From contig OY253675.1 in NCBI GenBank assembly GCA_958009085.1, forward strand, positions 1,178,001 to 1,237,397: a stretch of 59,397 nt of DNA. The letters run 5' to 3'. Within the stretch, counting starts at the first letter, position 1, and each line of letters starts with the position of its first letter. The notes beneath the pieces were generated by a model that saw nothing but the letters and a program-made list of their open reading frames with translations, did no database searches and was not told the DNA's origin. A program made the position numbers and the translations under genes. This DNA comes from Protoeuglena noctilucae. Its lineage: Eukaryota. Positions 1 to 59,397 of this stretch are shown here, piece by piece.

Positions 1-812
1 GCGTGGGGCCGGCCCGTACGAGTGTGAGGGCCCAGGAACCCGTCGGCAAGGCGGAAAAGGCGCAATGCAGTAGGGCCGCGACGCGCACGCCCCTCCAAAG
101 CTGAGCGCGGTCGGGACGCGCTGCGGACCGCACCAGCGGTCCTTGCAGGGGGACGAGCAAGTGACATTGCCACGAAATAACGAGAGGCACGCGACGAGGA
201 GTCTCGCCAAAGCCTGACCAGCCCGGGGAGGGGAACGCACCCGAATGGACCGGCTGCGCGCCCAGGTCGAGCGCCAGAGCCCCGGCCTTGATGCGACTGT
301 CTCTGAGATGAGATGCCTTCCCGTAATCGCCGCCCGGGGCCGCGGCTGCGCGGGTCGACACCCTCCCCGCGCTTCGACGCTCCCGGGGGCCCGCTGCGGC
401 AGCCGAGCAGCTACAGGCGCATGGCAGGTGAACCGCCAGCGGCCGCATTGACGAGGATACCCAGCAGACGATCGCAAGTGCCGCCAACTGATGCAAGGGA
501 AGACCGCCTTGCCCAGACAAACACACGGCGGGCAGGCGGGCAGCAACTTCGGCACTGGGCGCATCGGTGGCCCGGCGACGGCGAGGAGCGCGGCCGGCTT
601 TTGTATGCCCTACGTCAGAATTGGCGCCCACGCTTTGATTGAGGCCCTGGCGATGCCCACGCTTCGTGAGTCACTCGAAAGGACCGGTGGGCTGCGATCG
701 GGGGCGTCTGCTCTCGCGCAGCAGCGCATCTCGGCGCTCATGGCGCCACGCGTGCTGGCCTAGACCTCGCCGATGCCGAGCGCCCGCACGAGCTCGTGCG
801 CGACGAGCGTTA

Positions 813-2757
813 ATGGCTTCCGGGCCTCCGCGCCCCCCGCGGCCGGCCTCCCCTGAGGATCTGGACGATCCCCAGGCCGCGCAGATGGGCCCTCACTACC
901 GCAAGCCGAGCAAGCCGCCGCTCTCGCCGGGGACACGCGAGGGCGACTATGAGGACTCTCCCGCACGGTGATGCGCAAGCCCAGGCTGAAGTCCTCGCGC
1001 TCCCATCGACCCCTCTGCTGCCTGTCGCCTTCGCCCACGTGCCGCCATCCCCCAGCCGCAGTCCCTTCCGCCCCGCCGTCCTCTCCCGCCTCCTCCGCTG
1101 GGCCGACGGAGCTGCGAGGGCCCTGCCTCTCTTGAACCGCCTCCACCGAGCACGCGTCCCCCTGCTGCTGGTCGCCCTCACGGCGCTCCTGCTCACCGCC
1201 CTCCGCGCTGTGTGGAGCACGCCCCTGCCTTGCCTGCCCCCCGGCGTGGGTCAGACAGACGCGGAGGGCAGGTCCCTGCCCCGCGCGTCGCTGCTGCCGC
1301 CCGGGTCGCCCCTGCCACGGTACCCCGGTCCGCCACCCTCCGAGGTGACACGGCAGGTCCTGACTTGACCAAGATAGCCACATGCTGTGTTACGGAGCTG
1401 TTGCTAAGACCTCACCCGCTCGTTGTTTCCTAAGCGATGGTGATTGACTCACTGCCACCCGCCCCTGCGCACTCACGCAGCCCAACAAGTACACGCTCCT
1501 CGTCAACACCTTCCGCCGCCCAGACCTCCTCCGCCAGTGCATCGCGGCCTACGAGAGCTGTCCCCGCGTTGACGCCATCCACGTCGTGTGGTCTGAGCCG
1601 TCTCCACCCCCCGACCCCTCCCTCTCCCCCAACCTCTTCAGCCCCCGCATGCAAGTCACCTACCACCCCTTCCCCACCACCTCCTTCACCAACCGCTTCC
1701 GCCCCGTCGACGGCATCCGCACCGCCGCCGTCGTGAGCATCGACGACGACGTCTACACGCCCTGCGCCAGGCTGGACGAGGCTTTCGATGCCTGGAAGAG
1801 ACACCCGCACCTGCTCGTGGGGTTCTACCCCAGGGCGACACCGGCAGAAAGGGGCGACGGGGGCACGTGCCGGTACAGGTGACGCGACCGTGTTGGGGAG
1901 GGGCTGTGTGCGTGTGTGCGCTTGTCAGACTTAGCTCTGCGAGGGAACAGTTGGCAGCAGATGTACCTTCGGTCCTCGACCCTGCAGCTACGCCAACAAG
2001 CTCCGCACCATCGCGTGGGAGGGGGAGTACTCGATCGTGCTGACCAAGGCGGCCTTCCTGCACCGGGACTGGCTGGCGGTCTTCACGCAGTTGGCGCCGG
2101 CAGCGATGAGGGCCCATATCGACGCCCACCGCAACTGCGAGGACATCGCCATGCAGATGGTCGTGTCGCACTTCACGCAGGCGAGGGATAGGCAACCGGG
2201 GGCACAAGGGGCGTGGCCGGCTGCGTCTTGCACCTGGTTGGTCTTGCTGCAACGCGTACCCTCCATCGCTCGCACTGTGCAGGAGCCCCCGGTTGCGGTC
2301 ATCAACCGGAAGATTCGCGACGAGGGAGCGGCGGGGGGCTCGGGGCAGAAGAGCGCAGTGTCAGGGAAGAAGGACCACGTGGGTGAGCATGGATGCAGGC
2401 GTGAGTGGGGTGGAGCTGGGGTGAGCATGGATGCAGGCGGGGGTGGAGTTGGGGTGAGTTTGAGTGGAGGTATGGGTGGAGCTGGGGTGAGCATGGATGC
2501 AGGCGGGGGTGGAGTTGGGGTGAGTTTGAGTGGAGGTATGGGTGGAGCTGGGGTGAGCATAAATGGAGTCGGGCTGAGCGTGGGTCCGACCATGGCGCTG
2601 GGATTTCAACTGGCGTCCCCTTTCGCCCATCGCAGCCGTGCGGAGTGAGTGCCTGAACGCCTTCGCCTCGATGCTCGGCCACATGCCGCTGGTGCCGAGG
2701 TCACTGGCCGACGAAGGCAGCTGGTGGGCGTGGGTGGCGTCCGCCCCTTGGGTGTGA
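813..2757 (+). CDS. Glycosyltransferase family 64 (EXTL2/EPC1-like), spliced
   Basis: Exons translate to YTLLVNTFRRPDLL..., NRFRP...AVVSIDDDV (DxD), LVGFYPR, YSIVLTKAAFLH, RNCEDIAM and RSECLNAF, typical GT64 motifs, with an N-terminal hydrophobic anchor. Start uncertain (813 or 949); stop TGA 2755-2757. Confidence 0.85.
2381..2575 (+). repeat. Intronic ~66-bp tandem repeat containing copies of the intron's own donor (GGGTGAGCATGGATGCAGGCG)
   Basis: Direct repeats visible in the last GT64 intron. Confidence 0.85.
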
Positions 2758-2955
2758 GGGCAGCGTTCAAGTGCCGTAGCGTGGCATGTGGCAAGTGCTT
2801 TAGATGTGCCATTCTTAGCAGGAACCGAGTCGAACAGCCGAGCTGAGACAATGTGCCGCCAAGGCATGCGGGCTTGCAACGACACAACCCAGCACAGGGC
2901 CGCCGTCAACGCCCACGACGGCCCACGAGCCCAAAGCTTTTGCCAGGACATCCCC

Positions 2956-4454
2956 TCACACGTCCTCCTCCGGCATCGCCCGCAGCGACTCTTTGGCCGA
3001 GTCGCTAAGCCCGGGTGCCCCCCCACGCATGCCGTAGAGCTCCAGCGGTGCCTTTGGCTCCCTCCACACCACCGCGATGCGCTCCTCCGGGACCTGCTCG
3101 ACCAGCTCCGCCAGCTCCCGCAGCAGGCTCAGCAGCCCTTTCGTCGGGTCCCTCACGCGCGGCGCCACCTCCTCCTCCAGGCTCCCCGGGGACCTCTGCT
3201 CGACCGACGCGAACACGCCCCGGTCGTGGCGCCCGTGCACAAGCCACTCCGTCCCAGACAGCGCCATCTGCGACCACTTGGACCCCGCGTCCAGGTCTTT
3301 ACGGTACGACCGCGACGCCATCTCCACCGACGCCCACCCCGCCTGCCCCCAGTCCCCCACCACCTCCGCTGCAACCAGGTCCGACACCCCCGCCCCGGCA
3401 GCCTGCTCCGACAGCCCAAGCCCAAACATCGCCGCTGAGAGGTCATCCACGCCCCCCTCGGCCTCGGCCACGCTCTCGCCCGCCACCACGGCGTCGGCAT
3501 CGTAGCGCACCAGCAGCCCCAGCCCACTGCCGTCCGCGGGGCCCAGGCGCCCCCGCACCACGCGCTTGTACCCGGGACGGCCCTGGCCACCCGGCGAAGG
3601 CTGAGTGACGTACTGCTTGAAGGCAGTGCCGTACCCTGGGTGGCCTTCTCCCCAGGAGCGCGGCTCCCGGCGCAGCACCACGAGCGCGCCGCCCACCATG
3701 CCGAGGTCCATGCGCAGGGGCATGTTGTCGTCGTACCAGGGCTCTCCCGCCACGAAGGCCAGCAGCTTGCGGAGGTTGTTGCGGTCAGTCACGGGCGTGG
3801 CGGGGCGCGGCGACGGGGCGGGGCCGAGGTCGCGGTAGACCCGCATCGCCACGACCATCGGGACGAACGGGGCATCTGGCACGCGGCGGGCATTTTCGTC
3901 AATGACATTGCCGCCGCTGTCCAGGTCCAGCTGCGAGATACACAAGGAAGGGCAATAGACATCAGGGCGTGATGTCCCAGCATGCGTGCCTGCCCATCAC
4001 ACGATAGGTGGTCCATGGCAGCGCAATGTTCTCGCACCTGGAAGGGTGTCTCGGGAAGCGGGTCCCTCAGCCGGGGCGGGAGACCCGGCACCACGATCGT
4101 CGGGGACGGCGCATCGCGCCAGGTGTACGTGGCGACGACGCGCTCGCAGTGGAAGCGCACGGGCGGGCCATCTGGATGTTAATAAGAGAAGCCGGATGGG
4201 GTGAGGAAGCGCCTCGCGGGGCAGCGAACAACGAATCTCGTCTTGAAGCACGAACCGCAGTGTTGGCAACCATGGCGCCCCCGTGCCTCACCCGCGGACG
4301 CGTGCTCCTCCGCACTGATCGCCCAGATCGGGCCCTCTTCCATCTCCAGGTCTTCCTTCCACCGATGCGGGTTTGCGAGGATTTCACGATGCGAGCTCCC
4401 ATACGCGCGGCCGCGGCCACGCCGGCTACGGCCATACGAGCCTCTCCCCGACAT
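2956..4454 (-). CDS. RAI1/DXO-like (PD-(D/E)xK-type) domain protein, 3 exons
   Basis: Spliced frame gives ATYTW..PTIVVPGLPP, IDENARRVP, VTDRNNLRKLLAF, GYGTAFK, YKRVV, LLVRYDADA, VEMASRS and WSQMALSG. These resemble a conserved fungal/algal family that I recall as RAI1/DXO-like. Confidence 0.6.
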
Positions 4455-4659
4455 CTCACACGGCCGAGATCAAGCAGCTGTAATCGGCTCTGGCAGCAGC
4501 TGGCCGGTGAAACGCCGACTAAAGAGCTGCGTCCCAGCTGTGTCACGATATCGTCAGAGAGCTGCGTGACCGGACCGGGCCTCTGCTGCACCCGCGCCCT
4601 GTCAGTTCCCATCGCCTGCAAGCCAAGAACGGCTCTCGTAGCTCGTGATTGTCCCCAGG

Positions 4660-5140
4660 ATGGCTGTGTGTGCGTCTCCTGCGGCGGGGCCCGCGATGAG
4701 CCAACGCGTTCCGCGCCCCGCAGCGCATCGGCCTGCTTGGGGAGCTCGCCAAGGGCCCGCAGTGCTGGGTGCCGCTGCAGCGGTCGCCGCGCTCTTGTCC
4801 TGCGGGTCCCCCGCCATGGCCGTGGACGACATCGCCATTTCCCTCGCCCCTCCCGGCATGAAGGCGTATATGGGCAAGCGATGCACGCGAATCGCTAGCG
4901 TCGCTCGCTCGTCACATCGTTGGGGCGCCAGTTCGACCTCCTAACCCATGGCTCGTCGCAGACGATCGCGACGAGGCGATGCGCAACAAATGCCCCGGCG
5001 GCATGTTCGACTGCGACGGTGACCGCCGTGAGTACGCGCGTAACCAGTGGGCGTCGTTCCAGAAACGGATGGAGGCGCGGGAGAGCGGGGCCAACGCTGG
5101 CAGCGAGAATCCGCGCGAAAGCAGCGTGGCGGATGCCCAG
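4660..5140 (+). CDS. Small hypothetical protein, possibly thylakoid-lumen targeted
   Basis: Transit-like N-terminus, hydrophobic stretch ending AMA, then an exon DDRDEAMRNKCPGGMFDCDGDRREYARNQW. Splice junctions and 3' end are uncertain. Confidence 0.4.
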
Positions 5141-5485
5141 GTGACCGCGCGGTGGAAGCAACAGAGTTTGGAGAGCTTTATATGTCGTATCCCAACCCCT
5201 CCCGTGTCCGTTACTCGCAGGGAGCCCGGCTCAAGACCGCCAGTGCATCCGCGCAGGCCCTGCAGTGAGCGCACACCTGCGTCACCTGTGATCCGATTTG
5301 TCATTCTTCGTAGCGGCATAGCGATCCAGTGGCGCCATGCCACGTCATATTCTGCCTTTTCCACTTCGTTTCAACGGGGCAGCGCATGTGCACATGTGCG
5401 CTCGCTCCCCCTTCCAGTTATTATCCACCCTCCTCCTCCTCTAGCCCCCCAGCTCCGCGCCGCAGCGCGCATGCTCCCCCCCATT

Positions 5486-8063
5486 TCATCCCACGGCCCC
5501 CTCCAGCTTGAGCGACATGAGCTGGTTGACCTCGGCCGCAAACTCGAGGGGCAGCTCGTTGAACACCTCCCGGCAGAACCCGGAGATGATCATGCCCACG
5601 GCCTGCTCGGCGTCGATGCCCCGCTGCATGAAGTAGAAGAGCTGGTCCTCCCCAATCTTGCTCGTGCTGGCCTCGTGCTCCACCCGGGCGGACGGGTTCT
5701 TGACCTGGATGTACGGGTACGTGTTGGCGCCAGCGCTGCGGGGAGGGAGCGCGGGAGACGAGGGATGAGCTGAGAGATGAGGGACACCAAACCGTACTAA
5801 GAGTGGCGACTACCACTGGGAGCAGCACTGGTAACCGTACTGAGTGGCGCACCGTCACCCACAGCCACCCCTCACCTGTCCCCGATGAGCATGGAGTCGC
5901 ACTGGGAGTAGTTCCTGGCCCCCTCGGCCGTGGGCGCGATCTGCACCAGCCCCCGGTAGCAGTTGACGCTGCGCCCGGCCGAGATTCCCTTGGACACGAT
6001 GCGGCTGCGGGTGTTGCGCCCCACGTGCACCATCTTGGTCCCCGTGTCAGCCTGCTGCCGGTTGTTGGTCAGCGCCACGCTGTAGAACTCCCCCTGCGAG
6101 CGGTGCCCCTTCAGCACGCAGCTGGGGTACTTCCAGGTAATCGCTGACCCCGTCTCCACCTGCGTCCAGCTGATCTTGGAGTCGTCGCCCGCGCACAGGC
6201 CCCGCTTGGTCACAAAGTTGTAGATGCCCCCGCGGCCCTCGGCGTCCCCGGCAAACCAATTCTGCACCGTCGAGTACTTGATCTCCGCCTTCTGCGTGGG
6301 GCACGGGCAGGCGAGGGCGGGTGGGTGAGGTGCGGGCAGGTGGCAGTGAGCGCAGCGGTAAGCAATGTGGCTGGTCAAACCGAGCGGCACGGTCGACACA
6401 ACACACACCCAACGCAACCTCCCCCCCGACTCACCTCCCCCGCCCAGAGCTCCACGACGGCGGCGTGCAGCTGGTTCTTGTCGTAGGCCGGCGCCGTGCA
6501 CCCCTCCAGGTACGACACGTACGCATTGTCCTCGCAGACGATCAACGTGCGCTCGAACTGCCCCGTCTCCTGGGCGTTGATGCGGAAGTAGGTGCTGAGC
6601 TCCATGGGGCACCGCACGCCCTTGGGGACGTACACGAAGGAGCCGTCCGTGAAGACCGCCGAGTTGAGGGCGGCGAAGTAGTTGTCGCTCACGGGCACCA
6701 CGGAGCCCATGTACTTGCGCACCAGGTCGGGGTACTCGCGAACCGCCTCCGAGATGGACATGAAGATGACGCCGTGCTGCGCCAGCTCCTCCCGGAACGT
6801 CGTGGCGATCGACACCGAGTCAAAGACGGCGTCCACTGCCACGTTGGCCAGGCGCTTCTGCTCCGCGAGGGGGATGCCCAGCTTCTCGAACGTCGCCAGG
6901 AGCTCAGGGTCCACCTCGTCCAGGCTCTGTTGGGAGCGAGTGGAGGGTTGCAATGGGTAGGCACACAAGCCAGGAGCGTCGAGGGGTGCTTGCAAACGTA
7001 TATCCACGGCCCGGGTTGTAATCAAAACGCTCCCATTCTCCCGCGTCTCGCCTTCTTCTTCTCCTTGACCTTTGGCTCTGCGTAGTAGGAGATGTCCTGG
7101 TAGTCAATCGGCTCGTACTGGTTGTCCAACCAGGTGGGCTCCTCCATCGTCAGCCACTTGCGGTAGGCCTTGAGGCGGAACTGCGGAGACAAGCGACCGC
7201 ATGGTGAATCCCCGCGCAGGCGAGCGGGGCGCACAAGAGGCTGTCATATCGAGCAGTCCGCCCTGGCCCTGGCTCTCGTGGCTCTCGCGCTCGCCTCTAA
7301 CATCCACTCGGGCTCCTCCTTCTTGGCCGAGATGAGCCGGATGACGTCCTCATTCAGGCCCTTTGGGATGATCGTCTGCTCGATGGAGGACTTCCAGCCG
7401 TACTTGTAAGGCCTGGGGGCAACGAGGCGAGCTGCGGGCTCACGAGACGCGTCTCCGAGTGCAGTGCGCTGGTGCATTGGGACACAGAGCTCGAAAAGAA
7501 GCTATGGCGCAGAGGGCCACCGCGCCAGAGCCTCGCGCGCTGCCCCGCGACGGCTGCGTTGGGTGGAACAAGCAGACGAGGCGCCCGCTCGGCGCCGGGG
7601 GGCTGCCGGGGACCCGCAGGAGCAGGACAAGCGCGCGTCGATCACAACAAGCGGGCGCGAGACTCCGAGATGGCAGGGAGGGCGAGGAAGCGGCGCGGGA
7701 CCGGGTGGATGGAGACAGCTAGTCGAGCCCCGTCGCTCGACGCGCGGGGTGGCCGGGGGCGAGCGGACGTATGCCCCACGCGCCGATTCTTCATCAAGAC
7801 GGCAGACCAAAATGGTGCAAGCCCGCGTCTCGCCCCGACGGCCGCAAGGTCGCTGGGACTTGCAAACCCGTCCCCCCGCACCTGTTCAGCATCTGCGAGA
7901 GCTCCTGCTTCTGCTCCTCGACCGCATCGACCTCTGCCGCGCGTGCAACGACGCGCCTGCGGGCCATCGCCGGCCTGGGCGGGGCCGGCGAGCAGGCCGA
8001 CCCTTCCCGGGCCTGGCCGAGGCCCGCGGCCGACACGGCTGGCCGAGCAGCCGCAGCGACCAT
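5486..8063 (-). CDS. sufB: Fe-S cluster assembly protein SufB (plastid-targeted), spliced
   Basis: [79 protein letters not shown] and [22 protein letters not shown]; Ala/Arg-rich transit peptide. Confidence 0.95.
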
Positions 8064-8507
8064 GGCCACTGTCGCTCTCGGAAGAGGAAGGAACGATTGC
8101 GCGCGCGCGCAGGGACCTCGCAGAGGACTTCGAGGCCTGGCCGCTTGCGCAAGGTGGAGAGGAGAATCTACGTCAGCTGGGCTCTCCTAGACGCAGTAAA
8201 GAGGCAAGGACTGGCGGCAGGTGGGCGGGGAGGGCTCCCTTCAGGCGTGGGGATTCGCGCCAGAGGGCGCGCCAGTGGAAGGGGGCCAGGAAGCCAATGG
8301 GGCTCTCATCGGTGGCCAATTCCTGCTCGCGTTCCTCTTAGCATCGCTCCGGTGTCCACCACCACGCCCCAACGTCCCTAAATTGGATTGGCAGAGACGA
8401 AACGTGTACTTTGCCAAGCTCTTCATCTGCAGACATCTCCAGCATCGAGCCCACGTCGCGATTGCTTCCATAGCTGCCGAAGACTCGCTTTGGGGGATCC
8501 GCGGGCC

Positions 8508-8921
8508 ATGCAGCCACCAGAGAAGGTGTGTGCGCTCCACGCCAGCGCCTCCCGATCATTTCCGAGCCGGCAGCGAGTCCTCAGGATCGCGCGTCCGCGC
8601 AGGAATCTTTGAAAGCCGCGACGTCCCCCGAAACGAGCGACGAGAGGGCGAACAAGCACTTTGAGTGAGCGAGCCACGAGGCATGAGCGACTCAGGTGCC
8701 ACTGCAGAGCTCTGGTGTGACACCCGGGCCGCCCTCTTCTGTCCCCCTGCAGTGGCGGGCAGGTGTGCTCGGAGCAGCGCACCCGCGCCATGCAGTGCCT
8801 CATGGCTGGGTACGAGGGCGACAAGAGGCGCGAGGCTGCCCGGGACAAGTGCCAGGCGCTGATGCAAGAGTACAAGGACTGCAAGAAACAGCACCGCTTC
8901 GACAAGTGCTCCGTCATGTGA
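8508..8921 (+). CDS. Twin CX9C (CHCH) mitochondrial intermembrane-space protein, COX23/CMC-like, 3 exons
   Basis: MQPPEK|ESLKAATSPETSDERANKHFD|GGQVCSEQRTRAMQCLMAG...KCQALMQEYKDCKK: two C-x9-C motifs with phase-compatible GT-AG introns. Confidence 0.75.
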
Positions 8922-8994
8922 CGCACCTTCCCAGGCGCTCGCCCGGGGCAGGGCAGGGCAGGGTGGGCCGTTAAATCGCACCGCTAGTTCCCTC

Positions 8995-12615
<3,621 letters not shown>

Positions 12616-13349
12616 GGTAAGCACGCTTTGTCGATCAAAAGCCGCTGCGGGCCGACTCCGAGGACCGATGCGGCCGGAGACGACGCGAGGGACACCGCAG
12701 TCTTGAATGTATGGCGGCTGACGATGCGGATGGTGGAACAACAAAAGGGAGGGGCAACTTTGCCCGCCAGTGTCAGTTGTTTCGCTCGTGGCGCTTTCAT
12801 CTCATCCCGCTCTCGGGGGCTCGGGCACTCCTGAGTGTCGGCCCGGCGTGCCACTGGCTGGACCGGGTTCCTGGTGCGGCAGCTGGCTCGCCGGGGACTC
12901 CAGGTTGCCTCTCTCCGCAGTTGCTGCCACAGGACCCCCTGGCTGCCTTTACCTTCAAGCCCTCCTTCTTGGGTCGCTTTTGGGGGCCCTCGCTGTGCTC
13001 GGCACCCTCGTGGCGCTCGCCCCGGCACGCTCTGAGGCCCCCGTGCACTCTAGGACTTGGAACGGGTTCCGCCGGACCCGCCGGCCTGGAACCGCTTGAA
13101 AGGGGATCCTAACTGGGGAGCGTGTTCATGGTAACCCCTTCTGGGGACCTGGCGGAACCCGCGTAGAGCACGGGGTTCCCCTGGGGAACTGCAGCGGTGA
13201 CGCCCGCTTGGAGCCCGCCTGGGAGCCGAATTCCGATCTAGCTCCTTCCATTGCAGCCCTTGCTGCAGCCCCAGCCAGCCCCATGTCGTCCGGGAGTGGG
13301 TCCCTGGGGTGCGTACTTGATGGGCGCACTCGATGGGTGCACTCAATGA

Positions 13350-14036
13350 TTGCTGTCAGGCCGGCCTGGCGATCTTCCGCGCCGCTCACTGCGCGTACTC
13401 CGTGATCGCCACTCCCTTCTGTCACTGGGTGTACCCGGCCCTCCATGGTTCCCGCGCCCCGTGGGCGCTAACGATCCAATCGTGTCGAGGAAGAGCCAAT
13501 CCCTGCCGGGCATCTCCGTCGGGGATCGACTGTTCCTCGTGAAGATCGGGGTATCGGCGCCCCCGGGCAAGGGAGTGACGGTGCAGGGGTGCACAGGGAC
13601 GAGGCCTTGCGGGCCTGAGCTCCGGAGGGGGCGGGTGCCCTTGCGCAGCGCAGCAACGCCCCAAGTGAGTAGTGTGGCACGTGCAGCTACGAGCCACTGG
13701 CCGAGCTCGACGTGTTTGGCGGGAAGGGCGTCACCATCCGCGACCTCCTGGTGAGCCAGCGCGTGCTTGGATAGGTGGTCGGCCCGCCGGCCACGGACGC
13801 ACAGCGACGCCCCGGCATGCCCCTGCGTGCAGGACACTGTGAAGGGCCGGGAGCTGCTGGTGGCCATGGTTGGGACATGGATGAGCAAGGAGGGCTTCAT
13901 CGGCTCTGGGCGTTCCCGCTCTCGGTCGGTTTCGGATGGATGGAGCTAGGTCATGGAGGGCGAGGGGGTGGCCATCGATGTTGGGGTGGCTGCGATCGAG
14001 GGTACGGCACATTTGCCGTCGTGCTCGAGGCGGAGG
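13350..14036 (+). CDS. Possible unidentified spliced gene or fragment at the palindrome centre
   Basis: Exon-like blocks flanked by GT/AG: ...DRLFLVKIG, YEPLAELDVFGGKGVTIRDLL, DTVKGRELLVAMVGTWMSKEG. No family recognised; runs toward the gap. Confidence 0.25.
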
Positions 14037-14236
14037 NNNNNNNNNNNNNNNNNNNNNNNNNNNNNNNNNNNNNNNNNNNNNNNNNNNNNNNNNNNNNNNN
14101 NNNNNNNNNNNNNNNNNNNNNNNNNNNNNNNNNNNNNNNNNNNNNNNNNNNNNNNNNNNNNNNNNNNNNNNNNNNNNNNNNNNNNNNNNNNNNNNNNNNN
14201 NNNNNNNNNNNNNNNNNNNNNNNNNNNNNNNNNNNN
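14037..14236. other. Assembly gap (200 N)
   Basis: Run of n. Confidence 1.
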
Positions 14237-17200
14237 CCCGGCCCTTCACAGTGTCCTGCACGCAGGGGCATGCCGGGGCGTCGCTGTGCGTCCGTGGCCG
14301 GCGGGCCGACCACCTATCCAAGCACGCGCTGGCTCACCAGGAGGTCGCGGATGGTGACGCCCTTCCCGCCAAACACGTCGAGCTCGGCCAGTGGCTCGTA
14401 GCTGCACGTGCCACACTACTCACTTGGGGCGTTGCTGCGCTGCGCAAGGGCACCCGCCCCCTCCGGAGCTCAGGCCCGCAAGGCCTCGTCCCTGTGCACC
14501 CCTGCACCGTCACTCCCTTGCCCGGGGGCGCCGATACCCCGATCTTCACGAGGAACAGTCGATCCCCGACGGAGATGCCCGGCAGGGATTGGCTCTTCCT
14601 CGACACGATTGGATCGTTAGCGCCCACGGGGCGCGGGAACCATGGAGGGCCGGGTACACCCAGTGACAGAAGGGAGTGGCGATCACGGAGTACGCGCAGT
14701 GAGCGGCGCGGAAGATCGCCAGGCCGGCCTGACAGCAATCATTGAGTGCACCCATCGAGTGCGCCCATCAAGTACGCACCCCAGGGACCCACTCCCGGAC
14801 GACATGGGGCTGGCTGGGGCTGCAGCAAGGGCTGCAATGGAAGGAGCTAGATCGGAATTCGGCTCCCAGGCGGGCTCCAAGCGGGCGTCACCGCTGCAGT
14901 TCCCCAGGGGAACCCCGTGCTCTACGCGGGTTCCGCCAGGTCCCCAGAAGGGGTTACCATGAACACGCTCCCCAGTTAGGATCCCCTTTCAAGCGGTTCC
15001 AGGCCGGCGGGTCCGGCGGAACCCGTTCCAAGTCCTAGAGTGCACGGGGGCCTCAGAGCGTGCCGGGGCGAGCGCCACGAGGGTGCCGAGCACAGCGAGG
15101 GCCCCCAAAAGCGACCCAAGAAGGAGGGCTTGAAGGTAAAGGCAGCCAGGGGGTCCTGTGGCAGCAACTGCGGAGAGAGGCAACCTGGAGTCCCCGGCGA
15201 GCCAGCTGCCGCACCAGGAACCCGGTCCAGCCAGTGGCACGCCGGGCCGACACTCAGGAGTGCCCGAGCCCCCGAGAGCGGGATGAGATGAAAGCGCCAC
15301 GAGCGAAACAACTGACACTGGCGGGCAAAGTTGCCCCTCCCTTTTGTTGTTCCACCATCCGCATCGTCAGCCGCCATACATTCAAGACTGCGGTGTCCCT
15401 CGCGTCGTCTCCGGCCGCATCGGTCCTCGGAGTCGGCCCGCAGCGGCTTTTGATCGACAAAGCGTGCTTACCATGTCCATCCGGTGCCTGTTGGTGGACA
15501 ACTACGACAGCTACACGTACAATCTGTTCCAGGCGAGACGCAGGCGCGGCGACATCCCCGGCAGCCGGCGCACGCCAGCCACTTGCGCTGCCAGACGTGC
15601 CGTCGTCGCCCCTGCAGCTCCTGTCCGTCGTTGGCGGGGGCCGCGTCGATGTCGTGCGCAACGACGCCGTCTCGTGGGAGGACCTGAGGCCCCGCATCGA
15701 GGCCGGCGACTGGCACTGCGTCGTCCTCTCGCCGGGGCCCGGCACGCCCGACCGGTGCGTGCAGCCGCTCCCCGCGCCCGCCGCAGCGTGGTCCGCCCCC
15801 GCGTGGCCCGCATCCCCGCCCTCCCGGTCTCCCTCCCGCAGCGCGTCGGACGTGGGCGTGTGCGTGGACGTGCTGCGCCACGTGGCGAGCGTGCCCGTCC
15901 TGGGCGTGTGCCTGGGCCACCAGGCTTTGGCCGCGGCGCACGGGGCGCGCGTCGTGCGGGCGCCGGAGCCCGTCCACGGCCGCCTGTCCCTCCTGGAGCA
16001 CGCCGGGCACCCGCTGTTCGCAGGCGTGCCCCCGTCCTCCCCCGTGGTCCGCTACCACTCGCTGGTGGTGGACGCGGCCACGCTGCCGGCGGAGCTCACG
16101 GCCATCGCGCACTGCACCCGCGAGACCTACGCGCCGCGGGCGGACCCCGCCGGTCGCGCGGGGGCGGACCCGGGGGAGCGGCTGGTGATGGCGCTGGCCC
16201 ACCGCACACGGCCGCATGTGGGGGTGCAGTTCCACCCAGAGAGCGTCCTCACGTCGCACGGGTGCGCGGCGCATGCGAACAGCGGCCGGCGCGACTGGGT
16301 CACTGCCTGGCACATGACGGGCGCTCCTCGCATGCTCCCTCGCAGGCCGCGCATGGTGGAGAACTTCCTGCGCATGGCCGCGGCCTTCTGGGGAGGGGCT
16401 ACGGTACCTGCATTGCTGGGCGTCCCCGCTGCTGCTGGGGCGATGGTGCACCGGAGTGCACTGGAGGAGGAGTGGGCACAGGCCGGGTGCAGAGGTGCGT
16501 TCGGTGGTGGGGGAGACCATGCGAGGGCAGTGGCGTGTGCGCGTATGCTCTGTTGATCTCATCTGCAGAATAGGGGCGCTGCGTGCAGATGGCTCTCTGG
16601 GGCTGTGCTACCGCAAGGTGGCGGGCGTGCTGGGCGCGGTGGGTGGCTCCGGCAACCTCTTCTGGAGACTGTTTGGGGGGGAAGAGCCCCGGATGCCGGG
16701 CACCGGGTGCTTCTGGCTCGACAGCGCAGCCGCGGACCGGTGAGGGCGGGGCGGTGGGGGACAGTTAGGCGACGCATGGGATGGGATGGCCTGGCAGCGA
16801 CGCTGCTGAGCGTGCGTTCGCAGGGGTCGGTTCTCTTTCATGGGGGCGCGGGGAGGGCCCCTGTGGCGGCGGTGGGTGTACTGGGTGCCGCGGGGAGAGG
16901 AGCGGGAGGGGCGGCTCGAGGTCACGGACGGGCCAGGGGCGGGTGAGCTGGCTGCTGGGGGCATTGTCAGCTGCCTGGTTGCAACGCGTGCGCGGACACG
17001 TGATGGCATCACCTTCATCGCCCCTCCAGGTGTCAGTGTCGCGGGGGTCCGCTGCTGGGGTCGCTGAAGGCGGCGCTGGGGGAGGCGCGGGTGCGGTGGG
17101 GGCCAGGAGACGCGGCGGCCCTGCCGTTCGACTTCTGGGGGGGCTTCGTGGGGGTACCTGGGGTACGAGATGCACGCCGAGTGCATGGAGGGGGGCGGGC

Positions 17201-17259
17201 CGCAGCCGCGGGACAGGTGAGAGGGTGGGCGGGTGCGCAAGGGGCGGGGGAGGTGTTGT
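14237..17259. repeat. Right arm of ~3-kb inverted duplication
   Basis: Near-identical reverse complement of 10833-13851; the few differences seen are distal, mostly +1 G in homopolymers. Confidence 0.95.
15473..17218 (+). pseudogene. Truncated second copy of ADC synthase 5' half
   Basis: Same ATG and GATase exons as the minus-strand gene; frameshifting G insertions distally; lacks the C-terminal PabB exons. Confidence 0.8.
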
Positions 17260-17817
17260 AATGGGGCGTGTGAGGGACAGTCATGGCGAGGACGCGCGCG
17301 CATCGCGGATTGGCAGCCACCGCTGCGGTGGCACCCCAAGAGCTCAGGAATGATGCGGTTCACGGGCGCACACATCGACGCAGTGGCCGAGGGGATGATT
17401 GAGAAACCGGGGATTCAAGGTTATCCAACAGGACCCCGCAGCCTTGAAGGACAGTAACCGCGCGCTTTCCAGCTAGCGCGTAGTGCTTGCCAAGGCCTGC
17501 GCCACGCAGCATCGCACGCCCGACCGTCATGCGGGAGACTGCGCTTAGGAAGGTGAGAGATGATGGGCTGCTTAGTGCGAGGCACCCCAATGTCGATGTG
17601 GGGCCTGGGAGTGGCCATCGGATGTCGCCACTCCTCAGCGCCCACATCACCACGGGGGCCTTGGCCAGGGCACCTGCCTTATCTAATTTTGCTATGCGGA
17701 GGGTTGGCAGTACCAGACGGCGGGGGCGCCGTGCCGCACACCCTTGTGTGGGGCCTGAGTGCCCTTGTCATTGGCGCACGAGTGCAGCCCCCGCGCGGCG
17801 GTCTTGTTGCAGCGGGC

Positions 17818-17929
17818 TGGCTGGCGTGCGCCGGCTGCCGGGGATGTCGCCGCGCCTGCGTCTCGCCTGGAACAGATTGTACGTGTAGCTGTCGTAGTTG
17901 TCCACCAACAGGCACCGGAGGGACATGGT
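17818..17929 (-). pseudogene. Third 112-bp fragment of ADC synthase exon 1 plus start of intron 1
   Basis: Matches 12507-12618 in the same orientation with one substitution. Confidence 0.9.
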
Positions 17930-18151
17930 TGTGCACGCCATGCTGGTTGAAGGTGCTGCTGCAGGCCGGCTCTGAGGGCGATGGGCGCGGAGGTTACGCG
18001 TGGGACACCGCGTATCTTTATCTGGATGGCTGGCGAGACAGGAGGCGGAAAATTTAGAGGAGGGAGCCCAGTTGGCCCGCCCCAGTCAGCTGTTTCATTC
18101 GCGGGGAGGGCTCTGGTTCATAGTTCTTGAACTCCACTTCCTATACTTTGG

Positions 18152-18223
18152 GATGCCGTGGCGCAGTGGAAGCGCAGTTGCTTTACACGCAAAAGGTCGT
18201 CGGTTCGAACCCGACCGGCGTCA
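18152..18223 (+). tRNA. trnV-UAC: tRNA-Val(UAC)
   Basis: Acceptor GATGCCG/CGGCGTC+A, D arm GCGC/GCGC, anticodon loop TT-TAC-AC, T arm GTCGG-TTCGAAC-CCGAC. Confidence 0.95.
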
Positions 18224-18247
18224 CACGGCCTGTGGAACATACAAGCG

Positions 18248-18356
18248 AACCCTTGGCGGAAGCCGCGCAGGTTCGAATCCTGCCGAACACGGTCTCTCCC
18301 GGATGGATTCTGGGACGACGTGTTCGTCGCCTAGTGGCTATGGCGAGGGTCTTGAA
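18248..18356 (+). tRNA. trnS-UGA: Circularly permuted tRNA-Ser(UGA): 3' half 18248-18291, 28-nt intervening hairpin, 5' half 18320-18356
   Basis: 5' half GTGTTCG-TC-GCC-TAGTGGCTAT-GGC-G-AGGGT-CT-TGA-A (37 nt). 3' half A-ACCCT, long variable arm GGC-GGAA-GCC, GCAGG-TTCGAAT-CCTGC, CGAACAC-G. The acceptor (7 bp) and anticodon (5 bp) stems pair perfectly across the halves; G73 and the long arm fit Ser. Confidence 0.93.
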
Positions 18357-18365
18357 TGTCGGGCC

Positions 18366-18385
18366 TTTTTGCTTTTTTTGTTTTT
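18366..18385 (+). terminator. RNA polymerase III T-run terminator
   Basis: T5-GC-T7-G-T5 just after the permuted tRNA trailer, in otherwise GC-rich DNA. Confidence 0.85.
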
Positions 18386-18391
18386 CCCGCG

Positions 18392-18487
18392 CCCCGGGGT
18401 GTCAGCTGCCCCGGGGGACGGCACTTCTGCCGCAAGGCGTGGCTCTGAGAGTCATAGCACCCCTCGACTGTTGAATCGCTCATCATC
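18392..18487 (+). mobile_element. Retroposon-like repeat, copy 1 (5'-truncated)
   Basis: Identical to the 3' part of copies 2 and 3; ends in TCATCATC; no clear TSD. Confidence 0.65.
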
Positions 18488-18610
18488 TCCGGGGGACGGC
18501 GCCCCTGTCGCGACCACGCCATGGACCCGCTCGGTGCTGCGGCACCCGGCGCTGGTGCCGCTGTGGACCGAGGCGCAGAGGCTCGCGGCGGGCCTCGACA
18601 TCACTTGGGA

Positions 18611-18722
18611 CTGCAACGATGGAAACCCCGGGGTGTCAGCTGCCCCGGGGGACGGCACTTCTGCCGCAAGGCGTGGCTCTGAGAGTCATAGCACCCCTCG
18701 ACTGTTGAATCGCTCATCATCA
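18611..18722 (+). mobile_element. Retroposon-like repeat, copy 2, with 16-bp target-site duplication
   Basis: Flanked by TCGACATCACTTGGGA at 18595-18610 and 18723-18738; (TCA)n tail. Confidence 0.8.
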
Positions 18723-18764
18723 TCGACATCACTTGGGAGCACGTGCCACGGGAGCAGAACGATA

Positions 18765-18900
18765 CTCCAAGGTCGTCAGCGTGATGGGCCAAGGTCGTCA
18801 GCGTGACAGGCCAAGGTCATCTGGGCGTGTGGGGGCGAGGAGATGAGGGACGGGCCAAGGCCGACGGACGCGGGAGAGGACGGGCCAAGGGCCAAGGTTG
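18765..18900 (+). repeat. Short degenerate minisatellite with a recurring (GG)CCAAGG core
   Basis: CCAAGGTCGTCAGCGTGA twice plus further GGCCAAGG units. Confidence 0.7.
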
Positions 18901-18942
18901 ACGTGCGGGAGCGAGGAGCGGGGTCGCGTCGTGGGTCTCTGG

Positions 18943-19543
18943 GCACACGGCCGAGTGGGTCGTGCCGGCGCACGCACCCGGAGCGGGGCGGTCTGGGGCG
19001 GTCCATATGAGAGGCAGCCGGCCCTCAGGGGCGCCGCGTGGGCGAGCGGGGCGCCCAGGGGCAACGCTGCGCCCCCCAAGGAACGCCGTCTGCGTTCGGA
19101 CCGTCCCCACCGCCCTCGCGTCCGGGCCAGCGTCGCCGGGTGGGCGAGCCAGCCGGGCCGCCTGAGGAGGATGGGAGGAGGGTAGGGAGCGGGGGATGTC
19201 ATGATTGGCCGCACATAAGCTACACAGATCGTCATTAGCCTCGGCCTCACCTTTTGTAATAGACGCCCGGGGGTCTCCACGGAGGGCCCCCGCGGCTGCA
19301 TCGTCCCACTCTGGGACGGCGATTCTGCCTTCGGGCGCAGCGAGGGGGCTAGGGGTGCAAGAATCCGGGGTGGGCGACCCCTTTGCCTTCGGGTGGGGCA
19401 ACCTAGCGGGGGCGGGTCTTAGTGCCGATGCACTGCAACGATGGAAACCCCGGGGTGTCAGCTGCCCCGGGGGACGGCACTTCTGCCGCAAGGCGTGGCT
19501 CTGAGAGTCATAGCACCCCTCGACTGTTGAATCGCTCATCATC
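18943..19543 (+). mobile_element. Retroposon-like repeat, copy 3, putative longer (~600 bp) non-coding element
   Basis: The 3' 111 bp (19433-19543) are identical to copy 2; candidate 11-bp TSD TGGGTCTCTGG at 18932-18942 and 19544-19554. Confidence 0.6.
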
Positions 19544-19997
19544 TGGGTCTCTGGCGAAAAACGGCCCCCGCGCGCCGTCGCGCCTGCCGAGGCACGCATC
19601 CTGCTTAGCAAGCGCACACGCGCCGGATGCGGCCTCAATGCCTACACCGTACAGCCGCACAGCTGTATCGCCACTCAAGTGTCGTGCGGCCGGCCCTTTC
19701 GGACCCAAAACGACTCGGCGCGGACGCAGGGAAGGCCTTGGGCAACGTGCTGCGGTAGCCCTGCGTTTTCGTTCGCGCAATCGTGACTGTTGGCTCAGGG
19801 TTGCACGCACTTGTTCTGACAGGATGCGCTGCGCCGGGTCCGAGACCGCGAAAGGCGCCCTGGCAGCGCTGGGGCCCGCCAGTCCTGCCAGTGCACCTGC
19901 GTCGTGCCCATGTCGGAATGGCCTAAAGCTGGCGCGCATCCGGGCCCCACGGTCGGAGCCCAGGCAGCAATGCCGCGATTCACAGCGGGTGCTACGC

Positions 19998-21912
19998 CTA
20001 CCCCGGGGTGCCCCCCCCCCGCGGCTTGTTGGTCTTGGCCGCCGCGGCCGCGCGCCTCTTGATGGCGTCCCTGTCGGTGCCGTACTCGCCCTCGTCGTCG
20101 CTGCTGCTCCCCGACCCCCCGGACGTGTACCCCCCGTAGGGCTCCAGGCCCTGGTGCACGAGCTTGGCCTCCAGGTACGCCCCCTGCGCGGCCGCGGGCG
20201 CCTGCTCCTCCTGCTGCCGCCGCCACTGCACCACGGCCCGCAGCGCCGCGCCCGTGACCGCCGGGTCCCGCGGCAGCACCGACTGCAGCCGGGCGAGGTG
20301 GTCGGCGCAGGCGGCCAGGGTGGCGTCGACCGCCACCGCGGGGCCGTGGGGCACGGGGGGCCCCACCGCCGCGCGCGTCACCACGGCCGCCACGTGCGAC
20401 GCCCCCGCCCGCAGCTCCAGCAGCGTGCGCCGCAGCCGCTCCAGCTGCCGCCGCGCCCCCTCCGCCTCCGCCTCCAGCTGCGCCTGCTCCTGCCTCATGG
20501 ACTCCACCCTGGCCTTGGCGCTCGACGCCTGCACCACCGAGAACCGCAGCGTGTCCAGCTCCCCCTGCTCCCGCTCGATGCGCGCCGCCAGGTCCTCGAT
20601 GCGCTCCTCCGCCGCCATGCGCTGCCGGGCCAGGGACAGCGACGTCTTCTGCGAGGCCTGAAACTTGGACACCACCTCCTCGGGGTTGTCTGCCCCCGTC
20701 AGCTCCTTGATCTGACGCTGGGGGAAAGGGGGAAGCGGGGGATGCAAGTGGAGAGAGGGGCGCCCATGGCAGAGCGCAGACGAGTGCCACGCATGCAGAA
20801 CTAAGCTGGCTCATTTCGCTGAGAACAGACATGCAGGGCCGTCTCTCAGAGCCGCCCCTTGCACTCTCTCTCACCAGCGCCTCCTCCAGCTCCATGAGGG
20901 TCGTCTGGTCGTCCTCCCCCTGCGTCCCCCTCTGGCTCTCCCTCCCCGCCACCTGCGCCCGGCTCTCCTGCGCGATCTGCTGCATCACGCGCAGGCGGGG
21001 GTTCTCCCGCAGCTGGTCGGCCGTGCGCGCCTGCATGCCCCGGGCCGCCTGCCGCGTCTGCAGGACCTGCCGCCGCTTCTCCATCATCCCCCGCGCCATC
21101 CGGCTCTCCTCCCGCTGCTGCTGCTCCCGCAGGTCCCACAGGTCCCGCCGCGCCGCGTCCCGCCCGTGCTTGGCGTCCGCCTCCATCAGCGCCAGCTCGT
21201 GCAGGTCCGTCCGCAAGGCGTCCAGGTTGGTCTCCAGCGCCGCCAGCTGCGAGTCGAACGTCACCCGCTCCTCCCGCAGCCGCGCAAGGATCTGCTCGTA
21301 CGTCCGACGGATCGACAGCGCCTCCCCGTGCTTGAGCGCCACCTTCTCCAGGCGGTTCTCCAGCTGCCGCAGCGCACGCAGCTCCGGCTCGTGCTGCTCG
21401 TCCAGCGACTGCACCACGCGCGCCTGCTGCGACAGCTGCCGTGTCTCGCTCTGGCGCTCCCGCAGCAGCGACCGCAGACGCGTGCGCTCCTGCACCAGCT
21501 CGTCGTGGCGGCGGCGAAGGCCATGCTCCTGCCGCAACAGCTTCTCAATCTCTTTCGAGACGGGCAGGCGCTGCGTGCGCTGGCGCTGCGGGAAGGGGGG
21601 AGGCCGCGGGTCACTGCGTGTTCGCCCGGTGCACGGAAACACAGCTGCCGGCCCTGCGCGTGCCCCGCGCCCCTCGCCTTGGCCACCGCGCTGGCTCTCA
21701 AGCGCTCTTTGAGGCTCTTATTCTCCTCCTTCAGCTGCTGGATGGTGTTCTGGTTGGTCTGGATGGTCCAATGTGAGACCTCAAAAAAGGCCCGCTGGTC
21801 CTCCTCTGCGGGCTCGCGGCACGGTCAGCACATTGCACGCTTTAAAGGGCTTGCGGGACCAGCGTAGAGATGCGGAATGCCTCCGCCGCTGCGACTCACT
21901 CTCGTTCATCAT
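19998..21912 (-). CDS. Outer dynein arm docking complex coiled-coil subunit (ODA3/DC1, CCDC151-like)
   Basis: DQRAFFEVSHWTIQTN..LKEENK, LRQLENRLEKVALKHGEALSIRRTYEQILARLREERVTFDSQLAALE and QIKELTGADNPEEVVSKF. Start uncertain. Confidence 0.8.
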
Positions 21913-22860
21913 GCGACGCGAGGGACAGGGCCCCCGGCCCCCGCCCGCGCAGCGGGTTCACCGCGCCTCACGGGCAGCCGATGGAAGGACTGTGAGAGAA
22001 GGGACGGAGGGGTCGGCATGTTCGCATCTACGGCCCAGCGCGGCGGGGCGATGCAGAAATGTCGTGCAGTGCAGGCGCGCGGTTGTGGTGCTCTCGCGCC
22101 AGCGCCAGTCGTGAGGACGGGCGCGGCATATCACTGACCCTACGACAGCGCAGACGCGGGGATGTTGTGCTGCCCCTGCGGTCCTGGGCGCTGGGCTGGG
22201 CTCGGGGGATTTAACTGGTCGACTGCGCGAGGGAGGAAAGCCTGGGACACGCGGTAGCGAGCCTGAGCTCCATGGCTTCAAATAGGTCACTCCACCACAC
22301 CCGGACGATGCTGGCCACACGAGGGCGAAGCCATGCGTCTCGGGTTTCGGGCGTCGGGCGGAGCGGTGTCGGGGGGACATCGCCGTCACACGCGCGTGCG
22401 GGGACGCATATTTGTTCCCTAGCCAACGTGTGTCCGCTCAAGTGCACCGGAACCCCGAGAGACAGCTCGCGAGAGTTACATCGAGCCCACAGCCGGCCCG
22501 GACGTGCATCCTCCCGACCCCGGCTCATAAGCGAGCGTTTCTTTCGGGTGAGCCAGCTGAGGGTCACAGCGTGCGTGCGAGGCTGCTTCTGCGGCGCGGA
22601 GGCGGCGCGGCGCCCCGCACGCCAGCTCGCATGTGGGGGGATGCCGAGGCGCCCCCGGTGGGCGCCGGGCTCGCAGGAGTCCCGCGGGGGCTGGCTTTCG
22701 AAGCTTTGATGACGAAACGTCCCGCGCGGACACGTTGCTCCTCGCGGGGGCTCGCAAGCGCCTGGTTCCCATCTCCCCATGACGCTTTCGCTGCAGGGCC
22801 GCGTTCAAGGGCGGGGCGTGCGACGGCGCGGGCGCGCAGGGGCCCAGGAGGCGGGGAAAG

Positions 22861-23886
22861 ATGTTCAAGAACACCTTCCAATCGGGATTCTTGTCCATCC
22901 TGTACAGCATTGGCAGCAAGCCCCTTCAGATCTGGGACAAGCAGGTCCGCAATGGCCACATCAAGCGCATCACCGACCAGGTGAGCGCCGCGCTTGAGCA
23001 TGGCGTCAGAAAGTCGACACGAGCTCTCCGGTCCCGCCGGGCCTCGGTCGGGGCCTCCGGGGCGGGGAGCGAACGTCTCAGGGTGGTCCCCCTCCGCCCG
23101 GACACACCCCGGCGCCTTACGCCCGGAGCTCCCGCGCCGTGCCTTATCTTCGAATGTAGTGGCTGTGCCGCGTCCCTCTCGCCGCGCCGCGGCTCGGGGG
23201 CCAGGGGAGCGCCTGGGGCCCCACATGCGCCATGTCCGGCCCTCCCCCTCCGCGCCCGCAGGACATCCAGTCCTCCGTGCTAGAGATCATGTCGACGAAC
23301 GTCTCGACGACGTATATCACGTGCCCGGCGGACCCCCAAAAGACCCTGGGCATCAAGCTGCCCTTCCTGGTGATGATCATCAAGAACCTGAAAAAGTACT
23401 TCTCCTTCGAGATCCAGGTGACCCGCGGGGGCGCAGCTGGGTCCGCATGAGACCACAGAGATGGACTGCGGGCACGCGAGGCCCGCGGGACCCGCACGCG
23501 GCGCCCCGGCCCGGGCCCTTTGAATGCACATGGGCCGCCCCCGCCGCGCGGGCGCCCGGCCCGAACGCCGCCCTCTCCCCGCCCCGCAGGTCCTTGATGA
23601 CAAGAATGTGCGCCGGCGGTTCCGCGCGTCCAACTACCAGAGCACCACGCGCGTCAAGCCGTTCATCTGCACCATGCCCATGCGCCTGGACGAGGGATGG
23701 AACCAGATCCAGTTCAACCTCAGCGACTTCACGCGCCGCGCGTACGGCACCAACTACGTTGAGACGCTGCGCGTCCAGATCCACGCCAACTGCCGCATCC
23801 GCCGCATCTACTTCTCCGACCGCCTCTACTCCGAGGAGGAGCTCCCCGAGGAATTCAAGCTCTACCTGCCCGTGCAGAAGTCGTAG
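22861..23886 (+). CDS. CFAP20: Cilia- and flagella-associated protein 20 (BUG22), 3 exons
   Basis: [39 protein letters not shown]...[22 protein letters not shown]. Confidence 0.98.
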
Positions 23887-24104
23887 ACAGGACGCCAAAG
23901 GGGTCTATGGGGAACGCGGTTGCCACGCGCCGACGGAGCAGGCCCACGTTTGCTGGCGCATACGCGCGCATGTCTCATGAGCCTGGCGCCGCTGGGGGCT
24001 TTGGCCGCCCGGTGTTCGCTTGCGAGGGCGGTGCATCTGCCCCAGACGCTGCGATTGAAATTCTTGAGAACGACCTATCCCTGACACAACGACGACGTGT
24101 CATG

Positions 24105-27100
24105 TCAGGCCGCCCCTCGCTTCGCTTTCTTCTCCTTCCCCTCCCTCTTCTTGCTCTTCTTGTAATCAACCTTCCCCTCGCCGGCCTCCCCCTCTCCCTC
24201 CACTGCGTCGCCTCTCTTCCCCTCCCCCTCCCGCCCGCGCTGCTTCTTCCCACCCCCCGCCCCACCCGCCTCTCCCATCCCATCCACCGTGACAACATCA
24301 CCCCTCTTCTTCCCCTTCTTTCCCTTCTTCCTCCCCTCCCCCTCCCCCGCATCCCCCACTGCCAGACCCCCCACATCCTCCTCTACCTCCAGAAGCCCAC
24401 CCATGTCCCCATCACCACCACCATCGCCACCCCCGCCTTCGCCCTCGCCCTGCCCATCCCCCCCACGCCGACGCTTCCTGCGGCGCAACAATGACACCAG
24501 CCCACTCGCCCATATCATGGCCACACACCAACCCCGCTCTGCAGACCCCCCATGCAGATGCACACGCGCGCCCCCCCACCTGCCCTTGCCCCGTTTCTCT
24601 CCCCCCTCCTCTCCCTTCAGTGCCCTGGCAAACACCGCCTCCATCGCCGCATCCACGTCCGCCCCCTGTCCCTGCGTCCCCTTCTCACGCCGCTCCCGCG
24701 CCCTCCCCCCGAACCCCAGCATCGCCATCACCTCATCCACCACCGCCCCGCCCACCCCCATCGCACGGTGCACCGCCTCCCTCGTACCACCCTTGGTACC
24801 ACCACCGCCCTTGTCACCCTTCGCCCCCCCGCCCTCTCCGCCCCCCGTCTCCTTGGCTCCACCAAACAGCGACTCGTACTCTGCCATCGTCTCACGCGCC
24901 CTCTCTGCGTTTCTAGCCCACGCGTCCCGCGACTGCCGCAGCCCCGCCACGTCGCACTTGCGCAGGAGGGGAGGGCCCCAGCGGAGGCGGGACTAGGGTG
25001 CAAGGGAGACGGGTGCGTGTGGGTGAGGGGGTGAGGTGTGTCGATGCTGCCAGTCACAGATCTGTGTAAGCGCTAGTCATTTACCACTTAGGCAACCGGT
25101 TCCTCTCACCAGCACCTACCCAGCACCCCTTAGCTCTCACCAACACCCACCAGCACCCCCCGTTCCTCTCACCAGCACCCCCTCCTTGTCCCCCAGCTCC
25201 CCCGCAATGGCCTCCCGGTCCGCCACCGCCCCCGCGTCAAAGCACCGCTCCACCGTCCGCGCCCCCGCCCCCGACCGAATGGCCAGCTCTGCATACGACC
25301 CTTTTAGTGCAGACAGCACCGATGCCTTGGCCTTGGCACCCGCACCCGATGACAGGAAAGCCTCGATGCACCGACAGCCACCACGGTCCATGGCCAGCTG
25401 GGGGGAGAGAGGAGTGGGACTACTAGAGGGTGAGACATGTTAAATGCTGCCTCAAAGACATGGTAATGGTATTAATGGACACCATGCACCGCCAACCACT
25501 GACAGCGCTACCATCGCTCATAACGGTAATCTTATCGCAGTGACCACATTCCTGCGTCCCCCTCACCGTCACGAGGTCCTCCTGGGGCTGTGCGGCCATG
25601 CTGGGGGGGGGGGGGGGGGGGGGCAGTGAGTGAGTGGTCAGAAGCAGCAAGTAGGCAATGCAAGCTAGGGCTGTTAAGAGTGTCATGTCAATCACTGCAT
25701 GACTCCTCCCCACCCACTGCGCTGCCCCCCACCTGTCTGCGAATGGCTGGCAGTCCGCGTAGGGCATCCCCAGCACCCCCTGCAGGATGCTGCATCCCAG
25801 CACCGACAGGCGGGGCTCGGGGGCACGCGCGGGCTTGCCTTTGCGCTTCTGGCTGCGGGGGCGGGGCACAGGGGACATTCATATGCACATTCGAATAGAA
25901 ATGGCATTGAAAACACCGAGTCACAGCCACGCATAAGCAGCGTCACCTCGGCACTCGTCACTATCTCCCCACCACCCTGCTCGCCCCTCACCTCTTGGTG
26001 CGCTCACAACTGCATATAAGCAATACTGCATGGACACTTGTCGCTATAAGCCCATGCGTCTGCCTGCCTCTCACCTCTTGGTGCGCTCCACTTCGTAGTC
26101 GGTCGCCCTGTCCCCCGCCGCCTCCAGCCCCGCCCTGACACCCTCGGGGTCCTTCACCAGACCCTGACAGGGTGGGAGAGACCATGGGACATTGCAACAG
26201 AAACGCGCGGTTACAATCACGGCATATGGATGCTGTGCATTCACGCGTGCCCACCACTCATGGCACCCGATCAGCACACGAACGCACCGTCACCCAGCAG
26301 AAGCACAGCATAGTACCTATGCTGTGTACACTCATACCAACCACGCCCCTCACCGTCAGCACCAGGCACGGCACCAGCGCCCGCACCCCCCTCTTGGCCG
26401 CCTTGGGGTGCCCCTCTTTCAGTGCACCCCTCAGCGCCTCGCACGCGGCGCGGCACCCTGCCCCCAGCCTGGCGCTGGCGTGCACGGCCGCTGCCACCAC
26501 CCCTCCCCTGCCGTGCTGCAGCAGGTGGGGGAAGTCACCCGCCAACTCACTCAACTGCGAAGGGACAACAAAAGGTGTGGCATTTTGTAGAAGACGGGAG
26601 GGGGTGAGTGAGCACCGGGGATGCCACGACACGCAGAGACTGCCATATGGGGGTAAGTTATCGACCACCCTCCATGTGCTCATGCCAAACACCATAGTAC
26701 TGCCCTTCGCCCATCGTCTGCCACAAAACCATAGTCATCCTTGCCAGTCCACTCGCGTCCCCTCACCATGGCCTCCAGGTCTGCCTGGCTGGGCGTGGAG
26801 GACAGTGCCGCCTGCAGCACAAAGTTGGCGTGGGGGTGGCGCGCCAGGCGGGGGGCGCGGCCGACGACGAAGCGCGCCACGAACTCCGAATGAAGGGGGG
26901 CGGGGCACACGGCCAGCACCGCCTGCGTGGGAGAGGGGAGAGATGGGAGGTGGGGGTGCATGGGTGGTAGTGGTAACGAACACACAGTCTGCATGGGTGC
27001 GGATGGGAATGGGTAACGAACACACACTTTGCATGGGTAAACATGGGCAGTGGTGATGCGCACACCATGCATGGCCAGGACCGTTTCATTCAGGATCTCT

Positions 27101-28774
27101 CGCCTCCAGCAGGTGGCTCCCCGCCACCTCCCCCGCCATGCGCCCCACGTCGTCCGCTGCCAGGTCCGCCAGCAGCTGCCCCGCCTGCTTGAGGCCGGCA
27201 CCCGAGGGGAGCAGCGCCGAGGAGCCCAGGAGGGAAGGCACCAGCAGAAACACTGGGAGGAGGGCGGAGATAAGGGTGGGGTCATTGGTATGCACTGGGG
27301 TCTGTCACGCTCGCTCATGCCAGTCTCATGTACGACCCCAATCGCACGCATGAATTGCATTCGTGTGTTGTCATCCATGCTCATGTACACAACCCCGTCG
27401 TCTCCTCACCAATGTCCTGGTCCCCCTCGAGTGCGTAGAGCAGCGCCTGGATGGCGGGGGACGCATAGGGATGCATGGCCAGGCGGTCGGTCCACTCCCC
27501 GGGGCTGCGGGACGCCAGGGCAGCCACGGACTTGGCCACGGACATCTGAGGAGAGGGAGGGGATGGATGACAGGAAGTGATTCAGTGTGTGATTGACTAA
27601 GTGACCCTGCTACGGCCTTGGCCACCGCCATCTGAGGGCAGTGCATGAGCACCAAAGGACTGAGTTAAGGTGTGTTCATCATGTCCCTCACCGTGCATTC
27701 CGGGAAGGGCGGCGCCTGTTGCCTCTTCGCCCCCGCCCCCTCCAGCTTCCAAGCCCCCCCTCCCCTGCCGCGCTCCAAGTCACACCCAGCTGCCGTCGAC
27801 AGCAGCCGCCTCAGCACATGCGACCCGCACTTGTCTGCAGACAGCAGCAGACGCCAGGGACAGTGGAGCCATAGTCACAAAACGTGACTCACTCACCTGC
27901 CGTCATTCTCTCTCCCATGCCCCATGCCTCACCCGCCGCGACCGCGTGCACGTCCCTGGTCATCGCTGCCGTCACGTGACCCATCGCGCGGCGCAGGGGG
28001 CCACTTTCGCTGTCCTCCCCCCCCTCCTCCTCTTCCCTCTGCGCCAGGGCACCGATGCGGTCCAAACACTTGTCAAGCACACGGCTGCCGAAGCTGGGGG
28101 CAGGGGAGCACATCGCGACAGTCACGGTGGTGTTAAATGGCCAGAAATTATCTGTGGTGTGAGAGAACACATGCGCATAGCCACTCCCCTGCCCCGCTCA
28201 CAGCCGGCTCACTGCAGCCACCCTCGCCTGTCCACCGCCCAATCTCACCCCCACCCCTGCCCTCGCCTGTCCACCGCCATGGTCCCCAGCGCCTGGGCAT
28301 CGAGGCTCTCCACAAACGACGCCAGGTGATGCGGGCCCAGTGCCCCAATCAGCGCCTCCACGGCCAGCGACCCATCGCGGTCACAGCACACCGCCAGCTG
28401 CTGAGGGGCAAGCTCCTGAGTGGAACGAAGAGACGAAGAGGGAGTGGGCAAGGATGTGAGAACAGAGCGGATGTGAGGACAGGACTGCCATGGCGGACCC
28501 AGGGCCGGGCCACTTCCTCTCTAATCAATTCACTACATGACACACTCATATCATGCCCAAGCAACGACTCGCCTCGAGCACATTCTGGACGAGGATGTCC
28601 CGCTCGTCCTCGTCATCCTGTGGGGAGGAACGCAGGTCCGGCACAGGCGCACGACGCGGGTGCGACCTTCTGTGCCCGCGCTTCCGCCGCGCCCCTCACC
28701 ACCGACTGCAGCTGACCCTTGATCTCCTTCAGATACGCGAGGGTGTCGCGCGAGACCCTCCCAAAAGCCGACAT
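24105..28774 (-). CDS. NOP9: Nucleolar protein 9 / Pumilio-23-like PUF protein, multi-exon
   Basis: PUF-like repeats: CCDRDGSLAVEALI, FGSRVLDKCL, LARHPHANFVLQAAL, LGCSILQGVL, MDRGGCRCIEAFL and GARTVERCF; basic low-complexity tail. Termini approximate. Confidence 0.8.
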
Positions 28775-29376
28775 GGCGCGCGCCACGCCGCGCGGGGCTG
28801 GGGGCGGAGCGCGGAGCCGGGAAAAGCAACGCTGTGCCGCCGCAAGGTCAGGCCCTCCCCCAGAACAACGCAGAGGTATAGGCGGCCGAAAAGGCACGGC
28901 GACGAATGCATGCGCAGTCAAGGGTTCGCAAGTCGTCGAGTCACGCCAAGCGGACGCGACAGAGCGAACGGGCGGGCCCCTGCCCTCCGTCAGCACGCAA
29001 GGCTTGGTTCGTGCGTGACCTTGGCAGGAGAGGGGTGGGAGAAACGCGTGCGCGCTTCTTCACTTGTTCGAGATTACCTGGTCATGCATGGGCGGCGCCC
29101 AGGACATCCCCCTCGCCCAGGGTTCACTGACACGGTGCGGCCGTCGCAGTGCCAGACCTCCACGGTGGCGCTGCGCCTGTCTTCCTTTGTGCGCCGGGCA
29201 CTCCCGCCCTTCCTCCTTCCGCTCGTGTCGCGAGACGCCCTCTGATGCACGCGCACGAGCCCTCCGCCTGCGTCTGCAGCTGCCAAAGCTCCCCCGTGCG
29301 CCTTCTGCGCGCTGCAAGTCCCGCCGTGCCGGCCACCCTAAACTTCTGAGTCACGGTCGTGCGCCAACCCGTCGCC

Positions 29377-32128
29377 ATGGCGGGCCCCTTCCCCCTCGGG
29401 GCAGGTTGGGAGGACCTGCAAGTGCAGCCCCTGTTGAGCCCGGGTGAGCGCCGCGTAGGGGATGCGGGGCGGCGCAGTGGCTTCCCGTCGGGATATATAC
29501 ACGCTCTCTCTTCCTGCGCTGGAGCGGAGTCGACCTTCGCGCGTGATCGGTGGCCGCAGTGGGCGACGTAGGGGACGCAGACCCCAAGAAGCTCAGCAAG
29601 AGGCGAGCGGCGATGCGAATGGCGGGAATGCATGTGGGATGATGAGTGGGTGTTGTTGCGCATCGCCTCATCGTTCGCGGCGGGCACTGCGTGCTTGATT
29701 GTGGCCGAACCCTAACGCTGCGTGCTTGGCAGGCAGCACCCTTCTCCTTGCCTCTCAACAGCACCCATGCTGCATCAATCGCCCTCCTCATTGCAGACGG
29801 AAGAAGCAGGTTGCGGAGTTCGCGCGTGGCTTGCGTGAGATGGAGGACCTGGCTGCAGGGGTGATTCGCGTGCCTGGTGTTGTCAGGGGGACGGGGGAGG
29901 GTGGGGCCGCAAGGGGAGGGGAAGGTGGGGGAGAGGGAGATGGGAAGGCGAAGGGGGTGGGGAAGGAGAAGGGGGGCAAGAAGGAACGAAAGGGGGAGAG
30001 GGATGGGAAGGGAGATGGGAAGGGGGGCAAGAGGGAGGGAGAGGGAGAGTGTGATGGGGGTGGCAAGGGGAAAAAAATGAAGGGAAAGGGAGAGGGAGAT
30101 GAGGGTGAAAAGGAAAAGAAGAGGGAGAGGGAGGGAGAGGGCGATGGGAAGGCAAAGGGGGTTGCCAAGGTGGGCAAGAGGGAGAGGGAGAGCGAAGGGG
30201 GTGGTAAGAAGGGGACCAAGGGGGCAGGGCGCGAGGGTGGGGTTACTGACAAGGGGCGTGCAGAGGGTGGGGAGGGAGAGGGTCAGGGTGCGAGGGAGAG
30301 TGACGGGGTCAGTGGCGCTGGGAATGTGGGAGGGGTAACGGGTGGGAGCAAGAAGGGCAAGGGGGGTGAGAGGAAGGGAGGAGCGGGGATAGTGGATGGG
30401 CGGGGAGAGAAGGGGAAGGGAGAAAGCAAAGGGGGTGAGAAGAGGCAGAGGGAGGGCGGGGATCTGGGGGGCGGAGGGGATGGTGCAGCGGGGGTGGAGG
30501 CGGAGGGTGGGGGAGAGGGCGTGGGGGCGAAGGGGAAGGGGAAGGGGAAGAAGAGGAGGGAGGTGGAGGGTGGTGAGGTGGAGGACACGGGGGTGGGTAA
30601 GAAGAGGAAGAAGGGCGACAAGGGAGATGAGAAGGGTCAGGGAGAGAAGGTGACCGACAAAGGGGTGGCTGGGAAGGGCGAGGGGGTGGGCGAGGGTGGG
30701 AAGGGAGACGCTATAAGCGAGGGTGGCCAGGCTGGCAAGAGGAGCAAGGGCAGCAAGGTCGACGATCCAGGCATGCAACAAGAGAGGGACCCTGAGGGGT
30801 CGCGGTCTGCCACGGCCGGCCCCTCTCCTGCTTCCCACTCTGCCCCGTCCTCGCTCCTTGCCAAGATGCGCGGTCACCTGGCGGGCGGTCGCTTCCGCTC
30901 TCTGAATGAGGCTTTGTACACCCGCACGGGTGCGCAGGCGGCCGCGATGATGGCCGAGGACCCGGGCCTCTTTGACGCCTACCACCAGGGGTACCGGTGA
31001 GAGATGGGGCGCATATGGGTGTGTGTGTGCATGTATGCCATTGATGCTTGTTGACGCCTACCACCAGGGGTACCGGTGAGAGATGGGGTGACGGGGTATG
31101 TGCATGCGTGACATTGATTGCTCTGTGCGTGAGGGTGGCGTCATGGGCCACTCAAGTCACCCATCCACGCTCATTCCCCCGCAGTTCCCAGGTGGAGGGG
31201 TGGGAGGAGAATCCCCTGGACGTGGCCATCCGACGCATCAGGGGGATGCCCAAGGCGAGAGAGTTGCTTAGGGATATACGGCTGCAGTGCATGATGCTGT
31301 GTCCCTCTCTAACCCTCTGCTGCGCTTGAGAGGGAGCGGCAGATCGCAGCACATGACACGGTGTCCTCTCTATCACCGACTCTATTCCCCTCTGCCACTC
31401 CCCCTCAGGGCTCCGTGGTGGGTGACTTTGGCTGTGGGGACGCGCGCCTGGCTGCCAGCGTGCCCCACCGCGTCCACTCCTTCGACCTGGTGGCCAAGAA
31501 CTCCAAGGTCGTGGCGTGCAACATCGGTGAGACCAGCCACTGCTGCTAAGATGGCAGCGATGCGGGTTCTGTCACGCAACACCCAAGCACAGTTTGCAGC
31601 GTGCCGTGTGCCACTCCAGTGTGCGGTGTGCAGTGTGCGACTGCTCTACCTCTCTCGCTCGCCTCGCAGGCCGCGTCCCCCTCCCCAACGCCTGCCTGGA
31701 TGCGGCGGTGCTGTGCCTGTCCCTCATGGGCACCGACTACGGCTCATTCCTGGAGGAGGCCAGGCGCACCCTCAAGCAGGGGGGGCTGCTGTGGATCGCG
31801 GAGGTGAGATCGTGGGGAGCAGAGATGCGGCACCTCTGCTTAAGTAGGGCTAAATGCGGCTGTGAGATCCCTGCCGTTACACCTACATCCACTGCCACTC
31901 CTTCCACCCCTCAATCATCGCCCCCAGGTGCGCAGTCGCTTTGCCCTCCCCGACGAGCGGTCAGGACTGGCCGCCTTCCGCAAGGCGCTGACCTCGCGGG
32001 GATTTGAGGCGGTGCGCGTGGATGCCAGCAACAGGATGTTCGTGGTGGTGGAGGCGCGCAGGGGTATGGGGGGAGGGGAGGGGTCAGCGTGGCCGGCGCT
32101 CAAAGCGTGCGAGTACAAGCGGCGGTGA
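29377..32128 (+). CDS. RRP8: rRNA-processing methyltransferase RRP8 (nucleomethylin)
   Basis: LAGGRFRSLNEALYT, FDAYHQGYR, WEENPLD, VVGDFGCGDARLA, VLCLSLMGTDY, LWIAEVRSRF and LKACEYKRR*; long G/K/E-rich N-terminal region. Confidence 0.92.
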
Positions 32129-32300
32129 TGTATGGGTGTAGGTGGAGAGCTGAGCGGTGCTTGTGAAGGCTTGCGAGTACAAGCGGCGATGAGGGTGGGG
32201 ATGAATGGAGCTGAGTGGTGCTTGTGAAGGCATGCGAATGCAGGCGGTGGTGATGAGTGTGGCGAGCTGAGCGGGACTTGTAAAGGCGTGCGAGTGTAAC
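32090..32300 (+). repeat. ~60-bp degenerate tandem repeat echoing the RRP8 stop-codon region
   Basis: GCGTGCGAGTACAAGCGGCGGTGATG-like units near 32105, 32169, 32230 and 32286. Confidence 0.75.
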
Positions 32301-32479
32301 AGCCCTGGCAGCCCCTCGCATTTGCCCTGTAACAGCATCAAGCGCCGATAACCACGCGTCTGCTTCAAGCAGCGCCTCTCAAGGGCGCGTGCGCGCAGTC
32401 GCTGCCTACCACCGCACCCCTCCCACGCATGCCCGCCATGCGATGTATTGCACACTGGCATGCGTCACCCGCGGTCCCT

Positions 32480-34739
32480 CTAGCACCCGGGGCACCCCGT
32501 GGCCAGCAGGCCGAGGCTGGCCCAGAGGAGGTACTTGAGGATGCACCAGGGGTTCTGCGGGGGAGAGACGAATTGTGACAGGGGTGTCGTGTGCCATGCA
32601 CAAAGTCTGCTCAGCCGCGGCCAGGGTCAGCCGCACATGGAATGCATTAAGTCCATGACCCAGGTCTAGCCACCCCCAAACCCCCACTGCGCTGACGCGG
32701 CCGCCTCGTCGGCTGCCTGGTCTGCTCACCTTCTGCACGAACACCGTGACGGGCTCGACGGGCTTCTCGACGGTCTTGACGAAGGTGAAGAACTCCTTGG
32801 TGTACACCTGAGGCAACGAGACAGCCACAGATGTTGGCCATTACACATTCTGCGCATTCCTCGCCAGGAATCGTCGCTGGCTACGATCGCCACGCTGCCC
32901 ATCCCCGCCCACTTGCCGCACCCCAAGTCGCCACCACCACTGCCCTGCGCATCCCTGCCCACCGCACTTGCAACTTGCCACCCTAACCCTAACACTCCCC
33001 TCCCCCCTCACCACTTCGGGCACGGTGACGGTCTTCTGCACCGGCACGATCTCCACCTCAGGCACAGTGACGGTCTTCTGCACGTGGATGATCTGCGGCA
33101 CGGTCTTCTCGATCGTCACCACCTTGGTCTCCACGGGCACCTGCTGCACCGTGGTCGTCGTCGTGGTCGTCTGCTGCTCCTGCGTGGCCTGCACCACCGG
33201 GGCCGTCACGGTGGACGGGGCCGTGACGGTCGAGGGGGCGCCCGAGGCATTCACAGACGTGGTGGTCGAGGAGGAAGACGGGGAGGAGGAGGAAGACGTC
33301 GCGGCTGGGGAGAGGGAGGGGCAGCATGGGTGGTGGGGACAGGACAGGAGAGCGCTGTGCGGGGTGCAGCTGCGGGGGCGCTCGCAAGACACCAAGGGCG
33401 AGGAAGCAGCGAGTCGCGTCGAGCTACAGCAGCCTCTGCCTCTCACCCCCCGACGCCGTGAGGTTGGGGAGGAGCACAGCGTCGATCTCCGTGACCTGCA
33501 CCTGCGTGCCGCACACGTCCCCGCCGCCCACGATGTTGGCCGTGGTGCCGCCGGACGAGGTGACGGTGGAGGCGGTGAGGGTGTCGCTCTGCCCGTTGAG
33601 CGTCGTCAGCGTGCCCTGGTAGCAACCGCCGCCCTCTGCGGCAGGCGGACCAGCAACAGGCTTGGTCAGGGAGGGTGCCGCGCATCGTGGCCAGCAGAGA
33701 GCGATGCACATAACATGGGAGCAGGCCATGTGCTGCATTTGAAATAAGAACACGTCAATGCGCCACGCATCGCCCCTCACGGCTGACGTGCTGCTGGAGC
33801 ACGAGGATGAGGAGCTGCTTGTTGGCATAGAGCTGGTCCTTGGTGACCTGCAGCTTGGAGAGGAGGTCCGCGAAGGCCTGGTTGGTGGGGGCGAAGATGC
33901 ACGCGGGGGTGTTGAAGATGGAAGCCGCGAGACCAGCGCTGCGGGGGGGGGGGGAGGGGGACGAGATGAGCTGAAATGTGAGGCAAGTGCGCATGGGGGC
34001 GACCATGGGATGGCGATCCCCCTTGCAGGTGCCAGCCCCGCCCTTGGCCACGACTCACGCGTTGAGTGCGTCCGCGAGGGCCGAGAAATCGCTGAGGAAC
34101 TGGTTTTGGTCCAGGCACGAGGAGGAGTTGGTTGTGACGGACTCCGTGGGGCCGGAGCCGGACAGGTTCAGAGACACGGACTGGACTGCGGGAGGGGAGC
34201 GTTTGCGGGAGATGCGGACGCGCGTGGGCGGGAGATGCACGGATATCGGAGATCGCAGCCGGCCGCAGGCGCAGGCGGGGCGGGCAAAGCGGATGAGTGT
34301 GCCATGGAACGGCGCGGGAGGGGCGCGGGCATTGACGCGCGAGTCCCCATCGTCACACCTGGGCCCGATCCCTGCACCCTGCGGGCACGCACGAGGGGGA
34401 CGGGCTCGTTGGCGGGGCGCGCGGGGCCAGCTGCACAGGGACCCCTCAAGGCCGGCGGCTGCGGCAGAGTCGATTATACGCGCTCTCGAGCCACATAACG
34501 CATCACTCGTGCAATATATCCCCGCGATAGGTAGCCTCAACGCTCAACGCATGGCCGTCGAGGCCGGGAGGCGCCGCATCCGAACCGGCGAGCACGAAGC
34601 CGCGGGGCGCGTGCCGCGTCGCGTACGGGGCCTAATGAGCCCTTCATTGGACGCAACTATGTAAACGCGCTCACCTGCGTGCGCTCGCCACCCCCATACC
34701 CATCGCGAGGAGCGCGACGAACGCCTGGACGGTCCGCAT
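32480..34739 (-). CDS. Fasciclin (FAS1) domain secreted/surface protein A
   Basis: Signal peptide MRTVQAFVALLAMGMGVASAR; H1 CIFAPTNQAF and H2 EIDAVLLP; S/T/V-rich stalk; hydrophobic C-terminus NPWCILKYLLWASLGLLATGCPGC*. Confidence 0.8.
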
Positions 34740-35029
34740 CGTCGTGCTCTGGGGTGATCGACCGCAGAAAGCGCAAAGATCGGCAATGGCAGATCGCGAC
34801 GCCGACAACGGCTACAAAAAGCCTGGAGCTGGGGCCGCGGAGTGGCGTCAGGGACGCACCGCAGCAAACATGCCCATGCCCGCCCGCCCACGAGGCCCAG
34901 GGCGCCCCTCCGCGCGAGAGGCGCCAGGTGACGCAGGCAGCAGGTCTCACTCGAGCTAACACACTTCAAGCGAGCGGCAGCCATGGCCGCGCGTGGCCGC
35001 AGGGCTCCATGCATGTGCGCCCGGGCGTC

Positions 35030-35830
35030 TCAGCAGCGGAATTCGTGGCCCGTCAGCCGCATCACCTCCTCCCGCAGCCTGCGGACACAGACCTTGTGAT
35101 CGACGCGGGCAGCGGCTGCACTGCGCGGGCGCGGTAGCCCGCCGCTGCCTGCCCCCACCTGTCGTGCATCTCGTGCCCGTCCCGGTGATAGACCCACCGG
35201 CCGCCCCTCAGGTCGTACCGCACGGGCCCCGACACGGGCGACGATGCCCAGATCTGCCGGTTCGGGGTCTGCTTGTTGATGACGTACGTGCCCAGTGAGC
35301 CCAGCCGCACCGTCAGCACCCCCTGCACGCACTCCACGTCCGACCCCTGCAGTGGCACCGAGGCAGGACTCTCACCCTGAAAGCCAGCAGCCTCTCGCAT
35401 GACAGTCCCACTGCACACACGCTCCCCTCCCCATCTATCAGATACCCCACGTGTGGGTGCCCTCCCCAGCGGCCCTCGCCTGCACATCGTGTTCCTCAAA
35501 GAAAGCCTCGAAGTTCTCCAGCAGTCCGTGCAGGCACTCGTCCGCAGCGTTGTGGAATGCGTGCTCCGGCACCTCCTCCGCGTGCATCACCCTCAAGTCG
35601 TCCCCACGCCAACGCGTCTGACGAGCCCCTACGCCCCACCACGGGCCAGGCAGGGGGCGGATGGCCGCGCGGGACAGGGCGCAGCCAGGGTGCAGGCTCA
35701 TCGCACGCGTGTCGTTGCCGCCTGGGATCGCCGATGTGGCCGCGTCATCTGCCCCTTGGCTCAGACCTCGCCTCCCTTCACTCAGAGACGTACTCGACAG
35801 CGAGGCCGAGAGGCATCGGCACGCCAGCAT
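35030..35830 (-). CDS. FXN: Frataxin (mitochondrial)
   Basis: [52 protein letters not shown]. Confidence 0.93.
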
Positions 35831-36508
35831 GACGCCAGACTCCCCTGTGTACGGAAGGTGCGAATACCGGTGGGATCCCACTCGCGGCGGGGCAAGGAGC
35901 AGGCAGGGATGCGTGCAGGCCTCGAGAGCGCTCGCAGCAAAGCAGAGAATGAGAGGGCGACGGATGCGACGCGCAGCTAAGGCAGATAGCGCTATGTGCG
36001 CGAGCTGGCGAGAAGCATACACAATCACCGACGGCGGCAGCCCCGCGTCCAGCGACGTGCGCCACGCCGGCCATCCCCGCGGCGGATCTCCCCGGACGCC
36101 ACGCTTTGACAATGCCCCTCTATCAGGTGAAGTCGATGACGTCGATCGAATGACGAGAATGCAGCAACAAGCCCGACGCTCGAAGCGAGTCCGTGGCTTT
36201 GTGCATGCAAGCTTGGTGAAAATAAGCCAGCAGCGGCGGGCTCAATGCTTTGGTACTTCTCGGCAACGATCCCTGCTGCACGCCAGCGGCAAGGACGGCT
36301 TCTGTCGACCTCCTGACGAGACGGCGACTCACTGGGGCTCTGACATAGGGTTTCGCTCCAGGCTGGCAGTGCCAGGTAAGCGGCTCTCATGACCGGGAGG
36401 CGTTCATGGGAACGTGTATGAGCCGGGCCACTGCTGGAGGAAGGGATGGTCCGGTCAAGGGTTGGTGCCTAGGGCCGCCCGTTTCGTAACGTCCCTCCCA
36501 CTGGCAGC

Positions 36509-37257
36509 ATGGACAGGCCGAGGGTGGTCTTGTATTACACGAGCACGCCCTCCACGCACAAGGTCAGGTCGGACACCCAGGTCCTGCAGACGCTTTTGAT
36601 AGGTGACAGTTGGTCAAACGCATGGGGCCCCAGGCGCGCCCGCGCCGTTCCGTGGCCCGCGCCTCGCGCCATCGCGTGGACCAGCCGCGACGCGAAATTG
36701 AGTGCGCGCTCGCGGCCAGGCGCGGCCCCCACGCAGCGCGCGCTCGCCCGCGGTGCCTGCGTCGTAACAACTCCCCGATGCCGCCTATATCCCACCCCTG
36801 CAGCCAAGTCCCGCTTTCAGGGGATAGATTACGAAGAAGTGGATCTGTCGGAGGGCCCGTGGGCGCGCCGGCAGATGCTCCAGGGCCGGGGCGCCTCCAT
36901 CATGTGAGCGGCTCGCTCGAGCGGCGCCCGGGCAGCGCCTCCGTCTGGCCGGCGCACCTCCGCTGCCACCTGTCGCATCTACATAACATTTTGTCACCAT
37001 CGCTGCCCTTTCCGCAGCCACATTCCGCAGCTGCACGTCGGGGGCGTCTTCCTGGGTGGCCTGCGAAGGGTCCAGGACCTGGAGGACGAGGGGCTCCTGA
37101 ACGACATCTTACTCGGCCACCAGCCACCCACGCCACCCAGCGAGGAGGCCTACCCCGAGTACTGGCTGTGAGTGTGTACAGATGGGATGGCATGAACACG
37201 CGTGCGTTTACGTGGCAGAAGCAGCGATAGCGTTGCCCCCGCAGGCCCCTGGTGTGA
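36509..37257 (+). CDS. SH3BGR/glutaredoxin-like protein
   Basis: VVLYYTSTPSTHKVRSD, GIDYEEVDLS and FPQLHVGGVFLGG..VQDLEDEGLL. Stop at 37171 if unspliced, or 37257 if intron 37168-37244 is removed. Confidence 0.75.
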
Positions 37258-37263
37258 GCCGGG

Positions 37264-40200
37264 ATGTCGACGCTGGGGGAGGTGGGGGGTGCGGTGGCCC
37301 ACGACGCCAGGCACGCAGTCCCGGGGGGCTCCTCCTGCGCCCACGCGAGTGCCAGCGGGCGAGGGGCGGGGAGGGAGCGTCGTAGGGGCAAAGGGCAGGC
37401 TGCGGGGCAGGGGGGTCGCGGGCGAAGGGAGCCGAGGGCGCTGTCGGCGGGGGAGGTGTGCCAGGCGTGGCTGGAGGCGCATGGGTCATGCGTGGAGGGG
37501 CTGCGGAGGGGGGTGGCGGCGGCTGGGTGGGCAGTGGCATGCGCACTCATGGAGGGGGCGACGCACGGTGAGGGTGGAAGGGGATTTGTGCATTGATGTG
37601 ATGCTCACGGCGCCTGTCCTGTCGGGGATCAGGGACACGCACCTGTCGTCGTGTCGGCTTGGTTTGTCTCTCGTCCTTTGCGGTGTCTCGCTGAGTAATG
37701 GGTAGCCGATGCCGGGTCTCTGCCACCCCTGCAGTCGGTGGGTCCATGGGGGGACGCGCGCGTGCCTGCGAGCCACTGCGGGACTTTGCCTGGGAGCAGC
37801 TGCACACGGGTGAGGGATGCCGTCCTTCTGCTCCAGGCATACGAGTATTGGCCCCCCGCATCCGCACTTGTTTCACCATTCAATCCCCACGTCTCTTTGT
37901 TCCCCCCCCCCCCCAGGCCATTGGTGCGACGTGCCTGAGCTGTGGCGGGACCTCTACGCCCTGGCCAGCTGCCTCCAGGTAAGTGATGGCCCATGCACAT
38001 CACATGCTCAGATGCGCACTGCATGTCAAGCACCTTCTCTGCAGCAAGTGACCGTTCTTAGTACCATGTACAAAGCACAATCGCGTCACCCACCCCCAGG
38101 TGGCGTGCGAGGGTCACGCGTCGGTGGAGTCCCAGTGCCGCAGAGACGCCCTGGTGCGCCACATGCGTGCATTGGACATGGCTGCCATGATGGGCGGACC
38201 AGGCACACGGGGGCTGGTGCAGGCCATGGCAGCCGCCGTGCACGCGGCACTAGCGGACCAGGCGGGGTGCGTGTGGGTGCACATGCCATGGCACACGTGC
38301 TGCTGCTGTGTGTTGCAATAAGCATCGCTGTGCCTGGTCTCATTCTCCTGCAGAGATGCGGAGGACGAGGATGCAGGCGGGGATGGGCTGCCACGTGCCA
38401 AGCGGCCACGCGTGGGTGGCGATGCAACTGTGGCTGCGGCTGCGACAGTGGGTGTGGCTGCTGCAGTTGCTGCGGAGAGCGGATCGGGTCGTGGGAGTGG
38501 CGTGCGTAGGAGGGCGGAGGGGGAGGCGGGGGCTGGGGAAGCGGGTGCCGGTGCGTGGGTGGTGGCTTGCAAATGGCGATCGACTCAGAATGGAAGCGGC
38601 CGTATCTGCCTGGCATGGTAACTCGCCTTGCCTAGTACTGCACGCATGCTGCACAGCCCTCTCCGCCCCCCATCCCCGCAGCCCCCCCTGCCAAGCGCCC
38701 TCGTCAGTTGTGGGACGACGGCACGTGCCATGACGAGGACGTGCCACCAGGCAGCCTGGCAGGGGTGGGGCAGCCAGTGCCCACCCTCGAGGCAAGGACG
38801 CACCTGTTTGTGTGGCTGTGCTGAAGCTGTCTGGTCATGAGCCACGTCTCTGTCGCCATCCACTCTCGCTTCCATGCAGCAAAAATCGATGCCGCCATGC
38901 ATGTCCTGTCATCCCACCGCTTCTCTGCCCCCGCAGCGCCCCTCCCTGCAGTCCTTCTGGCAGTCTCACATGTCCGTGGAGGGAGGCCGCCCCGCGTTGC
39001 TCACCGGGTGCATGGACCACTGGCCGGCCATGTCCGCCTGGCCCGACCCCGGCCACCTCCTCCGCGTCGCGGGGTTCCGTACCGTGCCCGTGGAGCTGGG
39101 GAGCAGCTACCTGGCACCCGAGGTGGGGGAGACTGCAGTGGGCAGCTGTGTGCATGACTGTCATAGCATGAGAGACTCACCTTGACAGGCACAGCATGAC
39201 AGGCACCTCACGAGAGACCCAGCATGACAGGCACAGCGTATGGCAGGCACATCATGACAGTCACAGCATGACAGTCACACCGCGTCCCCTTCCGTCTTTG
39301 CAGTGGACGCAGCGGCTGATGACCGTGGGGGAGTTTGTGAGGGACTTCATGAGGCCAGGCGGCACAGGGAACGCCACGCCAGGCGCGGAGGGGCACGGGC
39401 AGAGCGCGGCTGTGGCGGGGATGCGGGCGGCTGCCACTGCACACGCCAACGAGTGGGCGGGTGCGTGGGTTGATAACGCGCAAGCTGTGCATTGGCCCTC
39501 CTCTACTATCGCACTGCCGGTCTTTTCCACCTGGTTATCGACCCCGCTGACTTTACCCCTGGCCTCGCAGGCTCTTCCGCATGCTCGCCACCGCGTCACT
39601 GGCGAGACACACCAGCCGGCAACGGTGAGGGCAGGCGACTAATTGCAGACGCTGACGACGGCCACACCGTCACAGCCACTCCCAACGCACCCAACGCTTC
39701 TGACTTCCCCCGCAGTTCACACCAACCGCCGCCTGCGCCGCCACTCGCACTCCCCCTCGCACACGTCCACCTCCGCCCCGCACCCGCCCCCCACCGACTC
39801 CGCCTCCGCCACCCCCCACTCCTCCGCCCCCGTGCACCTGGCCGCGCCCTGCGTAGACCCCGTCTCGCGCCCCCAGCACCGCCTCAGCTGCGGTGTCGGG
39901 GAGGTGGGGGAGAGACTGGCGGGCAGCATGACGGAGCTGAGGGGTGCCCTGTCACCCGCGCAGCCGCCCTCTCCGCCCGCCTCTCTGCCCGGGCCACTCA
40001 CGGGGTACCTGGCGCAGCATCCCTTGTTGGACCAGGCGAGTGATGCATGGGTGAAGAGGGAGCAGCCACTGCTATGCATGCCTTGGACCAGGCGGGTCTT
40101 AGGTGAGGAGGCGAGGGCGTTGATGGACCGTCCGGTTGATAGTATTAACAGCCACCCATGTCAACGCCTGTGTCCCTCAATCCCCGCAGATCCCGGAGCT

Positions 40201-40739
40201 TCGCCGCGACGTGGCTGTCCCCGACTACTGCTGCCTGGGCAAGGGGGAGATGCGGGGCATCAACGCGTGGTTCGGGCCCAGGGGCACCGGTGAGGGGCAA
40301 CGATCATGGGGACATGAAGGGCGACGATGCTGGCATGCAGCGACACTCCATGCTGTGCCTTGCTTGCGACTGGTTCGCTGTCATCAAGTGCACCCCTCTC
40401 TTGCATGCACCCCCACACCACCCTCTCCCCCCCCCAGTGACCCCCCTCCACACCGACCCCCACCACAACCTCCTCTGCCAGGTCGTGGGCAGCAAGTACG
40501 TCCGACTCTACCACCCCTCCCACTCCCACCACCTCTACCCCCGCGGAGACTCCCTGCACTCCAATGCCAGCCGCGTCTCCCTCGACCGCCCCGACCACGG
40601 CCGCTTCCCACTCTTCACCGACGCCCCCTTCGCCGAGTGCCTGCTGCGGCCGGGGCAGATGCTCTACATCCCGCCCGGGTGGTGGCACTACGTCCGGTCA
40701 CTCTCTGCGTCCATGTCCGTCTCCTTCTGGTGGGAGTGA
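37264..40739 (+). CDS. JmjC domain protein, JMJD5/KDM8-like
   Basis: [89 protein letters not shown] and [20 protein letters not shown]. Confidence 0.9.
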
Positions 40740-41342
40740 CACGAGGGTGCAGAGCGGGATACCGACCGGTCGATCGGTGCAGTCTTCCAGCAAGAGTGGG
40801 GTAGGGCAGCGAGGGAGAGGGACGGGACGGGGCGTGGGCTGTGAAGTGCCACGACACCCGACCCCGCGCCGGGACCTTCCCATCCGCCCCTTTTGCACTC
40901 CGGGCGCCGCCTCGCCACCCCGCTTTTCCTCTGTCCGTCTTTCCACGGACCCGCCCTTGCCCGCCGTTCCTCGGATCCCCTCGTCGCTCACAGCCCTGCT
41001 GAGACTCCCACCCTTTGCGCGTTCCAGTGCCCGACTGCGTGGGCAAGCGCATCACCCCCGCACGCCACTCTCCCGGTGCCGTGCCACGCCCCCACCTGCC
41101 GAGTTAGGCTTGGCTGCCTGCTAGCCCCGCTCTTGTTAAGATAACCCTCTTTTAACCCAATTTGCCGCCAGCAGTCGTGCTTCGCTCTAGTCCGCTCATT
41201 ATCCGCTTTTCAAACGTGGCAGACGCGCGGGCGGGGCTGCCGCGTTGCGCGAAGACAGCCCCGCATAGCGATGGCAAGCTGGCAAGGCCTGGCCGCTGCT
41301 GGCAGGCCCGTCAAAGGGGAGGGTGCCCCTGAGCCGGCCGAC

Positions 41343-43290
41343 TCAAGCCTGCTTGGTGGCAGCAGCGCCGGGCTGGGCAGCAGCGCCGGGCTTAACTGCG
41401 GCGCCGGGCTGTGCGGCGGCACCGGGCTGAGCAGCGGCACCGGGCTGGGCAGCAGCGCCGGGCTGGGCAGCAGCGCCGGGCTGGGTGGCAGCAGCAGCAG
41501 CGCCGGGCTGGGCAGCAGCGCCCCCACCCTGCGGCAGGTTGAGTCCCGAGGGGAGGAGGACCTGGTCGATGATCTGCGGGGAGGGGGGAGGGGAGAGGAT
41601 GGGTGGCAGGGGCGTGAAACAGACCCATCACCCTGGCACCTGGCCATCCCCCTCCTTACCCGGACTTGCAGGTTGGTGTTGCAGATCCTGCCACCCCCCA
41701 GGATGGTGGCGGTGGTGCCGCCGGGGGACTTGACCTGGGCGCGGCTGACGGTGAGGTTCTGGCCGTTGAGGGTGGGGACAGAGCCCGTCGCGACGCAGGA
41801 CTTGGTGCCTGGGTGCAAGAGAGGGGTCGTGTGGGTGGCACAGGTAGAGACTGAGCGGTGAGTGCACCTGCTGTTGCATGCACGCGTGCATTGGCGTGCA
41901 TCCCATGCACGCGCATGCGACTGTGCAGTGTGCCGCATCCGCGTGCCCACTCACTGCTGATGTGCTCCTTGAGCACCGCCGTGAGGAGCTGCGTGTTGGA
42001 GAGCAGCTGCTGCTTGGTCTCGTTGAGCTTGGACAGCAGCGCTGCGGGGAGGGAAAGCGAGATGCACGGTCGCTTGGACATCGGGCAAAAGTGGCGCGTG
42101 CCGAGCCAGGGATGCGCATTCGCAGTTGCGCAATGCTCACCCTGGAAGGCGGAGTTGGTGGGGGCGTAGACGCACGCGCTGCTCTTCAGCAGGAGGTCGA
42201 TCAGGTTAGCCCTGGGTGGGGGGAGAGAGCAGGGGCGACATGATGATAGGCTTCCGACAAGGGCACACGACCATCTCATGTCTGCATCTCCTGAATCTCA
42301 GCGTGGCACAACACATGGCCATCCCTGCATCTCAGCCGTGCATGCTCACTCCTTGAGGGCGTCAAAGAAGAAGTACTGGCGCACGTTGAGGTCGGAGAGG
42401 TTGATGCAGTAGCCGGGGGCACGGGGGCGCGAAATGGCCTCCCGGGGCGGGGGGCCCATGCCCATGTTGCCAGCGCCGCCCATGTTGGCCATGCCGCCCA
42501 TGTTGGCCATGCCGCCCATGCCCATGCCCGCACCCATTCCGCCAGCACCGGCAGCACCGCCCGCACCTGCGCCCGTCGCACCTGCACCCGCTGCACCCGC
42601 GGTGGGGTTGGCATCGGCAGCCATCCGGCGCATGCCACCCGCGCCGCCAGCGCCCGTCGCACCGCCAGCACCGCCACCAGTCAAGCCGCCTGCGCCGGTC
42701 GAGCCACCCGCGAGGCCGACGCCCGTGGAGCTGCCCGCGAGGCCACCGCCCGTCGTGCTGCCGAGACCAGCCGTGGGTGGCACGGTGGGCGTAGGCATGA
42801 CGGTAGGCAGGGGCGTGGCGAGGGTCTGGGAGGAGGGCTCATTGGCCTCGATGGGCCTCTCCTTGGAAGAGGGCTCCTTGGCCTCGATGGGCTTCTCGAC
42901 CTCGCCCGACCGCATGGTGGATGTCGGGGTGGTCATCGGGGTGGCCAGCGGGGTGGTGAGGGGGGTGGCCGTAGGAGTGGTCGTGGCCGCGACGGGGGTG
43001 GTCGCCATCGGGGTCACCAGGGGCGTGGCGGCCACCGTCGGCGCGGGCGTGACGACGGCAACCGGGGTCGCGGCGGTGGCCTGCGCGAGGCTGCGGGGAA
43101 ACGGGGGGCGGGGCCTAGGGTGTCGGTTGGCTGTCGAGCCCCGCGCGGCAACTTCCAGACATTTACGCAGCCGCAGAGCCGCGCGATGGGATCTATGGTG
43201 ACGAAATCGCCCGTACCTCTTTGCCTGGGCGCCTCCGATGGCCAGAGCGGCCACCAGGAGGGTCCCGCCGAGTCGCGAGACCAGCCGCAT
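41343..43290 (-). CDS. Fasciclin (FAS1) domain protein B with T/P/G/A-rich and (QPGAAA)n repeats
   Basis: Signal peptide MRLVSRLGGTLLVAALAIGGAQA; CVYAPTNSAF; IIDQVLLP; paralogous to 32480-34739. Confidence 0.8.
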
Positions 43291-43624
43291 CTTGACGCGT
43301 AAAGTGGGCGATCGGGAACGGAGGGCGGCTCGACGAGGCAGGTTCGAGATGACTGTCGCGATGGATCGGGCGGCGCGGCCTTTAAGCTGCTCAGGCCAGG
43401 TGGCGCCAGTACGCCAGACCGTCTGGCAGCCCCTGCGCGCTCCCGCGCGGCGCTCTGTCCTCCTCTCTTTAAACGCTTTCCTAGATGGACGGCGTCTTCC
43501 CCAGCGCAACGATGCCAACGCGCTCGGCGCGCGCCCCCGCAGTCGGGCTAGCTGTCGGCCTGAGTGATCCCGAAAAGGGGAGCGCGGGCGCGCGTGTGCA
43601 AGGCCTCCCTCCCATCCTCGACCC

Positions 43625-44847
43625 TCAGTCGTCCTCCTCCCCGCCCAGCAGCCCCGCCATGCGCTCCGCCAGCTCCGCCGCCCCGCGCCGCCGCTCCGCG
43701 TCCGTCATGGCCCCCATCCGCGCCCGGTGCGCCGCCATCGCCGCCAGGAGACCCTCCACCTCCGCCGCCTCCTCGTCCCCTCCCCCCTCGCCGTCCTCCC
43801 GCATCGCCGTCTCCACCGCCCGATCCGCCAGCAGCTCCCGCTCCACCTCCGCCCCCTCGCCCCCGCGGCCCATGTGCTCCTCCATCTCCCGCGCGAGCTC
43901 CGCCTCCAGCTCCGCCTCCACCCCCAAACGCTCCCCGCCAGGGCCGCCATCCCCCGCCTCCCGCGCCAGCTCCCTCTCAATCTCCGCCTCCAGCTCCGCC
44001 TCCAGCCGCCGCTCGTCCTCGTCGCCCGCGGCTGCACCGCCGTTGGCCCGCGGGGGAGCCGCGTCCCCCGCCCCCAGCAGCGCGCGCCCCACCCGGCGCA
44101 TCCCCGGCCACGGGCACACCCCCAGGGCCTCCACCACGCGCCCGGCGCCCATGCGGTCCGCCTCGCGGCCCCGCGGCTGCCCCAGCGCCTCGTCCAGCGC
44201 CGCGTCCGTCGCACTTAGCAGGACGGGCTCCATGCCCACCTCGGCCGCCCACGCCCGCGCGTCGTCAAAGAAGGGACACAGCGCGCAAGGACCGGCGGGG
44301 CCGGGGGGGACCGGGTGCGCGGCCCCGCAGCCGGGGCAGGGGGCGGCGTCGCCAGTCGGGCCGCCCCCCACGGCCAGCACCAGCAGCCGCGCCTCCCCGC
44401 ACGCCGGGTCCGCCAGGGGCTCCCCTGCAGCAGCCGACGGGGGAGGCGGGTATCCAGCTGTCCTCATGCATCTCGACGCGCACCGCACAAGCATCGTCTT
44501 TCCCGCCAGCGCCCGGCCCGTCTGCTCTCAACTGCGCATGCCACTGCACCCCGTCACTCACCTGCGTCGCCACGGAGGGTCTCCTGAAGGCGGCGGAGGG
44601 ACTCCCGGTCGCCGCCGTCACACACTGTGAGGAGGGCGCCCGGCGCTCCGCCCGCCCCCTCCGCCGCGAGCCGCTCCCCCGCAGCCCGCAGCGTCAGCGG
44701 CTGCACGACCAGGTCCGCTGTGTAATAGCGCGTGGAAAGGGTCCATGGCACCCCGCCCTCGGACGCGGGGCGACCCGTGAGATGCGACGCGACGCTCTCC
44801 GCGAGGTGCAGGTCCTCCGCGACCACCCAGACCACCGCGGACGCCAT
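43625..44847 (-). CDS. AAGAB: Alpha/gamma-adaptin-binding protein p34 (Irc6-like), 2 exons
   Basis: PWTLSTRYYTAD, ARAWAAEVGMEPV, GAGRVVEALGVCPWPGM and C-terminal MTDAERRRGAAELAERM. Confidence 0.82.
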
Positions 44848-44888
44848 GGCTGGCCCCGTGGTGCGCACACGACCTGGGTCGCTCTATT

Positions 44889-45265
44889 CTAATACCGCCC
44901 GCAGTTGATGAAGGCGCCAGCACCCAAGCACAGGCCAAACATCGCCGCGGACTGCACGGACGTCTGCCCGACGTGACGCAGGCGGTAGAGGAAGGGGACG
45001 GGGAGCTTGAGGGCCTCCCAGGAGCCCCAGATGGTCCCGATCGCCACGCCGAGGGCCCCGCCGACTGCGCGACGCGAGTTTGTAAAGCCATTCTAGCGAT
45101 GGACGCGACGAGCGGGCCGAAGGGTCGCGATCGGGGCGATGGCGCGCGCATGAAAGCCTGGCCAAACCGCATCGCCCGCCCCGCTCCGTGGGGTGGGTCT
45201 GGGCGCGCAGAAGCAGCCTCACCAGCAGCTCCGTTGACTATGGCCTGCGAGCAGTCACGTGCCAT
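44889..45265 (-). CDS. ROMO1: ROMO1/Mgr2 mitochondrial inner-membrane protein, 2 exons (missed by the ORF track)
   Basis: MARDCSQAIVNGAA|VGGALGVAIGTIWGSWEALKLPVPFLYRLRHVGQTSVQSAAMFGLCLGAGAFINCGRY*. Confidence 0.9.
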
Positions 45266-45752
45266 CTTGCGGCAACCCGTGCGTCGGCACCAGTCGCTCT
45301 GCGGGGGCGGAGACGGGGCGATGCGGTCCAGCGCGACAACCCAGAGCTCGGCCCGGTCTACGGTCAATAGCAAAGCATCTTAGTGACTCTCTGAATGCGG
45401 GATGACGATGCGCCGGGGCTGTGGTCGCGCCATCGCGGGGTCACCGGGCGTGTGCGTGGAGAGGGTTGTTGGGCCCCGCCTTGTCCTCTGCAAGTGTCAC
45501 GGCGACGCGTAGGTCATCCGTAATCAGCTCGCGCCCTGAGACAGCCGCGCTCACTGGCACAGGAGCCCGTCAGATGTTTCACGTCCCAGCGGGACAAGCC
45601 ACGCGGCGTGGATGGCAGCACAACGCAGGCAGCGAAGACGAGGCTATCTTGATTCTCCCAGTCCTGACCATTCAACCTTTGGATGACATCCATTTCACGA
45701 TGCATGGCATGCTTGTGCGACAGACAGGCTGCAACGAACCAGCCATGCATCT

Positions 45753-46687
45753 CTACGGCTCTTCGGCGTCCTCGAACTGCCCATTGCTGTCCGCCCCCCC
45801 CTCTCCCTCCCCCTCCCCCTCCCCCAGCATGTCCCCCAGCCGCTCCATCGCCCGCCGCTGCTCCTCCGTAGCCCCCCGCATCGCCGCCGCCTCAAAGAAC
45901 ACGTCGTCGCCCTCCTCGCCCGACTCCGCCCCCTCCTCGTCCGGGTGCAGCGCCGCGCACTCGCACATGCTCTCGAACAGACCCTCCAGCTCCCCCGCGT
46001 CCTGGGGCACCAGGCGCACCTCCGTCATCGCATCCTCCTCAACTCCACCATCCCCATCGCCATCGCCATTGCCGTTGTCCTCTCCCCCCGCGTACGTCCC
46101 AGCCACCTGCGCGTGCAGGACAGGGTGCCACGGGGTCACGTTGGCACAGGGAGCGACCGCAGCGTCCCCCCTGCAACCCACGCCCAGTCTTGAAACGAGA
46201 GACTCGCCTGGCAGTAGATGCAGGGCCTCGGGTACGCAGACGTGTCGCGGGACACGGCGTGGAGGACGAGGCCACGGAAGTGGATTGCCAGGCCTGGCTT
46301 TGTGCGGTCGTCCTGCGAGTAGCAACAGGGCCCGGTTGGATCTACCACACATAGCGTCCCCAAACGCGCTCTCCGTGGCTGCAGCAGACCGAAGAGCGCC
46401 CCGCACGGCGCTCGCGCCCCGCTGCTCGCCTCTGGCAGCCAAATGATGCGCGCAGTCGTCACGTACAGGTTCCCCAGGCCCGGACGCTGCTCCTCGTCGA
46501 ACGCGATCTCAACCTGAGAAGCAACACAGATCGTGTTAGCCGCTGCGCGCGACAATCAGCTTCGCGAGCCCCACGCTGCAGCGCTGCTCACGTGCGGCAC
46601 TTTTCGGACCACCTCCTCCCCCTCGATGACCAGGACGGGCGCGCCAGTGTCGTCCCGATTCACAAAGTCATTGATGTACATCGCCAT
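45753..46687 (-). CDS. CLNS1A: Methylosome subunit pICln
   Basis: GLGNLYVTTARIIWL, LHAVSRDTSAYPRPCIYCQ, EVRLVP..LFESMCECAALHPD and C-terminal GQFEDAEE. Confidence 0.9.
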
Positions 46688-47145
46688 GGCTGCCTCACGC
46701 CTGGATCTGCGCCCTGCGGCGTGGTGGGACCTGCTTTGCGCTGGCCAGGCACCAGTGGCGCGATCGAAGGGGCAAGCGCTGATGCGGGAGCATGTGCGTG
46801 TGTGGACTACAATCAGCTGTCCGGCACACGGGTCCCGGTGTTCCGCCGGCAATGCGTTCATCTTCTGGCGCCTGGGTTTCCTGGCGTGTGACGCACCTGA
46901 GAAGCTGCGGCTCAAGCTCTCAGAGACCCGAGCTTGCTCTCAGATTCCCGAAGCGCAGGACGTTGGGCTCGACTCGGATCGTGGACGCCATCGCCACGCA
47001 CGGGGCTGCACGAATCGGACGCGCTTTTGATCCCGACGAGCGACGGCCGTGCACGCAGACAGGCACTTGCGCGCAGATTGTCGACCCCACGGCCTGAAGG
47101 TCGTTACTTGGCGGCCTCGCCGCGCAGGGAGGGGGCCCCGTGGCC

Positions 47146-49967
47146 ATGGGGACCGAAAGCAAGGCAAGTTCGTCGCGAGGCAGGCCCATGCGTTCGGCGT
47201 GTCGAGCACGGACCCTTTGCAGTAATTAGACACTGCGAATACGCCTAGATGATTGCCCTCTTGCGGCTTCCCCAGCCGCGCGGTTGCCTCAAAGCCCATG
47301 CCTCCCCTTCGCGCGTCTCCAGGACCCCGCGGGGGGTGAGGGCGTCAACCCGCACATCCCCCAGTTCATGTCAAGCGCTCCGTGGTATGCGGCGGCGGGG
47401 GACACCCCCCTGGGTCACCAGAAGAACTGGAAGGGGGCGGGTCCGCGCGAGGAGAGCGTGTGGGCGGCCCGGGTGCGCAAAACCTTCCAGGCCACCAAGT
47501 TTCGGAAGGGAGCGTGCGAGAACTGCGGCAGCATGACGCACAAGAGCGCCGAGGTGGGACCTGTGGGCTGCACTGCGTGTGGGGCGTCAACTGGGGGGGC
47601 GCATGTTGCGCGGTTGAGTGCAGAGCGTGACGCGCGCGGCCCTTCCCACCGCAGTGCCTGGAGCGTCCTCGCAAGGTCGGTGCCAAGTGGACGGGCGAGG
47701 ACATCGCTGCCGACGAGGAGGTGGAGGACGCGGGGGGGGAGTCGTACGACGCGAAGCGCGACCGGTACCGCGGCTATGACCCCGAGGACTACCAGCAGAC
47801 GGTGGCGAGATTCGAACGCATACAGGAGCTGCAGCAGAAGGCGGTCATCAAGAAGCTCATGGAGGCAAGGAGGGGTCTGTTTTGGACGTCGCCTGCTTGC
47901 GTGCCTCGCTTGGCGTTGCTGCGACACCCGCGGCGCTGTTTCGCCTTCAGGAGGAGAATCTGACAGCGGAGGAGGCGGCGCGGAAGGCGGAGGAGGCTCT
48001 GCTGGAGGCCGCGAGGGTGGACGCCAAGCAGGAGGACACGGGGGCGTTTGCCAAAGTGGAGAAGCGAGTGCGGCAGGGGGGAGGGGGGGGCAGCGCGGGG
48101 ACGGGTGAGGAGAGAGGAGCGGTGGGCGTGGGTGGCACGGGCCGGCGCAGTGCGCAGGGGCGGGTGGCTGTCGCCCATTGCTGCAAGCCCCACGTCGTTC
48201 CTCCACCCCCCCTCTCCTCCCTCGCAGTTCGCAATCTGCGTATCCGCGAGGACACCGCCAAGTACCTCCTCAACCTGGACCTGGACTCCGCGTACTATGA
48301 CCCCAAGTCGCGGTCGATGCGTGAGGACCCCACGCCCCACCTCAGCGCCAAGGAGAAGGCGAGGGTGGGAATGAATGAGCATGGCATGGCGTTACGTGTA
48401 ATGGCACGCAGCTGTGGCATGGCATGGGCACGCTGGCTGTGCACATGCGGCAGTCAGTCTCGAGGCCACCCTCTCACGCATGTACATGTGAGCCGACCCC
48501 TCATGTCGCCTGCCCCGTTGTCTCCCAGGTGTTTGCCGGGGAGAACTTCGAGAAGGCCTCCGGGGAGTTCCGCGAGTGGCTCCTCCTCCAGGAGCAGGCG
48601 CAGAAGGCGTGGTCCATGGGCGTGGACATGCACACCCACGCCGCCCCCTCCCAGGCGGAGCTGCTGCGGCGTCAGTTCCTGGAGAAGCGCAAGGCACTGG
48701 CGACGAACCAGAAGTCGGGGGTGCTGGAGAAGTACGGTGAGGAATAAGAGTGGGGTCAGGGGTCCTGTGTGGGGGGTCGATAGATGCGCACCCTTCTCGG
48801 CAGTCGCGGGATCTCCGTCAATGGTGATGGTTGAGTGCCTGCGTCCATGTCACCCCCACAGCCACTCTCTTCGCCATCCATCAGCAAGCGCTTCCTCTAG
48901 TATCACCCGCATCCCCACTCACCCCCAGGCAACGTGGCGGAAGAGGAGCCTGAGGAGCTGCGGGAGATGCAGCAGACGGAGGCATACGTGGAGTACGACA
49001 GGGCGGGGAGGGTCAAACTGGGGAAGGCGAGAGATGGGTTGAGGATGATAGCACTCTCTCTTGTGTGCTCTCTTGTCATGCTCACCAACCACGCGTGCAC
49101 ACCGTCGCCTGTCGCCTCACCCTATCGCTGCTCTGCCCGCGTCCCCAGGAGTCCCGGGTGTTTTCCCGCTACAAGGAGGACGTGTTCCCCGGTAACCACT
49201 CCTCCGTGTGGGGCTCGTGGTGGCACGCGGGGCGGTGGGGGTACCGCTGCTGCCATGCCACGGCGCGCAACGCCTGGTGCACGGGGGAGGCGGGGGTGCG
49301 GGCGGAGGCGGAGAAGGAGGCGCGGATGGAGAGGAACGTGGAGAGGAGGGAGGCGGAGAGGGAGGCGAAGAAGGACAGGGAGGGGGGGGAGGGCGCGGGT
49401 GCGGGTGCGGGTGCGAGTGGTGCGGCCAAGGGGCAGGGGCGGGACATGTACGGGAGGGAGCTGACGTTGGACGAGGAGGTGGACCCGGGGAAGCTGAAGG
49501 AGGCGCTGGAGAGGTGAGGGGGCGGGGGGATGGGATGGGTGAGGCTTGAGGGTGGGAGAAGCTGAGAGGTTGGGGTAGTTGGCGAGTGGATGGTGCTGTC
49601 ATGACGATATGCTGATAACAGTGGTCGGTCAGCGACAGTCACTTGCTCGCCCGCGTGCGCAGGGAGGAGCGTCGCCTGCGGGAGCAGCGGGAGGGGGAGG
49701 GCGTGGACGGCCGCAAGCGCAAGTACATGACGCCGGGGTCCACGGACGGCATGACGGTGGAGGAGCTGGAGGCATTCCAGGTGAGGCTGCCCTGGTGGTG
49801 TTGAAAAGCTGGGTCAATGAGCAAGGGGCGGGCAGGGTGCAGGTTAGCGACTGGCTCCCCGCGTGCGCAGAGCGAGATGAGAGTGCCGCGCCCTTGCCCC
49901 GCAGATGAAGCGCGTGAGGGCGGACGATCCCATGGCGCAGATGAAGGGGGACGACAGCCTGCTCTAG
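47146..49967 (+). CDS. SLU7: Pre-mRNA splicing factor SLU7
   Basis: [14 protein letters not shown], zinc knuckle [56 protein letters not shown] and [17 protein letters not shown]. Confidence 0.95.
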
Positions 49968-50628
49968 GACCACGCCTGTGTCTCTGTCTATCGAACGTTC
50001 TGCTAGCGTAGGGGGCACAGACCTCCTTGGCGCGAGTGTTGAAGTCGAGAGCGAGTGGACGACAGGCAGATGGCGTTTCCGATGCTCAGCGAGCCTCGAA
50101 TCTGCACGAAACGGAGCCCGTGATGTCCGGCGCATGGGCACTTGCGTCCCGGACGAGCGTCAGACGTCGCACGCGACAGAACTCGCTTTGCCAGGCTACA
50201 GCGTAATTTCATACTGTCGTATCTGTGACCCGACGTGGCCTGCGCTGCGTTTCGCCCTCAGGGGCGACGGCGCAAGCTGCGCGATGCCGTGGGCTGTTTA
50301 GCGAATAGGTTCCTCTCTTGCAGTCGCGATGCCGCTGTGATGTGTGTGCAACATGCGCCTTTACTCTGCTCACCATGCGTAGCGGGTCTTTCAGAACCCC
50401 AGCGATTCCCGCCAACAGCTCAGGCTGTGAGTGTGCGCAAAAGGTGACCCACGCGGCGATGCGCGCATGTTCTGCAGGCGGCATTATGCAATCCCATCTC
50501 CATACCATGCATACGAATTCTTTGCGTGGTTATCGCGCCCGCAATGAGCCTCACCGAGGTGCTCCAGCGCGCACACGCAGGTGCTGCGTGATGAGACGGC
50601 TGCCCGCGACTGACGACGACTGGCCGGC

Positions 50629-53600
50629 ATGGGCAACACTTGCGGTCGAACCCCGAGCGCCTGGGATGGCGCGGGGCCCGCGACTGCCGCGGACGCAGCC
50701 GCAGCTGTGCTCGCTTTGCTGTCGCCCGGGGCCCTGCCCCAGCCTCCAAGCCCAGCCAGGTGCGTGCCTGGCCGCGACTCTCCGCCCGCTATTCAATGTC
50801 GAACGCTGCGTCGCTTGCACCACCGCTGCTCTTCCCTTTGCAGTGGGCATGGCGTGACCTGCGTGTGTGGCGTGAGGCACGTGCACAGCCAGCTCTTGCA
50901 AGGGCAGCTGGATGCGATGTCGCTGCATGCGGTGCGGAGGGCAGTGGACGCGGCCCGGGCAGCGGCAGATGCCACCGCGCGGGCGTGCAGGGAGAGGGAC
51001 GCGCGTGCAGGCGGGGGGTCGGGACGGGGGACCAAAGAGGGCCGCAAGGGGAGAGCAGGGATGGGGCAAGATACGGCCGCGCTGGAACCCGCGTCTCTGC
51101 TGCCCCCCGCGCGGGTGGCGGAGGAGCTGGACAGCTGCCCGGCTGCCGTGGCAGAGGCAGTCAGGTGACGACCTGCCGCAGAGGGCGCGTCGCTACCCGA
51201 GGTGTCCTCGGCTGCTGCCTTTGCATCGCCTCATCCCTTCCCTCTTCCTGCAGTGAGATGTGGGCGCTCGCAGTGCGTGGCTGCGACGCCTTCGCCGCCT
51301 GCCCCCTGCCCCGTGCCAACGCCGGCAAGGTGCTGGTCGCCCTGCTGACCGCGGCCGCCTCTGCCAGCCTGGTGAGGGACAGGAGGACACATGGATTGCG
51401 TCGCATTCATAGGCCAATCTGGCTGATTGATGCAATGCACCCACGCTTGCTCCCGCAGGCAAGTCCCACCAACCTGGGCCTCCGCGCCTCATTCCTCGCT
51501 GAGCTGGTGGCCGCGTGCCGACTGGCCGCCAACTTCCTTACGTCGTGTCCCGGGGAGGGGGCACTGCGGAGGGCACTCGGGGACCTGCCAGGTGCGTGGC
51601 AGCCCTAGGCACTTGCACCCACTCCCTCCGCTCAGCAGTGCTTTGCAGCAGTGGGCGTTGGTGCCTACTCCTCGCTACCACCCGCACCCCGGCCACCGCT
51701 ACTGCCTCACCCCCCACATCAGATGACCAGGACGCGGTGATGGCCGTGGGGGACGTGGCAGGAGCAGCAGAGCCACTGTTCGACACAGCAGCGCTGCATG
51801 GGTGGAAGGCATGGCGCTTTCGCGACGGCGTGCGCACTCTGCGGCGGCGGGTGGCGAGGGCAGGGGGTGCCGCGACAGTCGAGGCGGCCGTCCTGGGGTG
51901 AGATGCCGAGCAGACGATGATGTGGATGTGGGTCCTGCATGCCTCGTCAGCCGACGCCTCGCGAATCCTCTCCCGTCGCAGTGCGCTCGAGTCCCCCTCC
52001 CGCATGGCAGCGGTAGCGGCCGTGCTGGGGATGACCGGGGAGGCGCTGAGGGGGGCGCTGGAGGCGGTGGGGGTGGTGCCGGGCGACGGTGGCGGGTGTG
52101 GCGAGGGGGGCGTTTGGGACGACGAGGGGAAGACTCCTCTGCCACCATGGATGCGCCAGGTGCCGATGAGAGAGGGCGCAGATGCATCGCTGCTAGGGCC
52201 ATGGCTGTGCAACTGTCGCTGTGACTGATCCCCGACTGCCTCTGCCCCCCAGGCGTGGTTGTCTGCCGCACAGGAGTGGCACTCACAGGCGCAGTGCCGT
52301 GGGGTGCCCGCCGCAGTGCTGGCGTGGCGACTCCTCCACCAAAGCCGCAATGCCACCCCCGATGCCGTCGCTGCCCACCGCGCGGCGCTGCGGTCCCTCG
52401 CCGCGCAGGGCGTGGCCTGCGACGATCCTCGCCCCCTCGCGGATGCGGTGCTGCAGCCGATGATGGACCCCCTCGGGTGCGTGCCTGCGACAGTGGTGGT
52501 TGAGCACATGCGCGACAGCTGCGCACCCAGGCAGTCCAGTCTCGGCATCCAAGCAACTCTCCCCACCCGCAGACTCGGCCGCGTAGGTCTGCAGGACTTC
52601 GCCCTCTTTTACTGCCGTGCCCCCGCCGCCCTCGCCCACCTACGCAACAGCAAAGGGGATGGCCACCACACCACCACGCACAGCACGGGCAGCGAGGGAC
52701 CCACGCCGGTGTTCTCTTCTTCGTTCTTGTTGCAAGCCATCGCTGCGTGCAGGGACTCGCTGGGTAAGTGCGGGGCACCAGCCACAGCGATGCAGTCGCA
52801 AGCACGGCACAGGCGCCCATGCTTGCACTGCCCGCCTCGCCGTCGCAGGGGAGGCAGCCGCCCACGCCCCGCTGCTCCGTCGCCTCCGCGGCCAGCTGCG
52901 GCGGTCGGGACTGTGGCCGCCCCCCCGCCCCCGCGCCTGGGCTGGCGCGCTGGCCCTGCGTCAGCCGGGGTCGCTCACGTGGCTGCTGGACGCAGTCGGC
53001 CGGTGGGACGCGCGGGGTCGCTCGCCGAGGATGCTCTAAGTAGAAGGGCCGGCGGGGTCGGGCAAGACGGTCGCAGCCGCCACGGTCGCTGCCACGAGTG
53101 GGGCGGCCGCGTGCTTGTGGATGCGCCACGACGAGGCCACGGGCATGGTGAGTGGTCGCATCTGCTTGTCGCATGTGTCGCTTGCTATTGCGCCACGGAG
53201 GTGTCTCTCTGGTCGTCGCTGCCCCTGCGTGTCCCATCGATTGCTTGTACGTCTGTGTCACTCGGTGCCTCCCTCGTCGTCTCCGCAGAGACCGGAGCGC
53301 GTGGCTGCGGCGCTGTGTTGCCAGCTCGCGGCCCACAGTGCCGTCTTCTGCAGGAGCGCCCTCGAGTGCCTGGCCTCCGCAGAGGCAGGCGCCCGCGACC
53401 GATGCGAGGGTGCGCCGGGGGCGGGGCTGCGGGAGGCGGAGGCGGAGGCGGTCGTGGAGGCGGCGCTGCTGGCACCAGGTGGGACGTGGGGGGTAAGAGA
53501 GATGGGCTGGCATGTTACCCGGCTGAGGGCTGAGATGCGTCATGTCGTGCATGCGCACGAAGGCACTCGTTGCCAAATGTCGCGCCTGGCAGCACTGATA

Positions 53601-56600
53601 TGGCAGGATCAAGCTGACCCTCACCCTCACCCTCGCCTCCACAGCGAGGTCCGCCTTCTGTGGCCGCGGTGCCCCGGTGCTGGTGGTGGTGGACGGCCTG
53701 GACGCGGCACCCATGCATGCGGTGGCCGGGGAGAGGGGGCGGCTGGCGGCCGAAATGGCGTCCCTGGCGCAGCGGCTGCCGCGTCGGCTGCGGGTCGTGG
53801 CCACCGTCGCAGATCACGATGCGTGCGCGGCTGCCAGGGACGCCTTCGACGCCCCGACCGTCACTCTTCGCCCAGGTACGGTCACCTCACCTGCACGTGC
53901 GCTGGCCTGGGCGGCTAGTAAGCCTCGCCCGCAGTGGGCGTAACTGCTGCTGCGTCTGCCTGTCTCGCAGTGTCTCGCCGCCGTATGGCAGAGGTCGTGG
54001 TGCTGACACGCCTGGGCATGGCAGAGGCGGGGGAGGGGGGGGAAGCGCAGGTGGGCACGTGGCGAGGGAGCAAGATGCGAGGCACGGGTCTTGACATCGC
54101 GAAGCACTACCCTGCTCTTGTACGCAGAGGAGGAGGCGTGGCGGGGGCTGCTGGCCTGCAGAGGCGCAGCGAGACGAGGGGGGCTGTGGGGTCCCAAGGC
54201 GAGAGAGGGGGACGGTGGCCACATCGGGCCAGCCGCATAGGAACGGTGGTCATCTAATCATTCATCCCTCCCCTCTTGCCGCAGCGTTCACCCCGCGTGG
54301 CACGCCCTGCCCCCCCGTGTGGCTGTGGAGCGCCTGGTGGTGGCCAGCGGTGGGTGCCCGGGGGGAGGGGCACTGCTGGCCGAGGATCCAAGCACTGCCC
54401 TCGCCATGGCTGCGGAGGGGGGCGCTGTAGTGTCAGGGCCCGAGGCGCTGGCTGCGGTGGGGCGGGAGGCAGCGCGTCGCCTGTGGGTGGCCCTGGCAGG
54501 GGAGGGGGAGGGTGTGGATGATGATGCGTCGCAGGGGGCGTGGGAGGCCGTGAGCGCGGGGTTGGACAGCGAGGGACGGGGCGGGGGCGCGTGTGGTGCG
54601 CTGGGGTGGGTCATGAGACGGTGCGTTGGGGCGGAGTGCTGCAGCGATGCGATGGGCTGGCGGAGATGCCGGTTGCGCTGGGCTGCTGCTGATGTATGGC
54701 TGCCTCCACTTTCCCAGGTCCAGAGGACGGCCTGGGACGCTCGATGCCCCGACGCTGGGACGTGATGCGCGGGGGTGGGAGCGCGTGGCGAGGCGGGGGC
54801 GGAGAGGGGGTGGGCCAGTTGGGGAGGTGGGTGGCGCGGAAAAAGCGGCGCAGTTGCGGGAACGCAGCGAGTCATGTGAACCGCGCCTGCCTCTGACGCT
54901 GGGGATGGCCCCGCCCTGGATGCAGAGCGTGGGTGCCAAGGCAGCCACCAACGCAGGTGCCGCCTCGCTGCCACGGTGGGGTTGGCGCGTGGGAAGGGCA
55001 GAGAGGCGTCCGCGTCCAAGCCTGGCCTCATCTCCCGGCGCGGATGCCACCCCCGCGTGGCATCGGTACCTGATGGGCGCGTCGGTGCCATGGGGCGCGC
55101 TGAGGGAGGAGATGGGGGACGCCGCAGACCTACTGCTGGCAGACGAGGTGAGGAGTTGGAGCATGACACGGGGTGATGACAGCAACAGAGCAGAGCGCAG
55201 CCTTACACTGGCCCTCCCCGCCCTCGCAGCTCCTCCGCCTGTGCACGGCGGTGGCTCAGCGTCCCAGCTCCACCCCCTGCCCCCTCGTGTCCGCCCACGC
55301 CGCCCTCCTCTCCGCGCGACTCCGCTTCCTCGACACCCCCTCGCGCCATGCAGCCACGCTCGCCCTCCTCCCCCTCCTCGTCACAGCACGGGACCCCCTG
55401 CGACCCTCGGACGTCGCAGAAATGGCCGACGCAGACAGCGGCAGAGACGCGCGAGGGTGGAGGGACATGGCCATGCGACTCTCCCCCGCCGTGCACTGGG
55501 ACGCCTGCGACGACACTCTGCGCATCGCCAGTCCCCAGGTGGGGCATGCGGACGATGGAGAGGGGCATGCGTCGTGTCGCTCTCTCCTCTCAGCGCGCTT
55601 CCTGGCCCCTTCCGCAGTTCGCCACGTGGCTGGCGGAGCAGAGTGCGACTGCGCTCATGGAAGTCGCGGGCGGGGCAGGGGCAGGCAAGCCCCTGCCGGC
55701 CCTCACCCTCCGGCGCCTGGGCCATGCGGCGTGGTCGCAAGCGGCCCTGCGATGGCACGCCAGGGGACGCGAGGTCTTCCGGAAGCGCCCACTCCTCCCC
55801 GGCCTCGTGCGCCGCGCATGGCCCCTGCCCCCCGTGCTTCTGCAGGAGGGCGCATGGCATGCCGCGCAGATTGTGCGGTGCGTGGTCGCGGCGGCCGCTG
55901 TGCTTGGCTTGCGCGACTCACCTGCGGCAGCCCCCACATGCACCATTCCGCACCTTCATCACAGCGACGGTCGCCTGCCCACCCTGGCAGACCTCATCCC
56001 CCCTCTCGCGGATGTGCCGGTGAGGGACGCGGACGTCGCGGCGCTGCAACGCGCAGCGCAGGGCACAGCTGCGGCGCGGGTGATGCGCGCGCTGCGTGGG
56101 TGGGGCTGGGGGTGGGGGCAGGGCATCGCAGACGCAGCGCCAGGGGAGGGCGACACTGGGACGGGGGAGAGGCGGGGAGAGGGAAGCCCTGAGGGGCGTG
56201 CACCCCCTGCAAAGGGAAAGGCGTCAAACGCACCTGCTGCAGCCGACTCCGCCCCTGCGGCTGGTGTGCCCGATCGCAGCTCCTCACCCTCGCCACGGTG
56301 GACGGGGCACAGGGACAGCGACGCGGACGAGGGGCTGCCGTCCTTGTCCTACGGCGAAGGCGCTGCTGGGGGAAAGCGCGGGTCGGCAGAGTACACGGCG
56401 ACGGGCAGGGACTGGGGGCAGCTGCCCGCGGTGGTGAGCATGCGTGGCTGCGGGTGAGTCGCAGGCGGATGCAACGATGCCCAACCATCCAGCTGCCCCG
56501 TTCCGCCCCAGGCCCGCCTGCTTTTCAAAGACCTCCCCCGGCTGCGGCACGCGGTGCGCCAGGCAGCCGCCCTCTGCCGCAGCACCCTGCAGCTGGCCGC

Positions 56601-59162
56601 GGCACTCGAGGCGCACGAGGGGCCGGCGCACCTGGACGGGGCAGGCGATGCGCTGACGGCGGCGCTGGAGCAGGCGCGGGCGGCGGAGGCGCTGGCGGAG
56701 GGGTGCGCGAGGTGACCGCGGCTCTGATGCTTGGGCGCGGGGTGGCAGCAACGGTGGCCCAGCGCCATGCTGTGCCCCTGCAACGGGCAGCCGGCCCTTC
56801 CTCGCGCACAGGCAGTCGCGGATGGACCGAGCTGCGGTCGAGTCGACTGCCGCTGCCCTGGCCAGCACCTCCTCTCCCCAAGCGATGCGGACGTACGCGG
56901 CCCAGGCGGCGCGGTCTGCCCTTGCTGCAGACCTGGCCGGGGCACTGGCAGCCGCAGCCAAAGACATCCGCAGCGAGAGTGAGGATGCTGCAGTCTGTCG
57001 GGGAAACGCGCCCCGCTTGTGCCACGCGACCTGCGCTGCAGTGTGTGACCTTCGCCCGCCCCCGCAGTGGCGCCCGTGCGTGCGGTCGTGGCCCTGGCCT
57101 CGTCGGCCCTTCCCACAGCGCAGGCGTCCCCCGCCCGGCTGATGTGGGCCCTGGCCAACGCGCCACCCGGCAGCCTGGCAGCCGAGGACGCCCAGGCGCT
57201 CGCCTCTCTTGCAAAGGGCCGGCACGCTGCCCGCCGCACAGGCACGAGGAGTGCGCGATGTCGGGTCGCATGGATGCTCAATGGCTAACATGTATGCGAC
57301 TTCCTGTCCCTTCCGCGCCTCCAGGCCACCACGGGTCAGACCGGCATCCGGACCTCCGTGCGTCGGTCACGGTCGCGGCCCTCCCACCTCCCCTGCCAGC
57401 CGCGTCGATGGGGCGCATCGGCGCAGACGCCGCGGCTCACGGGGGTGCGGAGGACCGCCTGGCCGCACGCACCCTCCAGTGCCAGGCCACCACCACAGGG
57501 CACCTGCTGGCCTGGGGAGGGAGGCACACGGGCGTGGAGGCGAGCGCGGGACGGGGTCGCATTCGGGGCTAAGCGCGTGCAGTCGCGCGCAACCACGCTG
57601 CCGTGTCTCTTCCCGCCTCGCAGGTCCTGGACGCCGACACGGGGGCGCGCATCGGCCACCTGGACCACGCCAGGCACGGACTGGGGCGCCCCTGGGGATG
57701 CGCGCAGGTCCTGGACACGGGTGAGAGGCTGCGGGCTGTAATGTCCTGGTTCTCTGGTTGCGCGATGTGACCGCCCCCGTGATAGCGATGCAGCACCCCA
57801 CGCCTCACCCCCCGCAGCCTTCTGCGCGACGTGGGGATGTGCGGGCCTGGTGTGCATCTGGGACATACCCTCCGCTGCCCTATGCCACACCGTCCCCGTC
57901 CCCAGCGCCCCTCTGCTTGGCGTGGCCTTCTCCCGGCCTCGCGTGCCAGCCCACGGGTCGGCGGGTGCGGCCAGTGGCGCCCAGACAGACTCGCCCGCTG
58001 CCAGCCGGGCGCCTGCAGAGTCGACCAGCGACGCGCGGTGGTGGAGCAAGCGCCAGGGGAAGAGGCGAGTGGGGCGATGGGCGGGGCGACGATCCTGCTG
58101 TTAGGATGGGTCGGGGCTAGGACGCCTATGTTGCTGCTTCCCGCAGGACGGACGGCGTAAAGCCGGGAGTGGCGCCAACCTCGCCGTCCACGGCCCCCCC
58201 GGCCAAGCGGTGGTCGACCACATGCGACGAGGGCCTCTCGTGCTTGGTGAGAGACGCGCGGGTGGCACGCTGTGCGGCACAGCCTTGCTGGCCATCTCAC
58301 GCACGTATCCGGCTCGGGTGCTCAGGCGTGGGACGCCGGGGGCAGCGTGTGGAGTGTCCAGGTGGGGGCCGGCCGGGAGGCGCGGTCGCTGACGGGGCAA
58401 CGGGCGACGTTCGTGGGGGCGAAGCCGCAGCCTGGTTGCGTCGTGGTGGGGTTCGAGGACGGGAGCTTGCAGGCGTGGCGGCCTGGGGACGCGGAGGCGT
58501 GGGCGGAGATGAGGGCGGCGTCGGGAGAGGCGAGGGGCACTGTGCGCTCTGCGGCATGGCATGGCTAGGAGAGGCACGCATAATCGAGCGCATGACTTTC
58601 ATTCGCAGATGTTGCCCGTGGTCGGGGCGGCGCTGCTGCCTCGCGGCTCTGCGATGGGGAGGAAGCGGCAGGAGGCGGCTGGGCCGGCCCCCCGCCCCTT
58701 CCGGGAGGCGCTGTCGTGGCACGAGGACGGCAGCCTCGTCCTGTGGGTGCGTGGAGATTTGATAGGGTGCAGGCTAGCGCGGAGGCTGCGTCTGTGAGAT
58801 GGCAGCCGTGCCCCTGACCTCCATCGCAGGACGCGGACGAGGGTCGCGTGGCGTCGCGGGGCAGGCAAGGGGAGGATCACGAGGGAGAGCGGTCCGCGGC
58901 AGTGATGGGGATCGCGAGCCTGCGAGCTGGCGGGGCGGAGACGGACGGCGCCCTCCGCAGGGGCGACACGTTCGTAACGTGGGACGGGGCGGGGACGCTG
59001 GCGCTGTGGGGGTGGCATGGCGCCGGGCTGGAGTCCACCCGCTCGCTGCGCATGCCCCTCGTAGACGGGGGGCGCGTGGCGGACGCGGTGGCTGCGGGGG
59101 ACGGCAGGCGAGTGGCGGGCGTGTGTGATGGTGGGTTAGGTAGGCAGGTTAGGGTTAGGTAG
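50629..59162 (+). CDS. Large divergent multi-exon protein with NACHT/STAND-like core and C-terminal WD40-like repeats, abutting the telomere
   Basis: MGNTC start (possible acylation motif), Walker-B-like VLVVVDGLD..RLPRRLRVVAT, winged-helix-like LLVTARDPLRPSDV, WD-like VVGFEDGSLQAW and FVTWDGAGTLALW. No clear Walker A; may be more than one gene. Confidence 0.5.
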
Positions 59163-59397
59163 GGTTAGGGTAGTAGTTTTTTAGGGCTAGTTAGGGTTAG
59201 GTAGGTTTAGGGTTAGGGTTAGGGTTAGGGTTAGGGTTAGGGTTAGGGTTAGGGTTAGGGTTAGGGTTAGGGTTAGGGTTAGGGTTAGGGTTAGGGTTAG
59301 GGTTAGGGTTAGGGTTAGGGTTAGGGTTAGGGTTAGGGTTAGGGTTAGGGTTAGGGTTAGGGTTAGGGTTAGGGTTAGGGTTAGGGTTAGGGTTAGG
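59133..59397 (+). repeat. Telomere (TTAGGG)n with degenerate proximal units
   Basis: Variant units 59133-59206, perfect TTAGGG array from 59207 to the window end. Confidence 0.98.

Follow-up and report, generated by a model that had tools for sequence, protein, structure and literature searches.

A tRNA-Val(UAC) gene directly upstream of a permuted tRNA-Ser(UGA) gene in a marine green alga: a probable two-gene RNA polymerase III unit

Circularly permuted tRNA genes are said to have been described in Cyanidioschyzon merolae and in green algae by Soma in 2007 and by Maruyama in 2010. How the eukaryotic genes of this kind are transcribed is an acknowledged open point: their B and A boxes are inverted, an order unsuited to TFIIIC, and they are usually proposed to rely on a TATA-like promoter upstream (Soma 2014, section 5, PMC3978253). 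The question is raised anew by a locus of Protoeuglena noctilucae, where a permuted tRNA-Ser(UGA) gene closely follows an intact tRNA-Val(UAC) gene on the same strand. The window analyzed here is the whole stretch of 59,397 nt from contig OY253675.1, with a GC content of 67.6%, and coordinates without a locus label refer to this window. Our analysis indicates that Val and the permuted Ser probably form a nuclear two-gene RNA polymerase III (Pol III) unit of this marine green alga, working by the mechanism proposed below, and it suggests that the Val promoter switches on the permuted Ser gene.

The first cistron is a canonical tRNA gene, in which the A box precedes the B box, the acceptor stem has 7 bp, and the discriminator is A73 (Table 1). 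It is the single tRNA called by ARAGORN across the 59 kb of native DNA, and Rfam RF00005 recognizes it over 18152-18223 with 63.3 bits (E-value 2e-11, gathering score 29). The B-box motif GGTTCRANNCC has two matches in the window, both at the Val-Ser locus, a count that is weak if taken alone, 27 of 100 shuffles yielding at least two matches. The 40 nt at 18110-18149, immediately upstream of the gene, have a GC content of 0.40, and equally AT-rich 40-nt windows make up only 0.5% of the window. The coordinates given in the preliminary description of this DNA for Val, the Ser halves, the spacer and the trailer all held when the sequence was checked again.

Table 1. Coordinates of the Val-Ser unit, of the neighbouring short element and of the related metagenomic loci
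Feature	Coordinates	Strand	Basis or remark
AT-rich 5' flank ttcatagttcttgaactccacttcctatacttt	18110-18151	+	likely Pol III start region; GC of 40-nt window
Joint Val-Ser RNA, extent	18142-18369	+	metatranscriptome contigs X1, X2
tRNA-Val(UAC), intact leader gene	18152-18223/4	+	ARAGORN; Rfam RF00005
tRNA-Val A-box-like TGGCGCAGTGG	about 18159-18170	+	sequence
tRNA-Val B box GGTTCGAACCC	18202-18212	+	B-box motif match
Leader (inter-cistron stretch), 24 nt	18224-18247	+	sequence; MFE fold; no T4 run
tRNA-Ser(UGA) 3' half, 44 nt, positions 38-73	18248-18291	+	ARAGORN on rejoined sequence
B box within the T arm of the Ser 3' half	18270-18280	+	
Intervening linker, 28 nt, acceptor 3' end to 5' end	18292-18319	+	MFE fold
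tRNA-Ser(UGA) 5' half, 37 nt, positions 1-37	18320-18356	+	ARAGORN on rejoined sequence
Trailer TGTCGGGCC, 9 nt, pairs with leader	18357-18365	+	MFE fold
Pol III-type terminator T5-GC-T7-G-T5	18366-18385	+	T-run count
High-copy short element, three copies	18392-18487, 18610-18721, 19432-19543		
Permuted tRNA-Ser(CGA) loci	L009 483-575, L080 483-590, L118 153-252		metagenomes

In the native gene order, the second cistron is not called by ARAGORN, and its halves are not recognized as tRNA by Rfam; with a permissive Rfam threshold, tRNA-Val alone passes in 17900-18700. The 3' half, which has the features of a class II tRNA, comprises the 3' strand of the anticodon stem, the long variable arm, the T arm, the 3' strand of the acceptor stem and G73, and the 5' half comprises the 5' strand of the acceptor stem, the D arm (with the A-box-like TCGCCTAGTGG), the 5' strand of the anticodon stem and C32-A37 including the anticodon TGA. 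When the halves were rejoined in silico (18320-18356 + 18248-18291) and the product was given to ARAGORN, it was called as tRNA-Ser(tga) of 81 nt, a clean cloverleaf with 7 of 7 acceptor pairs, a 5-bp anticodon stem, the loop CTTGAAA, a long variable arm, the T arm GCAGG/CCTGC and G73. All stems of the rejoined molecule pair, and U8, U33 and the T-loop are intact, so that the original reading of this sequence as a permuted tRNA-Ser(UGA) is confirmed. The native DNA at 18266-18344 also has a weak match to Rfam YrlA (Y RNA-like; 15.5 bits, E-value 3.8, far under the gathering score), which is taken as a mere echo of the permuted order T arm-acceptor-D arm.

The minimum free energy (MFE) fold of 18224-18369 (146 nt) has an energy of -70 kcal/mol (z = -4.46), and none of 200 shuffles is as stable. 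The elements of the leader that take part in it are GGCCTG (18227-32), ACAT (18237-40) and CAAG (18242-45), their partners being the trailer and the anticodon loop. Both pairings proposed from the sequence alone appear in this fold, namely that of leader with trailer (GGCCUG/CGGGCC and ACAU/AUGU) and that of the leader CAAG with CUUG (C32-G35), the latter as a 4-bp anticodon helix. The 3-nt bulge C-G-A38, expected at the 3' cut site, is present as well. The 5' cut site (A37|U), however, has no 3-nt bulge: A36 forms a bulge of 1 nt, while A37 takes part in a pair. This makes the bulge-helix-bulge a relaxed one, as it had been characterized in the preliminary description. In addition, the fold closes the acceptor stem, and the linker caps it with a 7-bp hairpin of its own, stacked on this stem.

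On a tRNA gene, Pol III needs a T-run in order to stop. In agreement with the earlier claim that no such run separates Val from the end of Ser, TTTT is absent from 18224-18365, and the first run of at least four T is at 18366, though this absence is weak evidence if taken alone, as 94% of random 142-nt stretches of the window also lack TTTT. The significant signal is the position of the longer runs: all three runs of at least five T that the + strand has outside the telomere (59.1 kb; run starts at 18366, 18373 and 18381) are clustered right behind the Ser 5' half, and none is behind Val. Accordingly, the spacer between the cistrons is terminator-free, the permuted gene has no T-stretch inside, and the one terminator is 3' of the second cistron. 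Since Val has no T-run before 18366, established Pol III behaviour implies read-through into Ser, and the RNA contigs agree with this.

Public sequencing runs were sought with 17950-18650, and four runs were placed on 17900-18600, among them two marine metatranscriptome runs from different samples of a single study (X1 and X2), a further RNA run (X5) and a DNA-like run from the same organism (X6). In X2, an RNA contig of 228 nt lies with its whole length on 18142-18369 (0 mismatches, depth 24.3), and in X1, letters 7-226 of a 226-nt contig lie on 18150-18369 (0 mismatches, depth 7.1). Both contigs start just 5' of Val and stop four T into the first T-run, at 18369. Cover is zero in both runs over 17900-18139 and 18370-18391, and the downstream repeat and a further transcript are covered at a depth comparable to that of the Val-Ser unit. 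None of the contigs listed in the RNA runs begins between Val and Ser. The DNA-like run X6 has one contig across 17900-18421 with 0 differences; as it bridges the flanks, the ends of the RNA contigs reflect the predicted transcript rather than an interruption of the DNA. The identification of the 228- and 226-nt contigs with the predicted dicistronic primary transcript is thus supported, although assembled contigs do not formally fix its start, end and strand. The two full-span contigs and the silent flanks lend direct support to the earlier proposal of one Pol III unit running from Val into the permuted Ser and ending at the only terminator. In X5, cover is restricted to the neighbouring repeat (18392-18484), and the bare tRNA unit in this run was left out of the argument.

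This repeat is the 5'-truncated copy of a short element, and it begins 22 nt behind the first T-run of the tRNA terminator. It is identical over 96 nt to the two complete copies, which are 112 nt long and 100% identical to each other, with ~14 nt (cgacatcacttggg) directly duplicated on either side of the one at 18610. The depth of the element in the DNA-like run is ~2,000 times that of the single-copy flanks, and many different flanks are joined to it in the RNA runs; these features suggest a mobile element resembling introners or MITEs. The window also contains an inverted repeat of 3,023 bp (10833-13851 and 14237-17259, 99.8% identity, 385 bp apart), which duplicates the glutamine-amidotransferase part of the aminodeoxychorismate synthase gene and represents a genuine palindrome or else an artefact of assembly. 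A 196-bp stretch (12507-12698) has 87% identity to 17818-18011, a segment that shortly precedes the tRNA unit. The end of the window (59148-59397) is a chromosome end with ~35 perfect telomeric TTAGGG repeats, preceded by the degenerate variants TTAGG, TAGGG and TTTAGGG. At a loose end behind 18284 in run X6, another contig of the same organism has the Ser T arm and then 30 nt more; by eye, these look like the 3' strand of an acceptor followed, after a spacer of ~5 nt, by the beginning of another tRNA (…GTAGCTCAG…). This hints at tightly packed tRNA pairs elsewhere in the same genome.

According to the proposed mechanism, transcription would start a few bases 5' of tRNA-Val, whose A and B boxes are in the correct order and whose 5' flank is AT-rich. 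The polymerase would pass the terminator-free gap of 24 nt, go through the permuted Ser (3' half, 28-nt linker, 5' half) and stop at the T5-T7-T5 block. The resulting precursor of ~228 nt would then be dismantled, with tRNA-Val being freed by RNase P and RNase Z. The relaxed bulge-helix-bulge, to which leader, trailer and anticodon loop contribute, would be cut by the tRNA-splicing endonuclease at G18247|A38 and A37|U18357, and a ligase would seal A37 to A38, giving a circle, from which RNase P and RNase Z would excise the 28-nt linker before the addition of CCA. The Ser part could be released even without RNase Z, since the endonuclease cut at G18247|A38 would be sufficient. We infer that Ser depends on the Val promoter, that the precursor would undergo every one of these processing steps, and that they would yield a functional mature tRNA-Ser.

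The alternative source of transcription would be a signal of Ser itself, either its inverted B and A boxes or a cryptic element in Val or overlapping it; the two genes would then be independent, and the joint RNA would be Val read-through that adds little to Ser. Permuted genes elsewhere are presumed to be read from TATA-like promoters upstream (Soma 2014, section 5, PMC3978253), and three stand-alone permuted Ser(CGA) loci, considered below, demonstrate that a leader tRNA is not needed in relatives; the contigs, too, are compatible with a second, shorter RNA. What precedes the Ser 3' half, however, leaves little space for such a promoter. The 24 nt before this half are the leader, and before them is the GC-rich T arm of Val (GC content 0.60-0.65), therefore there is no room for a separate promoter, and no AT-rich or TATA-like stretch was found within 18170-18247 (GC content 0.50-0.65). 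Moreover, the RNA contigs start 5' of Val with none of those listed starting between the genes, and with no terminator of its own behind Val, read-through would be obligatory rather than occasional. Independent transcription of the two genes is thus unlikely, and Val as the supplier of the promoter appears to be the most economical model.

A joint transcript would also be expected if the permuted Ser were a non-functional relic of a tandem duplication, carried as a long 3' trailer of Val and degraded. The departure of the 5' cut site from the canonical bulge and the vicinity of repeats and of the 3-kb inverted duplication would fit such an origin, but decay is not what is seen in the gene: both halves are intact, with all stems paired and with U8, U33, the T-loop and G73 in place; a stable leader-trailer helix (z = -4.46) is retained and positions both cut sites, and the strongest terminator block of the 59 kb is exactly behind the Ser 5' half and not behind Val. 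We consider a relic improbable for these reasons. Misassembly, or contamination of the RNA libraries with DNA, which such libraries can contain, is a very remote explanation, given that the locus is recovered without differences in a single contig of the independent DNA-like run, and that the RNA runs leave the flanks bare and cover the unit at a depth similar to that of neighbouring mRNA contigs.

The permuted Ser resembles type II permuted tRNAs, as treated in PMC3978253, in the order of the halves (3' before 5'), in the junction 37/38, in the pairing of leader and trailer and in the T-stretch behind the 5' half, and its linker of 28 nt is within the range of 1-74 bp known for the intervening sequences of permuted genes (Soma 2014, Table 1, PMC3978253). 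Serine isoacceptors are the commonest permuted species according to this review, and its Table 1 contains permuted Ser(TGA) from O. tauri, O. lucimarinus and Micromonas RCC299. Still, the mature Ser(UGA) of the present locus and O. tauri Ser(TGA) have strongly different sequences, and a Ser(UGA) with a 28-nt linker is absent from that table, which dates from 2014. The same review, in the part considered here, traces transcription to TATA-like or "ambiguous AT-rich" upstream regions, whereas at the Val-Ser locus there is a complete tRNA gene 24 nt away instead. The list of lineages in the preliminary description (Cyanidioschyzon, Ostreococcus/Micromonas, a chlorarachniophyte nucleomorph and an archaeon) is incomplete; the literature has permuted tRNAs also in Bathycoccus and its virus BpV1 (PMC3673656), in the Amorphochlora nucleomorph (PMC4494063) and in Auxenochlorella (PMC12633428).

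In a metagenome collection, a 24-mer of the Ser 5' half had no exact match, so that no close relative of the locus came to light, and a 21-mer of the T arm matched at least 122 loci. Among the T-arm matches listed, 97 are within canonical tRNAs, mostly bacterial Arg(CCG), and three of the 25 others listed are permuted tRNA-Ser(CGA) genes (L009, L080 and L118); the remaining 22 were rejected, most of them being taken for tRNA-like 3' ends from bacteria or for genes truncated at a contig end. The three Ser(CGA) loci have a GC content of 0.46-0.51, identical halves that differ from the published O. tauri sequence in one base, and linkers of 11, 26 and 18 nt, respectively. Leader-trailer helices are formed in L009 and L080, in each from different sequences. 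No leader tRNA was found by ARAGORN upstream of any of the three (152-482 nt upstream examined), and all three have AT-rich, TATA-like stretches 40-75 nt upstream; thus, a leader tRNA is not the rule. It is one solution and not a universal layout. L009 and L080 also share the motif tttgaccccatccagc about 130-160 nt upstream.

A permuted tRNA-Thr(UGU) has been reported for the Bathycoccus virus BpV1 (PMC3673656), and a 22-nt motif of this published gene, used as a probe, matched 36 IMG/VR contigs (L123-L158). In 32 of these prasinovirus-like contigs, the Thr 3' half is 12-15 nt behind a canonical tRNA-Asn(GUU) on the same strand, which belongs to a Gln-Leu-Asn array; in the other four, a leader tRNA before the permuted Thr is absent. 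All 33 complete viral loci rejoin to tRNA-Thr(tgt). The viral pairs are similar to the Val-Ser locus in that a permuted tRNA closely follows a canonical tRNA on the same strand, but differ from it in having a T-run between the genes: a T4 or T5 run is present behind Asn in 31 of the 32 Asn-Thr pairs. A run of at least four T (T4-T7) is also found inside the permuted Thr gene in 11 of the 33 complete loci. The juxtaposition therefore recurs in viruses, and short T-runs may be non-terminating in these arrays. The adjacency of Asn and Thr is not mentioned in the part of PMC3673656 considered here.

Precedents for a leader tRNA are known from dicistronic Pol III genes, with S. pombe tRNA-Ser/tRNA-Met, hemiascomycete tandem tDNAs, plant tRNA-Gly/snoRNA, Yarrowia tRNA/5S rRNA and tRNA/RUF70 as examples (PMC2566860). 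In the tandem tRNA genes of yeasts, the terminator is behind the second gene, the spacing goes down to 3 nt, and expression rests solely on the promoter of the upstream gene (PMC2566860). Like the Val-Ser locus, these systems, as described there, have a canonical tRNA first, a very short spacer, a single terminator at the end, one primary transcript and a passenger without a usable promoter of its own. Unlike them, the permuted passenger of the Val-Ser locus would need cutting by the splicing endonuclease, circularization and reopening, beyond the release by RNase Z and RNase P. A validated joint tRNA precursor from a marine green picoalga is the dicistronic mncR67-tRNA-Glu of O. tauri (bioRxiv 10.64898/2026.07.10.737489); there, however, the partner is a medium-sized non-coding RNA and not a permuted tRNA, and the search for permuted tRNAs in this preprint, in the part considered here, is separate.

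The combination of a permuted tRNA with a leader tRNA is absent from the portions considered here of a literature that includes PMC3978253, PMC13578239, PMC4494063, PMC12633428, PMC3673656, PlantRNA 2.0 and the O. tauri telomere-to-telomere preprints, with Maruyama 2010 and the preprint supplements outside the scope of the search. Within this scope, the search agrees with the initial impression that the arrangement is undescribed. Permuted tRNAs and dicistronic Pol III genes with a leader tRNA are each known, and it is their combination that appears to be new.

The affinity of the host was considered from the genes of the window, which are nuclear and split by introns and encode SufB, aminodeoxychorismate synthase, SLU7 and an ODAD1-like coiled coil. 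SufB (nuclear, intron-split) has up to 88% identity to chlorophyte SufB over the conserved core and is too conserved to resolve the affinity. The aminodeoxychorismate synthase piece has 42-48% identity to diverse chlorophytes (Trebouxiophyceae, Chlorophyceae) and 45% to Micromonas commoda, and the best named matches of SLU7 are from streptophytes. As judged from these sequences, the window proteins place the host in the green lineage, where no named proteome is close; its distance from Micromonas (45% identity) is not smaller than that from other named green algae and plants. An origin from Micromonas is therefore rejected, and the host does not belong to the catalogued strains of Micromonas or Ostreococcus. 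With this locus, the range of permuted tRNAs comes to include a green alga for which three proteins reveal no close relative among named organisms.

It is possible, though on balance doubtful, that riding on a canonical tRNA is a general route by which tRNA genes with scrambled promoters arise and persist where internal promoters of the TFIIIC type remain in use. In that case, the sole tRNA-Ser(UGA) of this poorly sampled green lineage would be an obligate passenger of Val, which would couple the supplies of both tRNAs, and the prasinovirus pair of Asn and permuted Thr would be a second independent case. For the transcription of permuted genes, the Val-Ser locus offers a second and directly testable solution, in which a normal tRNA gene lends its promoter. 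Moreover, the joint precursor would be a natural substrate for RNase P, RNase Z, the splicing endonuclease and the ligase, in which the succession of processing reactions may be traced.

Follow-up and report, generated by a model that had tools for sequence, protein, structure and literature searches.

Stacked copies of an L1-like retrotransposon beside tRNA genes and the placement of its family at Pol III genes

The stack in the window

Just downstream of a tRNA unit in the window, the 59,397-bp stretch of DNA analysed here, three copies of one short repeat lie on the same strand (18392-18487, 18611-18722 and 19433-19543). They share 96 identical base pairs, end in TCATCATC and have no further copy in the window, where no other 14-mer of the segment occurs on either strand. 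How did such a stack come to lie beside tRNA genes? The earlier note proposed a non-autonomous family, spread by target-primed retroposition, with a preference for tRNA flanks. We put the probability at roughly four in five that the stack consists of successive insertions of an L1-like element, here called E1, which integrates position-specifically beside Pol III genes.

Two tRNA genes precede the stack on the plus strand. The first, tRNA-Val(TAC) (18152-18224), was called by ARAGORN and scored 63.3 bits with Rfam RF00005. It was ruled out as the gene just before copy 1, because a circularly permuted tRNA-Ser(TGA) gene (18248-18356) lies between and is the one nearest to the stack. This gene is split at the anticodon loop, with the 3' half coming first and the 5' half starting at about 18320; ARAGORN gives a full cloverleaf only if the stretch is circularised and none for the linear form. 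Prasinophyte green algae are known to have permuted tRNA genes (PMC3978253, in the passages on them). The two genes share a terminator, for which the T-runs at 18366-18385 (plus strand), resembling Pol III terminators, are the candidate. Copy 1 begins 7 bases past the last T (18385), as had been stated before.

From 18392 to 19543 the DNA is entirely a mosaic of E1 pieces and one scrap of a second element, F, all on the plus strand; the element origin of everything between the copies had been overlooked. Copy 1 (18392-18487) is the last 96 bp of E1 (reference 8754-8849, 100% identity). It is followed by a 29-bp match to F (18484-18512, 93%), the sole F piece in the window; in contigs from three sequencing runs, loose ends pass into F sequence at 18512. 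Next comes a fragment of the E1 ORF (18514-18610, reference 4109-4213), the left part of the target of copy 2. Copy 2 itself (18611-18722, the last 112 bp of E1, 100%) sits inside this older fragment and is flanked by the exact 16-bp duplication recognised previously (18595-18610 and 18723-18738). Beginning with the right copy of this duplication, the remainder of the ORF fragment (reference 4198-4236) extends from 18723 to 18761. Copy 3 (18761-19543) is the last 783 bp of E1 (reference 8067-8849, 97%), the shared repeat being its final part (19433-19543), and its 5' junction is composite, made up of the F scrap and the ORF fragment.

For copy 3 an element of ~600 bp bounded by an 11-bp duplication had been suspected. 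The match to E1 reaches 18761, and the upstream 11-mer (18932-18942) is internal to the element (position 8238 of the full-length reference). Thus the 11-mer does not delimit a ~600-bp element, and the 11 bases at 19544-19554, on the plus strand, look like a chance match or a short template-jump scrap instead of an ordinary TSD. By the test used, neither copy 1 nor copy 3 has a TSD. Two other distal tails (L006 and L018) are likewise followed by bases of E1's own 3' UTR, 15 and 19 of them as compared with 11 in the window, perhaps false starts of reverse transcription before the jump to the RNA end.

The empty site that the earlier note hoped for did not turn up: in 4 of 24 sequencing runs no empty allele of the locus was found. 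Runs X1-X3 share the same outer junctions, and X13, which contains E1 pieces and lacks the flanks of the locus, is uninformative on this point. A joined form of copy 2, in which 128 letters are skipped and 16 fit both sides, was present in contigs of all four runs examined. Since this joined form is the intact E1 ORF, it proves insertion into an element fragment and is not an empty allele of the locus.

An Rfam scan of the repeat gave no known RNA family or ribozyme, and its fold was not better than that of shuffled sequences (z -1.4). Just upstream of the tRNA unit, at 10830-17262 and 17818-17929, lies a nested inverted duplication with 2.7-kb arms that are 100% identical; a 112-bp exon-like piece occurs three times in this region, and we take it to read as a candidate glutamine amidotransferase motif.

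E1 and its companion elements

The genome comprises 26.3 Mb in 27 contigs with TTAGGG telomeres. Its rbcL gene (on C27) scores best against green-type Rubisco structures, which presumably belong to green algae, and the window stretch is present in marine metagenomes; from this, and from the match of its U3 gene to Plant_U3 in Rfam, we infer that the host is a marine green alga. From tRNA density alone, C26 was taken as mitochondrial.

The 112-bp segment is not confined to the window. It has at least 42 matches in the genome (40 of 47 candidates scored), and exact 17-mer tips occur 37 times genome-wide, compared with 0 for the reversed control. Longer copies can be aligned along as much as 8.9 kb, at 92-99.7% identity. 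In the reference copy (L032:514-9365) a single ORF of 1902 aa is followed by a 3' UTR of ~3 kb and a (CAT)n tail; two copies have ~145 bp of additional 5' end in common, so that E1 is about 9.0 kb long. The ORF starts with a Gly/Pro/Arg-rich stretch of ~220 aa, continues with an AP endonuclease (PF03372, 223-452) and a reverse transcriptase (PF00078, 754-989), and also encodes an RNase H of the RVT_3 type (Pfam) as well as, at the C-terminus, a Cys/His motif that was seen in the translation. A separate ORF1 was not found in the full-length copies, which have only ~410 bp before the first in-frame ATG; possibly it is spliced or fused. Human LINE-1 ORF2p is the best solved relative (E 1.5e-28 vs 1e-9 for R2), and since the RT tree held almost no named references, it is by score that E1 stands nearer to human L1 ORF2p than to R2. 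Judged by domains and scores, E1 classifies as an L1-like non-LTR retrotransposon. A single-sequence fold of its C-terminal 662 aa was unusable (pLDDT 41).

The frames covering the RT are long in four copies (1902, 1888, 1817 and 1620 aa), which suggests a young family that can probably still transpose. The supposed non-autonomous family has therefore given way to an autonomous one: the three window copies are truncated copies of E1, which has intact full-length members elsewhere and is the RT-encoding partner with a common 3' end for which the earlier note advised a search. The window copies are thus not SINEs, as the full-length members code (1902 and 1888 aa). In RNA runs, 0.3-0.5 of the window's words are present. 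The full-length copies on C15 and C19 are 99.7% identical, and the 5' junction of the C15 copy (L054, G000:C15:694.1k) has short pieces resembling the flanks of the C19 copy.

Target-primed retroposition, as already proposed, is supported by the 5' truncation of E1 and F copies, their simple-repeat tails and their variable TSDs of 9-16 bp. TSDs of at least 9 bp were tabulated at 24 of 59 E1/F 3' ends, compared with 40 of 3328 mismatched control pairs (1.2%); at the other 35 of 59 the test used found none. Read by eye, the TSDs show no common motif and are mostly G+C-rich.

Protein searches with E1 gave no close relative beyond near-identical copies and no TRE sequence; outside its own lineage the best relatives reach at most about 40% identity over parts of the RT. 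A metagenome scan with an RT alignment returned no loci. With a single RT it returned 35, all of them distant (23-36% over longer matches); a tRNA was found at 0 of the 35, many of which are too short to tell.

Element F, 787 bp long and non-coding, has the same tail as E1 and is 80-83% like it in two stretches, from which we infer that E1 mobilises it; a tRNA head was not called in F. E2 is a LINE of ~5.8 kb with APE and RT, the latter 45-48% identical to that of E1, and no profile match to RNase H was found in it. E1 and E2 are sisters (SH-aLRT 99) in a quick tree of 60 of 165 proteins in which the composition of E2 is atypical. The sense-strand 3' ends of E2 are of two kinds, T-run and G-run (L140:6290-6330; L075:2600-2760), which is unusual for LINEs. 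Before the tips on C4 and C10 lies a 400-bp stretch that terminates in a T-run; once considered as an unknown Pol III RNA, it turned out to be such an E2 3' end. The long frame of E2 has no ATG upstream of the endonuclease and is preceded by TTAG, which could be a splice acceptor. No targeting or tethering domain was identified in the E1 and E2 proteins. E3, finally, is a distant LINE (RT identity 30-35%) with a poly(A) end.

Placement of the elements at Pol III genes

Elements and tRNA genes were mapped on fetched loci stitched into 50 segments (474 kb), and the placement data describe copies that are fixed in a single assembly; two uncertain ARAGORN calls (C12:378368 and C21:350381; 95-105 nt) were left out of the tables. 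The 47 E1 tips form 31 stacks, and in 24 of these the start is no more than 250 bp away from a Pol III-type sequence. The number rises to 25 with an Rfam tRNA (35.5 bits, cut-off 29) 54 bp from the stack at C20:489k. By chance about 0.1 stacks would be expected (0.04-0.09 for 60-150 genes), the target zone being 0.1-0.3% of the genome. The preference for tRNA flanks is thus supported far more strongly than from the window alone. The C20 stack belongs to an older E1 subfamily (86-92%; L201:2751-5001, L212:1-665; G000:C20:489-491.7k), and as this subfamily, too, lies behind a tRNA-like gene, the habit predates the current burst.

The 25 neighbours are 22 tRNA genes (two of them permuted), a U3 gene, a 5S-like sequence (32.9 bits, under the Rfam cut-off of 38) and a tRNA-Met pseudogene in a duplicated block. 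Plant U3 is transcribed by Pol III. The U3 neighbour matches Rfam Plant_U3 and has a weak TATA; type-3 promoters can serve Pol II or Pol III, and TATA-less ones serve Pol II in green algae (PMC8287931, section on these promoters), so that by these rules its polymerase could be either. Many isotypes are represented among the tRNA genes that E1 copies adjoin, at distances of 28-250 bp and with the 5' end turned towards the gene; the full-length copy on C6 lies 28 bp past tRNA-Leu.

Because many tRNA genes had been found via the elements, occupancy was taken from an element-blind Rfam search (63 of 452 candidates scored). Among the 17 nuclear tRNA loci found in this way, 16 have E1, F or E2 within 250 bp, at the C11 locus as a weak piece (60 bp, 75% match), and the sole empty one is the tRNA-Ser/5S array on C24. 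In the 33 gene clusters an element was present within 450 bp on 47 of 66 sides, and the piece nearest to the gene was directed away from it in all 47 cases; this count was 52 before five 'E2' matches on C24 were dropped as bare T-runs. Where genes are unpaired (23 loci), the piece next to the gene on the downstream side is E1/F in 20 cases and E2 in none, with no piece at 3, and on the upstream side it is E2 in 10 cases and E1/F in none, with no piece at 13 (Fisher p 3.3e-8). Without four loci that have an opposite-strand tRNA remnant, the table reads 17/0/0/7 (p 2.9e-6). Measured to the BLAST edge at unpaired loci, E1/F lie 34-292 bp downstream; E2 lies 137-215 bp upstream. Hence E1 and its partner F take the downstream side of the genes and the sister element E2 the upstream side.

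The three longest downstream distances printed for single tRNA genes are 122, 186 and 195 bp, and at each of these sites a second same-strand T-arm/B-box remnant lies between gene and element. The single U6 gene, found by a search blind to elements, lies 292 bp before an F-like/E1 cluster, and a tRNA remnant is present there too. Another permuted gene, tRNA-Ser(AGA) (L082:4424-4512, G000:C3:13.4k), again split at the anticodon loop, lies 98 bp before a further stack. Both genes had been predicted at formerly unexplained stacks and were then found.

Convergent pairs of Pol III genes 40-190 bp apart occur on C4, C5, C6, C7, C8, C10, C13, C19, C20 and C24; they make up 10 of the 33 clusters, to which the tRNA-Ser/5S units on C24 are to be added. 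In these ten pairs both families occupy the outer sides (E1/F 10, E2 7), and the mapping placed no element piece between the two genes. Since E1/F come first on 10 upstream-facing sides here, the rule 'downstream only' holds only if the distance is counted from the distal gene. On the simplest reading E1 would do so, and insertions within the single-copy proximal gene would be lost. Two loci have a Pro(CGG)/Arg(TCG) pair, C18:898k and C22:426k, and the decayed partner differs between them.

Judged by eye, with identity to one reference as a proxy for age, nine stacks have their most diverged piece at the greatest distance from the gene; the gradient is opposite at two, U6 and C18:898k.

Six of the 31 E1 stacks (C5:249k, C8:171k, C19:121k, C20:818k, C21:354k and C23:208k) and three E2 stacks (C6:46k, C12:370k and C19:118k) have no Pol III gene that we found. 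No tRNA was present in six stretches chosen by a search for T-loop patterns. Elements are lacking at both SRP RNA genes and at the C24 array of six tRNA-Ser/5S units. For E3, which served as the control, four of four ten-kb loci held no tRNA or Rfam RNA.

Targeting, its alternatives and known systems

Following established LINE biology, the E1 protein would bind the 3' end of its own RNA, the endonuclease would nick the target, and the RT would begin copying at the tail and proceed towards the 5' end, with frequent premature stops or template jumps. We consider it fairly probable, by analogy with known systems, that this ribonucleoprotein is tethered to the Pol III apparatus. Tethering is suggested by the strict orientation even of 30-bp scraps, by a distance window without a target sequence and by sister elements on opposite sides. 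If TRE5-A of Dictyostelium is a guide, the tether of E1 would be on the B-box/terminator side and that of E2 on the TFIIIB side, and it would determine how far away and on which strand insertion occurs, with no need for a DNA consensus. Later copies would then hit the same zone, before or inside older ones, and push these outward. In the stack analysed here, copy 3 with its composite 5' end would have come first, and copies 1 and 2 later.

The main rival to a tether is a preference for open or R-loop DNA at Pol III genes: the endonuclease itself would favour nucleosome-free, T-rich or R-loop-prone DNA, or a weak motif in the manner of Tx1-like specificity. The position of copy 1 immediately behind the terminator and of the C6 copy so close to tRNA-Leu would fit, as would the breadth of the windows (28-250 bp), the RNase H of E1 and the failure to find an ORF1 or tethering domain. 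We nevertheless regard it as unlikely. The TSDs, as far as can be seen by eye, lack a motif, and most of them are rich in G+C; Pol II promoters, of which there are thousands, are presumably open as well, yet just 6 stacks are off target; and two sister proteins pick opposite sides of the same genes.

Another possibility is that the elements insert into their own copies, as Zepp of Chlorella does, so that stacks grow from a few chance founders. Such self-targeting would explain why 26 of 59 E1/F tails directly precede at least 11 bases of element sequence, compared with 40 of 617 control positions, why copy 2 lies within an E1 fragment and why the off-target stacks at C8:171k and C21:354k hold several pieces. 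However, it cannot seed 33 different Pol III loci, and the nested insertions cluster, by eye, at the gene-proximal end, as a fixed window predicts. Self-targeting is thus very improbable as the sole cause; it may add to targeting and does not replace it.

Somewhat less probable still is random insertion followed by purifying selection, with only the copies beside tRNA genes surviving in a gene-dense genome. The data are fixed copies from one assembly, and three of the four simple stacks among the six elsewhere have clean TSDs of 9-14 bp, which means that E1 is able to insert away from tRNA genes. Yet the target zone is merely 0.1-0.3% of the genome, E3 persists away from tRNA genes in four of four places, and dead scraps of 30-100 bp keep their orientation (47/47) and their family-specific side, which survival by itself does not predict. 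Local or segmental duplication of a tRNA-plus-repeat unit, seen at a few loci (the C10 inverted block; the reciprocal remnants of C18 Pro and C22 Arg), is refuted for most by unrelated flanks and, with more than 25 isotypes on 19 contigs and individual truncation points and TSDs, has practically no chance of accounting for the whole.

Position-specific integration of E1 and E2 can be compared with several known systems. TRE3 of Dictyostelium, a member of the L1 clade, inserts 40-150 bp downstream from tRNA genes, sharing their orientation (PMC5911963, section on TREs); a table in PMC5006619 gives 14-450 bp. Like TRE3, E1 is a non-LTR element with APE and RT in the same orientation as the gene, 28-195 bp downstream at single tRNA genes, and the external B box of TRE3 has a counterpart in the longer E1 distances, where a second B-box-like unit lies downstream. 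In contrast to TRE3, E1 has a green-algal host, an RNase H, a ~3-kb 3' UTR and one ORF where TREs have two, no separate ORF1 having been found; the tails are (CAT)n in E1/F and a T- or G-run in E2, as against oligo(A) in TREs. The likeness to TREs is one of placement. Single-copy tRNA genes are nearly saturated here (16/17), compared with 61% in D. discoideum. TRE5-A inserts about 50 bp upstream in the opposite orientation, its ORF1 binds TFIIIB, and an intact B box is needed (PMC5911963 and PMC5006619, passages on TRE5-A). E2 is likewise found upstream in the opposite orientation, and TRE5 and TRE3 split the gene sides as E2 and E1 do, but E2 keeps a greater distance (137-215 bp) and no ORF1 was found in it.

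NLTR-A and NLTR-B of D. purpureum and P. pallidum insert 2-6 and 39-64 bp upstream (PMC5911963, as summarised there). Like E1 they are tRNA-targeted non-LTR elements with an RNase H, whereas E1 inserts downstream. L1s with an archaeal-type RNase H are described from land plants (Ta11) and oomycetes in PMC5348765, the main text of which has 0 occurrences of 'tRNA' and mentions no tRNA targeting. Ta11-type L1s resemble E1 in combining an L1-like APE-RT with an RNase H, that of E1 matching RVT_3. Dewa, Keno and Mutsu (Tx1-type) and Dada transposons target tRNA, snRNA and 5S loci, and the respective part of PMC3706591 keeps sequence-specific and position-specific targeting apart. Tx1-type elements and Dada cleave a constant sequence within multicopy genes or spacers, whereas E1 and E2 insert at variable distances from single-copy genes with unrelated TSDs; for E1, TSDs and flanks at 28-250 bp are unrelated by eye, i.e. 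a fixed target sequence is lacking. Yeast Ty1 and Ty3 are position-specific near Pol III genes like E1, but they are LTR elements with an integrase and insert upstream only (PMC5911963, part on yeast).

The main texts of PMC5911963 and PMC5006619 ascribe insertion at Pol III flanks to yeasts and dictyostelids only and do not contain the word 'alga'; the former states downstream insertion for dictyostelids only, and the latter calls tRNA targeting by TREs unique to dictyostelids. The available parts of a 2026 review on tRNA genes in photosynthetic organisms (PMC13578239) name no targeting element. In the literature searched, with most subscription journals, Repbase and supplements outside its scope, no algal LINE targeting tRNA genes was found; the genome paper might mention one. 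The split of gene sides between sister LINEs is well supported and represents a known kind, that of TRE3 and TRE5, which is new in the green-algal lineage. Our most far-reaching suggestion, tentative and slightly short of even odds, is that the complete TRE3/TRE5 arrangement evolved a second time, independently, in the alga. A pair of sister LINEs would attach to the Pol III machinery, one from each side, with targeting residing in a single APE-RT protein instead of an ORF1, with several promoter types as targets (tRNA, permuted tRNA, U3, U6 and 5S) and with nearly every single-copy tRNA locus occupied.

A third case, from the plant lineage, is a test of the view that compact genomes have repeatedly pushed mobile elements towards the flanks of tRNA genes. 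Having no separate ORF1, the sister pair on opposite sides offers a natural experiment by which the targeting determinant, still sought in TRE3, could be located, and a single-protein LINE that avoids genes is a candidate tool for safe-site gene insertion in algae.

Two further observations concern the surroundings of the elements. An A+T-rich, gene-dense, virus-like stretch was noticed at L084:200-3350 (G000:C19:118.2-121.3k), and a similar one in L081 (C8:170.7k); the off-target E2 at C19:118k, the full-length E1 at C19:121k and the E1 at C8:171k adjoin or interrupt it. One of its ORFs, without a Pfam match, may resemble a packaging ATPase. Contig ends are at most 2 kb away from at least seven tRNA loci (C2:431, C7:454, C11:881, C17:940099, C18:898788, C20:885717 and C21:718005), and telomere repeats adjoin the one on C2.
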